Shown here: piece by piece, positions 1-46,238 of the stretch
Position numbering within the stretch: position 1 is the first letter of the stretch
Layout: the number at the start of each line of letters is the position of its first letter
Source of the DNA: a virus
Direction: 5' to 3' (one strand)
DNA length: 46,238 nt
Virus record (IMG/VR): IMGVR_UViG_3300033141_002325
Span: 1 to 46,238 of that record
Notes under the pieces: generated by a model
What the model was told of the DNA's origin: nothing
The model's database searches: none
The model's input: only the letters and a program-made list of their open reading frames with translations
Position numbers and translations under genes: made by a program

Positions 1-114
1 AAGATAAGTATGGTAATCCTACTGTGTTCATCTACATCGACACGATCAAGCACGAAGATTCTCTTCTCGAACTGTTGATGGAATCTCCTGAGTGGGCAAG
101 TATTCGTTTAAGTA
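1..114. repeat. Terminal overlap, copy 1 (identical to 46125-46238): circular-assembly overlap or short terminal redundancy
   Basis: The first 114 nt (aagataagtatggtaatcc...tattcgtttaagta) recur base for base as the last 114 nt of the window. Unique length is therefore 46124 bp. Confidence 0.95.
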
Positions 115-941
115 TTTGTGATAGCAACTACAACACGATGGACGAAAACTATATGACCACTGAGGAGATTAAGGAGGAAGTTGAGCAACATCGTAATAAG
201 GGTTTGATGGACTTATTCTATATGGAGCGGATGAATATTCCTATCTCTATTGAAGATGCAGTTTTCAAGGAGGAATATTTTAGGTACTTTGAAGATCAGG
301 GTGATAATCTTGTTATTTATAAGGTTGACGAAAAGGGAAATTCGGTTAAGGAGGAGGTTCCTACTTCTCGTCTTCTTCACGTTGTGATTTGCGATCCTGC
401 GAAAACTGTTCAGCTTCACTCTGCCGAAAGTGCAGTTGTAACTATTGCAGTTGATCGAGAGAGCCATAAGATTTTCGTGAGGGAGATCTTTAATGAGAAA
501 GTTCGACCAGACGCTTTATATGATGCTATGTTTGACCAAGTCTTGCAATTCAATGCAAGGATTCTTGGTGTTGAAGTTACATCGCTTCACCAATTCATTA
601 GTCAGCCCATTGAGAATGAAATGCGAGTTCGTGGGATTTATCCTACTTACCTCGAGCTGAATGCTGTAGGAAAGAAACCAGATCGTGTTGCCACGCTTTC
701 ACCACTTTATAAGCTTGGTTACATATATCACAATAAGAATAATTGTGGTCCTTTGGAAGCCCAACTTCGTTGGTTTCCTCGTTCTAAGTACTGGGACGTG
801 ATGGACGCAACTGCTTACATAACTAAAATAATGGACGAGCTGGCTTACTATTTTGATCCTGAGGATTTTGGTGAAGATGCAGAGGCAGAGTATGATGAGC
901 TTGTTTATGAAGAACCAGTCGATAATTGGAGAGCAGTCTAA
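1..941 (+). CDS. terL: Terminase large subunit, C-terminal (nuclease) part; continuation of the ORF that starts at 45542 and runs off the window end
   Basis: The frame of track ORF 24..941 is open from base 3. It is in phase with 45542..46238 once the overlap is collapsed (46148 equals 24; 46148-45542 = 606 = 3x202). The joined protein is 507 aa. Stop TAA at 939-941. Confidence 0.9.
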   Translation, partial: DKYGNPTVFIYIDTIKHEDSLLELLMESPEWASIRLSICDSNYNTMDENYMTTEEIKEEVEQHRNKGLMDLFYMERMNIPISIEDAVFKEEYFRYFEDQGDNLVIYKVDEKGNSVKEEVPTSRLLHVVICDPAKTVQLHSAESAVVTIAVDRESHKIFVREIFNEKVRPDALYDAMFDQVLQFNARILGVEVTSLHQFISQPIENEMRVRGIYPTYLELNAVGKKPDRVATLSPLYKLGYIYHNKNNCGPLEAQLRWFPRSKYWDVMDATAYITKIMDELAYYFDPEDFGEDAEAEYDELVYEEPVDNWRAV

Positions 942-2476
942 TGGCTGAGAAGAAAATTTACATAGGTTCTGTAGGACCTTTCTTGTTTGACGATGATAGT
1001 CTTATTGATGATGAAGATGGGGATTTTGCAGGAGTTTATCAAAAGGCTTTAGTTTCTGATAAGCAAATGGTGATTACAGAGACTCCTTCTGCAGATGAGC
1101 ATGTCCTTCGTTTGCAAGATATGGCAGGAAGGGTTCTTGCTCCTGTTGCAGTAAGTGACATAGATGATCCTTCAACAGAGCTTGGTGCTTTATCTGGTGC
1201 TGCAGGTGTGCTTGTTGTAGTTTATCAAGTAGGTGCTGATGAAGACGAAAGTACTCTTTATTCTTGGGATAGCGCTGTTAGTACTGGCGTTGATGTTCCT
1301 TTTGTTGTAGCAGGTTCAAGTGGATTTTGGATAGCTAGGGCAGGAAAATATAATAATGATCAAGATATTCAAGATACAGATGTAGAGATTTATGGAACTT
1401 CTTATACAGCTCGAGATGGGTTTGACGCAGCACTCAGAAATGGAATTGGTTCGGGACTTACTGTTACTGATGAAGGTGGACTTAACGTTAGCTGGACTGA
1501 AGGAATAGCTTTTGTTGACGGTTCTGTGTTTAGTGTAAATGCTGCTGGGGCGACTGGTCTAACAAATAATGCAACTAATTATCTTTATGTCTTGAAGAAT
1601 AACTCTACGCTTCAAATTTCAACTACTGAGCCTGATGAAGATGTTGTTGGAGAGTTTGCGTTAGTAGCAAAGTACAATACTTATGATGGAGATATAATTC
1701 ATTCTTGTACTTTCCCTCTTATGTCTGGAGGATTGAGGTTTATAATTTGGTACTTTCTTCAGAAAATAGCTCCAGCGGCGGTTGTCTCTGGATGTGCTTG
1801 TTCCATAGATACAGATGCTACAAATTCTAATGATTTTAAGATAGGAACTGGGGAGTATTTTCTAAATCCCTTCTGTAGTAAAAAGATAGAAACTATCATT
1901 TACTCAGCAGGTTCCGGGCATGGAGCGAATAATGTCCAAGCTCATTTTCATACAGCAAGTGCTTGGGATACAGCATTAGAGAATGGAGTAAACTTTGGCT
2001 ATTGGGATAATGGAGTTCAGAAAACAGCAGTTACTGGGAATAAGTGGTATTGTGGCTGGGTGTATGTTTTAGGTACTGATACGATTCTATACGTCTATCC
2101 TCAAACAGAACATGCTAAGGAAGCAGATGCTCAAGAGGAGGAAATAGTTTATCCGCCTTATCATCAGGGTTATGTTCTTCCAGTAGCAAGGTTTGTGTTT
2201 AGAGGAAGTGCCACCGCCTTTGCTTATAATGCTTATTTCGCAGACATCAGACCTTTCTTGGGAGCAGTAGGTAATGGAGCTTCAATTCAGAATATCTACC
2301 AAACTGTCACCGGAGACACCGGTTCAACTACGGCAACTGAAAGTGATGATTCGCTGGCGATTGAAGGAGGGACTGGAATAGAGACAGAAGTAACAGCGGA
2401 TAAAATAACAATTAGTGCGACTGGTGGTGGCGGTGGAGTAGCTTTCGCAACCGCTGCTACTTTAGGAACTTTATAG
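941..2476 (+). CDS. Hypothetical protein, possibly a virion or fibre component
   Basis: Track ORF 926..2476. ATG at 941 overlaps the terL stop (TAATG). 511 aa with an acidic N-terminus and a Gly-rich C-terminus (SATGGGGGVAF). I can name no motif. Confidence 0.6.
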   Translation: MAEKKIYIGSVGPFLFDDDSLIDDEDGDFAGVYQKALVSDKQMVITETPSADEHVLRLQDMAGRVLAPVAVSDIDDPSTELGALSGAAGVLVVVYQVGADEDESTLYSWDSAVSTGVDVPFVVAGSSGFWIARAGKYNNDQDIQDTDVEIYGTSYTARDGFDAALRNGIGSGLTVTDEGGLNVSWTEGIAFVDGSVFSVNAAGATGLTNNATNYLYVLKNNSTLQISTTEPDEDVVGEFALVAKYNTYDGDIIHSCTFPLMSGGLRFIIWYFLQKIAPAAVVSGCACSIDTDATNSNDFKIGTGEYFLNPFCSKKIETIIYSAGSGHGANNVQAHFHTASAWDTALENGVNFGYWDNGVQKTAVTGNKWYCGWVYVLGTDTILYVYPQTEHAKEADAQEEEIVYPPYHQGYVLPVARFVFRGSATAFAYNAYFADIRPFLGAVGNGASIQNIYQTVTGDTGSTTATESDDSLAIEGGTGIETEVTADKITISATGGGGGVAFATAATLGTL

Positions 2477-2485
2477 GAGAATAAT

Positions 2486-3496
2486 ATGCTATGCCTTAAT
2501 TCGACAGGTGTAATAGAGGGCGGGGCCTCAGTTGATGCTGTTGTAGACTACCATCTCAGCGGGCTTGTAGGAACTACATTCACACAACTTGCAGCCGGAA
2601 CATTAAGTGATACCTTGACAGCGGCTTTATACACTGCTGGTGCTGCGGTTTCAATCGTCAACATTACTTTGGTTAATACCCATAGTGCAGCGGTGAATGT
2701 GACGCTGAGACTTGACCCTGCGAATGGAGGGAATCCTCGTTATATTATCCCTGAAACTATTTCTCTTGGAGCAGGATATTCGCTTCATACGGACGGAACT
2801 AAAATTGTAGTAATGGATGCGAGTGGAAGGATATTGAAGGGCTATGCCAATCATGCAGATGAACATAAGGTTGGTGGAGTTGATGATTTACTGACCTCCC
2901 CCACCCTCGTAACCCCTGCCCTCGGCACGCCTGCTTCAGGTGTGTTGACAAATTGTACGGGATTACCCACATCAGGTTTATCAACTCAAGCTTTTGCGGC
3001 AGGTATTGGTATAGGTGGAGCATCTGCGCAAACAGGAGGTGTCGCCTTCCCAGCCACAGCCGTACCAAGTGCTGACCCTAATACGTTGGATGATTATGAG
3101 GAGGGGACATGGACGCCGGTTCTTATAGGCAACACCACACCCGGAAATCCCACCTATAACTATCAGTATGGGGAATACGAAAAGATAGGCAGGCAGGTTA
3201 CTATCCGTGAGAGAGTGTTTCTTGCTGCAAAAGGAACAATAGCGGGCAATGTCCGGATTACAGGTTTACCATTTACATCGAGTTCGGCTGTCAGTGCCAA
3301 AATGTCATCAATTCATTTTGGTTATGTTACCAGTCTTACTATCTCAGCCGGTGAAAGTTTAGCAGGTTATATACCTCAAAATGTAGATTACATTAATGTA
3401 CAAATTTGGAACGCAACTGCTGGAACAACTGCGCTTGTGGATACCGAAATAACTGATGAAACATCATTTGCTTGTGCAGGAAGCTATAGGATATAA
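2486..3496 (+). CDS. Tail-fibre-like / receptor-binding-like protein
   Basis: 336 aa with ggag upstream of the ATG. The segments PTLVTPALGTPASGVLTNCTGLP and DDYEEGTWTP resemble motifs I recall from phage tail-fibre proteins. This is recollection and needs a search. Confidence 0.55.
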   Translation: MLCLNSTGVIEGGASVDAVVDYHLSGLVGTTFTQLAAGTLSDTLTAALYTAGAAVSIVNITLVNTHSAAVNVTLRLDPANGGNPRYIIPETISLGAGYSLHTDGTKIVVMDASGRILKGYANHADEHKVGGVDDLLTSPTLVTPALGTPASGVLTNCTGLPTSGLSTQAFAAGIGIGGASAQTGGVAFPATAVPSADPNTLDDYEEGTWTPVLIGNTTPGNPTYNYQYGEYEKIGRQVTIRERVFLAAKGTIAGNVRITGLPFTSSSAVSAKMSSIHFGYVTSLTISAGESLAGYIPQNVDYINVQIWNATAGTTALVDTEITDETSFACAGSYRI

Positions 3497-3507
3497 GGAG
3501 GCTCAAA

Positions 3508-4017
3508 ATGAATAAAAATATGAAATACCATCACTCAATAACTGAAAACGGCAATCTTCAATTAAGAATAATCACCGAATATCAGGATGAAGAAGGTAAG
3601 GTCTTAGATAAGAAATACTCAGACCCCGTAACCCCTGCCGACACAAAAGACATGACAGGCTGGGATGATAAGTCTAAGGATATTGTTGAGGCGATAACTG
3701 ACCCGGATGTGAGAGCAGAATTTGAGTCACACCAACAACCTATTGGAACTGAAAGCTTTCAATCATTGACAACCTATGACAGAGTAATTGATGATTTCGG
3801 CAGAATATCAGTCAGGCAAATAAACAGAATCTTTGATAACGGTGAAGAGGTAAGTAAAAAATATCACCGAAGCTGGATAATGCCGGGGGATGACACTTCA
3901 AAAGCGGATGTGATAAGTAAGGCTGTTGCAGATAAACTGCATACTCAGGAAGTTATAGACGCATTTAAGGCGAAGATGGCAGAGTTAGAAATGGAACTGA
4001 ATATCAAAGAAAAGTAG
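3508..4017 (+). CDS. Hypothetical protein
   Basis: 169-aa ORF with RBS aaggagg 6 nt upstream of the ATG, packed tightly after the previous gene. Confidence 0.7.
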   Translation: MNKNMKYHHSITENGNLQLRIITEYQDEEGKVLDKKYSDPVTPADTKDMTGWDDKSKDIVEAITDPDVRAEFESHQQPIGTESFQSLTTYDRVIDDFGRISVRQINRIFDNGEEVSKKYHRSWIMPGDDTSKADVISKAVADKLHTQEVIDAFKAKMAELEMELNIKEK

Positions 4018-4029
4018 CGGAGCAGAAAA

Positions 4030-4233
4030 ATGACAACTGAAATTGAACTGGCAGAAATAAGAAAAGACCTCAAATACATTAGGGAAACTGTGTGTGAGAT
4101 TAAGACCTCAGTTTACGGTAACGGCTCAAAAGGGTTAAAGGCAAGGATGATTGAAGTCGAGATCAAGTATTGGATCATCTTGGTTTTGCTCGTTCCGGTT
4201 GAGATTTGGATAATTAGGGGAATACTAAATTGA
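4030..4233 (+). CDS. Small protein with a C-terminal transmembrane helix
   Basis: 67 aa with a hydrophobic stretch YWIILVLLVPVEIWII at the C-terminus. The stop directly abuts palindrome copy 1. Confidence 0.6.
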   Translation: MTTEIELAEIRKDLKYIRETVCEIKTSVYGNGSKGLKARMIEVEIKYWIILVLLVPVEIWIIRGILN

Positions 4234-4256
4234 CTATGGGGGATTTTTCCCCAAAG
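4234..4256 (+). repeat. G4-N7-C4 quasi-palindrome, copy 1
   Basis: CTATGGGGGATTTTTCCCCAAAG. It starts directly after the stop TGA at 4231-4233. The AAAG flank runs into aaagagga (SD) and the portal ATG at 4267. Confidence 0.85.
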
Positions 4257-4266
4257 AGGAAATGAA

Positions 4267-7200
4267 ATGCCTAATATAGTAGTAGGAAATCCAGAAAATG
4301 TTTATGCAGATTCTACAATATTAGATAAGGATCTAGGTTACGATTATCCTTATGGTCTCGACTTAAGGCCTGGTTCTAAGATCCATGATAAGATCAAGGC
4401 TGAGGTGATGACGAGGGCAAGAGAGAGTCATGCTCTTATTTCTAATCGAGTAGATTCGTGGAATCAGGTAGAGCGTGTAATGACAGCTTATGTTGATCTT
4501 TCTGAGAAAGAAGAAGACATTAAAAATAGTGATTCAAGAAAGCCTGTCTCAATAGTGTTTCCTTATACTTATGTCATTTTAGAGACAGTTCTTACTTATT
4601 TGATTACTGTGTTTCTCAATGATCCTATCTTTCGTTATAAAGGAAGCTCACCCGAAGATACTATCGGAACTATTATGCTTGAAAAGGTAGTTCAAAATCA
4701 AAGCAATTTCTTCAAAGTTGACTTGGCTCTTTATACATTTTTGCGTGACTCGTTAGTTTATGGAATTGGTGCTTGTGCCCCTGTGTGGAAAAAGAGAATG
4801 GGCATGAAGATCAGAGAAAGAAAGAGCGGATTGCTTGATTTCTTTAGAGGTCACGGAGAAAGGGTTTACGAAGAAGGAATTATCTATGAGGGTAACAAGC
4901 TCGAGAACATTGATCCTTATCTTTACTTACCTGATCCACGAGTTCCCTCACAAAAGATTCAAGAGGGTGAGTATGTAGGATGGATAGATAAAACCTCGAG
5001 AATGGCTTTACTTCGAGAGGAAAAGAATTCTGATGATATGTTTAATGCTAAGTACTTGAAAGCCATTATGATGAAGAGAAGTTCTATCTTTACGGCAGGT
5101 GAATCAGACAGAAATAAGAAAACTGGTATAAGTGACTATGCTTCTTATGACACAAGAATTCATAATCCCGTGGATGTCATCTATATGTATGTTGATCTTA
5201 TTCCAAAGGAATGGGAACTTGGGACGAGTGAGTATCCTGAAAAGTGGTTGTTTGGATTAGGGAATGATGGAATAGTTCTCAAGGCTAAGAAGCTTGGCCT
5301 AGCTCATGGGATGTATCCTATCGCAGTTGCATCTCCTGATTTTGATGGTTATTCAGTTCTTCCGCTGGCAAGAAGTGAGATGCTTTATGGAATGCAAACT
5401 GTTTTGGATTGGCTCTTTAACTGCTATGATGATCAAACAGAAGTTTTAACAGATACTGGATGGAAGCTTATTAAAGACGCTCAGATAGATAATAATAAGG
5501 TAGCGACAGTAGATCCTGAGTTATTAACTCTTACTTTTGAATATCCTAAAGAGTGGTTTGAGTATGATTATGAAGGGTATATGATGAACTTTAAGTCGTC
5601 TAATATTGATGTATGTGTTACTCCTAATCATAATATGTTTGTTAAAAGAAGATATGAGAGATCGGGAGTGTTTGACGAGTGGCAATTTAAACCAGCCGCT
5701 TTTTTAGGGGATACTGAATATAAGACTATTGGTAATGTTAATTGGAAAGGTAGTCAAGGTCAATCTGTTATTTTAGAAGGAGTAGCTCCTCTTAGAAATA
5801 GAGGAAAAAGACAAAGATACAAAGACGTAGAGATTCAATCTGATCTACTAGCTGGTTTTTTAGGATGGTTTTTAAGTGAAGGCTCAATAAGTCATGGGAA
5901 ATCTTCTGGTAGCTATGCAGTAGCTATAAAACAATCGAAAGGAGAAAACTATAAAGACCTTGATGCTATCTTTGATTCTATGCCTTTTCATGTTAATAGA
6001 ACTTATGACCTGAACAAATTTTCCTGTCAATGGACTATCACTGATAGACGTTTATACGACTGGCTGGAGAAAAACTGTTATGAGGGTGGTACAACAGGAG
6101 AATTTAAAAAAGTTCCTGGCTTTGTGAGAGACTGGGATGAATTTACTCTTAAGTTACTTTTTGATAGAGCTATGGCAGGCGATGGACATTGGATAGCTGG
6201 ACATTCTAATCTTGGTCAGTATGGTTCTAAGAGTAAACAGTTAGTAGATGATATGCAAGAAATAGCAATAAAATTAGGCTATTTCTCGCACATCCATGAA
6301 GGTAAAACACCTCTTGGAGATTCTTTTTATTCTCTAAATATTAATACTAGAAGTGTTTATCCTACGATTGCACCAAGAAATTGTTTTAAATCTAAATATA
6401 AGGGAAAGATCTATAGCTTTGAAAATTCTACGCATTTGACGGTGACACGTCGAGGAGGGAAAATAGCTGTTTGTGGGCAGTCTCATATAGCAAATGTCCG
6501 AAAGTCTATCAATGATATGCTAGTAGTTGATCCTTATCTTGTGAACATCGCAGACTTGAAAGATCCTGAGCCTGGAAAGCTGATAAGAATGAGACGTCCT
6601 GCTTGGGGAAAAGGAGTCAAAGACGCGGTACAGCAACTGATGGTCAACGATATCACAAGAGGAAACATTGGTGACTCTGCTATGATTGTTCAGTGGATGC
6701 AGAAGATAGGTGCGGCTGATGAGAGCATGATGGGAGCCTTGCGTCAGGGAGGTCCTGAACGTCTCACGGGTCAGGAATTTCAGGGGACAAGGGCAGGAGC
6801 TGTGGGAAGGTTGGAAAAGGTTGCAAAGGTTATAGGCTCGCAGGGAATGCGTGACATAGCTTATATGTTTGCCTCTCACAATCAACAGCTGATGTCGCAA
6901 GAAACTTACATTGATGTGGTAGGAACGTGGCAAAGTGAGTTGTCTGCTGTTTTTGGAGATGTTTCTAAGTTAAAGGTTACTCCTTGGGACTTACTAATCA
7001 ACTATGACGTGGTTGTTCAGGATGGGAGTACTCCAGGAAATTCGGATGCTAAGTCTTGGATTAGACTCTATGATGTTCTTTCCAAGAATCCTGAGTTAAG
7101 TAAGCAGTTTGATATGGTTAGAATTTTCGAACATATAGCTACTGAAATGGGAGCGAAGAATGTTCAAAACTTTAGAATCAATCCCAAAGTTGTTCCTGAC

Positions 7201-7275
7201 GAAGTTGCCATGCGGGAGCGAGAGAAGGGAAATATAGTTCCTATGGAAATGGGAGGAATGGGAGGTAGGATGTGA
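4267..7275 (+). CDS. Portal protein interrupted by an intein (extein about 649 aa)
   Basis: 1002-aa ORF upstream of the scaffold and capsid genes. Removing residues 386-738 joins ...TVLDWLFN to SHIANVRKSINDMLVVDP... The portal call rests on size and gene order only. Confidence 0.75.
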   Translation: MPNIVVGNPENVYADSTILDKDLGYDYPYGLDLRPGSKIHDKIKAEVMTRARESHALISNRVDSWNQVERVMTAYVDLSEKEEDIKNSDSRKPVSIVFPYTYVILETVLTYLITVFLNDPIFRYKGSSPEDTIGTIMLEKVVQNQSNFFKVDLALYTFLRDSLVYGIGACAPVWKKRMGMKIRERKSGLLDFFRGHGERVYEEGIIYEGNKLENIDPYLYLPDPRVPSQKIQEGEYVGWIDKTSRMALLREEKNSDDMFNAKYLKAIMMKRSSIFTAGESDRNKKTGISDYASYDTRIHNPVDVIYMYVDLIPKEWELGTSEYPEKWLFGLGNDGIVLKAKKLGLAHGMYPIAVASPDFDGYSVLPLARSEMLYGMQTVLDWLFNCYDDQTEVLTDTGWKLIKDAQIDNNKVATVDPELLTLTFEYPKEWFEYDYEGYMMNFKSSNIDVCVTPNHNMFVKRRYERSGVFDEWQFKPAAFLGDTEYKTIGNVNWKGSQGQSVILEGVAPLRNRGKRQRYKDVEIQSDLLAGFLGWFLSEGSISHGKSSGSYAVAIKQSKGENYKDLDAIFDSMPFHVNRTYDLNKFSCQWTITDRRLYDWLEKNCYEGGTTGEFKKVPGFVRDWDEFTLKLLFDRAMAGDGHWIAGHSNLGQYGSKSKQLVDDMQEIAIKLGYFSHIHEGKTPLGDSFYSLNINTRSVYPTIAPRNCFKSKYKGKIYSFENSTHLTVTRRGGKIAVCGQSHIANVRKSINDMLVVDPYLVNIADLKDPEPGKLIRMRRPAWGKGVKDAVQQLMVNDITRGNIGDSAMIVQWMQKIGAADESMMGALRQGGPERLTGQEFQGTRAGAVGRLEKVAKVIGSQGMRDIAYMFASHNQQLMSQETYIDVVGTWQSELSAVFGDVSKLKVTPWDLLINYDVVVQDGSTPGNSDAKSWIRLYDVLSKNPELSKQFDMVRIFEHIATEMGAKNVQNFRINPKVVPDEVAMREREKGNIVPMEMGGMGGRM
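5422..6480 (+). mobile_element. Intein with a LAGLIDADG homing-endonuclease domain (353 aa) inside the portal gene
   Basis: Block A is CYDDQTEVLTDTGWKLIKD (Cys1 at 5422-5424). Block B is VCVTPNHNMF. The two LAGLIDADG motifs are LAGFLGWFLSEGSI and LLFDRAMAGDGHW. Blocks F/G are KIYSFENSTHLTVTRRGGKIAVCGQ, followed by Ser +1 at 6481-6483. Confidence 0.85.
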
Positions 7276-7520
7276 CCTACAAGAGTAGTCCTAGGATGTT
7301 CGAAGAGTTTTTAAAATCTTCTCTTTGGGCAGATATAGATCATGAGTTAGACTTATGGCTGGAAGATATTCGACAAGCTTTGGAAAGTGCTGATGAGCAT
7401 ACTGCTCTTCTAAGACTTCAAGGAAGTGCGGAGTTTGTGAGGAAAGTGAAAAATCTTCCTGCGAACGTGCTAGAAAATATAAAAGAAGATATAGAAAGAG
7501 AAAGTAAGGAGGAAAAGTAA
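7272..7520 (+). CDS. Hypothetical small acidic protein
   Basis: 82 aa. GTG at 7272 overlaps the portal stop (ATGTGA), with ggagg 6 nt upstream. An alternative ATG lies at 7296. Confidence 0.6.
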   Translation: MTYKSSPRMFEEFLKSSLWADIDHELDLWLEDIRQALESADEHTALLRLQGSAEFVRKVKNLPANVLENIKEDIERESKEEK

Positions 7521-8405
7521 ATGGTTTATGATTTAAGTAAAGAAATTGATGAGATGATTGGGGTGGCAGTTGAAACCCCTGTTGAGACTCCACCTGTTGA
7601 AGAACCTCCGGTGGGGACACAAACTGAGCTTCCATTAGAGGAACCTCCTGTTGAGGAGCCTCCAGAAGTTCCCCCAGAAGAGCCGCCTGTTGGTGAGTCT
7701 CCCGTCGAGGAGCCCCCAATAGTTGTGCCAGAAGAGCCTCCCGCCGTGGAAGAGCCTTCAGAAGAAACTAGGGAAGAACTTCTAGATAGAGTCAAGAAGC
7801 TTACGGAAAGAGTTGAAGAGCTTACTATTTTAGAGCCTGTTAGTGTTGCTCCTGTTGAGGAGCCTCCTGAGAAACCAGTTGCAGTCGCGCCGGTGGAGAC
7901 ACCTGTCAAACCTGTAGAGGAAGTTGGAAATATTGATTTTCTTGGAGGTGCTACTATTGATGATGTGCTGGATAATAAAGAAGCGCTTAATAAGCTTCTT
8001 AATTCCGTTGTAGTGCAAGCATCTGGGACTGCTCAAAGAAAGGCTTATGAGAAGGTTTTACTTTCTATTCCTGATTTAGTTCTTGGACATATTAATAGAC
8101 AGTCAGTGATTACTAAAATGGTCTCTGATTTCTACGAAGCTAATGATGATCTGATTCCTGTGAAGAAGACTGTTGGTGCTGTTGCTAACACTGTTCACGC
8201 TGAGCATCCTGATTGGCAGCTTGAAGAAGTTTTCAAAGAATCTGCGGTTCGTACGAGGGCTGTCTTAGGTCTGAGAAAGAAGGTTGAGAAGAAAGAAATT
8301 CCTGCTATAGGTGATCCTGCTTTTGTTAAAACAGGAGGAGGAAAAACTGTGAAGAAAGTAGGGACAGCTCTTCAAGATGAAATAAACGAATTACTAACTA
8401 ATTAG
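7521..8405 (+). CDS. Scaffolding protein candidate
   Basis: 294 aa and very acidic, with about 12 imperfect P-V-E-E-P repeats in the N-terminal half. It lies between the portal and capsid genes. Confidence 0.6.
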   Translation: MVYDLSKEIDEMIGVAVETPVETPPVEEPPVGTQTELPLEEPPVEEPPEVPPEEPPVGESPVEEPPIVVPEEPPAVEEPSEETREELLDRVKKLTERVEELTILEPVSVAPVEEPPEKPVAVAPVETPVKPVEEVGNIDFLGGATIDDVLDNKEALNKLLNSVVVQASGTAQRKAYEKVLLSIPDLVLGHINRQSVITKMVSDFYEANDDLIPVKKTVGAVANTVHAEHPDWQLEEVFKESAVRTRAVLGLRKKVEKKEIPAIGDPAFVKTGGGKTVKKVGTALQDEINELLTN

Positions 8406-8418
8406 GAGGTAACTAATT

Positions 8419-8784
8419 ATGACGATTGAGAATAGAGCCGAGGCTTTAGGAGGAATAGGCATCGGGGATTATAGGTCGAGTGGGTCGCTCTCGCAAAGTG
8501 GGAAGGTAGTTTTTGCTACTACTACTCTCACTATGGACATAAACGATCAGGTTGTCCGTTGTGACTCGTCTGCTGGTGTTTTTACTGTAACATTGCCGTC
8601 GATTAGAGAGGCAGCTGGCAGAATTTATTCTATTATGCTTGTTACTGATGGTGGAAATGTAACTATCGAAGACAAAAGTGGTGATGCTGGTCTTTCTGAC
8701 ATTTCCTTAACAGCAGCTAATGATTATAGCATTCTGTACTCTGATGGCTATGTCTGGCGTACTCTTGTTGAAGTGAGTACATAG
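8419..8784 (+). CDS. Hypothetical beta-rich protein (possible head decoration or structural protein)
   Basis: 121-aa ORF with RBS aggagg upstream, located in the head module. Confidence 0.55.
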   Translation: MTIENRAEALGGIGIGDYRSSGSLSQSGKVVFATTTLTMDINDQVVRCDSSAGVFTVTLPSIREAAGRIYSIMLVTDGGNVTIEDKSGDAGLSDISLTAANDYSILYSDGYVWRTLVEVST

Positions 8785-8796
8785 GAGGTGATGATT

Positions 8797-9798
8797 ATGA
8801 GTTGGAAAGGTGACTTTCTAAAAGCTGGTATCGACTCCGATGGACAGAACTTAGATGTTTTTGGAGGAAAGCTTACAATTGCAGGGATTCCTATAGTCGG
8901 AAGTGTTTTTGGTGATGCTTATTTTGTCGATTATAGAAACGGTGATGACGACTACAATGGCAAAACCAGAAACAAAGCCTTCAAAACATTAAGTGCTGCT
9001 ATTAGTCTTTGTTCCAGTAATAACAACGATGTGATTTTTATAGATGGTGACTCCGAAGTGGTTGAACCTGCTATGGTCGATCTGACCAAAAATAGAGTTC
9101 ATATCGTAGGATGTAATGGGCCTTTAGGACATTATGGTGCAGGAGCTAGAGTCAGTTGTACTCTTACAGAGGGTGCTACTAATATAGCAACGTTTAAGAA
9201 CACCGGAGTGAGAAATACCTTTACGGGAATTAAGTTCATAAATAATAACACTGTAGATGAGGGACTTTATTCCGTGGTGGAGGCAGGTGAGTATGCAAGA
9301 TATTTCGGCTGTGAGATTTATAAGTCGAATGACCTTGATGAAACTGCTGCTGCTGAACTTCTTCACAACGGTGATAGTGCAATGTTCTATAATTGCACAC
9401 TCGGATCGACCGCTAACATTGTGGCAGATAATAAGATTAGGCCTTGTGTGCTACTTTCTGCTACTATTACGGGTAAGAAGTGTCGTGACAGTTATTTCGA
9501 GAATTGCTTACTTCTTCGAAAAGCCGGTGGAACTGAAGCACAGTTTGTCTATGGCGCAAATGCTACTGATGTTGAAAGGATGTTAATGTTTAACGGATGT
9601 ACGTTCCTTAACAATCCTTTAAGTGCTGCAACTCCTGCTCATGCAGTAGGTTTTGGAGCTGCTCAGACTGAGGGTGTAGTGTTCCTGAAGAATTGTTCTT
9701 CTGTAGACTGTACGATTATGGCTGAAGCAAGTGTTGGTATCTATGTCGATGGCGCAGTTCCTACATTTGGTACTACGGGTGTTGCGAAGGCGTCTTAA
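8797..9798 (+). CDS. Putative right-handed beta-helix (pectate-lyase-fold-like) structural protein
   Basis: The track ORF starts at GTG 8788. ATG 8797 sits 8 nt after aggagg. The N-terminal GDAYFVDYRNGDDDYNGKTRNKAFKTLSAAI and periodic N/G/C-rich turns resemble beta-helix proteins. This is inference. Confidence 0.45.
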   Translation: MSWKGDFLKAGIDSDGQNLDVFGGKLTIAGIPIVGSVFGDAYFVDYRNGDDDYNGKTRNKAFKTLSAAISLCSSNNNDVIFIDGDSEVVEPAMVDLTKNRVHIVGCNGPLGHYGAGARVSCTLTEGATNIATFKNTGVRNTFTGIKFINNNTVDEGLYSVVEAGEYARYFGCEIYKSNDLDETAAAELLHNGDSAMFYNCTLGSTANIVADNKIRPCVLLSATITGKKCRDSYFENCLLLRKAGGTEAQFVYGANATDVERMLMFNGCTFLNNPLSAATPAHAVGFGAAQTEGVVFLKNCSSVDCTIMAEASVGIYVDGAVPTFGTTGVAKAS

Positions 9799-9825
9799 CT
9801 TAACAAATTTGGAGGTAATTGAAAT

Positions 9826-11121
9826 ATGGCTGCTTTTTTAGGAATGAGAGGAACGGGCGACTGGGCAACTGACCAACGTCCGAAGAATTGGAGAGAGGGT
9901 ATTCTTCACGAGTATCCCAACGGAATGGCTCCTTTGACTGCTCTTATGAGCAAGATGAAGGAAAGCTCGGTAGATGATCCTGAGTTCTACTGGTGGACTA
10001 AAGCATTACCTACGCAGGCTGGAGCTATTACAGCAGGTGAAATTTACACTGATGCAGTTATGAGTTCTGCTTGTGGTGATGCAAGTGCTTCTGGAGCTAT
10101 TCTTTATGTTAAAGTTACTGAGGCTGTAGCAGAGCAGTTTAGAGCTGGGCATCAGGTTTTGATGAGAGATACTTCTGATTATACAGTTGATGTCAATGCA
10201 AAGGTCACGGCTGTGCAGAAGAATGGCGCTAGTTCATGTATTACTGTTAAGCTTCTTGAAGCTGATGATAATAGTACTAGTCATGGAATGAGTGACGTTG
10301 ATAGGATTCTTATCATCGGTAATCTGAATCCTGAGGGTGCCGCAATGCCGGATGCGATTTCTAGAGATCCTACGAAGATTTACAACTATACGCAGATCTT
10401 CAGGTCTCCTCTGGAACTTACTCGAACGGCTAGACTCACGAAGCTTAGGACCGGAGATGCTTATACTGAGGCTAAGAGAGAAGCTCTTGAGATGCATTCT
10501 ATCGAAATGGAGAAAGCATTTATCTGGGGTATTAGAACTGAGAATGTTGGTTCTAATGGAAAACCGGAACGTACCACGCGTGGGCTGATAGATGTTATCA
10601 AGAACTATGCTTCTGGAAACGTTTCAGATTTTTCTCTTGACACAGACTATTCTGGTGATACTTGGTTGGCAAGTGGTGAGGAATGGCTTGATGATAAGTT
10701 GAGAGTTATGTTCCGTTATGGTAAGCGTGAGAAGTTGGTCTTCGCAGGTGATGGAGCACTTCTTGCAATTAACCGTCTTGCTAAGTCTTCTGGTCAGTTC
10801 CAGCTTACTCCTGCGACCAAATCCTATGGGATTCAGGTCACTGAGTGGCAAACTGCCTTTGGTAAGATTAACATCTTAACTCATCCGTTGTTTAGTTATG
10901 AAACCACGAATCAGTATTCCATGGTTATCTTTGAGCCGGAGAACATGAAGTATCGCTACATCACGGATACTACGTTCTACAAGGATCCTGATAAGCAAAA
11001 TACTGGTTGGACGAGGAAGGATGGAACAAGTGAGGAATTCCTTACTGAGTGTGGTCTGGAATATCACTTTCCTACAGGTTGGGGTTATCTGAATGGAGTT
11101 GGAAAGGATAACTCGGTGTAA
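9826..11121 (+). CDS. Major capsid protein
   Basis: 431 aa with RBS ggagg, lying downstream of the scaffold gene. The N-terminus MRGTGDWATDQRPKNWREGIL..PNGMAPLTALMSK resembles podophage capsid proteins I recall. A strong hairpin follows. Confidence 0.75.
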   Translation: MAAFLGMRGTGDWATDQRPKNWREGILHEYPNGMAPLTALMSKMKESSVDDPEFYWWTKALPTQAGAITAGEIYTDAVMSSACGDASASGAILYVKVTEAVAEQFRAGHQVLMRDTSDYTVDVNAKVTAVQKNGASSCITVKLLEADDNSTSHGMSDVDRILIIGNLNPEGAAMPDAISRDPTKIYNYTQIFRSPLELTRTARLTKLRTGDAYTEAKREALEMHSIEMEKAFIWGIRTENVGSNGKPERTTRGLIDVIKNYASGNVSDFSLDTDYSGDTWLASGEEWLDDKLRVMFRYGKREKLVFAGDGALLAINRLAKSSGQFQLTPATKSYGIQVTEWQTAFGKINILTHPLFSYETTNQYSMVIFEPENMKYRYITDTTFYKDPDKQNTGWTRKDGTSEEFLTECGLEYHFPTGWGYLNGVGKDNSV

Positions 11122-11144
11122 GTTAACTTAATTAACCTAGCTCT

Positions 11145-11174
11145 CCACAGGGAGGTGATTGTGCTTCCCTGTGG
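11145..11174 (+). terminator. Stem-loop after the capsid gene (attenuator or terminator-like)
   Basis: CCACAGGGA (11145-11153) pairs perfectly with TCCCTGTGG (11166-11174) around a 12-nt loop. Only a short TTTT follows. The 3' arm overlaps palindrome copy 2. Confidence 0.5.
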
Positions 11175-11191
11175 GGATATTTTCCCCAAAG
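11169..11191 (+). repeat. G4-N7-C4 quasi-palindrome, copy 2
   Basis: CTGTGGGGATATTTTCCCCAAAG. It lies 4-10 nt upstream of ATG 11195/11201 and overlaps the capsid hairpin. Confidence 0.8.
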
Positions 11192-11194
11192 GAA

Positions 11195-11923
11195 ATGATA
11201 ATGACTCTTAAAGAAATAAGAGCTTTGTTTGAAACAAGGAGTGGAAGAAGTGATCTTGTCAACACTGATGGATCAGATAACGGGGCAGACTTCTACATCC
11301 AATCTGGACAAAGAACTCTAGATCGAATGACGGAGACTAATAAGTCCTGGGCAAGGAGCTTCAAAACTCTTGCAGCTGGAGACTATTACGCAATCTTCAA
11401 GGGATGTAGAGCAGTTAAGGAAGTGTGGCTTTCTACTTCAGATGGCAGGACTAGGTTGACCAAGATTTCTCAGTCTGAATTCAGAAAGACTTACAATGAG
11501 GATGCTCCTGACGAGATTGATCAAGGAGATTCGCTGGTTTATTGTTTGATTTCCTTGCGTACTTATCCTGATGGCGATGACGTAGTTATTGACTACTTAT
11601 ATGATCACGAGTTAGTGATGGAGGACACTGATGATTTTGAGTATATGGGAATTATCTTCTCTCCGCCTCCTGATGAAGCTGCTCAACTGGAAGTGTTTGG
11701 ATTGTTCTATTCGACCACGCTTTCGGCAGACGGCGATGAAAGTTATTGGTCAGTTAATCATCCTGAGATTCTTCTAATGGCAGCACTTTATCATTTAGAA
11801 GTGAGCTATCGTAATACTGAAGGTGCTAAGGATTGGCTGGGGGCGATGAACCTTGAACTGATGAATCTGGAGAAAGATTGGGTAGAGAATGAAATTGCAG
11901 ATGTTACGCAGATCGAAGGTTAG
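11195..11923 (+). CDS. Hypothetical protein (head-tail adaptor candidate by position)
   Basis: The track ORF 11159..11923 begins inside the hairpin and palindrome. In-frame ATGs at 11195 and 11201 lie just after copy 2. Confidence 0.55.
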   Translation: MIMTLKEIRALFETRSGRSDLVNTDGSDNGADFYIQSGQRTLDRMTETNKSWARSFKTLAAGDYYAIFKGCRAVKEVWLSTSDGRTRLTKISQSEFRKTYNEDAPDEIDQGDSLVYCLISLRTYPDGDDVVIDYLYDHELVMEDTDDFEYMGIIFSPPPDEAAQLEVFGLFYSTTLSADGDESYWSVNHPEILLMAALYHLEVSYRNTEGAKDWLGAMNLELMNLEKDWVENEIADVTQIEG

Positions 11924-12098
11924 ATGTCCTATTTGTGGAGGCAAGGTTACTATCAAAACTAATCATGGATGTGCTCGATGTAATGGAAAGCCTTTGATTG
12001 GGATGAGTTGTAATAAGTGTAAAAGGAAGAAGTTTTATAGAATGAGTATGGAAGAGTTCTTGAAGGAGGTTTATTGTGAAAAGGGAGTTGACTATTAG
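11889..12098 (+). CDS. Possible small zinc-ribbon protein
   Basis: 69 aa with three CxxC pairs (CPIC, CARC, CNKC). It fills the 152-nt gap between 11923 and 12076 but overlaps both neighbours and has a weak RBS. Confidence 0.4.
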   Translation: MKLQMLRRSKVRCPICGGKVTIKTNHGCARCNGKPLIGMSCNKCKRKKFYRMSMEEFLKEVYCEKGVDY

Positions 12099-12654
12099 AG
12101 GAAACACCACTGAGGAAAAGCTGAAGTCTGTTGAGACTATTCTAAGCCGAATGAGTAGGAAGATGTCCAATAAGGTTATCGGAATTCTTCCAGCGTCTCC
12201 AGTTTTTGAGTATGCTTATGCTCCTGACTCAGAAGGGGTTGTAATGAGAAGGTTATTTCCTGCCTCTGGGAAGATTACTAAGGTTGGAATATCTTTTGAT
12301 GACAAAGGAAAGAAGGCTGTTAAGCTGACCTTTAGCGTGGAAAATAGCATTGCCTTGAGATCATTCTCAAGTTCTTTTATGATAAAGAAGATGACTGATG
12401 TTCTTACTGTGGACTTCGAGATCAAAGCTGGTGATAAGATCACTGTGCAAGTTGTGCCTGAAGAAGATGAGAAGGTTGGAGGGATTTGGATAGGGTTTAT
12501 TTACGAGATTTCTCTAAAAGAGTTAAGTCAGAAGGAGTTTATTCTTGAAGAGTTAGAACGAATGGTAGAGGAGGAAGTTAATTATGCCAGTCAAGGTGAA
12601 GAAACTCAAGAGCGGAAAGTACCAAGTGAGTCACGGAGGGAAGGTCTCGGCTAA
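12076..12654 (+). CDS. Hypothetical protein
   Basis: 192 aa with a GTG start 6 nt after aaggagg. Its 3' end overlaps the small ORF 12584..12760 by 71 nt. Confidence 0.65.
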   Translation: MKRELTIRGNTTEEKLKSVETILSRMSRKMSNKVIGILPASPVFEYAYAPDSEGVVMRRLFPASGKITKVGISFDDKGKKAVKLTFSVENSIALRSFSSSFMIKKMTDVLTVDFEIKAGDKITVQVVPEEDEKVGGIWIGFIYEISLKELSQKEFILEELERMVEEEVNYASQGEETQERKVPSESRREGLG

Positions 12655-12760
12655 GGCCACAAGTAAGGAGAGAGCAGAGGCACAGGAAATTCTCTTGCGT
12701 GCCGTGGCTCATGGATGGAAACCTACAGGAAAACCTGCTAAGAAGAGGAAGAAGAAATGA
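12584..12760 (+). CDS. Small lysine-rich basic protein (58 aa), absent from the ORF track
   Basis: ATG at 12584 follows gaggaggaagttaatt. Translation: MPVKVKKLKSGKYQVSHGGKVSAKATSKERAEAQEILLRAVAHGWKPTGKPAKKRKKK. The stop TGA overlaps the next ATG (ATGA at 12757-12760). Confidence 0.6.
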   Translation: MPVKVKKLKSGKYQVSHGGKVSAKATSKERAEAQEILLRAVAHGWKPTGKPAKKRKKK

Positions 12761-13185
12761 AAGCTTTTCAATATGTCTTTGAAGAAGGATTGATGAAGGG
12801 ATTAAGAAGATTTTCCTTCAATCCTCGAAATAATCAGGACTTAGTAGAATGCCATAATGCTATGCCTAGCGAGAATGGACTTAAGCCTCATAAGGTTGTT
12901 ACTTCCTTAGATGCTGATAGCATTAGTTGGGGAGGCGAAGGAAAGCTTGCGGCTTATAGTCCTACTAGGAATATCACTATTAACATTACTGATTATGTAA
13001 GTGAGGCAGATGTAGCTACTGCTGCAGTTTATATTGATGGAGTTTCGAAAGGAAATACTGACGCAAATGGAGAGATTGATATTACTGGTATTGCAGTAGG
13101 TACTCATACCCTTAAGGTAACAAAAACTGGTTATGTTGATTCAGACTTGGATGAGTTGCTTAACGACTATCTGGTGGTAACCTAA
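12757..13185 (+). CDS. Hypothetical protein with a carboxypeptidase-regulatory-like/Ig-like beta-sandwich C-terminus
   Basis: 142 aa. The segment ITINITDY..AAVYIDGVSKGNTDANGEIDITGIAVGTHTLKVTKTGYVD fits the CarboxypepD_reg pattern as I remember it. Confidence 0.5.
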   Translation: MKAFQYVFEEGLMKGLRRFSFNPRNNQDLVECHNAMPSENGLKPHKVVTSLDADSISWGGEGKLAAYSPTRNITINITDYVSEADVATAAVYIDGVSKGNTDANGEIDITGIAVGTHTLKVTKTGYVDSDLDELLNDYLVVT

Positions 13186-14723
13186 TGGCTGACGGAGATA
13201 CTAAGAAATTTTTACTCAAGAAAACTGCTGATCCTTATGACGAGTGGGATCCTGAGTTCACTATTAAGAAGAGGCTGAAAAAGACTACAGATCCTTATTC
13301 TAGATGGAATCCTGAGTTTACTGTTGAGAAGAAATTGAAGAGGACTGGTAAAGGATTTCCTTATACATTTTCTATCTTAAAAGATGTTGAAGGAACATGC
13401 GACGATCCTGATTATTATTTTAGGTGGGCTCCTGTTTATTGCAGTCTTTTGAATACTGATACTATGGATATCTCAGTTGAAGGTGGGATAGGACCTTTTA
13501 CATGGGAAGTTTCTGAAGATAATTTTGAGCTCGGAAGTGAAAATACGGAGGGTAGAACTAACACAATTAAAATAATTTATCCTTCGAGTATGGGAGACTC
13601 TGCTGTTGTAACAGTTACTGATTCTTGTGAGAATTTAGTTACTGGAAATGTTAAGGGTTGTTATCCTATAACAGTAGACCCTGATCTTATTTATCACTTT
13701 TATAGTACTGGTAGTCACGATTATGGTCAGTTAGGATTAGGAGCTGAAGTGAGTGAGGACAAACACGTATTTACAGCTGTTGGTTCAAGTACTTGGTTTC
13801 AACTAAGTGTTGGTTTTGCACATAGCTTAGCAATAAGTATTGACAACACGCTTTGGGGATGGGGCTATAATCATTATGGTCGTCTTGGTTTAGGAGACAC
13901 AACAGATAGATGGGAACCCACACTTATATCAAGTGGTTCGTGGAGTTCTATAGCTGCTGGCTCACAACACTCATTAGTAGTCAATAATGCAGGTGAGCTT
14001 TGGGCTTGCGGACTTAATACCAGTGGTCAGTTAGGTTTGAATGACGAAGTTAATAGAGATGAACTTACTAAAGTGGATGGCACTTGGGCATATGTGTTTG
14101 CAGGAAACGATTTTAGTATTGCTATGAAAGTAGACGGAACTATTTGGAGCTGCGGAGCAAACGATTGGGGACAGTTAGGACATGGAGATACTACTAAAAG
14201 AAAAGTTTTTACTCAGATAGGCTCAAGTTTATGGGATTCTATATCAAGTAGAGGTCCTAGTGTTCTGGGCATTCTTAATGATGGAACACTTTGGGGATGG
14301 GGTAATAACGACTATTGCGCTCTTGGACTAAGCGGAGGAAATAAAAGTGTTCCTACTTTAATAAACGAAGGTAATTGGAAAGCAGTTTCAGGTGCTCGAT
14401 CGGGTTTCTCGACTATAGCAATAAAAAGTGATGGAACTTTGTGGGGTTGTGGTTGGAATAGCAAAGGAGAGTTAGGTTTGGGTGATACTACATATAGAAG
14501 TAGTCTTACTCAGATAAGTTCAAATACTGATTGGAATAGTGTGGTAGTAGGTGGCTCGAACTCTTTTGCTCTTAAGTCTGATGAATCTCTTTATGCTGCT
14601 GGTTATAATTATCGTGGATCTTTAGGTTTGGGAGACACTATTGAGCGACATACTTTTGTTGAAGTTGGAAATTATAATGTTGTAGATACAGGATTATATT
14701 TTAGTGTTGCTGGAAAAAACTAA
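13185..14723 (+). CDS. RCC1-repeat (7-bladed beta-propeller) fibre/receptor-binding protein
   Basis: 512 aa with seven repeats of the type YGQLGLG / YGRLGLGDTTDRWEPT / SGQLGLNDEVNR / WGQLGHGDTTKR / KGELGLGDTTYR / RGSLGLGDTIER. The N-terminal module is shared with 14742..16010. Confidence 0.8.
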   Translation: MADGDTKKFLLKKTADPYDEWDPEFTIKKRLKKTTDPYSRWNPEFTVEKKLKRTGKGFPYTFSILKDVEGTCDDPDYYFRWAPVYCSLLNTDTMDISVEGGIGPFTWEVSEDNFELGSENTEGRTNTIKIIYPSSMGDSAVVTVTDSCENLVTGNVKGCYPITVDPDLIYHFYSTGSHDYGQLGLGAEVSEDKHVFTAVGSSTWFQLSVGFAHSLAISIDNTLWGWGYNHYGRLGLGDTTDRWEPTLISSGSWSSIAAGSQHSLVVNNAGELWACGLNTSGQLGLNDEVNRDELTKVDGTWAYVFAGNDFSIAMKVDGTIWSCGANDWGQLGHGDTTKRKVFTQIGSSLWDSISSRGPSVLGILNDGTLWGWGNNDYCALGLSGGNKSVPTLINEGNWKAVSGARSGFSTIAIKSDGTLWGCGWNSKGELGLGDTTYRSSLTQISSNTDWNSVVVGGSNSFALKSDESLYAAGYNYRGSLGLGDTIERHTFVEVGNYNVVDTGLYFSVAGKN

Positions 14724-14741
14724 ATATGAGAGGAGTTTAAC

Positions 14742-16010
14742 TTGTCTGACGGAGATAAGAAGATATTTAATCTGAAAAGAACTGGTTGCGGATTTCCTTA
14801 TAGTTTTCCTATTATTCAGGATTATTTTGGTTCTTGTGACAATCCTGCTTATTACTTTAGATGGAAGCCTGTGCTTGAATCTTTTTCTTATAATGATAGT
14901 AAAACGATTGTTGTAGAGGGTGGAGTAGGTGACTTTAGTTGGTCATTATATCCTGAAGATAGTGTGTTTAGTTTAGATAATGCCACTACGTCTGAAAGAA
15001 CTAATACTGTTAGAACAGATTTCTCAGCTGATATAGGAGACAGCGTTGTTGTTACGGTCGAAGATTCCTGTGGAAACAGTGTTTCAGGAATATTAAAGGT
15101 ATGTAGTTGCATTAGTGATGCTGATAAAGGATATGTTCAGCAAGAGGATTTTCTTGGTGTTGCAAGGAGTGCTGCTGTTGCGGCAAGTGTTGAAACTTCA
15201 ATATATGTTGGTCTGGGTGGAGGGCCTGCAGAGTACTTAAAGGATTGGTGGCAATATAATTTAGTTACAGATGGCTGGACTCAAAAAGCAGACTTTGGAG
15301 GAGGGATTAGATATGGTGCTCTTGCAGTAGCTTGTGGAACAAAAATTTATGCTGGCTTTGGATCTGACCACGCACATTCCAGATACGGTGATTGGTGGAA
15401 GTATGACACTGAAACGGATATTTGGACACAGAAAGCAAGTACTATTGCCAGGACTAATCTTGTTGGTGCTACGTACGGAACAAAAATTTACGTAGGAATG
15501 GGAGGTGAAGGTACTGCTATTAGCGATTGGTGGGAGTATGATACTGAGACAGATACTTGGACACAGAAAGCAATTTTTGATGATGGTTTAGGACGTCAAA
15601 GATCTGGAGCAGTTTGTGCTAGACTTGGGGCGTATATATATGTAGGATTGGGGCATACAATATACGCAGGATATCAATATCTAAAAGATTGGTGGAGATA
15701 CGACCCTGGAAATGATACTTGGCTTCAGAGGGCTAACTGCGTAATTGACTCAGGACTTTATGTCGCTATTGCAGTCGCACTGAACGAAAAGATTTATATA
15801 GGGACTGGAATGACAGACGGCGGAGATCAATCCAGTTCCAAAGATTGGATGAGATCTTATGATCCGGATACGAATACGTGGGCTGAAGAAGATGCTTTTT
15901 CAGGAGGACCCAGAAATAGTGCTGTGGCTGCGAGTGCAGGAGGTGCGATTTTTATGGGGACTGGATATTATACTTCAAGACTTAATGATTGGTGGAGATA
16001 TATTGCTTAA
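14742..16010 (+). CDS. Kelch-type beta-propeller fibre/receptor-binding protein
   Basis: 422 aa with a TTG start 6 nt after gagaggag. Six repeats of the type DWWQYNLVTDGWTQKADF / DWWKYDTETDIWTQKAS / DWWEYDTETDTWTQKA / DWWRYDPGNDTWLQRA. The N-terminal 120 aa are homologous to 13185..14723. Confidence 0.75.
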   Translation: MSDGDKKIFNLKRTGCGFPYSFPIIQDYFGSCDNPAYYFRWKPVLESFSYNDSKTIVVEGGVGDFSWSLYPEDSVFSLDNATTSERTNTVRTDFSADIGDSVVVTVEDSCGNSVSGILKVCSCISDADKGYVQQEDFLGVARSAAVAASVETSIYVGLGGGPAEYLKDWWQYNLVTDGWTQKADFGGGIRYGALAVACGTKIYAGFGSDHAHSRYGDWWKYDTETDIWTQKASTIARTNLVGATYGTKIYVGMGGEGTAISDWWEYDTETDTWTQKAIFDDGLGRQRSGAVCARLGAYIYVGLGHTIYAGYQYLKDWWRYDPGNDTWLQRANCVIDSGLYVAIAVALNEKIYIGTGMTDGGDQSSSKDWMRSYDPDTNTWAEEDAFSGGPRNSAVAASAGGAIFMGTGYYTSRLNDWWRYIA

Positions 16011-16021
16011 GGGAGTAAAAA

Positions 16022-17320
16022 ATGGCTATAAATGGAACAGGCGCGTGGGATACGATAACTTGGCCTTGGCCTCAGGTAAGATTCTTAGAGTATTATACTT
16101 TAGGATTTGCTCTTATAGATTCAAACCTGTGGTTATATGAGCTTTATTGCAGCATAAGTGATGTATGGCAAGCTACTGCAATTAAGAATCTTGGAGCTTA
16201 CACTAACATTGATCAGATAGATGTAGTAGAGTCAGGAAATTTCTACTTGCTTACTGTCTTTGGTAGGCCTAGTGGAACTATCACGATTGACTCTTACATT
16301 CGAAATCCAGGAACTGGCACGCCATTGGTTACTCAGCTTCCCTCAAGTTACATTCCTGAGAGCATTGCAGTATGTAACTATAATGGTCAGTTCATTCTTG
16401 GTGGGATTCTTCATGGAGATAACACTAAGTTTGGCGACGCAGGATTGAACACAGTTATGTGGAGTCAGATTGGGAGAGTAGAGTTCAGGATAGATAACAG
16501 TGTCACTCGTACCGCAGGCTATATGAATATGCCTTGGGGAGAGTGGAAGACTGGCGTGGTTTACAAGGTTAAGAAGTTAGGACAAAAAGTCCTTGTTTAC
16601 GGAGATGGAGGAAAAGGATTTTTAATCCCTATTAGTCAGCCTGTTAGTGGTTATGGATTCGAGAATGTTTCAGGAGCTGGAATTAGGTCTGGATTTCATA
16701 TAGATGGAGATGATGATGTACATGGATTTATAGATTCCAACTACGATTTTTGGTTAGTGAGAAGCGATTATCAGTTCAAAAAGCTTGGATATAATGAGTT
16801 TATGAAGGATCTTATTACTAACGGAACAACAAAGGTTTCTTATGAGCCTCAAGGTAAAAGGTTCTACATAAGCAACGGAGTTAAAGGTTATGTTCTTACT
16901 GAATATGGGCTTTACTCGACGAATCAATTAGTGACTTCGATAGGAAATTATCGTGGCAAAACTCTATGTGGATTCTTCAAAGATTCAGAAGACGCAGAAT
17001 ATCGTCTGGTTTCTGACACCCTTGATTTTGGTATAAGAGGGATGAAAACGGTAGAGACAATGGAAGTAGGAGTTGACTCACCCACGGAGATTTATGGAGC
17101 TGTTGATTATCGCTATGATAAGACAGGTAGTTTTACTCGAAGTAGTTGGGTTAGAACTAATAAAGAAGGAGGAGTAGGAATAATCAAGTCAGCTCCAGAG
17201 TTTAGGTTGTGTGTGAAGTCTGCTGCTTTTGCCAACGTGAACGTGGACTATATTAACATCATGGTTAAAACAGTAGATAAAAGAATGATAAGAGGAGCTT
17301 ACAGTCCCAAGACCAAATAA
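16022..17320 (+). CDS. Hypothetical structural protein (tail or nozzle candidate by position)
   Basis: 432-aa ORF with gggag upstream, located in the tail module. I recognised no motif. Confidence 0.55.
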   Translation: MAINGTGAWDTITWPWPQVRFLEYYTLGFALIDSNLWLYELYCSISDVWQATAIKNLGAYTNIDQIDVVESGNFYLLTVFGRPSGTITIDSYIRNPGTGTPLVTQLPSSYIPESIAVCNYNGQFILGGILHGDNTKFGDAGLNTVMWSQIGRVEFRIDNSVTRTAGYMNMPWGEWKTGVVYKVKKLGQKVLVYGDGGKGFLIPISQPVSGYGFENVSGAGIRSGFHIDGDDDVHGFIDSNYDFWLVRSDYQFKKLGYNEFMKDLITNGTTKVSYEPQGKRFYISNGVKGYVLTEYGLYSTNQLVTSIGNYRGKTLCGFFKDSEDAEYRLVSDTLDFGIRGMKTVETMEVGVDSPTEIYGAVDYRYDKTGSFTRSSWVRTNKEGGVGIIKSAPEFRLCVKSAAFANVNVDYINIMVKTVDKRMIRGAYSPKTK

Positions 17321-17322
17321 CC

Positions 17323-17345
17323 CTTTGGGGATTTTTTCCCCACAG
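17323..17345 (+). repeat. G4-N7-C4 quasi-palindrome, copy 3
   Basis: CTTTGGGGATTTTTTCCCCACAG. It begins 2 nt after stop TAA 17318-17320 and ends 14 nt before ATG 17360. Confidence 0.8.
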
Positions 17346-17359
17346 AGAAAGGATTAACT

Positions 17360-17806
17360 ATGTTACAGCAAATAATGCCAGAACAAATACCAGCTTTTTG
17401 GGGACCTATTGAAGAGACATTAAGAAAAGCTCTTCCTGCAATTCCAGGAGAATCAGAAAATAAGTTTAACAATATTCTTACAAAACTTTTAGAGGGAATA
17501 ATGACTTGCTGGGTAGCATATAAAGTGGTTAACAAGGAGAAGATTTCTAATGCAATAGTTCTTACAATCCCAATTAGTGATGTCCTTACAGAAACGAAAA
17601 GTCTTTTGATTTATGCTTTGGCTACTATAAACGAAGAGAAAGGAAGCTTGCAAGATTATCAAGAGGGAATTACAGCTCTCAGAAAGTATGCGAAATTTAT
17701 TGGTTGTAATAGAGTTATTGCTTATGTAGATGATGAATATCTTATTGATATGATAAAGAAGATAGGAGGAGTAACTAATTATTCTTTTGTCTCATTTTCT
17801 TTATAG
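17360..17806 (+). CDS. Hypothetical protein
   Basis: 148-aa ORF with aaagga upstream. The C-terminal pattern ..ALRKYAKFIGCNRVIAYVDDEYLIDMIKKIGG is vaguely GNAT-like, which is weak inference. Confidence 0.5.
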   Translation: MLQQIMPEQIPAFWGPIEETLRKALPAIPGESENKFNNILTKLLEGIMTCWVAYKVVNKEKISNAIVLTIPISDVLTETKSLLIYALATINEEKGSLQDYQEGITALRKYAKFIGCNRVIAYVDDEYLIDMIKKIGGVTNYSFVSFSL

Positions 17807-17815
17807 GAGGAGGTT

Positions 17816-18754
17816 ATGGAACTAGTTAAGCGCTATGATCCTTATATGGATCAAGGATGGATAAACTGCCATTGTAAAGGTGGAGGTGGAGGAAGTAGTG
17901 GTAAGGTAGATTATCCAGAATATATGAAGACTGTACATGAGACATGGCTAGGTGAGATGTCTGATTTTATTACTGTTGCTACTACAGGGGCAAGTCCTTT
18001 TGCAGCAATGACTGCTTATGATCCTGCTACAAGAATAGCAGCTGCTGATACAGCAGTATGTGCGTTTAATACTGTGGTTGACGCACTTGATCATGATGCA
18101 GATTGGGAAGCTGCAGTTGATACGGTGGTAGCAAAGGCGGATGCAGCTGTATTTGATGATACTTATATTGATGCAGATGTAGCGGCATTTGCGGCTTTAG
18201 AAGATGATCAAATCACTAATGATATTCTTCCTGCTTTTCAGACTGGGATGAGAGATGTTAATGCAGTTTATTCCTCAGCCTTTGTCATGGGCGAGGCACA
18301 TATCTATGCGATGAGAGATAGAGATGTTGCCAAGTATACGTCAGAACTTAAGCTTAAGTTGAATCATCAGAGAATTGAGTTTATTAGAACTTCTGTTGAC
18401 ACGTTGATTAGTTCTCTCATGAAACGTGTAGAACTTGAGCAAGCAGTTGCCCATTATACTATTGAATCTAATAGAATTGGAATAATAGCCTTCAAAGAAC
18501 AGGATGAGCAAGACTTGAACATTGCTGATATAGACGCTCGATGGGATATGGATGTTTATCAGTATGGAGCTAACTTACTTGCTGGAATAGGAGGAGGTTC
18601 TGGTGTAGCTGGAGGACAGGCTCAGATGAGCAAGACTCAGTCTGCTCTGTCCGGAGCAGCAGCTGGAGCTGCAATGGGTACTGCTATTAGTCCAGGTTAT
18701 GGAACTGCTATTGGTGCAGTAGTTGGTGGAGTTTATGGTTATATGAGTGCTTAA
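17816..18754 (+). CDS. Hypothetical virion protein with a Gly/Ala-rich hydrophobic C-terminus
   Basis: 312 aa with RBS aggaggagg. The C-terminus reads GIGGGSGVAGGQ...AAAGAAMGTAISPGYGTAIGAVVGGVYGYMSA. Confidence 0.55.
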   Translation: MELVKRYDPYMDQGWINCHCKGGGGGSSGKVDYPEYMKTVHETWLGEMSDFITVATTGASPFAAMTAYDPATRIAAADTAVCAFNTVVDALDHDADWEAAVDTVVAKADAAVFDDTYIDADVAAFAALEDDQITNDILPAFQTGMRDVNAVYSSAFVMGEAHIYAMRDRDVAKYTSELKLKLNHQRIEFIRTSVDTLISSLMKRVELEQAVAHYTIESNRIGIIAFKEQDEQDLNIADIDARWDMDVYQYGANLLAGIGGGSGVAGGQAQMSKTQSALSGAAAGAAMGTAISPGYGTAIGAVVGGVYGYMSA

Positions 18755-18767
18755 AGGAGGTAATGAT

Positions 18768-19973
18768 ATGAATGGACAAGGAACAAATTTCTGGGGAGAT
18801 TTAGGTCAGCGTATGGCTTCTCCTGAAATGGGAGTTATGTACGGGAATGTTGCACAAGGTATGGCTCCTCAAGGAACATGGCAAAGTGCTGTAGGTGGGG
18901 CAGGTGCTGGAGCAATCAAGTCTCAAATTGCTTCTAAAGCAGCTACTGAGGAAGCAGAAAAGCAAAGGCTTTATGATGAGGCTTTTATGAAACTTGCTGG
19001 AATGGATCATACAGACCAAAAGATGGGAAGAGGAACTAAAACAACTTTTGGGCCTGGTAATAAAGTAGTTCATGAGGGTATGCTAGGTGAGGGAATGGGA
19101 TCTTTTGGTATGAATCAAGGTGTGGCTAATCCGCAGGAAATGAGGCCTATTGGATCTACTCCAGAGTATGTTCCTGGAGGGTCTCCAGGACCTTCTGGAA
19201 ATGTAGGAGAAATGCTCGCAAATTTTCCCGCTAGTTCTGCAAGTGGAGGCGTTAATCTTGCAGGGCTGACACCACAGGAAATTAACGCCATCATGGGACA
19301 GAGAGCAACAACTGAACAGTTGAACTTGGCTAAGGCAAAAAGTCTTTATGAGATGAATGCTCCGAAGAAAGGCCAAGTTGTAGCTGGTAAGGACTTCCAT
19401 TGGAGAATCAATCCTTACACTGGTGAAGCAGAGAAGACAGCAATTCCTGCTTATCATGCTCCTACTTATCCTCCTGGATATGCGGCAAGTGTTACACCTA
19501 AAACGGTTAAGTGGTGGGATAAGGAAGGAAAGTCTCATACTACTAGCGTAATGCCTAATCAATATAATAGCTTTGCTACTAGTGTGGAAGCAGCTGGAGG
19601 TCAGCTTGGTGAGCAGCCAGGGCAAATTACTGAGGAAACGAAATTCAAAGAGGATCGAGCCAAGAGGCATTCTGCTGCTCTAATGACTGTAGGGAAAGGT
19701 GATGAGAGTGATGAGGCTAGAATGGCAGTACCTGAATTGAATAGGACTTCGCCAGATAGTTCCACTACTGCTTGGTTCTGGAAAGAGCCTAGCTTTTTCA
19801 AGCCTGAATATGACTTGCCCTTTATAGGTAAGCGTAAGGAAGGAGCACAGAAGGTTGAGCTTCCTAAGTACAAAGGTAAGCAACTTAATATGGGTAATGT
19901 GAGAAGTCTTATGGATAAGTTTGGAATCTCTGCTAAAGATGTTATAGATAAAATCAACGAGGTAAACAAATGA
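18768..19973 (+). CDS. Hypothetical virion protein
   Basis: The track ORF starts at GTG 18747. ATG 18768 lies 7 nt after aaaggagg. About 401 aa, rich in Gly/Met/Pro. Confidence 0.55.
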   Translation: MNGQGTNFWGDLGQRMASPEMGVMYGNVAQGMAPQGTWQSAVGGAGAGAIKSQIASKAATEEAEKQRLYDEAFMKLAGMDHTDQKMGRGTKTTFGPGNKVVHEGMLGEGMGSFGMNQGVANPQEMRPIGSTPEYVPGGSPGPSGNVGEMLANFPASSASGGVNLAGLTPQEINAIMGQRATTEQLNLAKAKSLYEMNAPKKGQVVAGKDFHWRINPYTGEAEKTAIPAYHAPTYPPGYAASVTPKTVKWWDKEGKSHTTSVMPNQYNSFATSVEAAGGQLGEQPGQITEETKFKEDRAKRHSAALMTVGKGDESDEARMAVPELNRTSPDSSTTAWFWKEPSFFKPEYDLPFIGKRKEGAQKVELPKYKGKQLNMGNVRSLMDKFGISAKDVIDKINEVNK

Positions 19974-22900
19974 ACGAACAGTTTACAGATGCTCTTGAAG
20001 AGGTTCTTGGTGGGAGTAGAGAAAGCAGGAGAGACGAAGGATTTGTAAGTGCTCTTGATGAAGTTCTTGGGGAAAGACCTGTAAGTGCTCCTTCTATTAG
20101 ACCTCCTGAAGAGGAAGAAGGGGGAGTGACTCCTCCTGGAGAGATTCCTCTTTGGGAGATGTCTAAGTTCGAGAAACTTCCGTCAGTTCTTCCTAAGCCT
20201 GCAGGAACGGTTGAGGATGTAGATGTTGAAGGTGGGCTTAGGATGCTTGGAGGATTAGGTCCAATGACTACTCCTGCTCCACCTGAACAAGAGTATGAAG
20301 AGCGTCCTCCTGGGATTTATCAAGGGAAACCAGAACCTACTCTTCGAGGAGCTTATGAGAAATCTGTTCAAGCTTTTCTTGATGAGGCAGCAGGTGGAAT
20401 TCCTAGAGCTATGCCAGGTTACGAAGAAGTAAAGCCTGTAGGTTGGGAACATCTACCTGTTGGTGGAGCTGCTGCAGCTGGACTAATTGTAGGCCTTCCT
20501 GGGATGGCAGCTAAACTTGGGACGAGATTTATGTCCAAGATTCCTCAGCTTATATTAAAAGGTCATGAAGGAGTTATAACTAGAACCATTAAAACTATGG
20601 CTAAGGAAACTCCTGGTATGTCAGCTCTTGGAACAGTAGCAGCTATTGGCGAGGCATTGAAGCAGGACAATTGGGAAGATGCTACTGATGTTCTTTGGCG
20701 TGGTACTAAAGGTGGAACTATGATGGGTCTCACCTTTGCAGGCACGAGAGGAGTTTTTTGGAGACCTCAGAAGGATAGAATCAAACGTCTTGCAGCTGGT
20801 ATGGCCTTGCTTGATTTTCAACGTGGAGCACAGCCTTTTGATGATAGAGAATTTTGGGAAAAGACTAAGGACTATGCTGTTGATAGTTTCTTCCTTTGGG
20901 GAGGGCTTCATAATACGTTTGAAGGATTGGAGAAAGAAGTTGGTAAGAGACTTAAAGAAGAAAAGCTTGACGAGAGACTGAAAAAAGAGATTAAGAAAGA
21001 AGAGATAAAGAAAGAAGAAGTCAATAAAGCTAATCCTTATTACACTCTTTCGGATAGAGTAGTTGAAAAAGACGCTGAGCTCAAGCGTCCTGAGGCTGTA
21101 CAAGAGTGGGAGAGAAGGCAGAAGTTGAAGGAGGAAGAAGCAGAAGGAATTCCTGAGTTCGAGCCTGGCGAACAAGTTGAGAAAGCTCCTAAAGGAAAAG
21201 TCTCTAGGAATGGCAAGTACTTAGGCAGTGCGAGGAAGCTAAAACGAAAGCTTGGGAGAGATAGATATTATGCTGTTCTTAAAAGTCTTGGGATTGAGAA
21301 GTCTAATCAGGTTATGAAGAAGTCTGAGCAGGCTAAGGTTCTCAAGGCGTTGGAGAAGGGATTGGAAAAACCTAAGGTTGAAATTGAGGAGCCTAAGGTT
21401 GAAGAACCTAAAGTTGAAAAGCCAGAAGTGAAGGCTGAAGAGCCTACCGCAGAAGAAATAGCAACAGAACTTCCTGATCAATTAGAGCTTGAGCCTGAGA
21501 GGGCTATGGAGCAGGTTGAGGAAGCAAAGAAGAAGGTGGCTGAAGGAAAGGCTTCTAAAATTGTTGAAGGGATAAGAGCAAGGAGAGAGGAGAGGGAGAG
21601 GGAGACGAAGGAACTACCGCTGGAGATTGAGGAACCTGCGGAGGAAGTCAAGAAGGGTAGAGCATCTACAGTAGAGGACACAGCAAAACTACAAGATGCT
21701 TTTATGAAATTACCTTTTGGACAGAGAGCAACTATTTTAGCAGAGGGGGGAATAGAGCCTTTAGATACATTAGATCAAGCTACTATTGTAGACTCAATGT
21801 ATGATATAAGGAAAGTATATAAGTCAAATCCTGAAGAAATGAGAAGAGGCATAGAACTAAGTAAGAAACTAGCAGATGAAACTATTACGGACGAAGAGAT
21901 AACTGAGTTATTTGCCTTGTCTTCAGAGGTGCGTATTCAAGCAGGTAAGTTAGTTATGTATGCTGATAAGCCATATACGTTCTGGGATCTGACTAAAGAC
22001 GGTGTGATAGTTTCCTCTAAGGGTAAGTTGAGAGAATTCGGTTGGAGTGAGCAAGGTGTTGCGGATGCTAGGAAGGTCGAGAGAGAAGCTGAGGAACCCT
22101 TTGGGGAAAAACCCACCATAGAGGAACCCACTCGAACTATTCCTGAAACTCCTGAGGATGTAGATACTACTCGAAGAAACATTGCTAGTCAGGTGCAGAG
22201 GTTTCGCAAGGGAGAGGATCTGGATATAGATGAAATTGAGGCTAGCGCAGAGCTTCTTAACGTGAGTAGGAATGAAGGAGACTTTGATGAGCCTTGGGAG
22301 TACGAACAATTCAAGGAGCTTAATGAAACAGTTCTTGACTTGATTCGCAAAGTCAGAGAAGAGAAGGGACTCGTTCGTGAAGAAGCTGAGCAAAAGATGA
22401 GAGATAGAGTCCTTGAGGAGACAGAAGATCTTCTTGAGGCAGAGAGCTTGGAGGATCTTAGGGAGACTAGAATTAAGAAAGGTTATGAAGAAGAAGCTGA
22501 AGATTGGGAGCGTAGGCTTGCAGAAGAAGGGATGCCTGAAGAGCTTACGTTTGATATGTTAGGTCAGCAACAAATTTATGAAAAAGCTCTTGACATTTAC
22601 AAGAAAGCTCCATCGCTTGAAAATCTTAAGAAAATTTCTCGTGGAATTATGCTTGAAGGAAAGGTCAAGTATGTTGAGTTCCGAAGGAGGATGAAAGAAA
22701 TAACTGGTGATCTTTGGGAGTCAGTCAAAGGGTTTGTGAAAGATGCTTGGAATGCAGCTAAAGAGTGGAATGAGAAGGTTGGAAAGAGAGGAAGGGTTGT
22801 CCTAACGAGAGGAACTCCTAATAAACGTTTAGCCAGAATAATGAGAAATGAAGATATTTCAGCTAAAGAAGCTTTAAGTGAGAAACAAAATCTTAAAGAT

Positions 22901-25381
22901 CAACTATTGAAAGGTGTTAAGTCTGGAGAGTTTGAAGGAGCAGTCAGATTTGGTAATGTAAGCGAGTTAAAAACTATTGCTAAAACAGGAAGATTAGCTA
23001 TTAGTGATGAGTATGGAGTGGTTCATGCTCAGCCTATTTTGGGAAGAGAAGATACAACCTTTGCAGCTTATGGTTCATACAGTAAGCATAATATAGCTAT
23101 GGTTATTCCCGAAGAGTTTGTGCGAGTTGATCCTGAGGCTAAAACTAAAGAAGTATTAATAGATCCTAAGACTCCTGTAGAAAGAATTACCTTTCTTGTC
23201 GGACAAGAAGATGTGCCTGTTAAGTTCGATGACTTAATAGGGGCAGAAAGAAAGGATGTTTCAGATACTACTGTTGACTTCCTCGGTATGCAGCAACTAT
23301 TCGAGGCGATCGCAGATAGAGTATCTTCGGAAAGAGCGGAACGTAAAGCACTAACTAAACAGGCCATCAAACGTAGAGAGAAGAAAGCTCCTAGAGCGAC
23401 AGAGGTGGATATAAATGATATAAGAGGATTAGGAAGAATTAGGGATCTTGATGACAAAGAGACACTGAAAGTAGTAAGAAATATCTTTGGTTATAAGAAA
23501 GGCTTTGAAGATTTGTCGACGGAGGAGGCTGACTTAGTTAAGCTCAAGCTCATTCAGATGGAGCCTAAGGAGCCGATGGAGAATGAGAAAATAGTTTATG
23601 ATAATCCTGATATTAAGGACTCTACAAAGAAAGCTCTCAAGCGTGCCGTTAAAGTTTATGATGTAGATGATGTAGAATTGGGTGATTATCTAGACCTCTG
23701 TACCAAGGGTGATAAGCTTACTAATGAAGACGCTAACCTGGCTGTCTCACTTATTAGAGCAGTTAATGAAATAAGACCTGATCAAGGAAGAGTTATATGG
23801 GCTTATCTTGCTCCCGCCAAGCGATTGTTTGGTGAAAAGTTTATGGAGCCTATGAGAAGAGCAGAGGTTCAAAGGTTAGATGTTCTTATTCCTGGAAACA
23901 AGAAGATAATCAGTCTGTTTCATGGGCTTAATACAAATAGTAGGGAAGCTGTTTCGAAACTTCTTGAAGGAGATTTAGCGAGAGAGGATCTGAGTCCTCA
24001 AGAGCTTGCGGCAGCAGATGGAATGAAAGAGCTCTATAGACAGTGGTGGGAAGACTTTGGGATTGAGGGTTATATTGAAGAGTACAGTCCTAACCTTCCT
24101 AAGTTCAGAAAGCAAGAGGACTTAATTAACTGGGCTTTTTCCAGAAGGGGACTGAAAGAGTTTGACTTCTGGGCTGAGCATGAGAGAACTGGTGAACTGG
24201 ATGCTAAGGAACTGGACGGAAGAAAGTTAGCCCAGGCTTATTTGAGAGCTGGATTAGCCAAGAAGTTTTATAGCAAGGCTTTGGAAGAAGCTAAGCCTAT
24301 TATTGAAGCGATGAGTCCTGAGCGTGCGACTCTTGCTAAGAAGTGGATTGACACTGTCATTAAAAAGAGACCTACTGCTGATGAGATTGTGGCTAATAGA
24401 TTTATTAAAGGGCTGATGAAAAAAGCTGGAGTGAAAGTGGATGAAAACGCCAGGTATTATCGTCAACTTGTTAGCTCAGTCCTTGATCTGAACTACTCAG
24501 CTTATATGGGTATGAGACCTAAACTAGCACTCAGAAACTTGACTCAGCAATTCTTAATTATGAATGAGTTTGGTTATGGAAACTATTTGAGAGGGAGAAT
24601 AGGAAAAGGTAGAGATGATGTCAAAGCTGCTCTTGAAAACTCTGATGTTTATAAGCTTCGTAAGAAGCAGTACTTGGTTGTGGAAGATGAGATCAATAGA
24701 ATAAGTGACCTTCCTGCTGACCTCCGTCAGAAGATGATGTGGTTTTATCGCAAAGCTGATATAGATAATGTAGAAGTTGCATTTGCTACAGGTTATTTGA
24801 ATGCCAAGAAAGCTCGTCCTAACCTGCCCGAGTCCTATGCAATTAGAGCTGGTGAGAAAGCTATCCATAATACTCAGTGGGGTTACGGAATGGATCTTCC
24901 TTACTTGTTCAAGACTCCTACTGGAAAGTTCGTTGGACAGTATATGTCCTGGCCTATTTGGTACGGAGATCATATGATAAGGATGATTAAGGAAAGACAC
25001 GGAGCTAAGGCTGCAAGGACAGCTGCTCAAATGGTTATCATAGGATTGTTGCTTGAGAACTTTGACATAGATTACACTAGGACAGTTCTCCTTGGAGTCA
25101 TGCCTGAGTCATTAGGTTTTGGAGCTCAGAGCGTTATTAACATTGTGAAACTTATTAAGTCATTAGGAACCTTTGACTCAGGAAAAATGGAGCAAGCTGG
25201 AAAGAAAGTTTGGAAAGATGTTATTTTAGGCCTTGCCCCTGGTTATCTTGCAGCTAAGGACATTAAGAAGTTTGCAGAAGGAAGTCCAGAAGAACTGTTC
25301 CTCTATATGAGGAAGAGAAAGAAAAGTAAGGGAGGAGGACTAGGAACATTAGGCTCGATGGGAAAGCTTGGAAGTCTTTAG
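19970..25381 (+). CDS. Giant (1803 aa) internal virion / DNA-ejection protein candidate
   Basis: The ATGA overlap couples it to the previous gene. It has E/K-rich low-complexity blocks (KPKVEIEEPKVEEPKVEKPEVKAEEP) and hydrophobic segments at both ends. It is the last gene of the structural arm, and the call rests on size and position. Confidence 0.5.
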   Translation: MNEQFTDALEEVLGGSRESRRDEGFVSALDEVLGERPVSAPSIRPPEEEEGGVTPPGEIPLWEMSKFEKLPSVLPKPAGTVEDVDVEGGLRMLGGLGPMTTPAPPEQEYEERPPGIYQGKPEPTLRGAYEKSVQAFLDEAAGGIPRAMPGYEEVKPVGWEHLPVGGAAAAGLIVGLPGMAAKLGTRFMSKIPQLILKGHEGVITRTIKTMAKETPGMSALGTVAAIGEALKQDNWEDATDVLWRGTKGGTMMGLTFAGTRGVFWRPQKDRIKRLAAGMALLDFQRGAQPFDDREFWEKTKDYAVDSFFLWGGLHNTFEGLEKEVGKRLKEEKLDERLKKEIKKEEIKKEEVNKANPYYTLSDRVVEKDAELKRPEAVQEWERRQKLKEEEAEGIPEFEPGEQVEKAPKGKVSRNGKYLGSARKLKRKLGRDRYYAVLKSLGIEKSNQVMKKSEQAKVLKALEKGLEKPKVEIEEPKVEEPKVEKPEVKAEEPTAEEIATELPDQLELEPERAMEQVEEAKKKVAEGKASKIVEGIRARREERERETKELPLEIEEPAEEVKKGRASTVEDTAKLQDAFMKLPFGQRATILAEGGIEPLDTLDQATIVDSMYDIRKVYKSNPEEMRRGIELSKKLADETITDEEITELFALSSEVRIQAGKLVMYADKPYTFWDLTKDGVIVSSKGKLREFGWSEQGVADARKVEREAEEPFGEKPTIEEPTRTIPETPEDVDTTRRNIASQVQRFRKGEDLDIDEIEASAELLNVSRNEGDFDEPWEYEQFKELNETVLDLIRKVREEKGLVREEAEQKMRDRVLEETEDLLEAESLEDLRETRIKKGYEEEAEDWERRLAEEGMPEELTFDMLGQQQIYEKALDIYKKAPSLENLKKISRGIMLEGKVKYVEFRRRMKEITGDLWESVKGFVKDAWNAAKEWNEKVGKRGRVVLTRGTPNKRLARIMRNEDISAKEALSEKQNLKDQLLKGVKSGEFEGAVRFGNVSELKTIAKTGRLAISDEYGVVHAQPILGREDTTFAAYGSYSKHNIAMVIPEEFVRVDPEAKTKEVLIDPKTPVERITFLVGQEDVPVKFDDLIGAERKDVSDTTVDFLGMQQLFEAIADRVSSERAERKALTKQAIKRREKKAPRATEVDINDIRGLGRIRDLDDKETLKVVRNIFGYKKGFEDLSTEEADLVKLKLIQMEPKEPMENEKIVYDNPDIKDSTKKALKRAVKVYDVDDVELGDYLDLCTKGDKLTNEDANLAVSLIRAVNEIRPDQGRVIWAYLAPAKRLFGEKFMEPMRRAEVQRLDVLIPGNKKIISLFHGLNTNSREAVSKLLEGDLAREDLSPQELAAADGMKELYRQWWEDFGIEGYIEEYSPNLPKFRKQEDLINWAFSRRGLKEFDFWAEHERTGELDAKELDGRKLAQAYLRAGLAKKFYSKALEEAKPIIEAMSPERATLAKKWIDTVIKKRPTADEIVANRFIKGLMKKAGVKVDENARYYRQLVSSVLDLNYSAYMGMRPKLALRNLTQQFLIMNEFGYGNYLRGRIGKGRDDVKAALENSDVYKLRKKQYLVVEDEINRISDLPADLRQKMMWFYRKADIDNVEVAFATGYLNAKKARPNLPESYAIRAGEKAIHNTQWGYGMDLPYLFKTPTGKFVGQYMSWPIWYGDHMIRMIKERHGAKAARTAAQMVIIGLLLENFDIDYTRTVLLGVMPESLGFGAQSVINIVKLIKSLGTFDSGKMEQAGKKVWKDVILGLAPGYLAAKDIKKFAEGSPEELFLYMRKRKKSKGGGLGTLGSMGKLGSL
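22099..22121 (+). repeat. Degenerate in-frame copy of the quasi-palindrome inside the 1803-aa gene
   Basis: CTTTGGGGAAAAACCCACCATAG. It has the same G4-N7-CACC variant as copies 4 and 7 and is bracketed by a 9-nt direct repeat GAGGAACCC (22091-22099 and 22121-22129). Confidence 0.4.
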
Positions 25382-25546
25382 AAGAAACTCTTCTGAGTGT
25401 TTCTGCTTGAAATAGATCTTTCCCACGCCTCCACACTCGAAGCATCTTCTACTTCCATAGCCAATCAAACTAATCTTCCCTGTACCTCTACAATGCTTAC
25501 AGGGAAGACTAGTTATCCATTCCATCTTTGGTGATTTATTCCCCAT
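25349..25546 (-). CDS. DnaJ-type cysteine-rich zinc-finger micro-protein
   Basis: 65 aa with two CxxCxGxG motifs (CKHCRGTG, CFECGGVG). The first ATG lies inside palindrome copy 4, with an alternative ATG at 25525. The 3' end overlaps the convergent 1803-aa gene by 33 nt. Confidence 0.6.
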   Translation of the reverse strand: MGNKSPKMEWITSLPCKHCRGTGKISLIGYGSRRCFECGGVGKIYFKQKHSEEFLLKTSKLSHRA

Positions 25547-25548
25547 AG
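25526..25548 (-). repeat. G4-N7-C4 quasi-palindrome, copy 4 (GGTG variant)
   Basis: The plus strand reads CTTTGGTGATTTATTCCCCATAG. The minus strand reads CTATGGGGAATAAATCACCAAAG and lies 1 nt after the stop of 25550..25687. Confidence 0.75.
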
Positions 25549-25549
25549 A

Positions 25550-25687
25550 TTAATTTCTTCCTTCTTTCCAAGCCTTTCCTTTTTTCATTCTCCATTTACT
25601 TGCTTGTCGTGTTGTGGCAGGTAAGTTTATTTTAGAGCAAGCTTCTTTAAATTTTTGGTCTTTTTCTGCATATTCTTTATTTGTCAT
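25550..25687 (-). CDS. Small basic protein (45 aa), absent from the ORF track
   Basis: Reverse-strand ATG at 25687 overlaps the upstream stop (ATGA). Translation: MTNKEYAEKDQKFKEACSKINLPATTRQASKWRMKKGKAWKEGRN. Confidence 0.55.
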   Translation of the reverse strand: MTNKEYAEKDQKFKEACSKINLPATTRQASKWRMKKGKAWKEGRN

Positions 25688-25941
25688 TTCCCTTCTCCCT
25701 TCTGCCAGATCAATGCCTCAGCAACTGCAATCTTGGGATCACTATTATAAAAGTAATCCCATTGTATAATGCCCTTTTTCATAAATCCTGGACAGATAAA
25801 AACTATTCCCTTATAGGAATCTTTTTTAAGTGTATAATCTCCCTCCACCATATCAAGAAGTCCCTCAAGAGGTTTCCCCCATCCCTTAATCCCTGCTTTC
25901 CTCAGTTTCTTTGACCATTCAAGGTCGAGCGATAAGTTCAT
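25684..25941 (-). CDS. Hypothetical protein
   Basis: 85-aa ORF with RBS ggaggaagg upstream, in an operon-like series with its neighbours. Confidence 0.65.
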   Translation of the reverse strand: MNLSLDLEWSKKLRKAGIKGWGKPLEGLLDMVEGDYTLKKDSYKGIVFICPGFMKKGIIQWDYFYNSDPKIAVAEALIWQKGEGK

Positions 25942-25955
25942 TTTCCTTCCTCCTT

Positions 25956-27158
25956 CTACAATTCTAAGTCACTAACAAAACTTGAGTCTTTTTGACAAAC
26001 TATCATTGTTTGCCCTTCTTCAAATACTACTCTTATAAAGTTCATTGCTTCAAGAGACTCAATAATTCTTTGGAGCATAATCTTATCCACGTCACGATAG
26101 AACCTACCCATTAAGTGAGCAAACGTGCATCGCTTTTGAATCCCTATCTCCGTCATTACTCTATTAACAGTGTCAGCAGAACTAGATTTTCCAACTCCAC
26201 TAAACGTGTAAGGCATTTTTATCTCAGTCTCCTCCAACAATCTTATTGCTTTTTCCAAATCTTGTTTTTCAATTAGTAGCTTATTTGAGCGTGAGGCACT
26301 TAGAATAATACTCAGCTTCATTGCATGAGTAGGTCTACGCTCAAAGTATCCTGCAAATCTATCATCTTGAAAAGGAGGACTATCTTCCTGACTTGTGTAC
26401 CAAGCTATCCATAGATCAAGGAATTCAGGAGTGACTTGAAACTCTCCTTGAAGCATTTGAATCTGCTCGAGGTCCATCAAGAGTTCCTTCCTTAAGTTTA
26501 TTTCCTCTTCAGTAAGAAAAGGAACAGGTGCTATCTTGCCCTTCTTCTGCTCATAGATAAAGATCATTCTACTTGTGAGTCCGCCACCTATCGCATCTAA
26601 AGGAAGAGAAGTTTGGATTAGATCAGGAGTTGTAGCTCCAAAAAGATTAATCCAAATCCCTATGATATCATCCGTGCCCATACTCTTTGTTCGATAAGTC
26701 CAGCGTTTCCTACAATCATACCAGTCAGTTAGGTCACTCATTAACTGACGATTTTGATAACCAAGAAACACAGTAAGCTCCTGACTGTAAATAGTTAATG
26801 AAGCATGGAACTCGGTTCTTCCATCTGGATAAATAATAGTATCATTAGAATTCTTTATCTCCCTTATCAAGGATTCTCTAGTTGTTGCTTCAGCTGCTAA
26901 TTTTATGTCTAGGTCTTCTAGGAAATCCATTCCAGGACCCATTGCAGTTCCTTTTCTTGCTTTGCCAGACGGTGCCACAAGAACTACATAAAGATTAGGG
27001 TAAAATGTAAGTGTTCCCCACGGAAGAGAACACTTACGTTGCAAGGCAGAGGCAATCACACTTAGTGCTGTCCACACTTTGAAAAGTCGAGGAGGCTCCG
27101 AATTCTTTGTGTAGTCCAAGTAACTCTCTAGCCAGTCTTCCGTATGTCGTTCTAACAT
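25956..27158 (-). CDS. DUF3987-like putative replication ATPase/helicase
   Basis: 400 aa with a P-loop-like VLVAPSGKARKGTA. Its overall layout and position next to the polymerase resemble DUF3987 / primase-associated helicase proteins. This is recollection. Confidence 0.45.
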   Translation of the reverse strand: MLERHTEDWLESYLDYTKNSEPPRLFKVWTALSVIASALQRKCSLPWGTLTFYPNLYVVLVAPSGKARKGTAMGPGMDFLEDLDIKLAAEATTRESLIREIKNSNDTIIYPDGRTEFHASLTIYSQELTVFLGYQNRQLMSDLTDWYDCRKRWTYRTKSMGTDDIIGIWINLFGATTPDLIQTSLPLDAIGGGLTSRMIFIYEQKKGKIAPVPFLTEEEINLRKELLMDLEQIQMLQGEFQVTPEFLDLWIAWYTSQEDSPPFQDDRFAGYFERRPTHAMKLSIILSASRSNKLLIEKQDLEKAIRLLEETEIKMPYTFSGVGKSSSADTVNRVMTEIGIQKRCTFAHLMGRFYRDVDKIMLQRIIESLEAMNFIRVVFEEGQTMIVCQKDSSFVSDLEL

Positions 27159-27186
27159 TTTTACTCCTCATCTTCCTTACCTTCCA

Positions 27187-27480
27187 CTAAATAGCATTTT
27201 CATCAAGCTTGTGATCTCCGCACCAGTCGGTTAGGAAGACAACAGGGTAACCATTCATAGTAGGAGCATGTCTTCTACATCTTCCTACAGTGGTTGGTAA
27301 TGGTGATATAGGAGAAGTCTTTTTAACGAACCATATACATGTTCTACATATCATATTTCTACTTCTATGTTCCCAAGGATCTTTCACAAAGTAACCTTTT
27401 GGATCTGAATCTGATTCTGGCCTCGAAATTGGCGCATCGAGTTCTTCTATTTTCCTAATTTTTTCATTCTCCATCTTCAT
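27187..27480 (-). CDS. Hypothetical Cys-containing small protein
   Basis: 97 aa with CRTCIWF..GRCRRHAP..DWCGDHK. It overlaps the polymerase 3' end by 17 nt. Confidence 0.6.
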   Translation of the reverse strand: MKMENEKIRKIEELDAPISRPESDSDPKGYFVKDPWEHRSRNMICRTCIWFVKKTSPISPLPTTVGRCRRHAPTMNGYPVVFLTDWCGDHKLDENAI

Positions 27481-29923
27481 TCTCCTTTATTTTATTGTAT
27501 CCTTCTTCTAATCTCAACGCAAGTAGTTGAGAAGACTCAGGAAACTTATTGTGTTTGAATTCTATTCCTTCTTCTTTATAAAGATTAAATCCCATTACTA
27601 AGTCAACAGGAATTACAAACTCTACCTCACCCCATTTCAAAGAAGTCTCAAGGGATTCCTTAATCCTCATTAACATATCAGCATGCTCAGACCAGGGGAT
27701 GCTAAGAGGTATTTGAAAACCTATTGAGTCATGCACTTGAATGAGAAGCTCCAAGGGCTCGAACCATTGCTGGTTTTGATAGATAAATGCCAAGCCTTGT
27801 TCGTCAATCTTATCTGCAATTGTAGACTGAGGAATTTGAGCATAAGCATCACGAAACAAATCATCTCCCCATTGCTGAAGAAAGAGTCTCTTACGACCAA
27901 AAAGGTTTGTGAGAGTTCTATCTTTTGCAAGCTGAGTTTTAACCATCTGATGAAAACTTCCTCTAACCTCAGGATAAATAGAATGATAACGATCAAGAAG
28001 CCACTTACTTTCATTCTCCATTATCTCAACTTGGAGAGCGAACTTCTTATATCCAAGATCGTAGTTAAAAGAGTGATTAGTTTTCTTTCCCCAAAATCTT
28101 TCTGAATGAGTACCATCACCAAGGGATGAGCTTCCATCTTCATCCGAGATTTCGTTGGGACTCTTGCCAAAAATTAAAGAAGCAGTTAAAGTATGAACAT
28201 CTGCTTCCTCTTCAAAGGCCTTTATCATGCGAGCTACCTTGCCTATATAAGCTACTATTCTATTCTCACCTTGAGACAGATCAAAAGAATAATAAATGTA
28301 TCCTTCATCAGCAAGCAGATATTTTAACAACTTATGAGGCCAGTTTTGCATATTCATTCCTGTACCAAAGATATTCTCGCTTGAAGAAAGTCTACCTGTC
28401 TTTGTTCCAACAGGGTTATAAGAACAGCGAATTCTCTTATCAGAATCTACTTTGTCTAGATTCATATAAGCAGAGGAAAGCTTACGCAAGGTTCTTATCT
28501 TTCCCACAATCGAGGCTTCCTTAACTCCCTTTCTACTAAGTCGCTTTAAGGCAGTTTCATCTGTTGTGATAGCTCCTTTTTTTCTGTAAGCCTTATGTCC
28601 AAGCTTCTCATAGAAATACCATTTGAGCTGATTAGGAGAGTTTGCATTAAGCTCCATTCCTGCAAGAGAGTTCAGCTCCTTTTGGAAACCTGTAAGCTGA
28701 CTTTCCATTTCCATTTTAGCACCAAGCATACCACTAGTGTTTACTCTTATTCCTCTATTCATCATATAAACAAGAGGTTCGACTATGCTTACTTGGCGTT
28801 CATAGGTAGGCAAATTGTCTTGATGTTTTAGATGTTTCAGCTGTTCAGGAAATGAAGCTGCACAAGATATACTATCCATTCCATTATAGTGCCAAAGAGT
28901 TTCCCACGCACCACCTACTTTGAACCATCTTTTTCCATCAGCTTTGTAATAAGGAATGTCAGTGTGAGTGGAGACTATGAAGTCTAAGCCCATTGGGTAG
29001 TCAGGAAACAAAATCTTCTGAGCAATCATAGTATCATGAATGTTGTGGACCTTGATTCCGAAGCGAGAGAGAAGAACAGTGGAGTCGAACGCTAGGTTCT
29101 GACCACGCTTTTTGATCTCAGAATCTTCAAGGATTAAGGCAATAGCCTTCCATATTGCAGCTTCCTGCTCAATTGTGAAGTAGTCTCCCCTTGAGTCGAT
29201 GAAAGGAATTGACATAGCATTATGAGGAGAGTGAGCGAAGCTGATACAGGAGACCTCGTTGTTGAAGACCTCGATGTCAAAATCTATAACAGCTCCGCTC
29301 TTGCCTTTCTCATGGCAGAGGTTGAGAAAGGCTAGTGAGTCATAGTAAGAAGGACCTATAGTTATGTTACGTCCTTCTGGACGAATCTCAGGAAAGGCTG
29401 CTTCTTTCATTGCCTTAATCAAATCAAAGATTATCAGACGCTTATTCAAGTAAACATTCTTTGGAGGAATGACAGTAGCAGGATGAATAATAGGGACTAC
29501 TTTCTTTCCTGGAATAAGAGTAGACTCAAGGACTGATCCTCGCCAGCTTGTAATTCCCATTCTACTTGTAAGAACATAAAGAGCTACATTGCCAATGGCT
29601 ATTATTACATTAGCAGAGCAATCAAGTAATTCATCCTTAAGTATTTGAACATACTCTCTGCCCTCATCAGAAAGACTCACACTTCCTCGACCAAACTTGA
29701 TGTATTGATCAAGAGGAAGGTCTAAGTCCTTAACCACGTTCGTGATGTAGCATTCGAACCTGGAGATCTTAGCCACGGTGAGACAGGAAGTAAGTTCTCT
29801 ACCTGCAGGCCCAGTGAAAGGCTTACGAGTGTAGATTTCTGATCTTCCAGGCTGTTCACCTACCAAAGCAATTGAGCAATTTTTTCTGTCTCCCTCAGGA
29901 GGAACAGCGGTTGCCTTCTTCAT
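27464..29923 (-). CDS. Family A DNA polymerase with 3'-5' exonuclease and an N-terminal UDG-like (family 4-like) domain
   Basis: 819 aa. UDG-like motifs: ALVGEQPGRSE, FTGPAGREL, IIHPAT. Exo I/II/III: DFDIEV, NLAFDS, YNGMDS. Pol motif A is SFDLSQGENRIVAY, motif B is RFWGKKTNHSFNYDLGY and motif C is LIQVHDSI. Confidence 0.88.
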   Translation of the reverse strand: MKKATAVPPEGDRKNCSIALVGEQPGRSEIYTRKPFTGPAGRELTSCLTVAKISRFECYITNVVKDLDLPLDQYIKFGRGSVSLSDEGREYVQILKDELLDCSANVIIAIGNVALYVLTSRMGITSWRGSVLESTLIPGKKVVPIIHPATVIPPKNVYLNKRLIIFDLIKAMKEAAFPEIRPEGRNITIGPSYYDSLAFLNLCHEKGKSGAVIDFDIEVFNNEVSCISFAHSPHNAMSIPFIDSRGDYFTIEQEAAIWKAIALILEDSEIKKRGQNLAFDSTVLLSRFGIKVHNIHDTMIAQKILFPDYPMGLDFIVSTHTDIPYYKADGKRWFKVGGAWETLWHYNGMDSISCAASFPEQLKHLKHQDNLPTYERQVSIVEPLVYMMNRGIRVNTSGMLGAKMEMESQLTGFQKELNSLAGMELNANSPNQLKWYFYEKLGHKAYRKKGAITTDETALKRLSRKGVKEASIVGKIRTLRKLSSAYMNLDKVDSDKRIRCSYNPVGTKTGRLSSSENIFGTGMNMQNWPHKLLKYLLADEGYIYYSFDLSQGENRIVAYIGKVARMIKAFEEEADVHTLTASLIFGKSPNEISDEDGSSSLGDGTHSERFWGKKTNHSFNYDLGYKKFALQVEIMENESKWLLDRYHSIYPEVRGSFHQMVKTQLAKDRTLTNLFGRKRLFLQQWGDDLFRDAYAQIPQSTIADKIDEQGLAFIYQNQQWFEPLELLIQVHDSIGFQIPLSIPWSEHADMLMRIKESLETSLKWGEVEFVIPVDLVMGFNLYKEEGIEFKHNKFPESSQLLALRLEEGYNKIKENEDGE

Positions 29924-30465
29924 ATTACTTCTTCTTTCTTGTTAAAAGTTTTGTAAGTCCTTACAATCAAATGGGAGTACTTTAATATGTAAGGACTAAG
30001 ATCATCGTAGTAATCCAACGAGGTACAAACCACTGTGTCGATGTTAGCATTAATTAGAACAGCGAGACAGTTCTTACAAGGAATACCACAGGTTAAGTAC
30101 ATAAAAGCTCCCGAAGTTTCTATCCCAAGCATAGCCGCATGAGCAATGCAATTTACTTCTGCATGAGTAGCTGGGCATAAGTGAAGACCTTGACCAGAAG
30201 AATAACCTAAAAGAAGTCTAGGACATACTGGGAAGACTTCGTTTGGTTTGGGAAGAGACTCGCTAGATAAAATGAACTCAGCACAAAGCAAGTCGTCAAA
30301 GTTATGTCTCTTGTCACAGTGAGGAATTCCTCTTGGAGGTCCATTGTAGCCAGTTGCTATTACTACCTTGTTTTTTACAAGAACCGCTCCTATTTGACGA
30401 GAAAGACATTTGGAGTTCGAAGCTACAACATGGGCTAAGTCATAAAAGTATTTATCCCAAGACAT
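29920..30465 (-). CDS. dCMP (deoxycytidylate) deaminase
   Basis: Zinc motifs are HAEVNCI and PCKNC. The ATG at 30465 overlaps the upstream stop (TGATG). The track ORF is extended to 30504. Confidence 0.85.
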   Translation of the reverse strand: MSWDKYFYDLAHVVASNSKCLSRQIGAVLVKNKVVIATGYNGPPRGIPHCDKRHNFDDLLCAEFILSSESLPKPNEVFPVCPRLLLGYSSGQGLHLCPATHAEVNCIAHAAMLGIETSGAFMYLTCGIPCKNCLAVLINANIDTVVCTSLDYYDDLSPYILKYSHLIVRTYKTFNKKEEVI

Positions 30466-30692
30466 CACATAACTCCTTCCCAAGGCAATCCTGCTAAGCC
30501 ACAATAACCTCTTCGAGGATTATAATGAGTTATAATCCACTTATTTTCTGAGCTTAGTTTGTATTTGGGTTGTCCATCTTCTCCATCGAACCAACGCCAT
30601 TTCATACATCTTTCTCCGACACAATAGAAGTCTCGGAAATCTGCTCCTTGAGCACAGTATTTGTTTCTAGCCTCTTTATCTGAAACTAACAT
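30465..30692 (-). CDS. Hypothetical Cys-rich small protein
   Basis: 75 aa from ATG 30692 (MLVSDKEARNKYCAQGADFRDFYCVGERCMKWRWF...GYCGLAG). The start overlaps the upstream stop through the same 17-nt junction found at 30462. Confidence 0.6.
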   Translation of the reverse strand: MLVSDKEARNKYCAQGADFRDFYCVGERCMKWRWFDGEDGQPKYKLSSENKWIITHYNPRRGYCGLAGLPWEGVM

Positions 30693-31012
30693 CACATAAC
30701 TCCTTTCTCCTTGAGCATTCCCTGGAGCAGCCATAAGTAGTTAATGGCATCATAGATCTTAGACTCCCAGTCCTTTTTAAGAACTACTTTTCCCATAGCA
30801 TCATTGTCAATGAAGTCGTTAATGGCTACTAGATGCTTAGCAAGCATTCCATAAAGAGCTTGCTCAGGAGTACTGCTAAGCAATCCAGCTGCGGACCTGA
30901 AGTTAGAAAATCTATCATCTTCAAAGGAATAATCCTTTCCTTTGCTGTTCAGGATCTTTCTGCATTTAGTAATGCTTTCATCTACTGTTATCATAAATTC
31001 TTGATCTGTCAT
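30692..31012 (-). CDS. All-alpha NTP-pyrophosphohydrolase-like (MazG/DUF1599-like) protein
   Basis: 106 aa. The segment KGKDYSFEDDRFSNFRSAAGLL...YGMLAKHLVAINDFI resembles the DUF1599/MazG-like pattern as I remember it. RBS aagggagg. Confidence 0.4.
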   Translation of the reverse strand: MTDQEFMITVDESITKCRKILNSKGKDYSFEDDRFSNFRSAAGLLSSTPEQALYGMLAKHLVAINDFIDNDAMGKVVLKKDWESKIYDAINYLWLLQGMLKEKGVM

Positions 31013-31025
31013 TTTAGTTCCTCCC

Positions 31026-31178
31026 TTACTTGTTGAGTTTTTGGTTTGTTAGTAATATTAAAATGTTTACCTTCTCGATAATCTCATTGATCTTCTCAAT
31101 CTTTGCGTCATAGAATATATCTATATCACTCATTGGCATATATTCTATTTCATTAAGTCCTTCATGCTGCAAAGGCAT
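31026..31178 (-). CDS. Small hypothetical protein (50 aa), absent from the ORF track
   Basis: MPLQHEGLNEIEYMPMSDIDIFYDAKIEKINEIIEKVNILILLTNQKLNK. The ATG directly follows the methyltransferase stop (GGAGGCTAATAATG). It fills an otherwise empty 167-nt gap. Confidence 0.45.
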   Translation of the reverse strand: MPLQHEGLNEIEYMPMSDIDIFYDAKIEKINEIIEKVNILILLTNQKLNK

Positions 31179-31180
31179 TA

Positions 31181-32506
31181 TTAGCCTCCTCTCATCTCTT
31201 CCAACATAATCCTTGATACATAACCTTCCTTGTACTCAGAAGAAAGATCATAGCCAATCGGAAACATTTTCTTATTGTAAGCAGCAACAAGAGTGTTTCC
31301 ACTTCCTGCGAAAGGAACAAGAACTCTTGAGCCTTCCCAGGCAAACACGTTAAGAAGTTCTTCTATCAACTCAACTGGACGCTCAGTAGGATGAATCTTT
31401 TGAGCAGGAAAAACAGGAGGAAAGTTAAACACGTTCGATCTTCCACGTTTATCCAAGTTGATCTTTGCATCACCTTTCTTTGCATAAAAGAACATTTCAT
31501 AACTACTTGCAAGATAAATATCTGGATGCTTAGTTTGTCCAGAAGGCTTAGTCCAGATTCCACAGAGCCTACGAGTTTGAAAGCCTGCTTCTTTAATCAT
31601 GTGATACATAGGATCAAACCACGGCTCAGGACCGAACCAGACTATTATCCAAGAGTTATCACTCATTACTCGATAGCATTCCCTCAACACGTTCTGCATG
31701 AACTCGAGGTACTGACTACTTGCGACCTCATTATAAGAATCGCCATAGATAATTGAGTAGTTATCTTTGGCTTTCTGTTGAGGCAGGTCAATAGCATAAG
31801 GTGGGTCGAGCTCTACCAACTCAATGCTTTTGTTAGGAACCTTTGTAATCTTGTCGAAGAAATCTCCTACAATATAAGCCTCAGTTTTCTTCTTTGCTGT
31901 CTTACTTAAGAGCTTAGTTGCTTTGTCGGATAGCTCCTTGCGAACAATTCTTTCCTCAAGTTTGTTAAGCATCTTTACAGCATCACTCTTATTCTTGCAC
32001 TTATCCCAATGAAGATCAGGAAATCCCTCGACAGCATCTGCTAGCTTAATGTCCATGCTTACAGTTTTGTGATCTCGACCAATAAGATCTGCTGTGTCTC
32101 TCATGCTCCAACCAGAAGCATCGGGAGATGTGGAGACCTTAGCTCCGTGAATTGCAAGCTGGAGCCTGTGAATCTCACGTTTGAGATTGCAATCTTCAAT
32201 AAAGTCTAAATCCTTACGCTGAATGTTTTCCTCAAGCTCAATAGAACGCATATCAAGATCACTAAGAGCTTTGGTATAAATTCTTACAGGAATTTCTTCT
32301 ATTTCTGCAAGTCTTGCTGCATCAAATCTCCTCCCTCCTGCAAGCAAGATGTAAGGTTTCTCTGGATCATTCTGCTTTGCAACTGCTAAAGGTTGAATAA
32401 TTCCATACTTTTTCATAGACTTAATAAGTCCTTCTAAGTCTCCATAGTCCCTTCTGAATCTACTTTTGCACAAAATATCATTCGCAGATACAATCTTTAC
32501 TAACAT
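31181..32506 (-). CDS. ParB-like nuclease domain fused to a beta-class N6-adenine/N4-cytosine DNA methyltransferase
   Basis: ParB box LLAGGRRFDAARLA. Motif IV VELDPPY precedes motif I VLVPFAGSGNT, which is the beta-class order. ATG 32506 lies after gagaggag; the track start at 32521 is TTG. Confidence 0.8.
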   Translation of the reverse strand: MLVKIVSANDILCKSRFRRDYGDLEGLIKSMKKYGIIQPLAVAKQNDPEKPYILLAGGRRFDAARLAEIEEIPVRIYTKALSDLDMRSIELEENIQRKDLDFIEDCNLKREIHRLQLAIHGAKVSTSPDASGWSMRDTADLIGRDHKTVSMDIKLADAVEGFPDLHWDKCKNKSDAVKMLNKLEERIVRKELSDKATKLLSKTAKKKTEAYIVGDFFDKITKVPNKSIELVELDPPYAIDLPQQKAKDNYSIIYGDSYNEVASSQYLEFMQNVLRECYRVMSDNSWIIVWFGPEPWFDPMYHMIKEAGFQTRRLCGIWTKPSGQTKHPDIYLASSYEMFFYAKKGDAKINLDKRGRSNVFNFPPVFPAQKIHPTERPVELIEELLNVFAWEGSRVLVPFAGSGNTLVAAYNKKMFPIGYDLSSEYKEGYVSRIMLEEMRGG

Positions 32507-32507
32507 A

Positions 32508-32720
32508 TTAACTCCTCTCAAGCATTTTTATTAAGTCTTCTCTCTCAGTTGAAGATAGTTTGGAAACCAAACTGTCCATACTGACTTTCGAAGCCTTTTT
32601 CACCTTATTCTTTTTCTCGACAGGAGTTCTTCTGTACTTGCGGATGCTTCTTATTCGTTCAAAGAGAACATCATCTAACATTTCGGAGACAGAAGTAGCT
32701 AAGTTATTAATCGTTGCCAT
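32508..32720 (-). CDS. Hypothetical protein
   Basis: 70-aa ORF that overlaps both neighbours by a few nt (operon packing). Confidence 0.55.
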   Translation of the reverse strand: MATINNLATSVSEMLDDVLFERIRSIRKYRRTPVEKKNKVKKASKVSMDSLVSKLSSTEREDLIKMLERS

Positions 32721-32940
32721 TTATAGCCTCTTTTACGTGTGGTAAGTTTTGGACTCTCAACTTGCGTGCGAGAATAGCTGCAATCACAATCTCTCCATGA
32801 GTTTCGAGAATCTCTATCACGTCCTCAATTATTACGTTGAAGAGTTCCCGTTTTACTCCCCAAGGAACAAGACGATACAGCTTTGCGGCCTGCTCTTCTG
32901 TTATTTCTATTGATAATCTTGGTCGATACTTCTCTGTCAT
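32707..32940 (-). CDS. Hypothetical protein (possibly ribbon-helix-helix-like)
   Basis: 77 aa. The N-terminal RLSIEITEEQAAKLYRL is reminiscent of RHH proteins, which is weak. Confidence 0.5.
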   Translation of the reverse strand: MTEKYRPRLSIEITEEQAAKLYRLVPWGVKRELFNVIIEDVIEILETHGEIVIAAILARKLRVQNLPHVKEAINGND

Positions 32941-32951
32941 GACTTGCTCCT

Positions 32952-33140
32952 TTAAATAATTTTAGGAGATTTTAGATTCATTAACACCAATCTTTCTTTT
33001 GTTCCATGCTTGATTTTTGCTGTTCTTAGACTTAGCACAGGAGCAATCACGACCTGTTTATCAGCCAGTCTTTTTTGCATAACTATATCAGCATCGTCTG
33101 GAAGATTCTTAATATATTCTTTAAGCTCTTTTATTAGCAT
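32952..33140 (-). CDS. Hypothetical protein
   Basis: 62-aa ORF. Its ATG lies 9 nt downstream (minus sense) of palindrome copy 5, whose AAAGGAG flank supplies the SD. Confidence 0.55.
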   Translation of the reverse strand: MLIKELKEYIKNLPDDADIVMQKRLADKQVVIAPVLSLRTAKIKHGTKERLVLMNLKSPKII

Positions 33141-33149
33141 AACTCACTC

Positions 33150-33172
33150 CTTTGGGGAATTAATCCCCATAG
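33150..33172 (-). repeat. G4-N7-C4 quasi-palindrome, copy 5
   Basis: The plus strand reads CTTTGGGGAATTAATCCCCATAG. The minus strand reads CTATGGGGATTAATTCCCCAAAG-GAG. It lies in the 48-nt gap between 33189 and 33140. Confidence 0.85.
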
Positions 33173-33188
33173 ATTATAATCTCCCTTT

Positions 33189-33416
33189 TTAAATAATTAT
33201 TTCTCTCTGCTCGTTAATAAGTTCCCACTTTTTCATAGCCATAAAGTAATGCATATCGTTATAAGGATTAACGCGTCCATCACAAACAGCAGCACAATTC
33301 GCAGCGTTCATCGCAAGACATTCACAATGACATGCCAAGGCACGACTATGAATCCTTAGAGCTTCTTCATGAGACTCTAATATTCTTAAACTATTAGTAT
33401 CAAAACAAATCTCCAT
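33189..33416 (-). CDS. Hypothetical Cys-rich protein
   Basis: 75-aa ORF containing ACHCECLAMNAANCAAVCDG. Confidence 0.55.
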   Translation of the reverse strand: MEICFDTNSLRILESHEEALRIHSRALACHCECLAMNAANCAAVCDGRVNPYNDMHYFMAMKKWELINEQREIII

Positions 33417-33476
33417 TTGACTCTCCTAAGGGGAGGGCACAAGCAAAGGTACTACCTGTACCCTCACCAATTTAAA

Positions 33477-33869
33477 TCACTTTGCTTTCACAAAGCGCTT
33501 GACGTAATTCTGCTCGCCATACTCTACATCTTCTTTCATGCCGAGAACTGCCCAGGCCGTATTGCCAAAGAAGTTGTCAAGACTTCCTCGCTCATTATCA
33601 GGAATTCCAAAGGCTTTCTTGAATTCCAAGACTGCCCATTTAGCAGCATTGCGTTCCTTCTCTGACATATCAGAGCGCTCATGACCATAGAACTTCGTGA
33701 AATCTTTTGCTGCGGGTACAGAAGGAATATCAAAACGAGGCATGGAATAACTATTCCCGTTCTTGTCAACTCCTTCCCTTACATCAATCAAACGAATTTC
33801 ATACTCTTCGTCCCCAGGAACCGCACGCGGCTCGACTGCATCACTTGTGTCTATTTCCAAAAAACTCAT
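33477..33869 (-). CDS. DUF669-like putative ssDNA-binding protein
   Basis: 130 aa, directly downstream of a Sak4-like ATPase. That is the usual partner arrangement. The sequence-level call is from memory only. Confidence 0.4.
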   Translation of the reverse strand: MSFLEIDTSDAVEPRAVPGDEEYEIRLIDVREGVDKNGNSYSMPRFDIPSVPAAKDFTKFYGHERSDMSEKERNAAKWAVLEFKKAFGIPDNERGSLDNFFGNTAWAVLGMKEDVEYGEQNYVKRFVKAK

Positions 33870-33948
33870 ACTTTTTTTCCTCCTACAATTTAGTTTATTA
33901 AAGTAAAATTACTCCTTAGCCTCTTCTAATTTTTCTTAACCTCCTTTC

Positions 33949-34788
33949 TTATTTAAATAATGAGGGTTTATCCTCAGTTGATCTTCCTGCCTTCTTGAGA
34001 ATGTTCTTCATATCCATAGTTTCATACATCTCAAGCTGACCTCGATTCGCAAGGCGAGACTTTGCCTGATAAAGACCTGTTTTTTGGGTCAACAGTTGAT
34101 ACTCAACTCCTTTGCTTGTCTCCTTGGTCAAGGCTACATAAACTTCATCAAACATCAGAGGAACACGTCGCTTAAGCTTCCCTGTGATCATTAAGGAAAC
34201 AAACAACCTGCCTGTTGCCTCGTCTTTCTCCGTATCATCGTGACCAATTAGAATTACGTCACAAGGTAATGAGATCATAGCACGAACAGTATTTTCAATG
34301 ATAGCCATTTGAGGAAGCCAATCGTTCTGAAAGGGATGTCCTCCTGTTCGTCCTGCTTTCCTCATTACATCATAAATGATAGTTTGTGCCCACGTAGTAG
34401 CAGAGTCAATAGCATAAGTTCCTAAGATGTCGAAATAACCTAATTTCTTTCTGTGATGAAAGTTTTTATCCCACTCTTGGATAGCCCAGGGCTTCTCAGG
34501 ATCCTCGCCTTCATAGGTTGAGTCAATTATAATGTTTCCTTTAGCCATCTCATCTGGATATCTTACACCATTGAGAATAGCCTCACCCTGAAGTACTTTT
34601 GTTCCACCAGGATCGAACGAATCTACATGGAGAGGAAGACGACAAGTTCGCAAGAGCGAAGTCTTGCCAGAGCCCGTACCTCCGTAGATGAGAGCATTGA
34701 AACTCTGTGATCGAGGATCATCAGCATAAAGAGTTCGCAGCCTCTCCATTTCCATTTTTATTTCTAGATTCTTGCTTTCCTCAGGCAT
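33949..34788 (-). CDS. Sak4-like / AAA_24 RecA-fold ATPase (recombination mediator)
   Basis: 279 aa with Walker A ALIYGGTGSGKTSL and Walker B-like CDVILIGHDD. It sits between the exonuclease and the SSB-like gene. Confidence 0.7.
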   Translation of the reverse strand: MPEESKNLEIKMEMERLRTLYADDPRSQSFNALIYGGTGSGKTSLLRTCRLPLHVDSFDPGGTKVLQGEAILNGVRYPDEMAKGNIIIDSTYEGEDPEKPWAIQEWDKNFHHRKKLGYFDILGTYAIDSATTWAQTIIYDVMRKAGRTGGHPFQNDWLPQMAIIENTVRAMISLPCDVILIGHDDTEKDEATGRLFVSLMITGKLKRRVPLMFDEVYVALTKETSKGVEYQLLTQKTGLYQAKSRLANRGQLEMYETMDMKNILKKAGRSTEDKPSLFK

Positions 34789-35752
34789 TTTCTTCTCCTT
34801 TCATTTTCCCTAGAACCATCTCATTACGGACTGGTCTATATTTCATTGGATCCCAGAACTCGATCTTAAGTCCCATAGGAACTTCGTCACAACTTCTTAA
34901 AGGATTAGGCCACGCTGTGCAAAAGTCATGATAAGGACAGCCAAACCACTTACTACAGTTCTGTGTGTTCATAGGGAAAGCCATCATAACTTCGTCAGAT
35001 TCCTTACATTCCTTCAAGAGTTCAAAGTTCCACTGAATCTGGTCAAGCCAAAATAGGGTATTCCACATCCAGACTTGCATTGCACTTTTGGTCTTAGAAA
35101 TAGGAATACGTTCGAAAGAAAACTTAGTCTTAAGAAATCCCGAGCCATTGATTCTTACTCCATAGACTTCCTCAGCTGGATAGAGACAATAAAGCACGTG
35201 AGTGTAAGTTCCGACCTGAGTGCTTAAAGGCCACTGTTGCATCCAGGACCTGCTAATAGTAGCTCCAGTTGTCTTGTGCTCCAAAGAGAAGTAACCGAAA
35301 GCACCTATGCCCTTGCAAATAGCATCCTGACGAAAGTGGAGCTTGCGATCCTCAGTTAGAGGAACAGTTCCTGCTATCTCAGTGTAGAGAACTTCAAATT
35401 CTGAGAAGTCACTCTTATACTTCAGAACGTATTCAACTAAGGCTTCAAGTACTCTCGCAGGAGTCTTAGCACCAAAGAGTTCATCTGTCTCCTTAGGGAA
35501 ATCCTTTCTGTAGGTTCTGAGAAAGGCTTCGTAAGCTCCTAAAACACTCGAATCACCATAGCCATTTAAAAGTAAGTATTCCATAGCATCGTGCCACGCT
35601 GAGCCAAAAGACAGATGGTTGTTAGGGGCATCTGTATCCCATCCTAGGATGTAGCGATAGAAATACTTTCTTGGACAGTCCATAAATGCTTGGACTTTGG
35701 AAGAGTCTTGAATTTCCCAAGTGTAATGTTCAGGTACTAAAAAATCACTCAT
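34781..35752 (-). CDS. PD-(D/E)XK Cas4/RecB-like exonuclease with a Cys cluster
   Basis: 323 aa. Motifs: N-terminal FMDCPRKYFYRYILG, core QDAICKG...FSLEHKTT and C-terminal CSKWFGCPYHDFC (four Cys, as in Cas4/AddB Fe-S nucleases). Confidence 0.75.
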   Translation of the reverse strand: MSDFLVPEHYTWEIQDSSKVQAFMDCPRKYFYRYILGWDTDAPNNHLSFGSAWHDAMEYLLLNGYGDSSVLGAYEAFLRTYRKDFPKETDELFGAKTPARVLEALVEYVLKYKSDFSEFEVLYTEIAGTVPLTEDRKLHFRQDAICKGIGAFGYFSLEHKTTGATISRSWMQQWPLSTQVGTYTHVLYCLYPAEEVYGVRINGSGFLKTKFSFERIPISKTKSAMQVWMWNTLFWLDQIQWNFELLKECKESDEVMMAFPMNTQNCSKWFGCPYHDFCTAWPNPLRSCDEVPMGLKIEFWDPMKYRPVRNEMVLGKMKGEENA

Positions 35753-35764
35753 TTTATTCTCCTT

Positions 35765-36055
35765 TTAAATAAGGGATTGTTTGACTATTTTTATCCCAGT
35801 TGTTTGTTCTATGTAGATATTAGCTAATTCCATATTTGGGACATAAGAGAAGTTAACCGAGTTGATAAATAGCTCTTTGGGATTTCCTACAAGTGGCAAG
35901 ATTAACAAGAGTGTTTTATCTCCTTGCTGAACAGTCTGAAGGATTCTAGGATTCTTTAGAATCGACCTGTCCTCAAGATTCAACTCTCCAATTACAGTAA
36001 CTCCTGCCATTCCTAAAATCACTAGTTTTGTTTCATTTGAGTTGTTCTTTTTCAT
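35765..36055 (-). CDS. Hypothetical protein
   Basis: 96-aa ORF whose start overlaps the upstream gene by 23 nt. Confidence 0.55.
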   Translation of the reverse strand: MKKNNSNETKLVILGMAGVTVIGELNLEDRSILKNPRILQTVQQGDKTLLLILPLVGNPKELFINSVNFSYVPNMELANIYIEQTTGIKIVKQSLI

Positions 36056-36389
36056 TTCCTTCTCCTTCCTTTTTAATCAACTCATCTACTATCACAGTCC
36101 TCTCAATATAATAGCCTTCTTTTTCTCCCCTCGTGGTTTTGTAGAGAAGAAGATTTAGTCTTCCATGAAGACGAGAGAAAATGGCACAGGCAACAGAGCT
36201 CATAACAGAAAGGCCTGTGATTAGAATGTAATCCTCAGGAGAAGAATCCTTTAATATGGTAGCAAATCTACGATAAATACTATTTACAGCATAGCGATTA
36301 ATGTTTCCTTCAGAGAGAAAAACTAGATCGCCAAATCTTTCTGCATCCACGTGGTTATGACCTCCCTTGTTGACAATAAATACTTTCAT
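36033..36389 (-). CDS. Hypothetical protein
   Basis: 118-aa ORF. I recognised no motif. Confidence 0.6.
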   Translation of the reverse strand: MKVFIVNKGGHNHVDAERFGDLVFLSEGNINRYAVNSIYRRFATILKDSSPEDYILITGLSVMSSVACAIFSRLHGRLNLLLYKTTRGEKEGYYIERTVIVDELIKKEGEGNEKEQLK

Positions 36390-36399
36390 TTGATTTCCT

Positions 36400-36618
36400 T
36401 TAAGAGCAGTATATTTCTGGTTCTGGGATATGTTCTAAGCCAAATCTATTAACGCCAGCAGCTTCAGCAGAATCATAAGTCCCACACCACTTTCCATTAA
36501 ATCGTTCTTTCATTTTCCTTCTTGCTTGATTCTCAGATTTGGCATGGACCTTTACATAGTAACCAATATCATAAGGCTTTTGATCTATTCCAAAAGTACA
36601 ATAAAAAGTCTTATCCAT
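36400..36618 (-). CDS. Hypothetical protein
   Basis: 72-aa ORF with RBS aaggagg 7 nt upstream. Confidence 0.6.
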   Translation of the reverse strand: MDKTFYCTFGIDQKPYDIGYYVKVHAKSENQARRKMKERFNGKWCGTYDSAEAAGVNRFGLEHIPEPEIYCS

Positions 36619-36630
36619 AACTAATCCTCC

Positions 36631-36708
36631 TTATAAAAGTTGACTAATTGAACATAACCATAAAGTTAAAACTAACAACACAACTAAGTTCCAAAAGAGC
36701 TTGTTCAT
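36631..36708 (-). CDS. Possible 25-aa hydrophobic micro-peptide
   Basis: MNKLFWNLVVLLVLTLWLCSISQLL. The ATG lies 1 nt after the ligase stop TAG. It fills the gap to the next RBS. It is very short, so this is tentative. Confidence 0.3.
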   Translation of the reverse strand: MNKLFWNLVVLLVLTLWLCSISQLL

Positions 36709-36709
36709 T

Positions 36710-37537
36710 CTATTCCTCCACACTAAGAAAAACTGGAAACCTTGGCACACCTTTTCCAGGAGTTATGTTTTGGTAGGCTACATGGCAAATCTTGCCAACA
36801 AGTTGTTCCTTCTTATCCCAATAAGTTTCACGCTGTTCTTGAGTAAGTCCAGATCCCACACTGAAAATAGTTCCTTCATCACTTGTGCAAACAAGCGAAC
36901 CGAGACTTCCTTTAGAAACTCCGTTTTTATCAACCTCTTCCTTATAGCCTAAGATTGGGTAGTAGTCATCCTTTTTAGGTTTAAATTTCATGATGTAAGG
37001 ACTTCTACTTCGACGATAGGAAGCACCTGAATGACGAACTATCATTCCTTCATAGCCGTCCTTCAGAAAGCCATTATAAGCATCTATTACTTCATTAAAG
37101 GTGTTTGTTAAGACTTGTGGCACGATTTTTAAAGGGTCTAAAGCAGCTACAGTTCTTAGAAGTTTCTCAAGTCTTACTGCTTGCGGATCATCGTTGACTA
37201 TATCAAAGATGTGGAATTCTATCTCCTCAAAATTAGGATGAAGATTAGTAGTTCTTCCCACTCGAGAATGGATCTCACTAAACGAAAGTCCGTGGGTGTA
37301 AAGTTCGCCATCAAGCTCTTCGACTGAATAGCATTGATTGAGAGCCTTGTTGATGTGAGGAACTGAGACAATAGTGTTGAACTCACTACTCACAAGAACA
37401 TAACCATGAGCCTCGCTCCAGATAGCTCTGCAACGCTCACCGTCAAGTTTAGGTTGGACAATATAGGGAGGGTTCCACTTATCAAGACGTTTTTCTTCAA
37501 AAGGATAACATAACATTATTCCTTCACGTTTACTCAT
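36710..37537 (-). CDS. ATP-dependent DNA ligase (small, T7-type)
   Basis: 275 aa. Motif I is QPKLDGERC, motif III ELDGELY, motif IV YEGMIVR and motif V YIMKFKPK. Confidence 0.88.
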   Translation of the reverse strand: MSKREGIMLCYPFEEKRLDKWNPPYIVQPKLDGERCRAIWSEAHGYVLVSSEFNTIVSVPHINKALNQCYSVEELDGELYTHGLSFSEIHSRVGRTTNLHPNFEEIEFHIFDIVNDDPQAVRLEKLLRTVAALDPLKIVPQVLTNTFNEVIDAYNGFLKDGYEGMIVRHSGASYRRSRSPYIMKFKPKKDDYYPILGYKEEVDKNGVSKGSLGSLVCTSDEGTIFSVGSGLTQEQRETYWDKKEQLVGKICHVAYQNITPGKGVPRFPVFLSVEE

Positions 37538-37561
37538 TCCTTATTACCTTCTTTCTTCTTA

Positions 37562-37768
37562 TCAAATTTCTTCTATATTGTAAGAACCTTTATCTGCCAA
37601 CATATAGGCATAATCATTTGCCCACTTTCTTGCACTTATTGATGTAGTATAATCTATTCCTAATGTTTCATTCAATACTCGAGCCGATGGAGTATCTTCA
37701 AATGTTTTTATTACTACCTTTGTTTCCTCCGTTTCTGGATCTACATATTCTATTTTAAATTTAGGCAT
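37562..37768 (-). CDS. Hypothetical protein
   Basis: The track ORF extends to 37837, into the tRNA-like gene. ATG 37768 (MPKFKIEYVDP...) follows agaggttagaa. 68 aa. Confidence 0.55.
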   Translation of the reverse strand: MPKFKIEYVDPETEETKVVIKTFEDTPSARVLNETLGIDYTTSISARKWANDYAYMLADKGSYNIEEI

Positions 37769-37788
37769 TTCTAACCTCTTTCTTATGT

Positions 37789-37955
37789 TGAGGAAGACAG
37801 GATTCGAACCTGCACCTTGGTGCATCAAGGGGAACATTATTAAGATTCAGTTGCACACCTATCTTCAGTTAATTAACTTGAGGTTCAAGTTCAAGATTAA
37901 CTAATGTTGCGTCTACCAATGGCAAACAGAAACTTGCCAATTCCGCCACTTCCTC
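37789..37955 (-). tRNA. Leu-type class II tRNA-like gene interrupted by a 21-nt D-loop insertion and a 57-nt anticodon-loop insertion (possible pseudogene or unusual precursor)
   Basis: The minus strand has acceptor GAGGAAG/CTTCCTC (7 bp), D-arm GCGGAATTGG..TAGACGC, a long variable arm CCTTG-ATGCAC-CAAGG and T-arm GCAGG-TTCGAAT-CCTGT with discriminator A. Total length is 167 nt against about 87 nt expected. Confidence 0.6.
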
Positions 37956-37984
37956 ATAAGCCTTAAAATTGTGGTTTTAATTAG

Positions 37985-38021
37985 ATAAAAAAGATGAGGG
38001 GAGCGGCATAACTCCCCTCAC
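37985..38021 (-). terminator. Rho-independent terminator of the 38051..38398 unit
   Basis: The minus strand has a 9-bp stem TGAGGGGAG/CTCCCCTCA (38012-38020 / 37995-38003) and an 8-nt loop, followed by TCTTTTTTAT (37985-37994). Confidence 0.8.
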
Positions 38022-38050
38022 CAAACGAAGGAGGGATACTTCGAGAAAGA

Positions 38051-38398
38051 CTACTTCGCTTTAAGTTTCTTCAGGACGTCAGCTTTCTCTTCATCGGTCA
38101 TAGTTCCCCATTTGCCAAGAAGCATAGCAACAGGATCAACAGTTCTCTCAAGGGCAACACCGGGAACCCAGTTAGCCATTAAGGAAGTGATTTCCTCAGG
38201 ACTTTTGCCAGTAGTAATATAGCGTCTCATAGCTCCCTGAGCAGTGATTTTGAAGTTTGCTCTTGCGTTGGTGAAAACTACGTCAGCCCCAAACTTCTTT
38301 GCCATATCATCGAGGTTTTCTCCAAATTCATACAGTATTGTTGCAACCTTCGCAACACCTTCTACTTCTTTTTTTGCAGTGATTTCAATACTAGCCAT
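38051..38398 (-). CDS. Hypothetical 115-aa protein in its own promoter-terminator unit
   Basis: RBS aaaggag upstream, a sigma70-like promoter at 38504-38532 and a terminator 30 nt after the stop. Confidence 0.7.
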   Translation of the reverse strand: MASIEITAKKEVEGVAKVATILYEFGENLDDMAKKFGADVVFTNARANFKITAQGAMRRYITTGKSPEEITSLMANWVPGVALERTVDPVAMLLGKWGTMTDEEKADVLKKLKAK

Positions 38399-38503
38399 TC
38401 TTTTACTCCTTTAAGTTTATTTTTTATTAGTGGTTAAAACTCGTTAGTTGTTCTACCTCCTTTCGTCAAGATTAGTTAATTCATCATTCACTAAACATAA
38501 TAC

Positions 38504-38532
38504 ATGGTATCATACAAAATGATAGAAGTCAA
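38504..38532 (-). promoter_or_regulatory. Sigma70-like promoter
   Basis: The minus strand reads TTGACT (38527-38532), a 17-nt spacer, then TACCAT (38504-38509). The -10 box matches TATAAT at 4 of 6 positions. Confidence 0.45.
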
Positions 38533-38567
38533 GGATTTATTTTGTGGTTTTTATGCTCCTTTCACTT

Positions 38568-38873
38568 CTATGGTGTAAGTGCCGTGATTAATCTTTCTTT
38601 ATCAAATGAAGAAATATTGCCAAGACTCGATAGAATTTCTACTACTGTAGGATTCTTCTTCATTTTTGTTGTTTTCTTAGTTGGAACAGTGTAAGCAGGA
38701 ATCTTCTGAACTTTTACAAGCTTTTTCTCTGCCTCATACTTCATGCTTACCCAATAGTCGATTTGCTTGGAGACTTTATGAAGTTCTTCCTCAGCCTCTT
38801 TACGAAGTGGACTAAGTCTCACAAGTTCCTTTCGTGCCTCTACGATCTTTTTCTCAAGAGTTTCTCTTTCCAC
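38568..38873 (-). CDS. Hypothetical coiled-coil protein
   Basis: The track ORF runs to 38933, through palindrome copy 6. GTG 38873 lies 8 nt after gagggaggg. 101 aa, K/E-rich and helical. Confidence 0.55.
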   Translation of the reverse strand: MERETLEKKIVEARKELVRLSPLRKEAEEELHKVSKQIDYWVSMKYEAEKKLVKVQKIPAYTVPTKKTTKMKKNPTVVEILSSLGNISSFDKERLITALTP

Positions 38874-38889
38874 AGTAATTTCCCTCCCT

Positions 38890-38912
38890 CTTTGGGGGAT
38901 AAATCCCCATAG
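38890..38912 (-). repeat. G4-N7-C4 quasi-palindrome, copy 6
   Basis: The plus strand reads CTTTGGGGGATAAATCCCCATAG. The minus strand reads CTATGGGGATTTATCCCCCAAAG-AGGGAGGG. It lies 1 nt after the stop of 38914..39078. Confidence 0.85.
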
Positions 38913-38913
38913 G

Positions 38914-39078
38914 TTAATTAATGAAAGTAACATCTACTTCTACCTCCGTTGAGTTCTTTGCAATTTCCTTCACGATATAAAGTGCCCCAATAATAGGGGA
39001 CCTATTGCCTTCGTCAAGGATCTCATTGAACCTGATTTTGTTCTTAGTTTCTCTTTCTTTCTTGAACTTAATTCTCAT
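38914..39078 (-). CDS. Small hypothetical protein (54 aa), absent from the ORF track
   Basis: MRIKFKKERETKNKIRFNEILDEGNRSPIIGALYIVKEIAKNSTEVEVDVTFIN. The ATG overlaps the upstream stop (ATGA at 39075-39078). Confidence 0.5.
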   Translation of the reverse strand: MRIKFKKERETKNKIRFNEILDEGNRSPIIGALYIVKEIAKNSTEVEVDVTFIN

Positions 39079-39278
39079 TTCTTTACCTCCTCTATTTTAT
39101 AGTTATCTTTTTGAGGATCGAGAAAGTAATTACTCACTGCAACCCTCGAAAAACCTAGTTTGTTGCTAAGCCTTATAATCATCAGAGTAAAGGCTTGCTT
39201 TTCTGACGAAGCGTGAGAATAAATGATTAGAACTTCGCCGTGCCAATTGAAAGTTCCTTTAAACAGTCTTTTCTTCAA
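39075..39278 (-). CDS. Hypothetical protein
   Basis: 67-aa ORF from the track. Confidence 0.55.
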   Translation of the reverse strand: MKKRLFKGTFNWHGEVLIIYSHASSEKQAFTLMIIRLSNKLGFSRVAVSNYFLDPQKDNYKIEEVKK

Positions 39279-39459
39279 TGAGTTCTACCTCACCTTCTTC
39301 TTCGTGAGTGTAATAAAAGGACTCTCTCGACCTTTCCTCGTCTATTGACTCAATAAGCAGTTCGAACACTTCTTCAACTGTCTCATCGGGAGGAACCTTG
39401 ATGATTGTTGTGAAGTACTTAAAAGTCGGTCTTTTCCAACTAATTTTTACTGACTTCAT
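39259..39459 (-). CDS. Hypothetical acidic protein
   Basis: 66-aa ORF with RBS aaggaggag upstream. Confidence 0.55.
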   Translation of the reverse strand: MKSVKISWKRPTFKYFTTIIKVPPDETVEEVFELLIESIDEERSRESFYYTHEEEGEVELIEEKTV

Positions 39460-39585
39460 TTACTCCTCCTTCTTAAAAGTTTTAATTGCAGCTTTTATTG
39501 CTAGAACTAAAATTGCTATTGACGTGCCTGCTATAAATATCAAGTAGCATCCAACAAGAAATTGATATCCTCCTTCAGTCATCAT
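39460..39585 (-). CDS. Possible 41-aa single-pass membrane peptide
   Basis: MMTEGGYQFLVGCYLIFIAGTSIAILVLAIKAAIKTFKKEE. RBS gaaggaggaag upstream. The stop TAA abuts the next ATG. Confidence 0.45.
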   Translation of the reverse strand: MMTEGGYQFLVGCYLIFIAGTSIAILVLAIKAAIKTFKKEE

Positions 39586-39596
39586 TTCTTCCTCCT

Positions 39597-39842
39597 TCAT
39601 CCTTCAATAATTTTTCTACCAGGCATATGAGTCCATGTATTGTACTCCTGTTGTAGTCGTTTCATTCTTTTAACAAACTTAGGAGTATGAACTAAGCCTC
39701 GCACAACTTCTGCATTGTATGTAGCGAGTATGCCAAACTTAGCTTCCCATTCTTTTGATGTTAAAGCCTTCTTTTCTTCCTTCTTTATGTAGTTTTCAAT
39801 TGCTTGGTGAATAATTGTGCCTGTTTGAAGATTAGTAGTCAT
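39597..39842 (-). CDS. Hypothetical protein
   Basis: 81-aa ORF from the track. Confidence 0.55.
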   Translation of the reverse strand: MTTNLQTGTIIHQAIENYIKKEEKKALTSKEWEAKFGILATYNAEVVRGLVHTPKFVKRMKRLQQEYNTWTHMPGRKIIEG

Positions 39843-39855
39843 CTTTTTCTTCTTT

Positions 39856-40089
39856 CTACCAAAATTTACACTCTATTCCATCTCTCATGAAATAAGTCTT
39901 ACCATCCTTCTTCTCATAACTAACAGTATCCCACCCATGTCTTCGTTGCTTAGTCCAGAACTCAACATAAGCAGGACTTTCAACTATCTCGTCCATTGTG
40001 TAGGGTGGACAAGTGGGAGTTTGCCACCCTACACTTGCAGGACTTAGGAGGATCATGAGAAACGAAATGGAGCATAAAGTTCTTTTCAT
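39856..40089 (-). CDS. Small secreted or membrane-anchored protein
   Basis: 77 aa with a signal-peptide-like N-terminus MKRTLCSISFLMILLSPASVG. Confidence 0.55.
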   Translation of the reverse strand: MKRTLCSISFLMILLSPASVGWQTPTCPPYTMDEIVESPAYVEFWTKQRRHGWDTVSYEKKDGKTYFMRDGIECKFW

Positions 40090-40247
40090 TCTAATTGCTT
40101 AGTCTTCTCACAGTGCAGATGAGTTTTTCTAAACTTATTAATCTCCCTATAAGCAAACTTAGGAGAATCAACTTCCACGCATTTAACCTCTCCACACTTA
40201 GTGCAATGAAGAATTACTACTTCTTCTGTCTCAGTTATTTTAATCAT
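40086..40247 (-). CDS. Small zinc-ribbon-like protein
   Basis: ATG 40247 (MIKITETEEVVILHCTKCGEVKC...HLHC) follows aaggagag. The track ORF is extended to 40313. Confidence 0.5.
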   Translation of the reverse strand: MIKITETEEVVILHCTKCGEVKCVEVDSPKFAYREINKFRKTHLHCEKTKQLE

Positions 40248-40266
40248 CTTTTTCTCTCCTTCTTTA

Positions 40267-40431
40267 TTAGAACTCTTTAGGCACAGTAATGTTAATAAAG
40301 CGATCAGCAGCAAAGTCTATCTCAATAAGTGACGGTGCTTCTTCAGGACGAAGTTCATGAATAATTGAGACAAAGATTTCTGTCTTATCGTCAATATCAT
40401 CTAATCCCTTTATTAATTCTTCTTTAGTCAT
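40267..40431 (-). CDS. Small acidic protein (54 aa), absent from the ORF track
   Basis: MTKEELIKGLDDIDDKTEIFVSIIHELRPEEAPSLIEIDFAADRFINITVPKEF. The ATG lies 15 nt downstream (minus sense) of palindrome copy 7. Confidence 0.5.
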   Translation of the reverse strand: MTKEELIKGLDDIDDKTEIFVSIIHELRPEEAPSLIEIDFAADRFINITVPKEF

Positions 40432-40446
40432 AAGATGTTCCTTTCT

Positions 40447-40469
40447 CTATGGTGATTTATTCCCCAAAG
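40447..40469 (+). repeat. G4-N7-C4 quasi-palindrome, copy 7 (GGTG variant)
   Basis: The plus strand reads CTATGGTGATTTATTCCCCAAAG. It overlaps the last 4 codons and the stop of 40457..40738. Its 15-nt core is identical to that of copy 4. Confidence 0.75.
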
Positions 40470-40738
40470 GGAATTTCCTCATTAACTATCCTTGTCATCC
40501 TTCTGTGACTTACTGAGCCTGCCACACAAAGGAACATATCCTCTCCATTGACGTTAGTTAGCAAGTAACGTTGACCACGTCCCACGCCAAGGCCTACTCC
40601 TGCAGCCTCATGACATCTTGGACAAAGTATGCCCCAAGGACCTCTAAAAGTCTTGCCATCAAAAAACTCATTCTCAATCTTCCTTCCACAAAGATCACAA
40701 CTTGTAGGGATTGAGCCGTGCCATTTATCTAAGTCCAT
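40457..40738 (-). CDS. Zinc-ribbon protein
   Basis: ATG 40738 follows ggaaggagaaagta. 93 aa with CDLC...CPRC. The track ORF is extended to 40780. Confidence 0.6.
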   Translation of the reverse strand: MDLDKWHGSIPTSCDLCGRKIENEFFDGKTFRGPWGILCPRCHEAAGVGLGVGRGQRYLLTNVNGEDMFLCVAGSVSHRRMTRIVNEEIPFGE

Positions 40739-40836
40739 TACTTTCTCCTTCCTGGAATCTTCCTCTTGGCTATCTTGCAAAAGGATAGAACCAAAATAAC
40801 TACTGCTAAAATAAGTATTGCTATAAGTGCTTTCAT
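40738..40836 (-). CDS. Possible 32-aa membrane peptide
   Basis: MKALIAILILAVVILVLSFCKIAKRKIPGRRK. RBS gaagggagg upstream. The stop overlaps the next ATG (TAATG). Confidence 0.4.
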   Translation of the reverse strand: MKALIAILILAVVILVLSFCKIAKRKIPGRRK

Positions 40837-40855
40837 TATTCCTCCCTTCGTTTAT

Positions 40856-41032
40856 TTAGAACCAATCAAAAGTCATGATTGCCAAAGAACTATCTTTATC
40901 CTCAGGATTCCATAAGTTAATATCATCTGTAGTAGGATGAAAAGTGTTACCATTCACATCTACAATCAAGATCTTGTCCTTATCAAATGATTGTAGATGT
41001 TTTATTAACTCGTCAACTGTTGTTAGTTCCAT
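40856..41032 (-). CDS. Small hypothetical protein (58 aa), absent from the ORF track
   Basis: MELTTVDELIKHLQSFDKDKILIVDVNGNTFHPTTDDINLWNPEDKDSSLAIMTFDWF. RBS gaaggag upstream. Confidence 0.5.
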   Translation of the reverse strand: MELTTVDELIKHLQSFDKDKILIVDVNGNTFHPTTDDINLWNPEDKDSSLAIMTFDWF

Positions 41033-41105
41033 TATTTCTCCTTCGTTTTATTTTAGTATATCATAAATGAAGCAAGATGTCAAGCAGCCTGTTCATTTAT
41101 TTCAA

Positions 41106-41645
41106 CTATGCAACCACGTTATTAGGAACAACTCCCAGTGCGTTCTTGATCTTTTTTAGTTCTTCCTTCTCCTTCTCCTCATATTCATGGAGATTGATTT
41201 CTCCTGAAGCATCAGAGATTCTTTCCTTCTGTTCTTTTTCCTTTTTGTCCCAGTTCTCAACCTGCTGTTTAACTACTGCATATAAGTTGTCATCTTGCTC
41301 TCGCTTTATAGAAGTTGTTATCTCACTCATTCTTGCAGACCTATGAGCTAATGAAGTTGAGTCAATTCCGGCGAGATTACAATAGAGATTTCGCCTGCCT
41401 CGACCTGAAGGATTCAAACTCCCTTCCAAGCCAAACTCTTGAAGAATTCTTTGAGCATCTTCTACATCCTCAACTATTGTCGCCGAGCCATTGTTCTTGA
41501 GAACTTCTACCATTCCTTCTAACGTTAGTCTAGTCAACTCACTTATCGACCTCACTCTTTCTCCTTGATCATAGTACCAAAGCACTAATGATGCAAGAGT
41601 AGTTCTTTTACATCTCGTTTGCACCACGCTATCATTCTTCATCAT
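41106..41645 (-). CDS. Hypothetical protein, first gene of the second minus-strand transcription unit
   Basis: 179-aa ORF with RBS aaaggagaagg. A consensus-like promoter lies 25 nt upstream. Confidence 0.65.
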   Translation of the reverse strand: MMKNDSVVQTRCKRTTLASLVLWYYDQGERVRSISELTRLTLEGMVEVLKNNGSATIVEDVEDAQRILQEFGLEGSLNPSGRGRRNLYCNLAGIDSTSLAHRSARMSEITTSIKREQDDNLYAVVKQQVENWDKKEKEQKERISDASGEINLHEYEEKEKEELKKIKNALGVVPNNVVA

Positions 41646-41668
41646 TTCCTTCTCCTTTCATTGTCATA

Positions 41669-41697
41669 AGCATATCATATTCCATGGTAGTTGTCAA
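41669..41697 (-). promoter_or_regulatory. Sigma70-like promoter
   Basis: The minus strand reads TTGACA (41692-41697), a 17-nt spacer, then TATGCT (41669-41674). Confidence 0.65.
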
Positions 41698-41717
41698 TGT
41701 ATTATTTGGTGGTATTG

Positions 41718-42069
41718 TATGTTGTTTATGTCTTAAGTGTTTGTTTGCTTTGTATGTCAAATATGCCTCGTATGTCACCCCGTCTCCCTTTCCTCAAATT
41801 CATTCCCCATAGCTGAGCTCTTCTCTTCTATGATGATAAATTCTTCATAGAGATTCCTTCTACTACTTTCCTTCTTCTACTTATTCTTCTTCCTTCTTCC
41901 TTATTTTATTCTTATCTCTTTTTTTTTTTTTCTATATATATATATAAGAGAGAGAGAGAGAAGAGAAACTAAGGCTTCTTCCTCTTTGGGGAATGGTTTT
42001 TAAGAGGAAGGGTGGGGGTAGCATACAAGACATATTTGACACTTAAGACATAAAGACATAAAAGACACT
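41718..42069. other. Non-coding hub: inverted iteron arms flanking a pyrimidine tract and microsatellites (replication-origin or control-region candidate)
   Basis: The left arm has TATGTY at 41718, 41727, 41753 and 41771. The right arm has AGACAYW at 42028, 42046, 42054 and 42063. There are perfect inverted pairs TATGTCTTAAGTGT (41727-41740)/ACACTTAAGACATA (42039-42052) and GTCAAATATG (41756-41765)/CATATTTGAC (42031-42040). Confidence 0.7.
41919..41960. repeat. Contiguous T13-C-(TA)7-(AG)7 microsatellite block
   Basis: T-run at 41919-41931, TA x7 at 41933-41946 and AG x7 at 41947-41960. It is preceded by about 100 nt that is almost entirely pyrimidine on the plus strand. Confidence 0.95.
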
Positions 42070-42100
42070 GATTGTGGCATTAATCCAAGGATGGAGTTCC

Positions 42101-42123
42101 CTATGGGGAATTAATCCCCAAAG
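42101..42123 (+). repeat. G4-N7-C4 quasi-palindrome, copy 8
   Basis: CTATGGGGAATTAATCCCCAAAG. It lies 17 nt downstream (minus sense) of the terminator at 42140-42169, at the edge of the non-coding hub. Confidence 0.85.
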
Positions 42124-42139
42124 GAGAGTGAGTAAAAGA

Positions 42140-42169
42140 AGAGGGACACACTTGTGGTCGTGTCCCTCT
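42140..42169 (-). terminator. Rho-independent terminator ending the first minus-strand unit
   Basis: A 10-bp stem (42140-42149 / 42160-42169, AGAGGGACAC/GTGTCCCTCT) with a 10-nt loop. The minus strand then reads TCTTTTACT. Confidence 0.7.
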
Positions 42170-42178
42170 CGAAGGTTA

Positions 42179-42364
42179 TTATATGTCTTTATCCCAGTTA
42201 CTCATCTTATCAAGTTGTCCTTCCATTTGGAAATCATCTAATATACCTTTATCACCCTGAATAAAGGATATACCTAAAATAGTATGAGTGTCTTTAGGAT
42301 CTCCTGAGCCTTCATAGAATATATGAAGACTTTTCACGTTTCCTATCTTACGTCTTAGTATCAT
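42179..42364 (-). CDS. Hypothetical protein
   Basis: 61-aa ORF with RBS aagggagaaa upstream. Confidence 0.55.
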   Translation of the reverse strand: MILRRKIGNVKSLHIFYEGSGDPKDTHTILGISFIQGDKGILDDFQMEGQLDKMSNWDKDI

Positions 42365-42385
42365 TTAATTTCTCCCTTCGTTTAG

Positions 42386-42463
42386 TTAAGTTAGTGCTAT
42401 CAAGATCGTGCCGTAAGCACTAAGCATGATAGTCCAATAAAAGATTCTACAAAAGCTTCTCAT
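42386..42463 (-). CDS. Possible 25-aa hydrophobic micro-peptide
   Basis: MRSFCRIFYWTIMLSAYGTILIALT, with RBS aagggagaatcta upstream. It is very short, so this is tentative. Confidence 0.3.
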   Translation of the reverse strand: MRSFCRIFYWTIMLSAYGTILIALT

Positions 42464-42475
42464 TAGATTCTCCCT

Positions 42476-42640
42476 TTATTTCATAGTCCAAGTAGGTTTG
42501 TGTCTTAAGGTAACAACATATTCTTCGCCTTCGTAGATTATACTAAACTCGGCTGTTGTACCCACAGGCTTGACTTCTGGTCTTTTCAGTGTAGTCCAGA
42601 GTTGAGCCAGAAACTTTGCTGCTTTAATAGTATCTGCCAT
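42476..42640 (-). CDS. Small hypothetical protein (54 aa), absent from the ORF track
   Basis: MADTIKAAKFLAQLWTTLKRPEVKPVGTTAEFSIIYEGEEYVVTLRHKPTWTMK. RBS aaaggagcaag upstream. Confidence 0.5.
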   Translation of the reverse strand: MADTIKAAKFLAQLWTTLKRPEVKPVGTTAEFSIIYEGEEYVVTLRHKPTWTMK

Positions 42641-42704
42641 TTTCTTGCTCCTTTCATTTTAGTTTTACGAGTCCTTTTCCATAAGTGCCTAGAGGTTAGT
42701 TTGT

Positions 42705-43022
42705 TTAGTCCATTGCTTTAAGTTGTTCAATTGCAGCGAGACGGTCTTCCTTGCTTTTACCCTTGATTGCCTTGATCAATTCATCAGTTGTCAAGACCTT
42801 GGCAACCCTCACGCCTTTGGGCATTGCTTTGAACTCGTGCTTCCCGTTCAAATCCTCAAGGGCTTTATTACTCATTGCCCTCATGTTAGCCTGCTCCTTA
42901 ATCCAAATAGCGTCAAAAGCATAGTCCTCAACTTGCTCCTTGGTCAATCCACTAAGATCGCATTCAACTAACAGCGTGTACTTGTTACCCACTTCATTCG
43001 TGACACTTCGTTTCTTTTCCAT
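42705..43022 (-). CDS. Hypothetical protein, first gene of the minus-strand arm
   Basis: ATG 43022 (MEKKRSVTNEV...) follows aagggag by 7 nt. The track start at 43052 has no RBS. Confidence 0.6.
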   Translation of the reverse strand: MEKKRSVTNEVGNKYTLLVECDLSGLTKEQVEDYAFDAIWIKEQANMRAMSNKALEDLNGKHEFKAMPKGVRVAKVLTTDELIKAIKGKSKEDRLAAIEQLKAMD

Positions 43023-43111
43023 GATATTCTCCCTTTCATTCCAGGCACTCATGAAAAAAGACTCGTGTTTATTCAGTTGTCAAAGATCAATTAATCATTG
43101 TTTTTGATTTC

Positions 43112-43140
43112 ATCCTATCAGGTCATTAACCACTTGTCAA
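43112..43140 (-). promoter_or_regulatory. Sigma70-like early promoter for the minus arm
   Basis: The minus strand reads TTGACA (43135-43140), a 17-nt spacer, then TAGGAT (43112-43117). Confidence 0.55.
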
Positions 43141-43337
43141 GCATTATTATAATCCCTAATCATTTCAAGCACTTGCCAACCATCACAATTTGAGGGCTAT
43201 TTCGATGGTTGGGACTCCAGAGGGGGATTAATACGTGCGCGCTATGAGAACTCAAGGTTTTAGATTATGTCCAACTTTTATAATACCACAATATTATGGC
43301 ATTCGCTGCGCTCATTAGGAAGGGAGTGGGGAAAGCA

Positions 43338-43360
43338 GTGTGGGGAATTATTCCCCAAAG
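43338..43360 (+). repeat. G4-N7-C4 quasi-palindrome, copy 9 (in the divergent control region)
   Basis: GTGTGGGGAATTATTCCCCAAAG. It lies about 135 nt upstream of the plus-arm -35 box and is not adjacent to any start codon. Confidence 0.8.
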
Positions 43361-43381
43361 CCGGGCGATCAACTAACATTC

Positions 43382-43451
43382 CAGGTCCGCTAGGACCATG
43401 CCTGAGGACCATTTCCTTGCTCACGTCTACGTCCACGTCCAGGACCTGGAC
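43382..43451. promoter_or_regulatory. GC-rich repeat cluster upstream of the plus-arm promoter (operator candidate)
   Basis: Hairpin GGTCC-GCTA-GGACC (43384-43397). GGACCAT occurs twice (43393, 43406). Tandem ACGTCT-ACGTCC-ACGTCC at 43423-43440. Perfect 15-bp palindrome GTCCAGGACCTGGAC at 43437-43451. Confidence 0.6.
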
Positions 43452-43494
43452 TACGAATGAAATGAACCTTTGAGTAATACCACCAATTATTAGC

Positions 43495-43523
43495 TTGACT
43501 TCTAAGAATATTAATGTTATTAT
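43495..43523 (+). promoter_or_regulatory. Sigma70-like promoter for the plus arm (extended -10)
   Basis: TTGACT (43495-43500), a 17-nt spacer ending in TGT, then TATTAT (43518-43523). The ATG at 43548 lies 25 nt downstream. Confidence 0.65.
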
Positions 43524-43547
43524 GGATTAAGAAGATTGGAGAGAAGG

Positions 43548-44150
43548 ATGCTACAAAATGCGTTAGGGATGAAGAAGTACTTTGACGGTGAGCGTGGGGC
43601 AGACCTGCGGACGAAGCCTCCTGGAATGAGGAAGACTTTCGAGGTTGGCAAGATGTGGGAGGTTCACCAGGAGATCACGAGGCTTATTTTCCTTGGGATG
43701 AAGAACGAGGAGATTGCAGAAAGGCTTAGTGTGAGTCCTGCTATGGTTTCTTACACTCGCAATTCCCAAGTAATTCAAGATAAGCTCGAGTTGATGAAAG
43801 GTGCGAGGGATGCTGAGATTATTGATCTGGGAAAGGAAATTCGTGCGAAGGCTCCTAAGGCTCTCAAGCTTCTTGAGGAAATAGTTGATGGCAAAGAAGT
43901 TAATGGTCAACTTCCTGGCATTAATCTTCGTGCCAAGACTGCTGAGAACTGGATGGATCGTGCCGGGTATCCTGCACAGAAAACAGGTGGAGGAGTTCAC
44001 TTTCATGCTCACTTCACGGCTGACGAGCTTGATGATATTAAGAAGCGTGCCAAGGAGAGTGGCATAGTAATAGACGTGGGAGAAAATAATGAAGAAAATA
44101 TGGGACTATCTGAACCACTTCAGTCCGCGGGAGAATTGGGGAGACTCTAA
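43548..44150 (+). CDS. HTH (sigma70 region 4 / LuxR-type) DNA-binding protein; small-terminase or transcription-regulator candidate
   Basis: About 200 aa from ATG 43548 (the track start is TTG 43536). HTH is ITRLIFLGMKNEEIAERLSVSPAMVSYT. The later LRAKTAENWMDRAGYP resembles a segment I associate with small terminases. This is recollection. Confidence 0.5.
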   Translation: MLQNALGMKKYFDGERGADLRTKPPGMRKTFEVGKMWEVHQEITRLIFLGMKNEEIAERLSVSPAMVSYTRNSQVIQDKLELMKGARDAEIIDLGKEIRAKAPKALKLLEEIVDGKEVNGQLPGINLRAKTAENWMDRAGYPAQKTGGGVHFHAHFTADELDDIKKRAKESGIVIDVGENNEENMGLSEPLQSAGELGRL

Positions 44151-44550
44151 TGAAGTAAGTGGGTTAATTCTTCTTCCTGTAAATGCAATAAGAGATTATT
44201 GCGGCTGGGGATTCTTTGTTCATTGTGCTTATGATCTAAACGGACACTCAATCGATTCCTACCATCACAAGGGTCTTGCCATAGATGGTCACTTCGACCC
44301 TTTAATTCCTTTCGACATTCAAATAGTTAAAGTTGAAGAAGCTCTTCATGATCTTCAGCTTGAAGAGTTTATGGGAGTAGGACTTTATCCTACATGGAAG
44401 AACCTTCGCACACATGAACAGCTTCCTGGATTTCACTTCGACGCCAGAGGTTGGCGAGCTAGGTGGGGATGGATAGGTCAATTGAAACCTGGTGGGAGTA
44501 AGGAGTATTGCTCCTATGAGAAAGCAAAGTATTTTGCAGAAAGTTTGTAA
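44089..44550 (+). CDS. Peptidase M15 (VanY / M15A-like) zinc peptidase, endolysin candidate
   Basis: 153 aa. The metal-site pattern is SIDSYHHKGLAIDGHF plus PGFHFDARG. A holin-like gene follows. It overlaps the previous gene by 62 nt. Confidence 0.75.
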   Translation: MKKIWDYLNHFSPRENWGDSNEVSGLILLPVNAIRDYCGWGFFVHCAYDLNGHSIDSYHHKGLAIDGHFDPLIPFDIQIVKVEEALHDLQLEEFMGVGLYPTWKNLRTHEQLPGFHFDARGWRARWGWIGQLKPGGSKEYCSYEKAKYFAESL

Positions 44551-44559
44551 GGTGAGAAG

Positions 44560-44973
44560 ATGAGTTTTGATCCTATAACAGCAGGACTTAATGTGGCGGG
44601 AAAGGTAATTGACAAGATCTTTCCTGATCCTGAACAAAGAGATAAGGCCAAGTTGGAAATGGCTAAACTTCAGCAAGAGGGCGGGTTTAAGGAAGTCGAG
44701 ATCCAAATGAGTGCTATTATTGCCGAGGCTAAGTCTAGTGATCCTTGGACCTCACGAGCAAGGCCATCATTTCTTTACGTGATGTATTTAATGATTCTTG
44801 CCGCAATTCCTATGGGCATTCTTAGTGCTTTTAATCCTGAAATGGCTGTTCAAATCGCTAATGGAATGAAGGCGTGGCTAAGTAGTATTCCCGATGGATT
44901 GTGGGCAACTTTTGGAATTGGTTATTCTGGCTACACGATTGCACGAAGTGCATGGGATAAAAGTAGAAAATGA
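44560..44973 (+). CDS. Holin ('holin of 3TMs' family-like)
   Basis: 137 aa. The amphipathic N-terminus VIDKIFPDPEQRDKAKLEMAKLQQEG is followed by hydrophobic segments (PSFLYVMYLMILAAIPMGILSAF, LWATFGIGYSGYTIA). It lies adjacent to the peptidase. Confidence 0.65.
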   Translation: MSFDPITAGLNVAGKVIDKIFPDPEQRDKAKLEMAKLQQEGGFKEVEIQMSAIIAEAKSSDPWTSRARPSFLYVMYLMILAAIPMGILSAFNPEMAVQIANGMKAWLSSIPDGLWATFGIGYSGYTIARSAWDKSRK

Positions 44974-45332
44974 AGGAGGATGAGATGGAAGTAGTTAAGG
45001 AACTAGGTCATATTGCAGGTGGTTATGAGACGATTACTGTAGACAATACTGCAGGAGGTGTTGGCTTTACGGCCGGGAAGATTAGGCCCACGTCTGGAGA
45101 CTTCAAAGGAAAGGCTTGTCAAAAGGCTGTGATTACGGTTGAAAATGAGAGTATTCGTTACACTCTTGATGGAACAGCGCCTGTATCAGGTGTTGCAGCA
45201 GCTGCAAAGCACGGTCACTTAGTTGCAGCAGGTGGATCGATTACTATCAATCATCCAAAAAGCATAAGTAATTTTCTAGTCATTTCTATTGGTGCCACGG
45301 ATGCTTGGCTGAGAGTTACTTATGAGTTCTAA
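44970..45332 (+). CDS. Hypothetical beta-rich protein
   Basis: 120 aa. The ATG at 44970 overlaps the holin stop (ATGA). An alternative ATG at 44985 follows gaaggagg. Confidence 0.6.
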   Translation: MKEDEMEVVKELGHIAGGYETITVDNTAGGVGFTAGKIRPTSGDFKGKACQKAVITVENESIRYTLDGTAPVSGVAAAAKHGHLVAAGGSITINHPKSISNFLVISIGATDAWLRVTYEF

Positions 45333-45343
45333 GGAGGTTGAAT

Positions 45344-45366
45344 CTATGGGGAATTTATCCCCAAAG
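45344..45366 (+). repeat. G4-N7-C4 quasi-palindrome, copy 10
   Basis: CTATGGGGAATTTATCCCCAAAG. It begins 11 nt after stop TAA 45330-45332, and aaggagg sits just upstream of its internal ATG. Confidence 0.85.
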
Positions 45367-45401
45367 CGAATGGGAGCAAAGCTCTCTTGAAGGAGGTTAT
45401 A

Positions 45402-45545
45402 GTGGCTGGAACTAAGAGAGGTGCAGGAAAAGGAGAAGGACAAACTGGTGGAGGAAGAAGGAATAAAAACGATGCTCCTTGTCCTGCTGGAGGTCCTGGA
45501 AAAGGAAAAGGTGGTGGACGAGGTAAAGGGACTAATAGAAAATGA
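45402..45545 (+). CDS. Gly/Lys/Arg-rich 47-aa basic peptide translationally coupled to terL, absent from the ORF track
   Basis: GTG 45402 lies 5 nt after gaaggagg. Translation: VAGTKRGAGKGEGQTGGGRRNKNDAPCPAGGPGKGKGGGRGKGTNRK. The stop TGA at 45543-45545 overlaps the terL ATG at 45542 (ATGA). Confidence 0.5.
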   Translation: MAGTKRGAGKGEGQTGGGRRNKNDAPCPAGGPGKGKGGGRGKGTNRK

Positions 45546-46238
45546 AGGAAGATCCGTTTATCAAAGCTATGATGGAGCAAGCTTTTCTCAGCACTCGTGC
45601 TTTGTGCAAGCTTTTTCTAAGTGATATTTTTAGTGCTCCGTTCTCAACTTTGCATGATCAGATCTTCGAGTTGATTGATTCTGGACACAACAAAATAGCT
45701 ATCGCTGCTCCTCGTGGAATTGGCAAAACTTCTATTGCACGAGCAGTTGCAACGAAGGCTATTCTTTATCGTTTGAAGAAGTTCATTGTCTACGTTTCGA
45801 ATAGTGCCACGATGGCTGAGATGCAGACTGAGAACATCAAACGCGATTTGATGACTAACACAACAATCAAGAAGCTCTTTGGAAATATTAAGATGAGTGA
45901 TGTAGAAGGTGCTGATGATACTTTCTCTAAGCTTGCGTGGGTAGCATTTGGAAACACTTTCGTTCTTCCTCGTGGAAGTGGTCAGCAGGTTCGTGGTCTT
46001 AACTGGGCAAATGTCAGACCTGAGCTTATTATTATTGATGATCTTGAGGATAAGGAAGAGGTCAAGAACGAGGAAATAAGGAAGAAACAAAGAGAGTGGT
46101 TCTTTAGTGATCTTCTTAAAACGGAAGATAAGTATGGTAATCCTACTGTGTTCATCTACATCGACACGATCAAGCACGAAGATTCTCTTCTCGAACTGTT
46201 GATGGAATCTCCTGAGTGGGCAAGTATTCGTTTAAGTA
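45542..46238 (+). CDS. terL: Terminase large subunit, N-terminal ATPase part (the ORF runs off the window end and continues at base 115 by circularity)
   Basis: My own translation is MKEDPFIKAMMEQAF...KIAIAAPRGIGKTSIARA (Walker A) ...RPELIIIDDLED (Walker B). It is not in the ORF track because there is no stop before the window end. Confidence 0.9.
   Translation, partial: MKEDPFIKAMMEQAFLSTRALCKLFLSDIFSAPFSTLHDQIFELIDSGHNKIAIAAPRGIGKTSIARAVATKAILYRLKKFIVYVSNSATMAEMQTENIKRDLMTNTTIKKLFGNIKMSDVEGADDTFSKLAWVAFGNTFVLPRGSGQQVRGLNWANVRPELIIIDDLEDKEEVKNEEIRKKQREWFFSDLLKTEDKYGNPTVFIYIDTIKHEDSLLELLMESPEWASIRLS
46125..46238. repeat. Terminal overlap, copy 2 (identical to 1-114)
   Basis: See copy 1. The overlap falls inside terL. 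Confidence 0.95.

Follow-up and report, generated by a model that had tools for sequence, protein, structure and literature searches.

An open reading frame in the DNA of an uncultured phage encodes what appears to be a portal protein with about 350 aa too many. This raises the questions of whether the extra segment is an intein, as the initial annotation had proposed, and whether an element that ends in Gly-Gln can be expected to splice and to move between portal genes. The window, i.e., the whole 46,238-nucleotide stretch of viral DNA that was analyzed, comes from an uncultured tailed phage of ~45 kb, and genes for a major head protein, tail or fiber-like proteins, a family A DNA polymerase, and a primase are located near the ORF. 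In our assessment, positions 5422 to 6480 very probably constitute a class 1 intein, inserted at a highly conserved LDWLFN/SH portal site (the slash marks the junction), which encloses a LAGLIDADG endonuclease of the double-motif type that is probably active.

The interrupted portal gene and its boundaries

The exteins of the ORF belong to the Pfam family SU10_portal (PF23899; 32.3 bits against a cutoff of 30, scored on the interrupted protein), which is present in all homologues of the ORF. P0003, a homologue without the insert, matched the PDB entry 8zkk_A ('portal gp5') with an E value of 7e-67, and the WLF(N/D)/SH site is also conserved in that structure. The assignment of the host protein as a portal is thus confirmed by both the PF23899 and the 8zkk_A matches. 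Among cultured phages, the closest relative is found in Desulfofustis phage LS06-2018-MD01, whose annotated portal shows 42 % identity. The gene is divided as follows.

4267 to 7275, plus strand: portal precursor ORF, 1002 aa, about 114 kDa (PF23899; match of P0003 to 8zkk_A)
4267 to 5421, plus strand: N-extein, aa 1-385, C-terminal end ...MQTVLDWLFN
5422 to 6480, plus strand: class 1 intein with nested LAGLIDADG endonuclease, 353 aa, about 40.5 kDa
6481 to 7275, plus strand: C-extein, aa 739-1002 plus stop codon, first residues SHIANVRKSI

The close homologues retrieved from a database with the whole protein as query fall into two length classes, of about 640-670 and about 990-1020 aa. The excess length is therefore real, being an in-frame insert of 353 aa (portal residues 386-738) relative to homologues of 640-670 aa, and the predicted spliced portal would have 649 aa and a mass of about 73.5 kDa. 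When the window's portal was aligned with 36 homologues, the short class in this 37-sequence alignment showed a clean 353-residue gap and read LDWLFN/SHIANVRK across the site with zero residues gained or lost. A motif scan of 120 homologues likewise found the LDWLFN/SHIANVRK junction in most of the 88 short ones. Over the exteins, the closest portal without the insert (P0003) shows 92.3 % identity, and at the DNA level the alignment with its locus (L008, the nearest empty allele) stops at 5420 and restarts at 6483. As insert-less portals read straight across the junction, the boundaries at 5422 and 6480 are exact. The LDWLFN/SHIANV junction proposed initially thus agrees with the intein-less homologues, dozens of which lack exactly the insert. 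Chance can be excluded as an explanation.

The residue at +1, Ser or Thr, is native to the portal, as it is also found in intein-less members. The GC content of the insert is 0.351, compared with 0.382 and 0.443 in the flanking exteins. An intron was considered and rejected, since the reading frame is open and continuous across the insert. No second copy of the intein was detected within the window by tblastn, and no joint across the intein was found in the small share, made up of read-length contigs, that was covered of one DNA run from a sediment metagenome, a result that speaks neither for nor against the junction.

Splicing motifs, fold, and proposed mechanism

Profile searches recognized the insert in part. 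The check with intein and LAGLIDADG profiles succeeded for the endonuclease, with a match to Pfam LAGLIDADG_3 (PF14528) at an E value of 5e-6, and fell short for the splicing domain: NCBIfam intein_Nterm (TIGR01445) scored 14.8 bits, below its cutoff of 24.5, and neither Pfam Hint nor Intein_splicing matched the insert. The first ~90 residues of the insert matched PHROG families that hold intein-bearing thymidylate synthase and RNR. A sequence search of the PDB with the intein alone gave chance matches only (E > 0.3). Because the splicing domain all but escapes curated intein HMMs, elements of this kind are recognized too rarely in viromes. One relative is mislabeled as 'ribonucleoside diphosphate reductase' in UniRef.

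An AlphaFold2 model of the intein, built from nine diverse family members, reached a mean pLDDT of 89.5 and a pTM of 0.89. Its top Foldseek matches were the endonuclease-containing inteins TliVMA, PhoVMA, PI-SceI, PI-TkoII, and PI-PfuI, with E values of 1e-15 to 1e-10. In VIA comparisons the model matched TliVMA with a Z of 28.1 (rmsd 3.7, 318 residues) and endonuclease-containing inteins overall with a Z of 23-28 across about 300-326 residues. The HINT part matched mini-inteins and the Hedgehog HINT domain (Z 15-18, rmsd 2.1-2.7, 124-146 residues), while model residues 137-314 matched the monomeric LAGLIDADG enzyme I-DmoI (Z 15.4, rmsd 2.8, 156 residues). The predicted fold is decisive for the identity of the insert as an intein, which sequence libraries see only in part. 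Together with the exact junction, the fold match bears out the intein call at 5422 to 6480. As in TliVMA/PhoVMA (7qsu, 7qss, 7qst), PI-TkoII (2cw7), PI-PfuI (1dq3), and PI-SceI (1vde), the HINT domain is split by a double-motif LAGLIDADG endonuclease. However, sequence identity to these solved inteins is only 12-16 %, the window's element is shorter (353 aa), and a separate DNA-recognition region such as that of PI-SceI is not evident.

Conservation was assessed over 32 inteins located at the portal site, which are 35-71 % identical to the window's copy. The motifs are listed below, with counts referring to this set.

5422 to 5451, plus strand: block A, CYDDQTEVLT; Cys1 (portal C386), invariant in 32/32
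5617 to 5655, plus strand: block B, VTPNHNMFVKRRY, which holds VTPNH; Thr67 and His70 (portal T452 and H455), invariant in 32/32
5830 to 6363, plus strand: LAGLIDADG endonuclease domain, intein residues about 137-314 (I-DmoI Z 15.4; LAGLIDADG_3 E 5e-6)
5848 to 5886, plus strand: LAGLIDADG motif 1, LAGFLGWFLSEGS; acid Glu153 (...FLSEG), Glu or Asp in 31/32
6154 to 6192, plus strand: LAGLIDADG motif 2, LLFDRAMAGDGHW; acid Asp254 (...AGDG), kept in 31/32
6403 to 6447, plus strand: block F, GKIYSFENSTHLTVT; His338 (portal His723), kept in 31/32
6448 to 6483, plus strand: block G and residue +1, RRGGKIAVCGQ/S; Gln353 (portal Q738, codon CAG) and Ser739 (TCT)

All of the features named in the initial annotation (Cys1, TPNH, the two LAGLIDADG motifs, blocks F and G, the Gly-Gln end, and Ser+1) read as it had stated. 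In addition, Arg343, Arg344, Gly346, and Lys347 are present in 32/32. The penultimate residue (G:6) is Gly in 30 members and Ser in 2, the penultimate His being missing; inteins without this His are known to splice (PMC4031507). Gln353 is kept in 31 of the 32 inteins. Its codon is CAG or CAA among nine DNA loci, and thus the Gln has been kept across synonymous change. Position B:12 is Met, Leu, Ile, or Val and never Trp, and F:4, commonly Asp in inteins, is Cys in 28/32 and Ser in 4/32, including the window's copy.

The prevalence of Cys at F:4 (28/32) could suggest a route other than class 1, for example that of class 3 inteins, in which block F supplies the nucleophile, or a C-terminal cleavage without Gln cyclization, and a review allows other mechanisms for inteins that end in Glu, Gln, or Asp (PMC4031507). 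We regard such a route as very improbable, as Cys1 is invariant, whereas class 3 inteins have no nucleophile at position 1, and the WCT triad (Trp at B:12, Cys at F:4, Thr at G:5) is absent, with B:12 never being Trp and F:4 being Ser in the window's copy and three others. The invariant Cys1 and the residues at B:12 assign the element to class 1 rather than to class 3. Class 3 and BIL-domain readings were also rejected on the combination of Cys1 with a +1 nucleophile, the conserved exteins, and the nested endonuclease.

For this class 1 intein, a splicing mechanism can be inferred from the established class 1 pathway (PMC4031507), which supplies all of the following steps but the cyclization, for which Gln738 would have to be used. 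Cys386 would perform the N-S acyl shift, aided by Thr452 and His455 of block B, and transesterification would pass the N-extein to Ser739. Gln738 would then cyclize to an aminoglutarimide, where inteins usually form a succinimide from Asn, and thereby free the 40-kDa intein; His723 of block F would probably assist in this step. A final O-N shift would yield the 649-aa portal, which could then assemble. In homing, the endonuclease would cleave intein-less portal alleles during coinfection, and repair would copy the intein into them.

Distribution among portals and mobility

The distribution of the intein was followed on a maximum-likelihood tree of 119 portals, which was calculated from the exteins only and from which the N-truncated fragment P0020 was left out. 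Intein presence requires 13 changes on this tree, with at least 12 of them forced by strongly supported branches, compared with a mean of 27.5 changes when labels were shuffled. The window's portal belongs to a clade of 21, of which the other 20 lack the intein. At the protein level, there are three pairs in which one portal has the intein and the other lacks it, with extein identities of 100 %, 99.85 %, and 99.25 %. None of the 80 viral-contig loci turned up as a near-identical empty allele in a megablast search. In a tree of the inteins, those of P0002, P0004, and P0020 form a group with the window's copy (SH-aLRT 95), while the exteins of P0002 and P0004 fall in different, fully supported portal clades. 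The intein and extein trees are therefore incongruent. Taken together, patchiness, near-identical pairs, and tree incongruence indicate recent mobility and probably functional splicing, and the distribution and tree patterns argue for an endonuclease that is, or recently was, active. In P0050, both endonuclease acids and about 30 residues have been lost while all splicing residues have been retained, as would be expected of a late stage of the homing cycle.

Several observations are also consistent with a splicing intein whose endonuclease is inactive, the patchiness then resulting from phage recombination and repeated precise loss rather than from ongoing homing. No co-conversion tract was detected beside the site in the comparison with L008, where identity is flat at 0.76-0.93 across both exteins, and the junction codons (AAC or AAT for Asn, TCN or AGY for Ser) are the same in occupied and empty alleles. 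Furthermore, no sampled intein comes closer than about 70 % identity, which leaves the donor unsampled, and the endonuclease has decayed in at least one family member. We nevertheless consider this explanation rather unlikely. The window's copy has both acids, as do 31/32 members, and the model retains the full double alpha-beta-beta-alpha-beta-beta-alpha fold. The three near-identical extein pairs differ by the intein alone, the intein and extein trees disagree, and homing is a far likelier explanation than the precise loss of 1059 bp.

A second alternative concerns splicing itself. In a decayed, splicing-dead intein, the 353-aa insert would be a permanent domain, and either the portal would function with it or the phage would be defective. 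The non-canonical Gly-Gln end, the missing penultimate His, and the weak scores of curated intein HMMs could be taken in its favor, as could the precursor model, which puts the insert on the outside, at a helix end. In this AlphaFold model, whose confidence is low directly after the insert, a helix at 369-381 leads into the insertion site and a portal-typical 41-residue helix lies at 835-875; from the usual order of portal elements, the site may be near the stem/clip boundary. Against permanent retention, all nucleophiles and assisting residues show little or no variation among the 32 diverged members, and Gln is retained despite the synonymous codon change. Exteins that are 99-100 % identical with and without the insert are unadapted to carrying one. 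Portals assemble as 12-mers, and the site is an invariant portal core motif, at which an insert of 40 kDa would presumably prevent folding or 12-mer assembly. A splicing-dead element is accordingly a far-fetched explanation in our view. As the exteins show no adaptation to the insert, the comparisons argue that the product of splicing is a normal portal.

The terminal glutamine and its origin

Previous research has shown that the Gln-terminal inteins Pab PolII, Mma PolII, and CIV RNR splice (PMC4031507, PMC8175363). In the Pab and Mma PolII inteins the Gln reaction proceeds slowly and Asn is faster, while the CIV RNR intein works better with Gln than with Asn (PMC4031507). The initial remark that a minority of inteins use a C-terminal Gln agrees with this work, in which the residue is a rare variant that is splicing competent (PMC4031507). 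With the inteins of Pyrococcus abyssi and P. horikoshii PolII, Methanoculleus marisnigri PolII, and the Chilo iridescent virus RNR (RIR1), the window's element has in common Cys1, T-x-x-H, the block F His, and the terminal Gln, and cyclization of the Gln to aminoglutarimide is presumed to be common to all of them. The Ser at F:4 of the window's copy is a further likeness to Pab PolII (PMC8175363). In contrast to the PolII mini-inteins, the window's intein has a full LAGLIDADG endonuclease. It also differs from the known Gln-terminal inteins in its host protein, a phage portal, in its penultimate Gly and +1 Ser, and in its mesophilic source, for which the sediment metagenome is a weak habitat hint. 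Moreover, an entire mobile lineage has become fixed for Gln, together with a lineage-specific E-N-S-T-H block F.

Relatives outside the portal site place the Gln in context. When the intein alone was used in an exhaustive HMMER scan, 3761 cluster representatives (E <= 1e-10) were found in hosts of many lengths, and the residue aligned to Gln353 was taken from the best 150 of these. Among the best 150 of 3761, relatives elsewhere end in ...R-N-G-K-x-x-x-x-G-N, followed by Ser, Thr, or Cys; the hosts of these Asn-type relatives include other portal families (PF04860) and glycosyltransferases. In the same best 150, G-Q ends belong only to inteins that precede the portal motif SH..NV, apart from P0228, which, like P0203 in the later comparison of Gln-type with Asn-type inteins, is a scattered Gln-ender in another host protein. 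G-N/T is also the end of an intein with 29 % identity that lies in another phage protein, of high GC content (L002). As Asn-type relatives end in G-N, the Gly before the last residue characterizes the subfamily as a whole. The initial description of Gly-Gln as a non-canonical end therefore stands for the Gln, which is special to the portal-site lineage, and does not hold for the Gly, which is common to the subfamily including its Asn-enders. The terminal Gln is accordingly a derived character of the portal-site lineage. P0004, the sole exception at position 353 among the 32, ends in Gly-Asn. As it is nested in the Gln clade and retains E-N-S-T-H, its Asn is best read as a recent reversion.

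The change to Gln may not have occurred alone. Comparing 39 Gln-type inteins with 115 Asn-type inteins (clean, full length, and from other host proteins), the few columns near-fixed in the Gln type and rare in the Asn type were positions 30 and 40, close to the N-terminus, the terminal residue, and three consecutive block F positions. Block F reads E-N-S-T-H in the Gln type versus V-P-N-H in the Asn type, with N-S-T immediately before the block F His, which makes a compensatory link between the block F change and the terminal Gln plausible. Replacing Asn by Gln requires two base changes via non-cyclizing intermediates. It is conceivable, albeit improbable, that the Gln and the block F change represent an adaptive retuning of branch resolution, with Gln performing at least as well as Asn, or else a slowed or conditional splicing that times portal maturation or regulates it post-translationally. 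If retuning were true, this would be a mesophilic intein lineage in which Gln equals or beats Asn, as in the CIV RNR intein.

The notion that inteins are unusual in portals was not upheld. Portal inteins have been cataloged in mycobacteriophages and actinobacteriophages (Kelley et al. 2016, PMC5050341; bioRxiv 10.1101/2025.01.02.630785), the 2025 survey distinguishing five separate groups, and related inteins were found here in other metagenomic portal families. Like the actinophage portal inteins, the window's element is of the mobile LAGLIDADG type and sporadic among related phages. However, the window's portal is SU10/VP1-like (PF23899), whereas those of the actinophages belong to IPR009279, and its phage is uncultured and not an actinophage, unlike the published portal-intein phages. 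Neither PMC5050341 nor bioRxiv 10.1101/2025.01.02.630785 mentions 'Gln' or 'glutamine' ends. Among GenBank phages, no intein more than 27 % identical over the full length was found, and the lineage is therefore so far known only from metagenomes. Overall, the portal insertion and the Gln end are real and conserved, and both are variants of already known kinds.

For annotation, the finding turns a 1002-aa 'hypothetical protein' into a 649-aa portal and a 353-aa intein. The lineage comprises about 40 diverged mesophilic Gln-terminal inteins and a single revertant from Gln to Asn (P0004), and with its hundreds of Asn-type relatives it forms a comparative set that is suited to the question of how Gln cyclization can be efficient. 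The 99-100 % identical alleles suggest an element that is moving now among environmental phages, in a gene whose product would need splicing before any virion forms. The main value of the lineage is its clean natural Gln/Asn comparison set, together with the covariation of block F.

Base composition and antisense reading frames

The GC content of the portal intein (5422-6480) is 0.351, compared with 0.443 in the C-extein (6481-7275) and 0.404 across the whole window. Mildly, this lower value hints that the intein is of foreign origin. Two long antisense open reading frames, both probably spurious, also lie in this region:

6520-6933, minus strand: 137 aa, opposite the portal C-extein
7291-7719, minus strand: 142 aa, opposite the gene that follows the portal

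Related inteins in other host proteins

The window intein matched two stretches in each of P0125 and P0126, which are portals of another family (Pfam PF04860) of approximately 1270 to 1320 aa. Judged from these matches, both proteins seem to carry two inteins apiece. Both inteins end in Gly-Asn. In addition, several intein copies were observed in the glycosyltransferase-domain proteins P0124 and P0128. A relative was located on L002, a high-GC phage contig:

L002 2681-5644: gene for a 987-aa host protein
L002 4001-5062: intein inside the 987-aa protein, 29% identical to the window intein

The L002 intein starts with CYSDDTEVLT and ends in AGN/T (slash, splice junction), and the C-terminal tail of its host protein is Cys-rich and zinc-ribbon-like (CPFCGG...CVQCG).

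Occupied and empty alleles at the portal site, and an apparently decaying endonuclease

The only public sequencing run found to contain part of the window was X1, a sediment metagenome. In this run, a related-phage contig of higher depth reads LDFLFN/SHIS across the insertion site (window position 6493) and therefore represents an empty allele, while low-depth, read-length contigs match the body of the window intein. As both types of contig were present in X1, occupied and empty alleles may co-occur in one sample.

Among the inteins compared at this site, P0004 carries the only one ending in Asn. Over the exteins, P0004 and the intein-less portal P0117 share 100% identity. Both proteins share a "viral metagenome" source, and the UniRef name of P0004, "Putative ribonucleoside diphosphate reductase," is a misannotation caused by its intein.

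The intein of P0050, another member of this portal-site family, is shortened to 321 aa and has lost both LAGLIDADG catalytic acids. It still has Cys1, the T-x-x-H motif, the His of block F, and Gln at its C-terminal end. It looks like an intein in which the endonuclease is decaying while splicing is preserved.

Follow-up and report, generated by a model that had tools for sequence, protein, structure and literature searches.

A phage locus that probably encodes a non-decoding, tRNA-shaped small RNA derived from tRNA-Leu(UAA)

Non-coding RNAs that mimic tRNA include tmRNA, Y RNAs, viral TLSs, t-elements and the stable RNAs of phage T4. The T4 species 1 and 2 RNAs (rnaC and rnaD, or RNAC/RNAD) are small stable phage RNAs of unknown function, encoded within the tRNA array and on the same strand as the tRNA genes (PMC9697503). 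Plant mitochondrial t-elements are non-canonical tRNA-like structures which keep the T-arm and the acceptor stem, lie beside coding regions and direct the cuts by RNase P and RNase Z that make mRNA ends (PMC1920247). Bacterial Y RNAs (YrlA), some of which are phage-encoded, are tRNA mimics bound by Ro60/Rsr. They have kept D-arm, T-arm and tertiary pairs, the Levitt pair 15:48 among them, and tRNA enzymes recognise them; their parts are permuted (T arm, capped acceptor stem-loop, D arm), their termini form the Ro60-binding stem and the Ro60 gene lies within about 4 kb (PMC4201824).

The window analysed here is the whole 46,238-nt stretch of the IMG/VR virus record IMGVR_UViG_3300033141_002325. 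The phage nearest to it infects the bacterium Desulfofustis, and blastn found no DNA similarity of the window to cultured phages. Between two genes, on the minus (coding) strand, lies an element of 167 nt (37955-37789) with a Leu-type acceptor stem, D-arm, long variable arm and T-arm, and with two extra segments, one of 21 nt in the D-loop and one of about 57 nt at the anticodon loop (Table 1). Every sequence feature listed in the original prediction was found on inspection, including the lack of an encoded CCA (A73 is followed by ACA). From sequence comparison we consider it probable that the product of the locus is a small RNA of tRNA shape which does not decode, which goes back to a phage tRNA-Leu(UAA) and which is one member of a large viral and metagenomic family. 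Among the three options offered originally, this corresponds to the tRNA-like structured RNA, while the evidence given below speaks against a decaying tRNA and against a precursor with an undescribed processing route.

Table 1. Features of the element and its surroundings, in window coordinates
Feature	Position	Strand	Remark
Closing (acceptor) stem, 5' strand GAGGAAG	37949..37955	-	pairs with 37796-37790
U8-G9 and D-stem 5' strand (GCGG)	37943..37948	-	UGGCGG invariant in alignment A1
P2a, extra D-loop helix UGGCAAGU-UUCU-GUUUGCCA	37920..37939	-	'insertion 1' of the original prediction
D-loop 3' part UUGGUAG (with G18-G19) and D-stem 3' strand ACGC	37909..37919	-	
Strand ACAUU at the anticodon-stem position (5')	37903..37907	-	pairs with 37838-37834; kept in the constrained fold
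64-nt lineage-specific module replacing the anticodon loop	37839..37902	-	hairpins of 36 nt and 24 nt
Strand AAUGU at the anticodon-stem position (3')	37834..37838	-	pairs with ACAUU 37907-37903
Variable-arm hairpin CCUUG-AUGCAC-CAAGG	37815..37830	-	class II tRNA feature
U48	37814	-	Levitt tertiary-pair partner of A15
T-arm GCAGG-UUCGAAU-CCUGU	37797..37813	-	canonical T-loop
Closing stem, 3' strand CUUCCUC, and A73	37789..37796	-	ACA next, so CCA not encoded
Intrinsic terminator-like hairpin of the upstream gene	37993..38022	-	12-bp stem, 7 G-C pairs, T-run
68-aa ORF	37565..37768	-	start codon 22 nt past the element

The resemblance of the element to a tRNA exceeds chance. The Rfam tRNA model (RF00005) gives it 30.3 bits (gathering cut-off 29), but only by skipping inserts of 24 nt and 90 nt, and Rfam scans at gathering and permissive settings returned only tRNA, no ribozyme or intron, for this element and for larger relatives. 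A fold constrained to the tRNA shape reaches -45.2 kcal/mol compared with -47.9 for the minimum free energy fold, a cost of only 2.7 kcal/mol. The nucleotides of the tRNA tertiary contacts (U8, A14, G18G19, the 15:48 pair and the T-loop) are all present, U8-G9 follows directly on the 5' acceptor strand, and pair 3:70 is G-C. Within the D-arm (GCGG...ACGC) the stretch UGGCGG is identical to that of a canonical phage tRNA-Leu(UAA) found in another contig (L018). The Leu-type ancestry proposed originally is borne out, as the element aligns with canonical phage tRNA-Leu(UAA) once both insertions are removed.

We found at least 65 distinct relatives, all of them so far from viral or metagenomic contigs and all with the same frame. 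The junction motif had 33 matches in 185,579 cellular genomes, none of which is tRNA-like in its context, and 12 in viral contigs, nine of which are. A large part of the family was gathered by means of patterns that derive from the window element itself, so that the conservation of the D-arm looks inflated; likewise, UUGGUAGACGC is kept across the family, but this conservation is partly imposed by the search patterns. The family is widespread among uncultured phages; the smallest carriers are podovirus-like genomes of 40 kb, the largest are contigs of 180 kb. The architecture is kept between phages with a protein identity of only about 50% and also in unrelated large phages. In the latter the family members lie within tRNA arrays and on the same strand, there are often several paralogues per genome with one common frame, and the same phages own ordinary tRNA-Leu genes. 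In contrast to these large-phage relatives, the window element is not part of a tRNA array. It combines all features of the family: Leu-type D-arm, a helix between U16 and U17, A15:U48, T-arm, closing stem and a non-canonical interior. No member resembles a tRNA more closely: of those tested it alone passes the Rfam threshold. It is also the first of 60 sources in a search with the family covariance model R1 (37.5 bits; members score 34-48 bits in another search), a model which handles long inserts poorly, shortens the matches and was used for ranking only. Some members carry a third module of two hairpins ahead of the 3' strand, whereas three (L068, L093, L128) retain the 5' module only. Rfam 15 and the literature found gave no match to a covarying D-loop helix on an intact tRNA core with a lost anticodon loop. 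This large RNA family has apparently not been described so far.

T4 rnaC, in which a canonical T-arm and closing stem surround a large non-tRNA interior, follows the same logic as the family in large phages. However, rnaC has neither a Leu-type D-arm nor a D-loop helix, and the family model gives it 20.9 bits, a score like those of ordinary tRNAs (17-27) and well below those of the members (34-48). T4 rnaC is an analogue and not a member of the family. The t-elements resemble the window element in their position beside coding regions, since the latter ends 22 nt before an ORF, although for the window element we infer the processing. They differ in being degenerate tRNA remnants without an added conserved helix, while the phage element has P2a and a bacterial host. 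Judged by these likenesses, the phage RNA would be analogous to T4 species 1 RNA and to the mitochondrial t-elements and a member of neither group.

In alignment A1, pairing holds for 94% of the cells, and covariation scores 0.493 compared with 0.150 in shuffles, none of 500 shuffles being as high. Double-sided compensatory changes occur at all pairs of the closing stem (36 family members), and four of the five T-stem pairs covary. The partner of A15 is U48 in all 31 parsed members, although U48 was never demanded by the searches and the background frequency of U is 0.26; read by eye, it is also present in 23 of 24 members of a second, unbiased set. A variable-arm-like helix is indicated by minimum free energy folds of the central region, which close at most 3 nt from the T-stem in 19 of 31 relatives. 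An extended closing stem of 8 bp was rejected as a hallmark of the family: 34 of 36 members have a pair between -1 and 73, but so have 16 of the 18 ordinary tRNA genes in one phage (L129).

These data bear on the possibility that the locus is a decaying tRNA pseudogene which has received random insertions and has no function. The patchy distribution of the family, the remnant in one relative (L004, see below), the three members reduced to the 5' module and the absence of the element from close relatives would fit such decay. However, the architecture persists across the protein divergence given above and in unrelated large phages, and the D-loop 'insertion' is found at the same site and is helical in every member. 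Moreover, three helices show compensatory changes and U48 is invariant, features which no pseudogene would maintain; we therefore regard decay as extremely unlikely.

The D-loop helix P2a is located at one site in all relatives, with a base of 7-10 bp and a distal part of 6-73 nt, and the window carries the smallest version in the family. Its 7-bp base covaries in an unbiased sample (0.862 compared with 0.223 in shuffles; 0/500 shuffles as high), and its sequences are unrelated between members, e.g. GTTAACA/TGTTAAC or ATCAATC/GATTGAT, and UGGCAAG/CUUGCCA in the window. According to the original prediction the two insertions are each flanked by 5-nt direct repeats. The copies of ATTGG (37941-37937 and 37920-37916), which lie on either side of a 21-nt segment (37936-37916) with the hairpin GGCAA-N8-TTGCC inside, turn out to be a by-product, because the conserved covarying helix is followed by the normal D-loop UUGG; in members with another P2a sequence the repeat vanishes. 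TTAAT fares no better as the mark of an insertion: it occurs three times (37900-37896, 37876-37872 and 37843-37839) in an AT-rich palindromic module and is conserved in no relative. A MITE- or IS-like insertion with target-site duplication was rejected, since ATTGG is explained by the helix and the D-loop consensus and the window holds no further copy. Matches of the inserted sequences to other parts of the window do not exceed 11 nt, the length also reached by shuffles, and on this ground a repeated mobile insert and an antisense or guide function directed at the genome of the phage itself were dismissed as well. A sigma-54 promoter (TGGCA...TTGC in the first insertion) was also discarded, because by inspection the spacing is N13 and not N10 and the family ranges from 6 to 73 nt.

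At the anticodon position the family members have unrelated modules of 3-186 nt; in a comparison of relatives with the window module, the corresponding regions enclosed 3-171 nt. The 64-nt module of the window folds with z = -2.1 and has a vestigial CUUAAU(A) loop, its 36-nt hairpin occupying 37902-37867. It has no homologue in 218 fetched loci and no antisense or repeat match beyond chance in the window, and neither T-loop nor GNRA hairpins are enriched over shuffles in the modules. Where a canonical tRNA has a 7-nt loop (U33, purine 37) on a 5-bp anticodon stem, the stem of the window element encloses 64 nt. Across the family no conserved anticodon loop was found, and many members cannot form any anticodon arm; one (L133) has a tetraloop at this position and another (L135) lacks the arm entirely. 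As the anticodon loop is replaced by variable hairpins, the reading of codons is impossible and the RNA probably has another purpose, though for the window copy, with its vestigial CUUAAUA, a residual part in decoding after a processing step keeps a slight probability. Because the frame is kept, P2a is conserved and the anticodon loop is replaced by modules, the two 'insertions' are built-in parts of the RNA and not introns or footprints of transposons.

Extra sequence in the D-loop or the anticodon loop is likewise known from intron-bearing tRNAs, i.e. archaeal tRNAs with BHB introns, including those in the D-loop, and cyanobacterial tRNA-Leu(UAA) with a group I intron. The group I intron in tRNA-Leu(UAA) is longer than 200 nt, has a P1-P9 core and is inserted between U34 and A35. 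The locus could accordingly be read as a functional tRNA-Leu(UAA), or an ochre suppressor (UUA), with two short introns which an unknown phage or bacterial activity excises and ligates to a tRNA of about 87 nt. ARAGORN in its default mode calls no tRNA in the native element. With both insertions deleted as originally proposed it accepts a class II tRNA-Stop(UUA), and in intron mode with only the first insertion deleted a tRNA-Leu(UAA) with a 59-nt intron, the stem AACAU/AUGUU and the loop CUUAAUA. The alignment of the product with canonical phage tRNA-Leu(UAA) also agrees with this reading, as does the fact that six of 19 intron-mode calls in the family have Leu anticodons where about two are expected by chance. 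But the loop is non-canonical in either register, with G33 in the case of UUA, and with U37 and no nucleotide 26 in the case of UAA, so the phage 'exons' give no canonical anticodon loop in the window copy or in the family. The UUA 'anticodon' has no counterpart in the relatives: with P2a removed in silico an ordinary tRNA results in 0/32 and at most 1/33 members, and the intron-mode calls scatter over 11 isotypes. An exhaustive search for BHB motifs gave four generic ones (shuffles 7.0 +/- 2.9) and none at the borders of the insertions, which speaks against the archaeal or eukaryal short introns brought up originally. A group I intron was rejected because the segments measure 21 nt and 57-59 nt, far too short for group I or group II, and Rfam gave no intron or ribozyme match. 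No splicing endonuclease or RNA ligase, and no other RNA-binding or RNA-processing enzyme, was seen among the window ORFs scanned. Adding the unrelated anticodon regions and missing arms of the family, and the ordinary tRNA-Leu genes already owned by the phages which carry the element, we consider removal of two introns very unlikely.

LeuRS does not read the anticodon. A further explanation is therefore an aminoacylatable non-decoding RNA of tmRNA-like logic, in which the Leu frame is charged and serves a special delivery of leucine or ribosome entry. Some members encode A-CCA, and the conserved A14, A15:U48 and G18G19 context together with A73 of the window represent what we take to be the identity set of E. 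coli LeuRS. On the other hand, position 73 is unconserved (C 16, A 14, U 4, G 2), CCA is encoded in a minority of the family only and is missing from most members even where tRNAs of the same phage encode it in 16 of 18 cases, and P2a interrupts a region, that of the D-loop, with a geometry important to LeuRS. The element shares with tmRNA the tRNA-like acceptor and T-arm domain, the large non-tRNA interior and an anticodon-independent identity, but differs from it by a full D-stem and by the lack of the G3:U70 of a tRNA-Ala-like domain, a tag frame and a series of pseudoknots; ARAGORN -m and Rfam found no tmRNA, and no tag-like ORF was seen. Charging is in our opinion highly unlikely. YrlA was rejected too, as the window element has the normal order of tRNA parts, there is no Rfam match to YrlA and the window ORFs scanned contain no TROVE domain.

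The window element starts 37 nt past the terminator of the upstream gene and heads a ligase/recombination operon. This terminator is conserved in the relative L004, in which the interior of the element and the downstream 68-aa ORF are deleted together and a remnant is left at the same position. In another relative (L002) and in the cultured Desulfofustis phage nothing is found at the orthologous position, and an exact 28-mer from the 3' half of the element has no match among viral contigs. The uninterrupted orthologue which the original prediction suggested looking for in related phages was thus not among them, and judging from these genomes the element is dispensable in close relatives. Clustering of 618 flanking ORFs revealed no conserved partner gene, only genes of the replication module at variable distances. 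A protein of 130-143 aa and unknown function is encoded directly upstream of the element in seven loci. A conserved small ORF from an ATG that often precedes the element was rejected, since by inspection the frames and stops differ between the members.

The position at the head of an operon raises the possibility of a cis-acting 5'-UTR element whose tRNA shape controls translation or stability of the downstream message without release of an RNA. On the same strand, 22 of 38 members are followed within 60 nt by a Shine-Dalgarno sequence and a start codon (median 26.5 nt), the spacing being put at 15-40 nt; in the window a terminator precedes the element and none follows, and the element and the 68-aa ORF were lost jointly in L004. 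This ORF has no family match and is tied to the element by the co-deletion alone. However, the downstream genes are non-homologous between the loci, the neighbours in large phages are tRNA genes and not ORFs, and no complementarity to the downstream ribosome-binding site was seen by eye. A purely cis-acting role is thus unlikely.

For the tRNA-shaped small RNA the following course can be proposed. The element would be transcribed together with its neighbouring genes, i.e. with the tRNA arrays in the large phages and at the head of the ligase/recombination operon here. From structure and context we would expect the preserved tRNA frame to let RNase P and the 3'-processing enzymes of the host cut the RNA out; the leaders of the family members resemble those of pre-tRNAs in being rich in A and U and in having G or U at -1, and the start codons that follow 22 of 38 members are likewise compatible with such processing. 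Excision would yield a stable RNA and, as a side effect, set the 5' end of the downstream mRNA. We suspect that a host or phage factor which recognises tRNAs is engaged or titrated by the tRNA-shaped frame, and that the variable modules provide specificity. In a more specific and quite tentative model, these RNAs would form a new functional class of phage non-coding RNA, in which a constant, host-matured tRNA-Leu chassis displays interchangeable structured payloads at the D-loop helix, the anticodon position and the junction of T-arm and acceptor, and so acts on a tRNA-recognising factor. Such an RNA could serve as a decoy for a tRNA-targeting defence nuclease, LeuRS or RNase P, or could inhibit one of these; another possibility is that the chassis carries leucine and is used outside decoding.

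A practical lesson is that a borderline tRNA match with 'insertions' in a phage genome is no ground for annotating a suppressor tRNA or a tRNA with introns. The standard tRNA finders miss the family, which would amount to a sizeable blind spot in phage annotation if its products are stable. The family may also help to explain the T4 species 1 and 2 RNAs, which are still listed without a function, and, given stable products, it could show how phages manipulate the tRNA-recognising machinery of their hosts.

The comparison of phage loci shows that the 167-nt element of the window is a member of a family of phage RNAs derived from tRNA-Leu. As judged by covariation, the tRNA frame of this family is kept by selection at the RNA level, and the change from tRNA consists of a helix added to the D-loop and of variable structured modules in place of the anticodon loop. 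When the element was re-read, all motifs and coordinates of the original prediction were right. The Rfam tRNA model scores it barely above threshold (30.3 bits versus 29), a match obtained by skipping inserts of 24 nt and 90 nt, and ARAGORN in default mode calls no tRNA. Deleting both proposed insertions does yield a call, tRNA-Stop(UUA), and removal of the D-loop segment alone gives, in intron mode, tRNA-Leu(UAA), the intron being 59 nt long, the stem AACAU/AUGUU and the loop CUUAAUA. Both registers are non-canonical, the one having G33, the other U37 and no nucleotide 26.

The first loci were fetched via the neighbouring ligase gene, a sampling independent of the element sequence, and homologous elements were already present in L009, L018, L032 and L040. 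These have a common Leu-type D-arm, T-arm and closing stem and very different interiors; the D-loop insert of L009 lies at the same site with the same closing stem as in the window and is 54 nt long. Searching with a two-anchor pattern and with motifs of the junction added further relatives, and a last scan, anchored on the flanking D-arm bases alone, gave 36 more loci, so that the family comprises at least 65 distinct sequences. Because much of the sample was collected with element-derived patterns, D-arm conservation is inflated; the searches left free the positions behind the D-loop helix covariation, U48, and the covariation of closing stem and T-stem. The 17-mer of the junction has 33 matches in 185,579 genomes of bacteria and archaea, every time in unrelated sequence, and 9 of its 12 occurrences in viral contigs have a tRNA-like context. 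Within the reach of this sequence-level test, the family is confined to viruses, although the cellular scan used this one 17-mer only and divergent cellular copies could exist.

The D-loop segment (P2a) was originally described as a 21-nt insertion between ATTGG direct repeats; the comparison identifies it as a conserved helix. In an unbiased set, nearly all of 33 distinct cases are bounded by a pairing of 7-10 bp whose sequence is completely different between members, for example TGGCAAG/CTTGCCA, GTTAACA/TGTTAAC, ATCAATC/GATTGAT, TGATGGC/GCCGTCA, GGCTACT/AGTAGTT and GTTATGAGG/CCTCATAAC. Among 29 sequences the covariation score is 0.862. Shuffles give 0.223, none of 500 reaching 0.862, and sliding the partners gives no more than 0.225; four to six pair types are seen at each of pairs 1-7. 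Distally, the helix carries anything from a tetraloop, as in the window, the minimal case, up to 73 nt. In the first copy of the ATTGG repeat, A15-U16 precede UGG of the 5' strand; in the second, the terminal A of the helix precedes the ordinary U17-U-G18-G19. The repeat is gone wherever the helix sequence differs. Sub-motifs resembling tRNA arms occur in the distal part of the D-loop helix module in L075 and L018 (see table), and T-loop hairpins are not enriched in modules family-wide.

The remaining core was examined with 36 members aligned on a spliced scaffold. Double-sided changes are found at 9 of 9 closing-stem pairs and 4 of 5 T-stem pairs, and pairing holds in 94% of cells. The covariation score of 0.493, versus 0.150 in shuffles, is reached by none of 500. 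The base immediately 5' of the T-stem, where U was never demanded by the searches, is U in 31 of 31 members (by eye, also in 23 of 24 of a second set); together with the invariant A15 this is the A15:U48 Levitt pair. An 8-bp, non-tRNA closing stem was considered and rejected: -1:73 pairing is present in 34 of 36 members, but equally in the ordinary tRNA genes of L129 (16/18), and is therefore not diagnostic. CCA is encoded by 16 of these 18 genes, not by the tRNA-like element of L129, and family members do not conserve position 73 (C 16, A 14, U 4, G 2).

The anticodon region behaves differently from this core. The interval between D-arm and T-arm spans 34-186 nt, with no sequence similarity between members and no conserved loop. 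After in-silico removal of the D-loop helix an ordinary tRNA was obtained for none of 32 members in one set and at most one of 33 in the other (a dubious Asn-AUU), and intron-mode calls scatter over 11 isotypes and intron positions 27 to 42. L133 has a tetraloop and L239 a single tetraloop hairpin at the anticodon position, and L135 lacks anticodon and variable arms; as their sequences read, these plainly cannot decode. On this comparative evidence, the tRNA core is selected and the anticodon is not. Four members (L065, L129, L189, L209) carry a third module of 24-27 nt between T-arm and 3' acceptor strand, consisting of a 4-bp stem with a GNRA cap (GAAA or GUAA), covarying as CACC/GGUG, UUCA/UGGA and CUCA/UGAG, followed by a UGGCG...CGCCA hairpin which repeats the D-arm sequence UGGCGGAAU.

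Splicing and mobile elements were also considered as sources of the insertions. An exhaustive search found no BHB motif at either insertion border, and generic BHB motifs number 4 versus 7.0 +/- 2.9 in shuffles. Neither the window copy nor the 17 loci that contain larger relatives gave an Rfam intron or ribozyme match. The window holds no other copy or antisense target of the inserted sequences, whose longest match elsewhere is 11 nt, the mode of shuffled controls. TTAAT, proposed as the direct repeat of the second insertion, occurs three times inside a palindromic, AT-rich module and lacks conservation. As to ancestry, the window element minus both modules aligns with the canonical tRNA-Leu(UAA) of L018. 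The CUUAAU beside the 3' stem strand of the window element is most readily taken for a remnant of the loop of such a tRNA; relatives do not conserve it. The L018 pair suggests that the family originated by duplication of phage tRNA-Leu(UAA) genes.

Coordinates of the window element and of further features in the window and in compared loci
Sequence	Positions (strand)	Feature	Details
Window	37955-37789 (minus)	tRNA-like element	GAGGAAG-UG-GCGG-AAU-[UGGCAAGU-UUCU-GUUUGCCA]-UUGGUAG-ACGC-A-ACAUU-[64 nt]-AAUGU-UCC-CCUUG-AUGCAC-CAAGG-U-GCAGG-UUCGAAU-CCUGU-CUUCCUC-A
Window	4267-7275 (plus)	SU10-type portal	1002 aa; LAGLIDADG-like domain match, residues 650-695; PHROG matches to thymidylate synthase and ribonucleotide reductase families, residues 376-477
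Window	27464-29923 (minus)	819-aa fusion	Family-A DNA polymerase, N-terminal UDG-superfamily domain
Window	31181-32521 (minus)	446-aa fusion	ParB-N domain, N6/N4 DNA methylase
L018	8222-8440	Expanded element, 219 nt	Distal part of D-loop helix module contains D-arm-like GUAGCUCAGAGGU
L018	8762-8831	Canonical-looking tRNA-Leu(UAA)	About 320 nt downstream of expanded element; GCGG/ACGC D-stem as in window element; loop CUUAAAA; runs off end of fetched locus
L032	4480-4553	Mini element, 71 nt	GAGGGCAG-UG-GCAG...CAGG-UUCAAUC-CCUG-CUGCCCUC; no anticodon arm
L032	4556-4713	Leu-type element, 153 nt	Tandem to mini element; A-CCA encoded; no D-loop helix
L051	about 3190-3297	tRNA-Pro(UGG)-like gene	Apparent 6-nt duplication (UA-UCAA-UA) between acceptor stem and D-stem; one acceptor mismatch; no ARAGORN call
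L075	5199-5378	Element	Distal part of D-loop helix module contains T-arm-like hairpin AGGG-UUCAAUU-CCCU
L226	2090-2486	tmRNA-like gene (ARAGORN)	Tag peptide
L235	1762-2255	tmRNA-like gene (ARAGORN)	Tag peptide
L251	7095-7166	tRNA (ARAGORN)	Anticodon UUA, possible ochre suppressor

The window represents a tailed phage of roughly 46 kb with SU10-like portal and adaptor proteins, whose closest cultured relative is Desulfofustis phage LS06-2018-MD01 (about 50% amino-acid identity). The element is intergenic, on the coding strand, within a replication/recombination module; a strong intrinsic terminator lies 37 nt upstream and the start codon of a 68-aa ORF 22 nt downstream. Replication genes encode a family-A DNA polymerase with UDG-like N-terminal domain, a DUF3987 primase/helicase, an ATP-dependent DNA ligase, a PD-(D/E)XK nuclease and a dCMP deaminase. 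ARAGORN finds no other tRNA in the window, and no RNA ligase, splicing endonuclease, CCA-adding enzyme or Ro60 was found among the ORFs scanned. Thymidylate synthase and ribonucleotide reductase families are frequent intein carriers, and an intein bearing a homing-endonuclease domain is probable in the portal.

The distribution of the family is patchy. In L004, the closest relative of the window (upstream protein 94% identical), an internal deletion fuses the 5' acceptor strand and UGGC directly to the T-loop end and 3' strand, and the 68-aa ORF is missing as well; in L002 and in the Desulfofustis phage the corresponding position is empty. Truncated variants in L068, L093 and L128 retain the 5' module alone; in the latter two, GCGGAAUUGGCAAG...CUUGCCAAUUYCGC forms one continuous long hairpin, without T-arm, directly 5' of an SD and start codon.

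In smaller phages, including that of the window, the elements are single copies between replication-module genes, for which no fixed neighbour was found. In large phages, which also have ordinary tRNA-Leu genes, they lie inside same-strand tRNA arrays: between tRNA-Ala and tRNA-Asp (L233, L245), after tRNA-Pro (L220), or between tRNA-Gly and tRNA-Arg (L254). Several paralogues per genome combine one frame (acceptor AGUCAGG/CCUGACU, T-arm ACAGG...CCUGU) with different interiors; that this acceptor is constant over genomes and paralogues is a hint that a specific factor may recognise it. The arrays of L220, L226, L233, L238, L239 and L254 (contigs of 59-98 kb) hold several extra tRNA-like genes per genome, of 69-128 nt, which ARAGORN does not call; all have the AGUCAGG/CCUGACU acceptor and unrelated interiors. 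The phage contigs L251, L226 and L235 bear a UUA-anticodon tRNA or tmRNA-like genes besides their tRNA-like elements. Leaders are A/U-rich between -8 and -2, position -1 is G or U, and an SD plus start codon follows within 60 nt downstream in 22 of 38 members.

Since acceptor, T-arm and elbow are preserved and elements are placed inside tRNA arrays, we infer that RNase P and the enzymes that process tRNA 3' ends would act on these RNAs. Such processing would free a stable RNA; in the window it would also shorten the downstream mRNA at its 5' end, the same logic as documented for plant mitochondrial t-elements (PMC1920247). The proposed product resembles T4 rnaC and rnaD, stable RNAs of unknown function encoded in the T4 tRNA array (PMC9697503). 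However, rnaC shares the concept and differs in architecture: the family covariance model, which cuts off long inserts, gives it 20.9 bits, like ordinary tRNAs, versus 34-48 bits for members. Membership in the YrlA group of Y RNAs, which are permuted and linked to Ro60 (PMC4201824), was rejected on these grounds, and ARAGORN detects no tmRNA features in the element. A 2023 survey of phage structured RNAs reports generic tRNA-like candidates (Tyr, Asp, Cys, Arg) and nothing similar to this family, which, among tRNA mimics and tRNA-like non-coding RNAs, is apparently undescribed as such. As candidate roles, the RNA may serve as a decoy for, or titrate, a factor that recognises tRNA, it may be charged with leucine for a purpose other than decoding, or it may control the downstream gene in cis.

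Follow-up and report, generated by a model that had tools for sequence, protein, structure and literature searches.

An inverted-iteron hub at the head of a phage replication operon is a candidate bidirectional replication origin

What is half a kilobase of non-coding DNA doing at the head of a phage replication operon? The question matters because hardly any uncultured phage has had its replication origin identified. The 46.1-kb circular phage genome considered here, IMG/VR record IMGVR_UViG_3300033141_002325, was analysed over its whole stretch of 46,238 nucleotides (the window). A non-coding hub of about 0.5 kb lies at the head of its replication genes, bounded by a terminator on one side and by the strong extended -10 promoter of the replication operon on the other. 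The initial annotation called this the largest gap without a credible open reading frame, which holds only roughly (533 bp, versus 483 bp for the divergent promoter region at 43053-43535), and saw in it the layout of a replication origin. We put the probability at about 0.5 that the hub is a bidirectional replication origin coupled to the promoter/control region of the replication operon. The parts of the hub and the gene that follows it, in sense (minus-strand) order, are:

42130-42170, minus strand: intrinsic terminator that ends the upstream small-gene operon (p115, p54, p61); the hub's left boundary in sense orientation
42101-42123, no strand: full copy of an intergenic palindrome, CTATGGGGAATTAATCCCCAAAG, a genome-wide element
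42071-42083, minus strand: CCACAAT box, TTAATGCCACAAT on this strand, at the outer edge of the upstream arm
42012-42069, no strand: promoter-distal iteron arm, five AGACAY/TGACAC units at about 9-bp spacing
41984-41994, no strand: palindrome half-site CTTTGGGGAAT, inner end of the distal arm
41813-41983, no strand: core, a putative DNA-unwinding element, with a pyrimidine tract, T13, (TA)7 and (AG)7
41802-41812, no strand: palindrome half-site ATTCCCCATAG, inner end of the proximal arm
41718-41789, no strand: promoter-proximal iteron arm, with TATGTY at 41718, 41727, 41753 and 41771
41698-41722, minus strand: UP-like box CAATACCACCAAATAATACA, directly upstream of the -35 hexamer
41669-41697, minus strand: sigma-70-type promoter TTGACA-17-(TGn)TATGCT (10/12 matches, with TG), driving p179 and the replication operon
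41106-41645, minus strand: p179 gene, the first after the hub promoter, encoding a candidate iteron-binding protein

The elements reported in the initial annotation are reproduced: T13 (41919-41931), (TA)7 (41933-41946) and (AG)7 (41947-41960) exactly, and likewise the 10-bp inverted pair 41756-41765 / 42031-42040, the half-sites 41802-41812 and 41984-41994, and the minus-strand terminator hairpin (42139-42170) and promoter TTGACA-17-TATGCT (41697-41669). The 14-bp inverted pair 41727-41740 / 42039-42052 is also found, its perfect match actually extending to 16 bp (41725-41740 / 42039-42054). These short pairs stand, but the arms are also colinear over about 95 nt (41718-41812 and 41984-42069), separated by a 171-bp core, with one 17-nt insertion in the left arm relative to the reverse complement of the right; the hub is better described as one imperfect inverted repeat than as scattered short pairs. 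It folds as a single long hairpin on either strand (z of -7.1 on the minus and -6.0 on the plus strand; 0 of 100 shuffles equal), and on the minus strand the two mismatches between the arms in the window would still allow G-U pairing. Such a pattern is far from anything expected by chance.

Nine TATGTY/RACAYA units are spread across the two arms. The density of iteron words peaks at 7 per 120 bp in the hub, the genome averaging 0.17, and they form no cluster elsewhere. In the distal arm, GACA starts at 42029, 42038, 42047, 42055 and 42064, a G-run GGGTGGGGGT (42010-42019) precedes the iterons, and TRF reports periods of 8-9 bp at 42038-42069; the proximal TATGTY units are spaced by 9, 26 and 18 bp and followed by a C-run, GTCACCCCGTCTCCC.

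How widespread is this arrangement? A near-identity search of GenBank phages with the 41-43 kb region gave no match, and an exact 16-mer scan of IMG/VR returned chance matches only, the similarity extending no further. More distant relatives were used because the closest ones (L083, L027 and L009) stop short of the hub; those carrying the hub region were found via ligase, holin and p179 homologues and the promoter box. Among 34 non-redundant related phage loci, each with a p179-family gene, the layout recurs in at least 22, including Desulfofustis phage LS06-2018-MD01, in a shared order of terminator, iteron arm, G/C run, AT-rich core (A-run or (TA)n), inverted iteron arm and promoter. An automatic test was passed by 22 of the 34 loci and failed by 12; it asked for a sense-strand A-run of at least 8 nt within a 400-bp dyad that scored z = -4.6 or below and lay upstream of the p179-family gene in its operon. 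In all ten relatives whose hubs were delimited by hand, the fold is a hairpin that spans the hub (z from -3.5 to -13.9). In the Desulfofustis phage genome the hub lies at 42.9-43.56 kb, with A17 at the global stability minimum; the sole paper naming a relative (PMC10370329) does not mention the hub region. The family includes a sulfate-reducer phage from salt-marsh 'pink berry' aggregates. Recent insertion of a MITE or transposon was considered and rejected, because position and architecture are kept across relatives with 50-60% polymerase identity. Across the loci compared, which span a deep phage family, the architecture persists through replacement of the primary sequence.

Individual parts of the hub can be followed through the relatives. 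The terminator hairpin has a 12-bp stem with 6 G-C pairs, an 8-nt loop and the T-rich tail CTTTTACTCA, and an equivalent hairpin occupies the matching place in L113, L114, L128, L119, L028, L077 and L112. L113 has the full palindrome at the equivalent position (421-443) and L114 a degenerate version of it, and the CCACAAT box is kept as TTAATGCCACAAT (L114), ATACCACAAT (L113) or TTAAATCCACAAT (L041, L130). Genome-wide, the half-site motif is matched 12 times where 0.76 matches would be expected. On the sense strand the distal half-site is kept as CCATTCCCCAAAG and the proximal one as CTATGGGGAAT in L113, L114 and L128, where the palindrome around the proximal site is nearly complete; near-complete copies still stand at the half-site positions in L114 and L128. 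The 'inside-out' half-sites are explained most simply if a copy of the intergenic palindrome once stood on either side and only its inner half has survived decay. At the promoter, 11 relatives carry TTGACA or TTTACA, a 17-nt spacer and TGnTATAAT or TATGAT in the equivalent place, and the UP-like box is identical or nearly so in L113, L118, L128, L114, L028, L077, L130 and L131. A second copy (43477-43494, plus strand) precedes the p204 promoter, so the box goes with promoters and is not peculiar to the hub.

The core is the least stable duplex of the window at 30, 50, 100 and 200 bp (z = 3.9, 4.2, 3.65 and 2.8, respectively). It is likewise the genome-wide stability minimum in 9 of 12 relatives; in the other three the least stable 50-mer falls outside the hub. 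On the plus strand the pyrimidine tract (about 41841-41918) provides the most pyrimidine-rich 60-mer and 100-mer of the window, and on the sense strand the core reads (CT)7-(TA)7-A13-purine tract. A sense-strand A-run of 8-17 nt is present in all 12 examined hubs, and the (CT)n, (TA)n and A-run are swapped in relatives for other AT-rich or purine/pyrimidine tracts and are not conserved as such. L130 and L131 keep the dyad around a purely (TA)-rich centre, with a (TA)-rich 60-mer in place of the A-run; the conserved trait is therefore low stability and not one particular repeat. Triplex formation and slippage, both raised by the initial annotation, are plausible physical properties of the core.

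The iterons behave differently again: the word varies by phage, yet both arms change together. TATGTC in the window is replaced by TTAGGCT/TAATCC in L113 and L114, GTGACTCGC in L028, TGTTTGCAT in L077, CTATCCT in L041 and TAGTGGGATAATAT in L112, and the arms carry indels and tandem sub-repeats. Such paired-arm turnover is the behaviour of ori-initiator specificity modules. Between L028 and L077, core replication proteins are 89-97% identical, whereas the hub-flanking genes, p179 among them, are only 48-62% identical. The concentration of divergence around the hub suggests a swappable module made of a cis-site and its binder.

Which protein would read the iterons? The initial annotation identified no initiator gene nearby, which was wrong in spirit: p179 lies directly downstream, is conserved and has an N-terminal strand that roughly tracks the iteron type. 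It combines a predicted ribbon-helix-helix (RHH)-like N-terminus with a long region resembling a coiled coil and, at the C-terminus, a conserved G-x-VP tail. Its family comprises at least 507 cluster representatives, and a motif G-x3-RS-x-SEL-x-R can be read from the sequences. A family member is encoded 0-2.7 kb downstream of the hub in all 22 relatives with an identified hub. The strand motifs QxR, QxW and EV[TS] roughly track three iteron classes, in sequences that are phylogenetically non-independent. An AlphaFold2 model of p179 from a deep alignment (pLDDT 90.9) has residues 1-12 extended, followed by helices at 13-25 and 33-51; a model from a shallow alignment was poor and disagreed with it. 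Foldseek with the p179 model found nothing significant, the RHH proteins DinJ, NikA and TraM appearing only at E > 4, and Pfam RHH_1 matches 1 of 119 family members (E = 0.004). Searches with p179 against Pfam, PHROGs and PDB sequences gave no significant match, an IMG/VR search with p179 gave no match, and neither did exact-protein look-ups for p179 and P0002. We regard p179 as conserved and probably DNA-binding, and as the best candidate for the iteron binder. Also encoded in this operon are a DUF3987 primase/helicase-like protein and a UDG-PolA polymerase. The DUF3987 protein, the candidate replicative helicase, was considered as the iteron reader and rejected: it is 96.7% identical between L028 and L077, with the C-terminal 130 residues identical, despite their different iterons, and therefore, unlike the Rep of staphylococcal pathogenicity islands (SaPIs), does not read them. 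No PDB sequence match to SaPI Rep was found.

The origin proposed by the initial annotation draws support from the conserved architecture, the stability minimum, the unique iterons and the position at the head of the operon, whereas GC skew and DnaA boxes are unsupportive. Cumulative skew, which the annotation had looked to for locating the origin, reaches its minimum at about 43.5 kb, 1.3-1.9 kb from the hub and at the gene-orientation switch; it follows gene orientation and is uninformative on the origin. Coding-strand GC3 skew is unchanged across the hub (0.11 on the left and 0.16 on the right; n = 95 on the right). No DnaA box (TTWTNCACA) occurs in the arms or core within one mismatch, and the genome-wide count is below expectation. 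The CCACAA boxes were rejected as DnaA-box-like, since they match at only 6-7 of 9 positions and are part of the UP-like promoter element shared with the p204 promoter.

From this layout we infer iteron binding, the identity of the binder, core melting and a role in replication, which could be connected as follows. The two iteron arrays, of 7-9-bp period and opposite orientation, would be bound cooperatively by a phage-encoded sequence-specific protein, for which p179 is the leading candidate. The loaded arms would flank, and probably pair across, the easiest-to-melt DNA, a core of about 170 bp built from an A-run or (TA)n and a strongly purine/pyrimidine-asymmetric tract. The strong promoter abutting the proximal arm fires away from the core and would generate negative supercoiling behind RNA polymerase, which in turn would favour opening of the core or extrusion of the dyad. 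The phage DUF3987 protein and the UDG-PolA polymerase would be recruited last. An elaboration that we consider speculative, and on balance unlikely, is that the hub exemplifies a new type of phage origin: here the RHH/coiled-coil p179 family, in place of a winged-helix initiator or helicase, would polymerise on two inverted arrays of 7-9-bp iterons, pair them as a segrosome does, open or extrude the purine/pyrimidine-asymmetric AT core and recruit DUF3987 through its C-terminal tail, with the same complex autoregulating the operon.

Could the hub serve transcription alone? An RHH regulator, either p179 or a small protein of the upstream operon, may sit on operator arrays and form a DNA loop that represses or times the replication-operon promoter, with the AT-rich core as no more than a spacer that flexes or is bent. 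The classical roles of RHH proteins are repression and centromere binding, not initiation, and RHH operators such as MetJ metboxes and omega heptads consist of contiguous 7-9-bp sub-sites in direct and inverted arrays, which the contiguous iterons of 7-9-bp period beside the promoter resemble. About 20 nt separate the proximal arm from the -35 hexamer of the conserved strong promoter downstream of it, the first downstream gene product is the RHH-like p179 whose strand motif roughly tracks the iterons, and skew gives no hint of an origin here. Some known replication operons begin with an RHH repressor gene, CopG-RepB of pMV158 being one. Another is orf56/orf904 in pRN1 (PMC4234260). However, the iterons overlap neither the -35 nor the -10 hexamer and occur at no other promoter, the p204 promoter with the same UP-like box having none. 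An operator loop also gives no reason for the spacer to be the least stable DNA of the window, and of those 9 of 12 relatives, or for low stability to be kept although its form changes between A-run, (TA)n and purine/pyrimidine tract. We regard purely transcriptional control as the main rival to the origin, though a rather unlikely one. Filaments of an RHH protein on the iteron arrays might instead pair or position genomes at a centromere-like site, as ParR-parC or omega do, a role that would matter for a phage able to persist as a plasmid. The short period of the arrays fits, and the RHH-like N-terminus, long helical region and conserved C-terminal peptide of p179 recall the domain logic of ParR; however, no ParA, ParM or TubZ-type motor was found among the scanned proteins, nor were integrase or plasmid-maintenance genes, and the one named relative was predicted to be strictly lytic (PMC10370329), making segregation a highly improbable function.

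Two other functions have been weighed against the origin. At a packaging site (pac or cos), repeats for the terminase small subunit would surround a cleavage region, and the hub does offer two short-repeat clusters around a bendable, AT-rich centre of about 170 bp, is unique in the genome and lies within 1 kb of the ends of several short relative contigs. Yet the candidate terS and terL genes lie about 2.8-3.2 kb away, beyond the divergent promoter region, and in every relative the hub is tied to the replication-operon promoter. Contigs from four independent assemblies cross the hub without a break, and their ends, all outside it, differ in position; this also led us to reject a physical genome end here. 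The genes that diverge with the iterons are the immediate neighbours and not conserved late-operon proteins (p204 is 92% identical between L028 and L077), and packaging is very unlikely to be what the hub is for. The strong and conserved hub-spanning folds, the G-U compatibility of the two arm mismatches on the minus strand and the palindromes around the core, which flank genes elsewhere, could also be read as a structured non-coding RNA gene or a long-hairpin RNA element. Against this, no promoter-like site lies upstream of the core on either strand except the outward-firing p179 promoter, a strong terminator stands directly upstream, and the arm indels and tandem sub-repeats resemble arrays of protein sites rather than a maintained helix. 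Rfam has no match to the hub, its best score being 23 bits against a gathering score of 63, from spurious miRNA/leader matches on the (TA)n/(AG)n run; an RNA element has only a slim chance of accounting for the locus.

A bidirectional origin coupled to operon control thus stays our preferred reading, and the hub is useful under more than one of them. Terminator, clade-specific iteron dyad, stability minimum and strong outward promoter form a signature that can be searched for independently of sequence and that marks the equivalent spot in dozens of genomes of one phage family. If the hub is an origin, the large uncharacterised p179 family would be the likely source of specificity for its cis-site, the local hotspot of module exchange would be accounted for, and a minimal replicon would become available for hosts without genetic tools. 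Were it an operator loop and nothing else, it would still clearly illustrate how an RHH-style array controls a phage replication operon.

Several known systems share parts of this design. In P1 pac and SPP1 pac, two short-repeat clusters surround the cut region with DNA bending between them, within or next to the small terminase gene; the hub has two clusters as well but differs in its link to the replication operon and in lying about 3 kb from the terminase genes. ParR-parC, the pSM19035 omega heptads, ParG and the MetJ metboxes use contiguous 7-11-bp sub-sites, in direct or inverted arrays, beside the promoter of their binder and are bound cooperatively. The hub likewise has contiguous short sub-sites near the promoter of a candidate binder, with p179 predicted to have RHH-like topology and a helical tail; by contrast, these arrays serve as operators or centromeres and enclose no conserved unwinding element, whereas the hub has a putative one in its core, and a motor partner was not found. 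Inverted initiator sites around an AT-rich centre characterise HSV oriS/oriL, the SV40 core origin and archaeal oriC (inverted ORB), and a dyad-symmetric layout suits head-to-head loading of two helicases for bidirectional replication. The layout of the hub is similar, but the initiators are unrelated, the host domain differs and no homologous proteins are present here.

Iteron ori-rep cassettes (pSC101, P1 oriR, F, lambda ori) combine iterons, an AT-rich unwinding element and a downstream binder gene whose promoter abuts the iterons, and their specificity co-evolves as a module. Their iterons are 17-22 bp long, arranged as direct repeats on one side of the unwinding element and read by winged-helix Rep/O proteins, and DnaA boxes are usual. 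The hub resembles them in its iterons, AT-rich element, downstream candidate binder gene and promoter abutting the iterons, and differs in its 7-9-bp period, two inverted arrays, lack of a DnaA box and RHH-like candidate binder. In SaPI origins, which are experimentally defined, 5-6-nt iterons form two oppositely oriented sets around an AT-rich melting centre, are element-specific and lie beside the replication genes (PMC9371898). The hub matches this in its oppositely oriented short iterons (6-9 nt here), AT-rich centre, element-specific word and adjacent replication genes. SaPI iterons are read by the C-terminal winged helix of the self-loading Rep helicase, whereas L028 and L077 combine different iterons with an invariant DUF3987 protein, and a separate protein must therefore read them. 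The SaPI ori lies 3' of rep; the hub stands 5' of its operon, fused to the promoter, and is larger (about 350-450 bp), with the addition of G/C runs, palindromes and a purine/pyrimidine-asymmetric core.

The window represents a complete phage genome, ~46.1 kb long and circularly permuted. Positions 1-115 are repeated at 46124-46238, and the ORF at 24-941 encodes the C-terminal portion of a large terminase running across the junction (it matches only positions 445-713 of 760 of the TerL family phrog_38); the circular assembly was cut within that gene. The genes are arranged as follows:

1 to 25.4 kb, plus strand, structural genes
25.9 to 43.05 kb, minus strand, replication module
from 43.5 kb, plus strand again, genes for a helix-turn-helix protein (p204) and a holin

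The replication module encodes a DUF3987 "primase"/helicase-like protein, a UDG-PolA fusion, a dCMP deaminase, a ParB-methylase, an AAA_24 protein, a PD-(D/E)XK nuclease and an ATP-dependent ligase. No close relative of the window was found among GenBank phages at the DNA level; the closest named phage by polymerase (50% identity) is Desulfofustis phage LS06-2018-MD01, described as strictly lytic in a report that does not mention the hub region (PMC10370329). The polymerase itself (27464-29923, minus) fuses a uracil-DNA-glycosylase-superfamily domain to a 3'-5' exonuclease and a family A polymerase, an architecture shared with the Desulfofustis phage enzyme (99% coverage, 50% identity). Elsewhere in the module, a 213-bp gap holds a tRNA-like gene (37789-37955, minus; Rfam tRNA score 30.3 against a gathering threshold of 29 bits) with perfect acceptor and T arms and two insertions, one of 24 nt and one of 90 nt, the latter at the anticodon region. 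It is not called by ARAGORN and could represent a degenerate tRNA or one with an intron.

The hub, the non-coding gap at 41646-42178, was re-examined and stands as initially annotated: all coordinates are correct, and it is the largest internal gap without a credible ORF, narrowly exceeding the divergent promoter region at 43053-43535. Its arms (41718-41812 and 41984-42069) are more regular than previously described and form a single colinear imperfect inverted repeat, in which a perfect 16-mer, a shared block TCAAATATG-YCT-YGTATG, a C-run in one arm or a G-run in the other, and an intergenic-palindrome half-site follow one another from the outside inward, interrupted by one 17-nt insertion in the left arm only. 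A hub-spanning hairpin is predicted from either strand (z = -7.1 and -6.0), with none of 100 shuffles folding as well. The iterons, short TATGTC-type repeats spaced at ~9 bp, are as dense as 7 per 120 bp here (genome mean 0.17), and a genome-wide search revealed no second cluster. The 171-bp core between the arms is the genome's least stable duplex at 30-, 50-, 100- and 200-bp windows (z = 3.9, 4.2, 3.65 and 2.8), and also its top pyrimidine-rich stretch on the plus strand.

The second-largest gap, 43053-43535, is GC-richer and carries (CACGTC)x3 at 43422-43441 with flanking GGACC repeats. An UP-like box, ATACCACCAA(A/T)T(A/T)ATTA, occurs at 41698-41722 (minus) and 43477-43494 (plus), each time just upstream of the -35 hexamer of an outward promoter, that of p179 (the first gene beyond the hub promoter) or of p204. 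Relatives retain the box, which may serve both operons as an UP element or activator site.

Half-sites in the hub belong to a genome-wide palindrome, CTWTGGGGAWT-N-AWTCCCCAWAG, present in about nine full copies, all of them intergenic; in most cases a ribosome-binding site follows 5-15 nt downstream. The half-site was matched 12 times, where 0.76 matches would be expected. The full copies are at:

4234-4260
17320-17345
25525-25548
33150-33172
38890-38912
40445-40469
42101-42123
43338-43360
45344-45366

The hub contains one of these (42101-42123) and two inner half-sites, originally seen as an "inside-out" pair. Because the right-hand site is still an almost complete palindrome in the related loci L114 and L128, the pair is best read, from this sequence comparison, as two core-flanking palindromes whose outer halves have decayed in the window. 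Another clade, which includes the closely related phages L028/L019 and L077/L026, carries a different palindrome, ACTTCGTTCAT-WWW-ATGAACAWAG, in the corresponding intergenic places, with one copy and one half-site inside its hub. The palindrome thus co-varies in sequence by clade while keeping its position and, since both versions occur in hubs, their putative reader would also be a conserved hub component. A phage factor may bind the palindrome, or it may act in RNA as a processing or termination hairpin.

Related loci were found by way of the ligase, the holin, homologues of p179 and the promoter box. Oriented with the replication operon, their hubs share one order of parts: terminator, optional full palindrome, iteron arm, G or C run, palindrome half-site, pyrimidine-rich tract, A-run of 8-17 nt or (TA)n, purine-rich tract, half-site, G-run, inverted iteron arm, UP-like box (…CCAC(C)AAATAWTA…), promoter (TTGACA or TTTACA, 17-nt spacer, TGnTATAAT) and operon. 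This order recurs in L113/L118, L114-L117, L128, L119, L028/L029, L077, L041, L034, L075, L040/L069 and L130/L131, and at 42.9-43.56 kb of the Desulfofustis phage genome. Hub-spanning hairpins are predicted in all ten hand-delimited hubs (z from -3.5 to -13.9). An automatic test, requiring an A-run of >= 8 nt on the sense strand within a 400-bp dyad (z <= -4.6) upstream of a p179-family gene, was passed by 22 of the 34 non-redundant loci. In 9 of 12 cases the hub contains the least stable 50-mer of its locus; one of the nine is the whole 44-kb Desulfofustis phage genome.

What is conserved is architecture and physical character, not sequence. Iteron words include TATGTC in the window, TTAGGCT/TAATCC in L113 and L114, GTGACTCGC in L028, TGTTTGCAT in L077, CTATCCT in L041 and TAGTGGGATAATAT in the Desulfofustis phage, yet within each phage the same word occupies both arms in opposite orientations. 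The microsatellites of the core are present as reported but are not conserved elements: an A-run, a (TA)-rich block or an R/Y tract can each form the centre, and the microsatellites thus represent one local realisation of a low-stability requirement. The A-run is A11 versus A12 in the near-identical hubs of L040 (6181-6290) and L069 (5106-5215), which come from two assemblies, reflecting either homopolymer slippage or a sequencing error at the core.

The closely related phages L028+L019 and L077+L026 bear on what reads the iterons. Their polymerase, ligase, nuclease, ATPase, methylase and p204 are 89-97% identical, whereas their iterons differ and the genes directly flanking the hub are just 48-62% identical. 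The DUF3987 proteins share 96.7% identity, and their C-terminal 130 residues are the same, so the helicase-like protein cannot determine iteron specificity. The divergence looks like that of a swappable module of cis-site and neighbour genes. Comparison of L028:2000-5700 with L077:3400-7100 marks the hub surroundings as a local hotspot of module exchange.

A candidate reader is p179 (41106-41645), whose family numbers 507 cluster representatives (E <= 1e-3). In 22/22 relatives with an identified hub, a family member lies 0-2.7 kb downstream of it within the same operon. The AlphaFold2 model (119-sequence alignment; pLDDT 90.9) has an extended N-terminus (residues 1-12), helices at 13-25 and 33-51, and long helices at 95-146 and 151-170; a shallow-alignment model disagreed with the deep-alignment one. 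The predicted topology is that of a ribbon-helix-helix (RHH) monomer followed by a coiled-coil-like tail, an assignment that no database search confirmed: Pfam RHH_1 matches 1 of 119 family members (E = 0.004), Foldseek returned nothing significant, with the RHH proteins DinJ, NikA and TraM appearing solely at E > 4, and PDB sequences and PHROGs gave no matches. By our own reading, the motif G-x3-RS-x-SEL-x-R fits an RHH loop and second helix. The putative DNA-reading strand carries Q-x-R with TGTATG/TATGTC-type iterons (window, L119, L028, L038, L052), Q-x-W with TAGGCT/TAATCC or TATCCT iterons (L113/L118, L114, L128, L041) and E-V-T/S with TTAGTW iterons (L075, L040), a sorting by iteron class that is suggestive, although the phages are not independent samples.

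The hub is a family-wide cis-element of conserved architecture, most likely the replication origin fused to the control region of the replication operon. The initial annotation's origin reading is partly supported, and we put the probability of a bidirectional origin at about 0.5. The site is unique, its short, element-specific iterons form two inverted arrays around the genome's easiest-to-melt DNA, and it stands at the head of the replication genes; this combination points most strongly to an origin, and the layout is kept across the family. However, the cumulative GC skew has its minimum at ~43.5 kb, at the gene-orientation switch (region 43053-43535), not at the hub, the GC3 skew of the three small genes beyond the hub is no different from the rest, and a search for DnaA boxes at the hub found none. 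It is the absence of these independent signals that holds our estimate at this level. The strong promoter adjoining the proximal arm fires away from the core and, by the twin-domain model, would deliver negative supercoils to it, which could ease melting or dyad extrusion.

The main rival, that the hub serves solely as an operator or looping region through which an RHH protein regulates the replication operon, is possible though doubtful. Short-period arrays adjoining the binder's promoter are typical of RHH operators. An RHH repressor heading a replication operon is a known arrangement (PMC4234260). The operator and origin readings are compatible. A packaging site is improbable, as the hub is distant from the terminase genes and contigs span it, and a centromere-like site or a structured RNA would each be a very improbable identity.

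Among known systems, the nearest layout match to the hub is the SaPI origin, in which 6-12 penta- or hexanucleotide iterons are split equally between the two sides of a central AT-rich region and point in opposite directions (PMC9371898). A difference, tested by comparing the L028+L019 and L077+L026 phages, is that the hub's iterons are not read by the helicase-like protein. HSV, SV40 and archaeal origins follow the same logic as the SaPI layout, and iteron plasmids combine origin and autoregulation in the same repeats. The hub resembles these iteron/DNA-unwinding-element origins in logic but differs in the very short period of its iterons, set in two long inverted arrays, in having a reader other than the helicase, perhaps an RHH-like one, and in an R/Y-asymmetric core between clade-specific palindromes.
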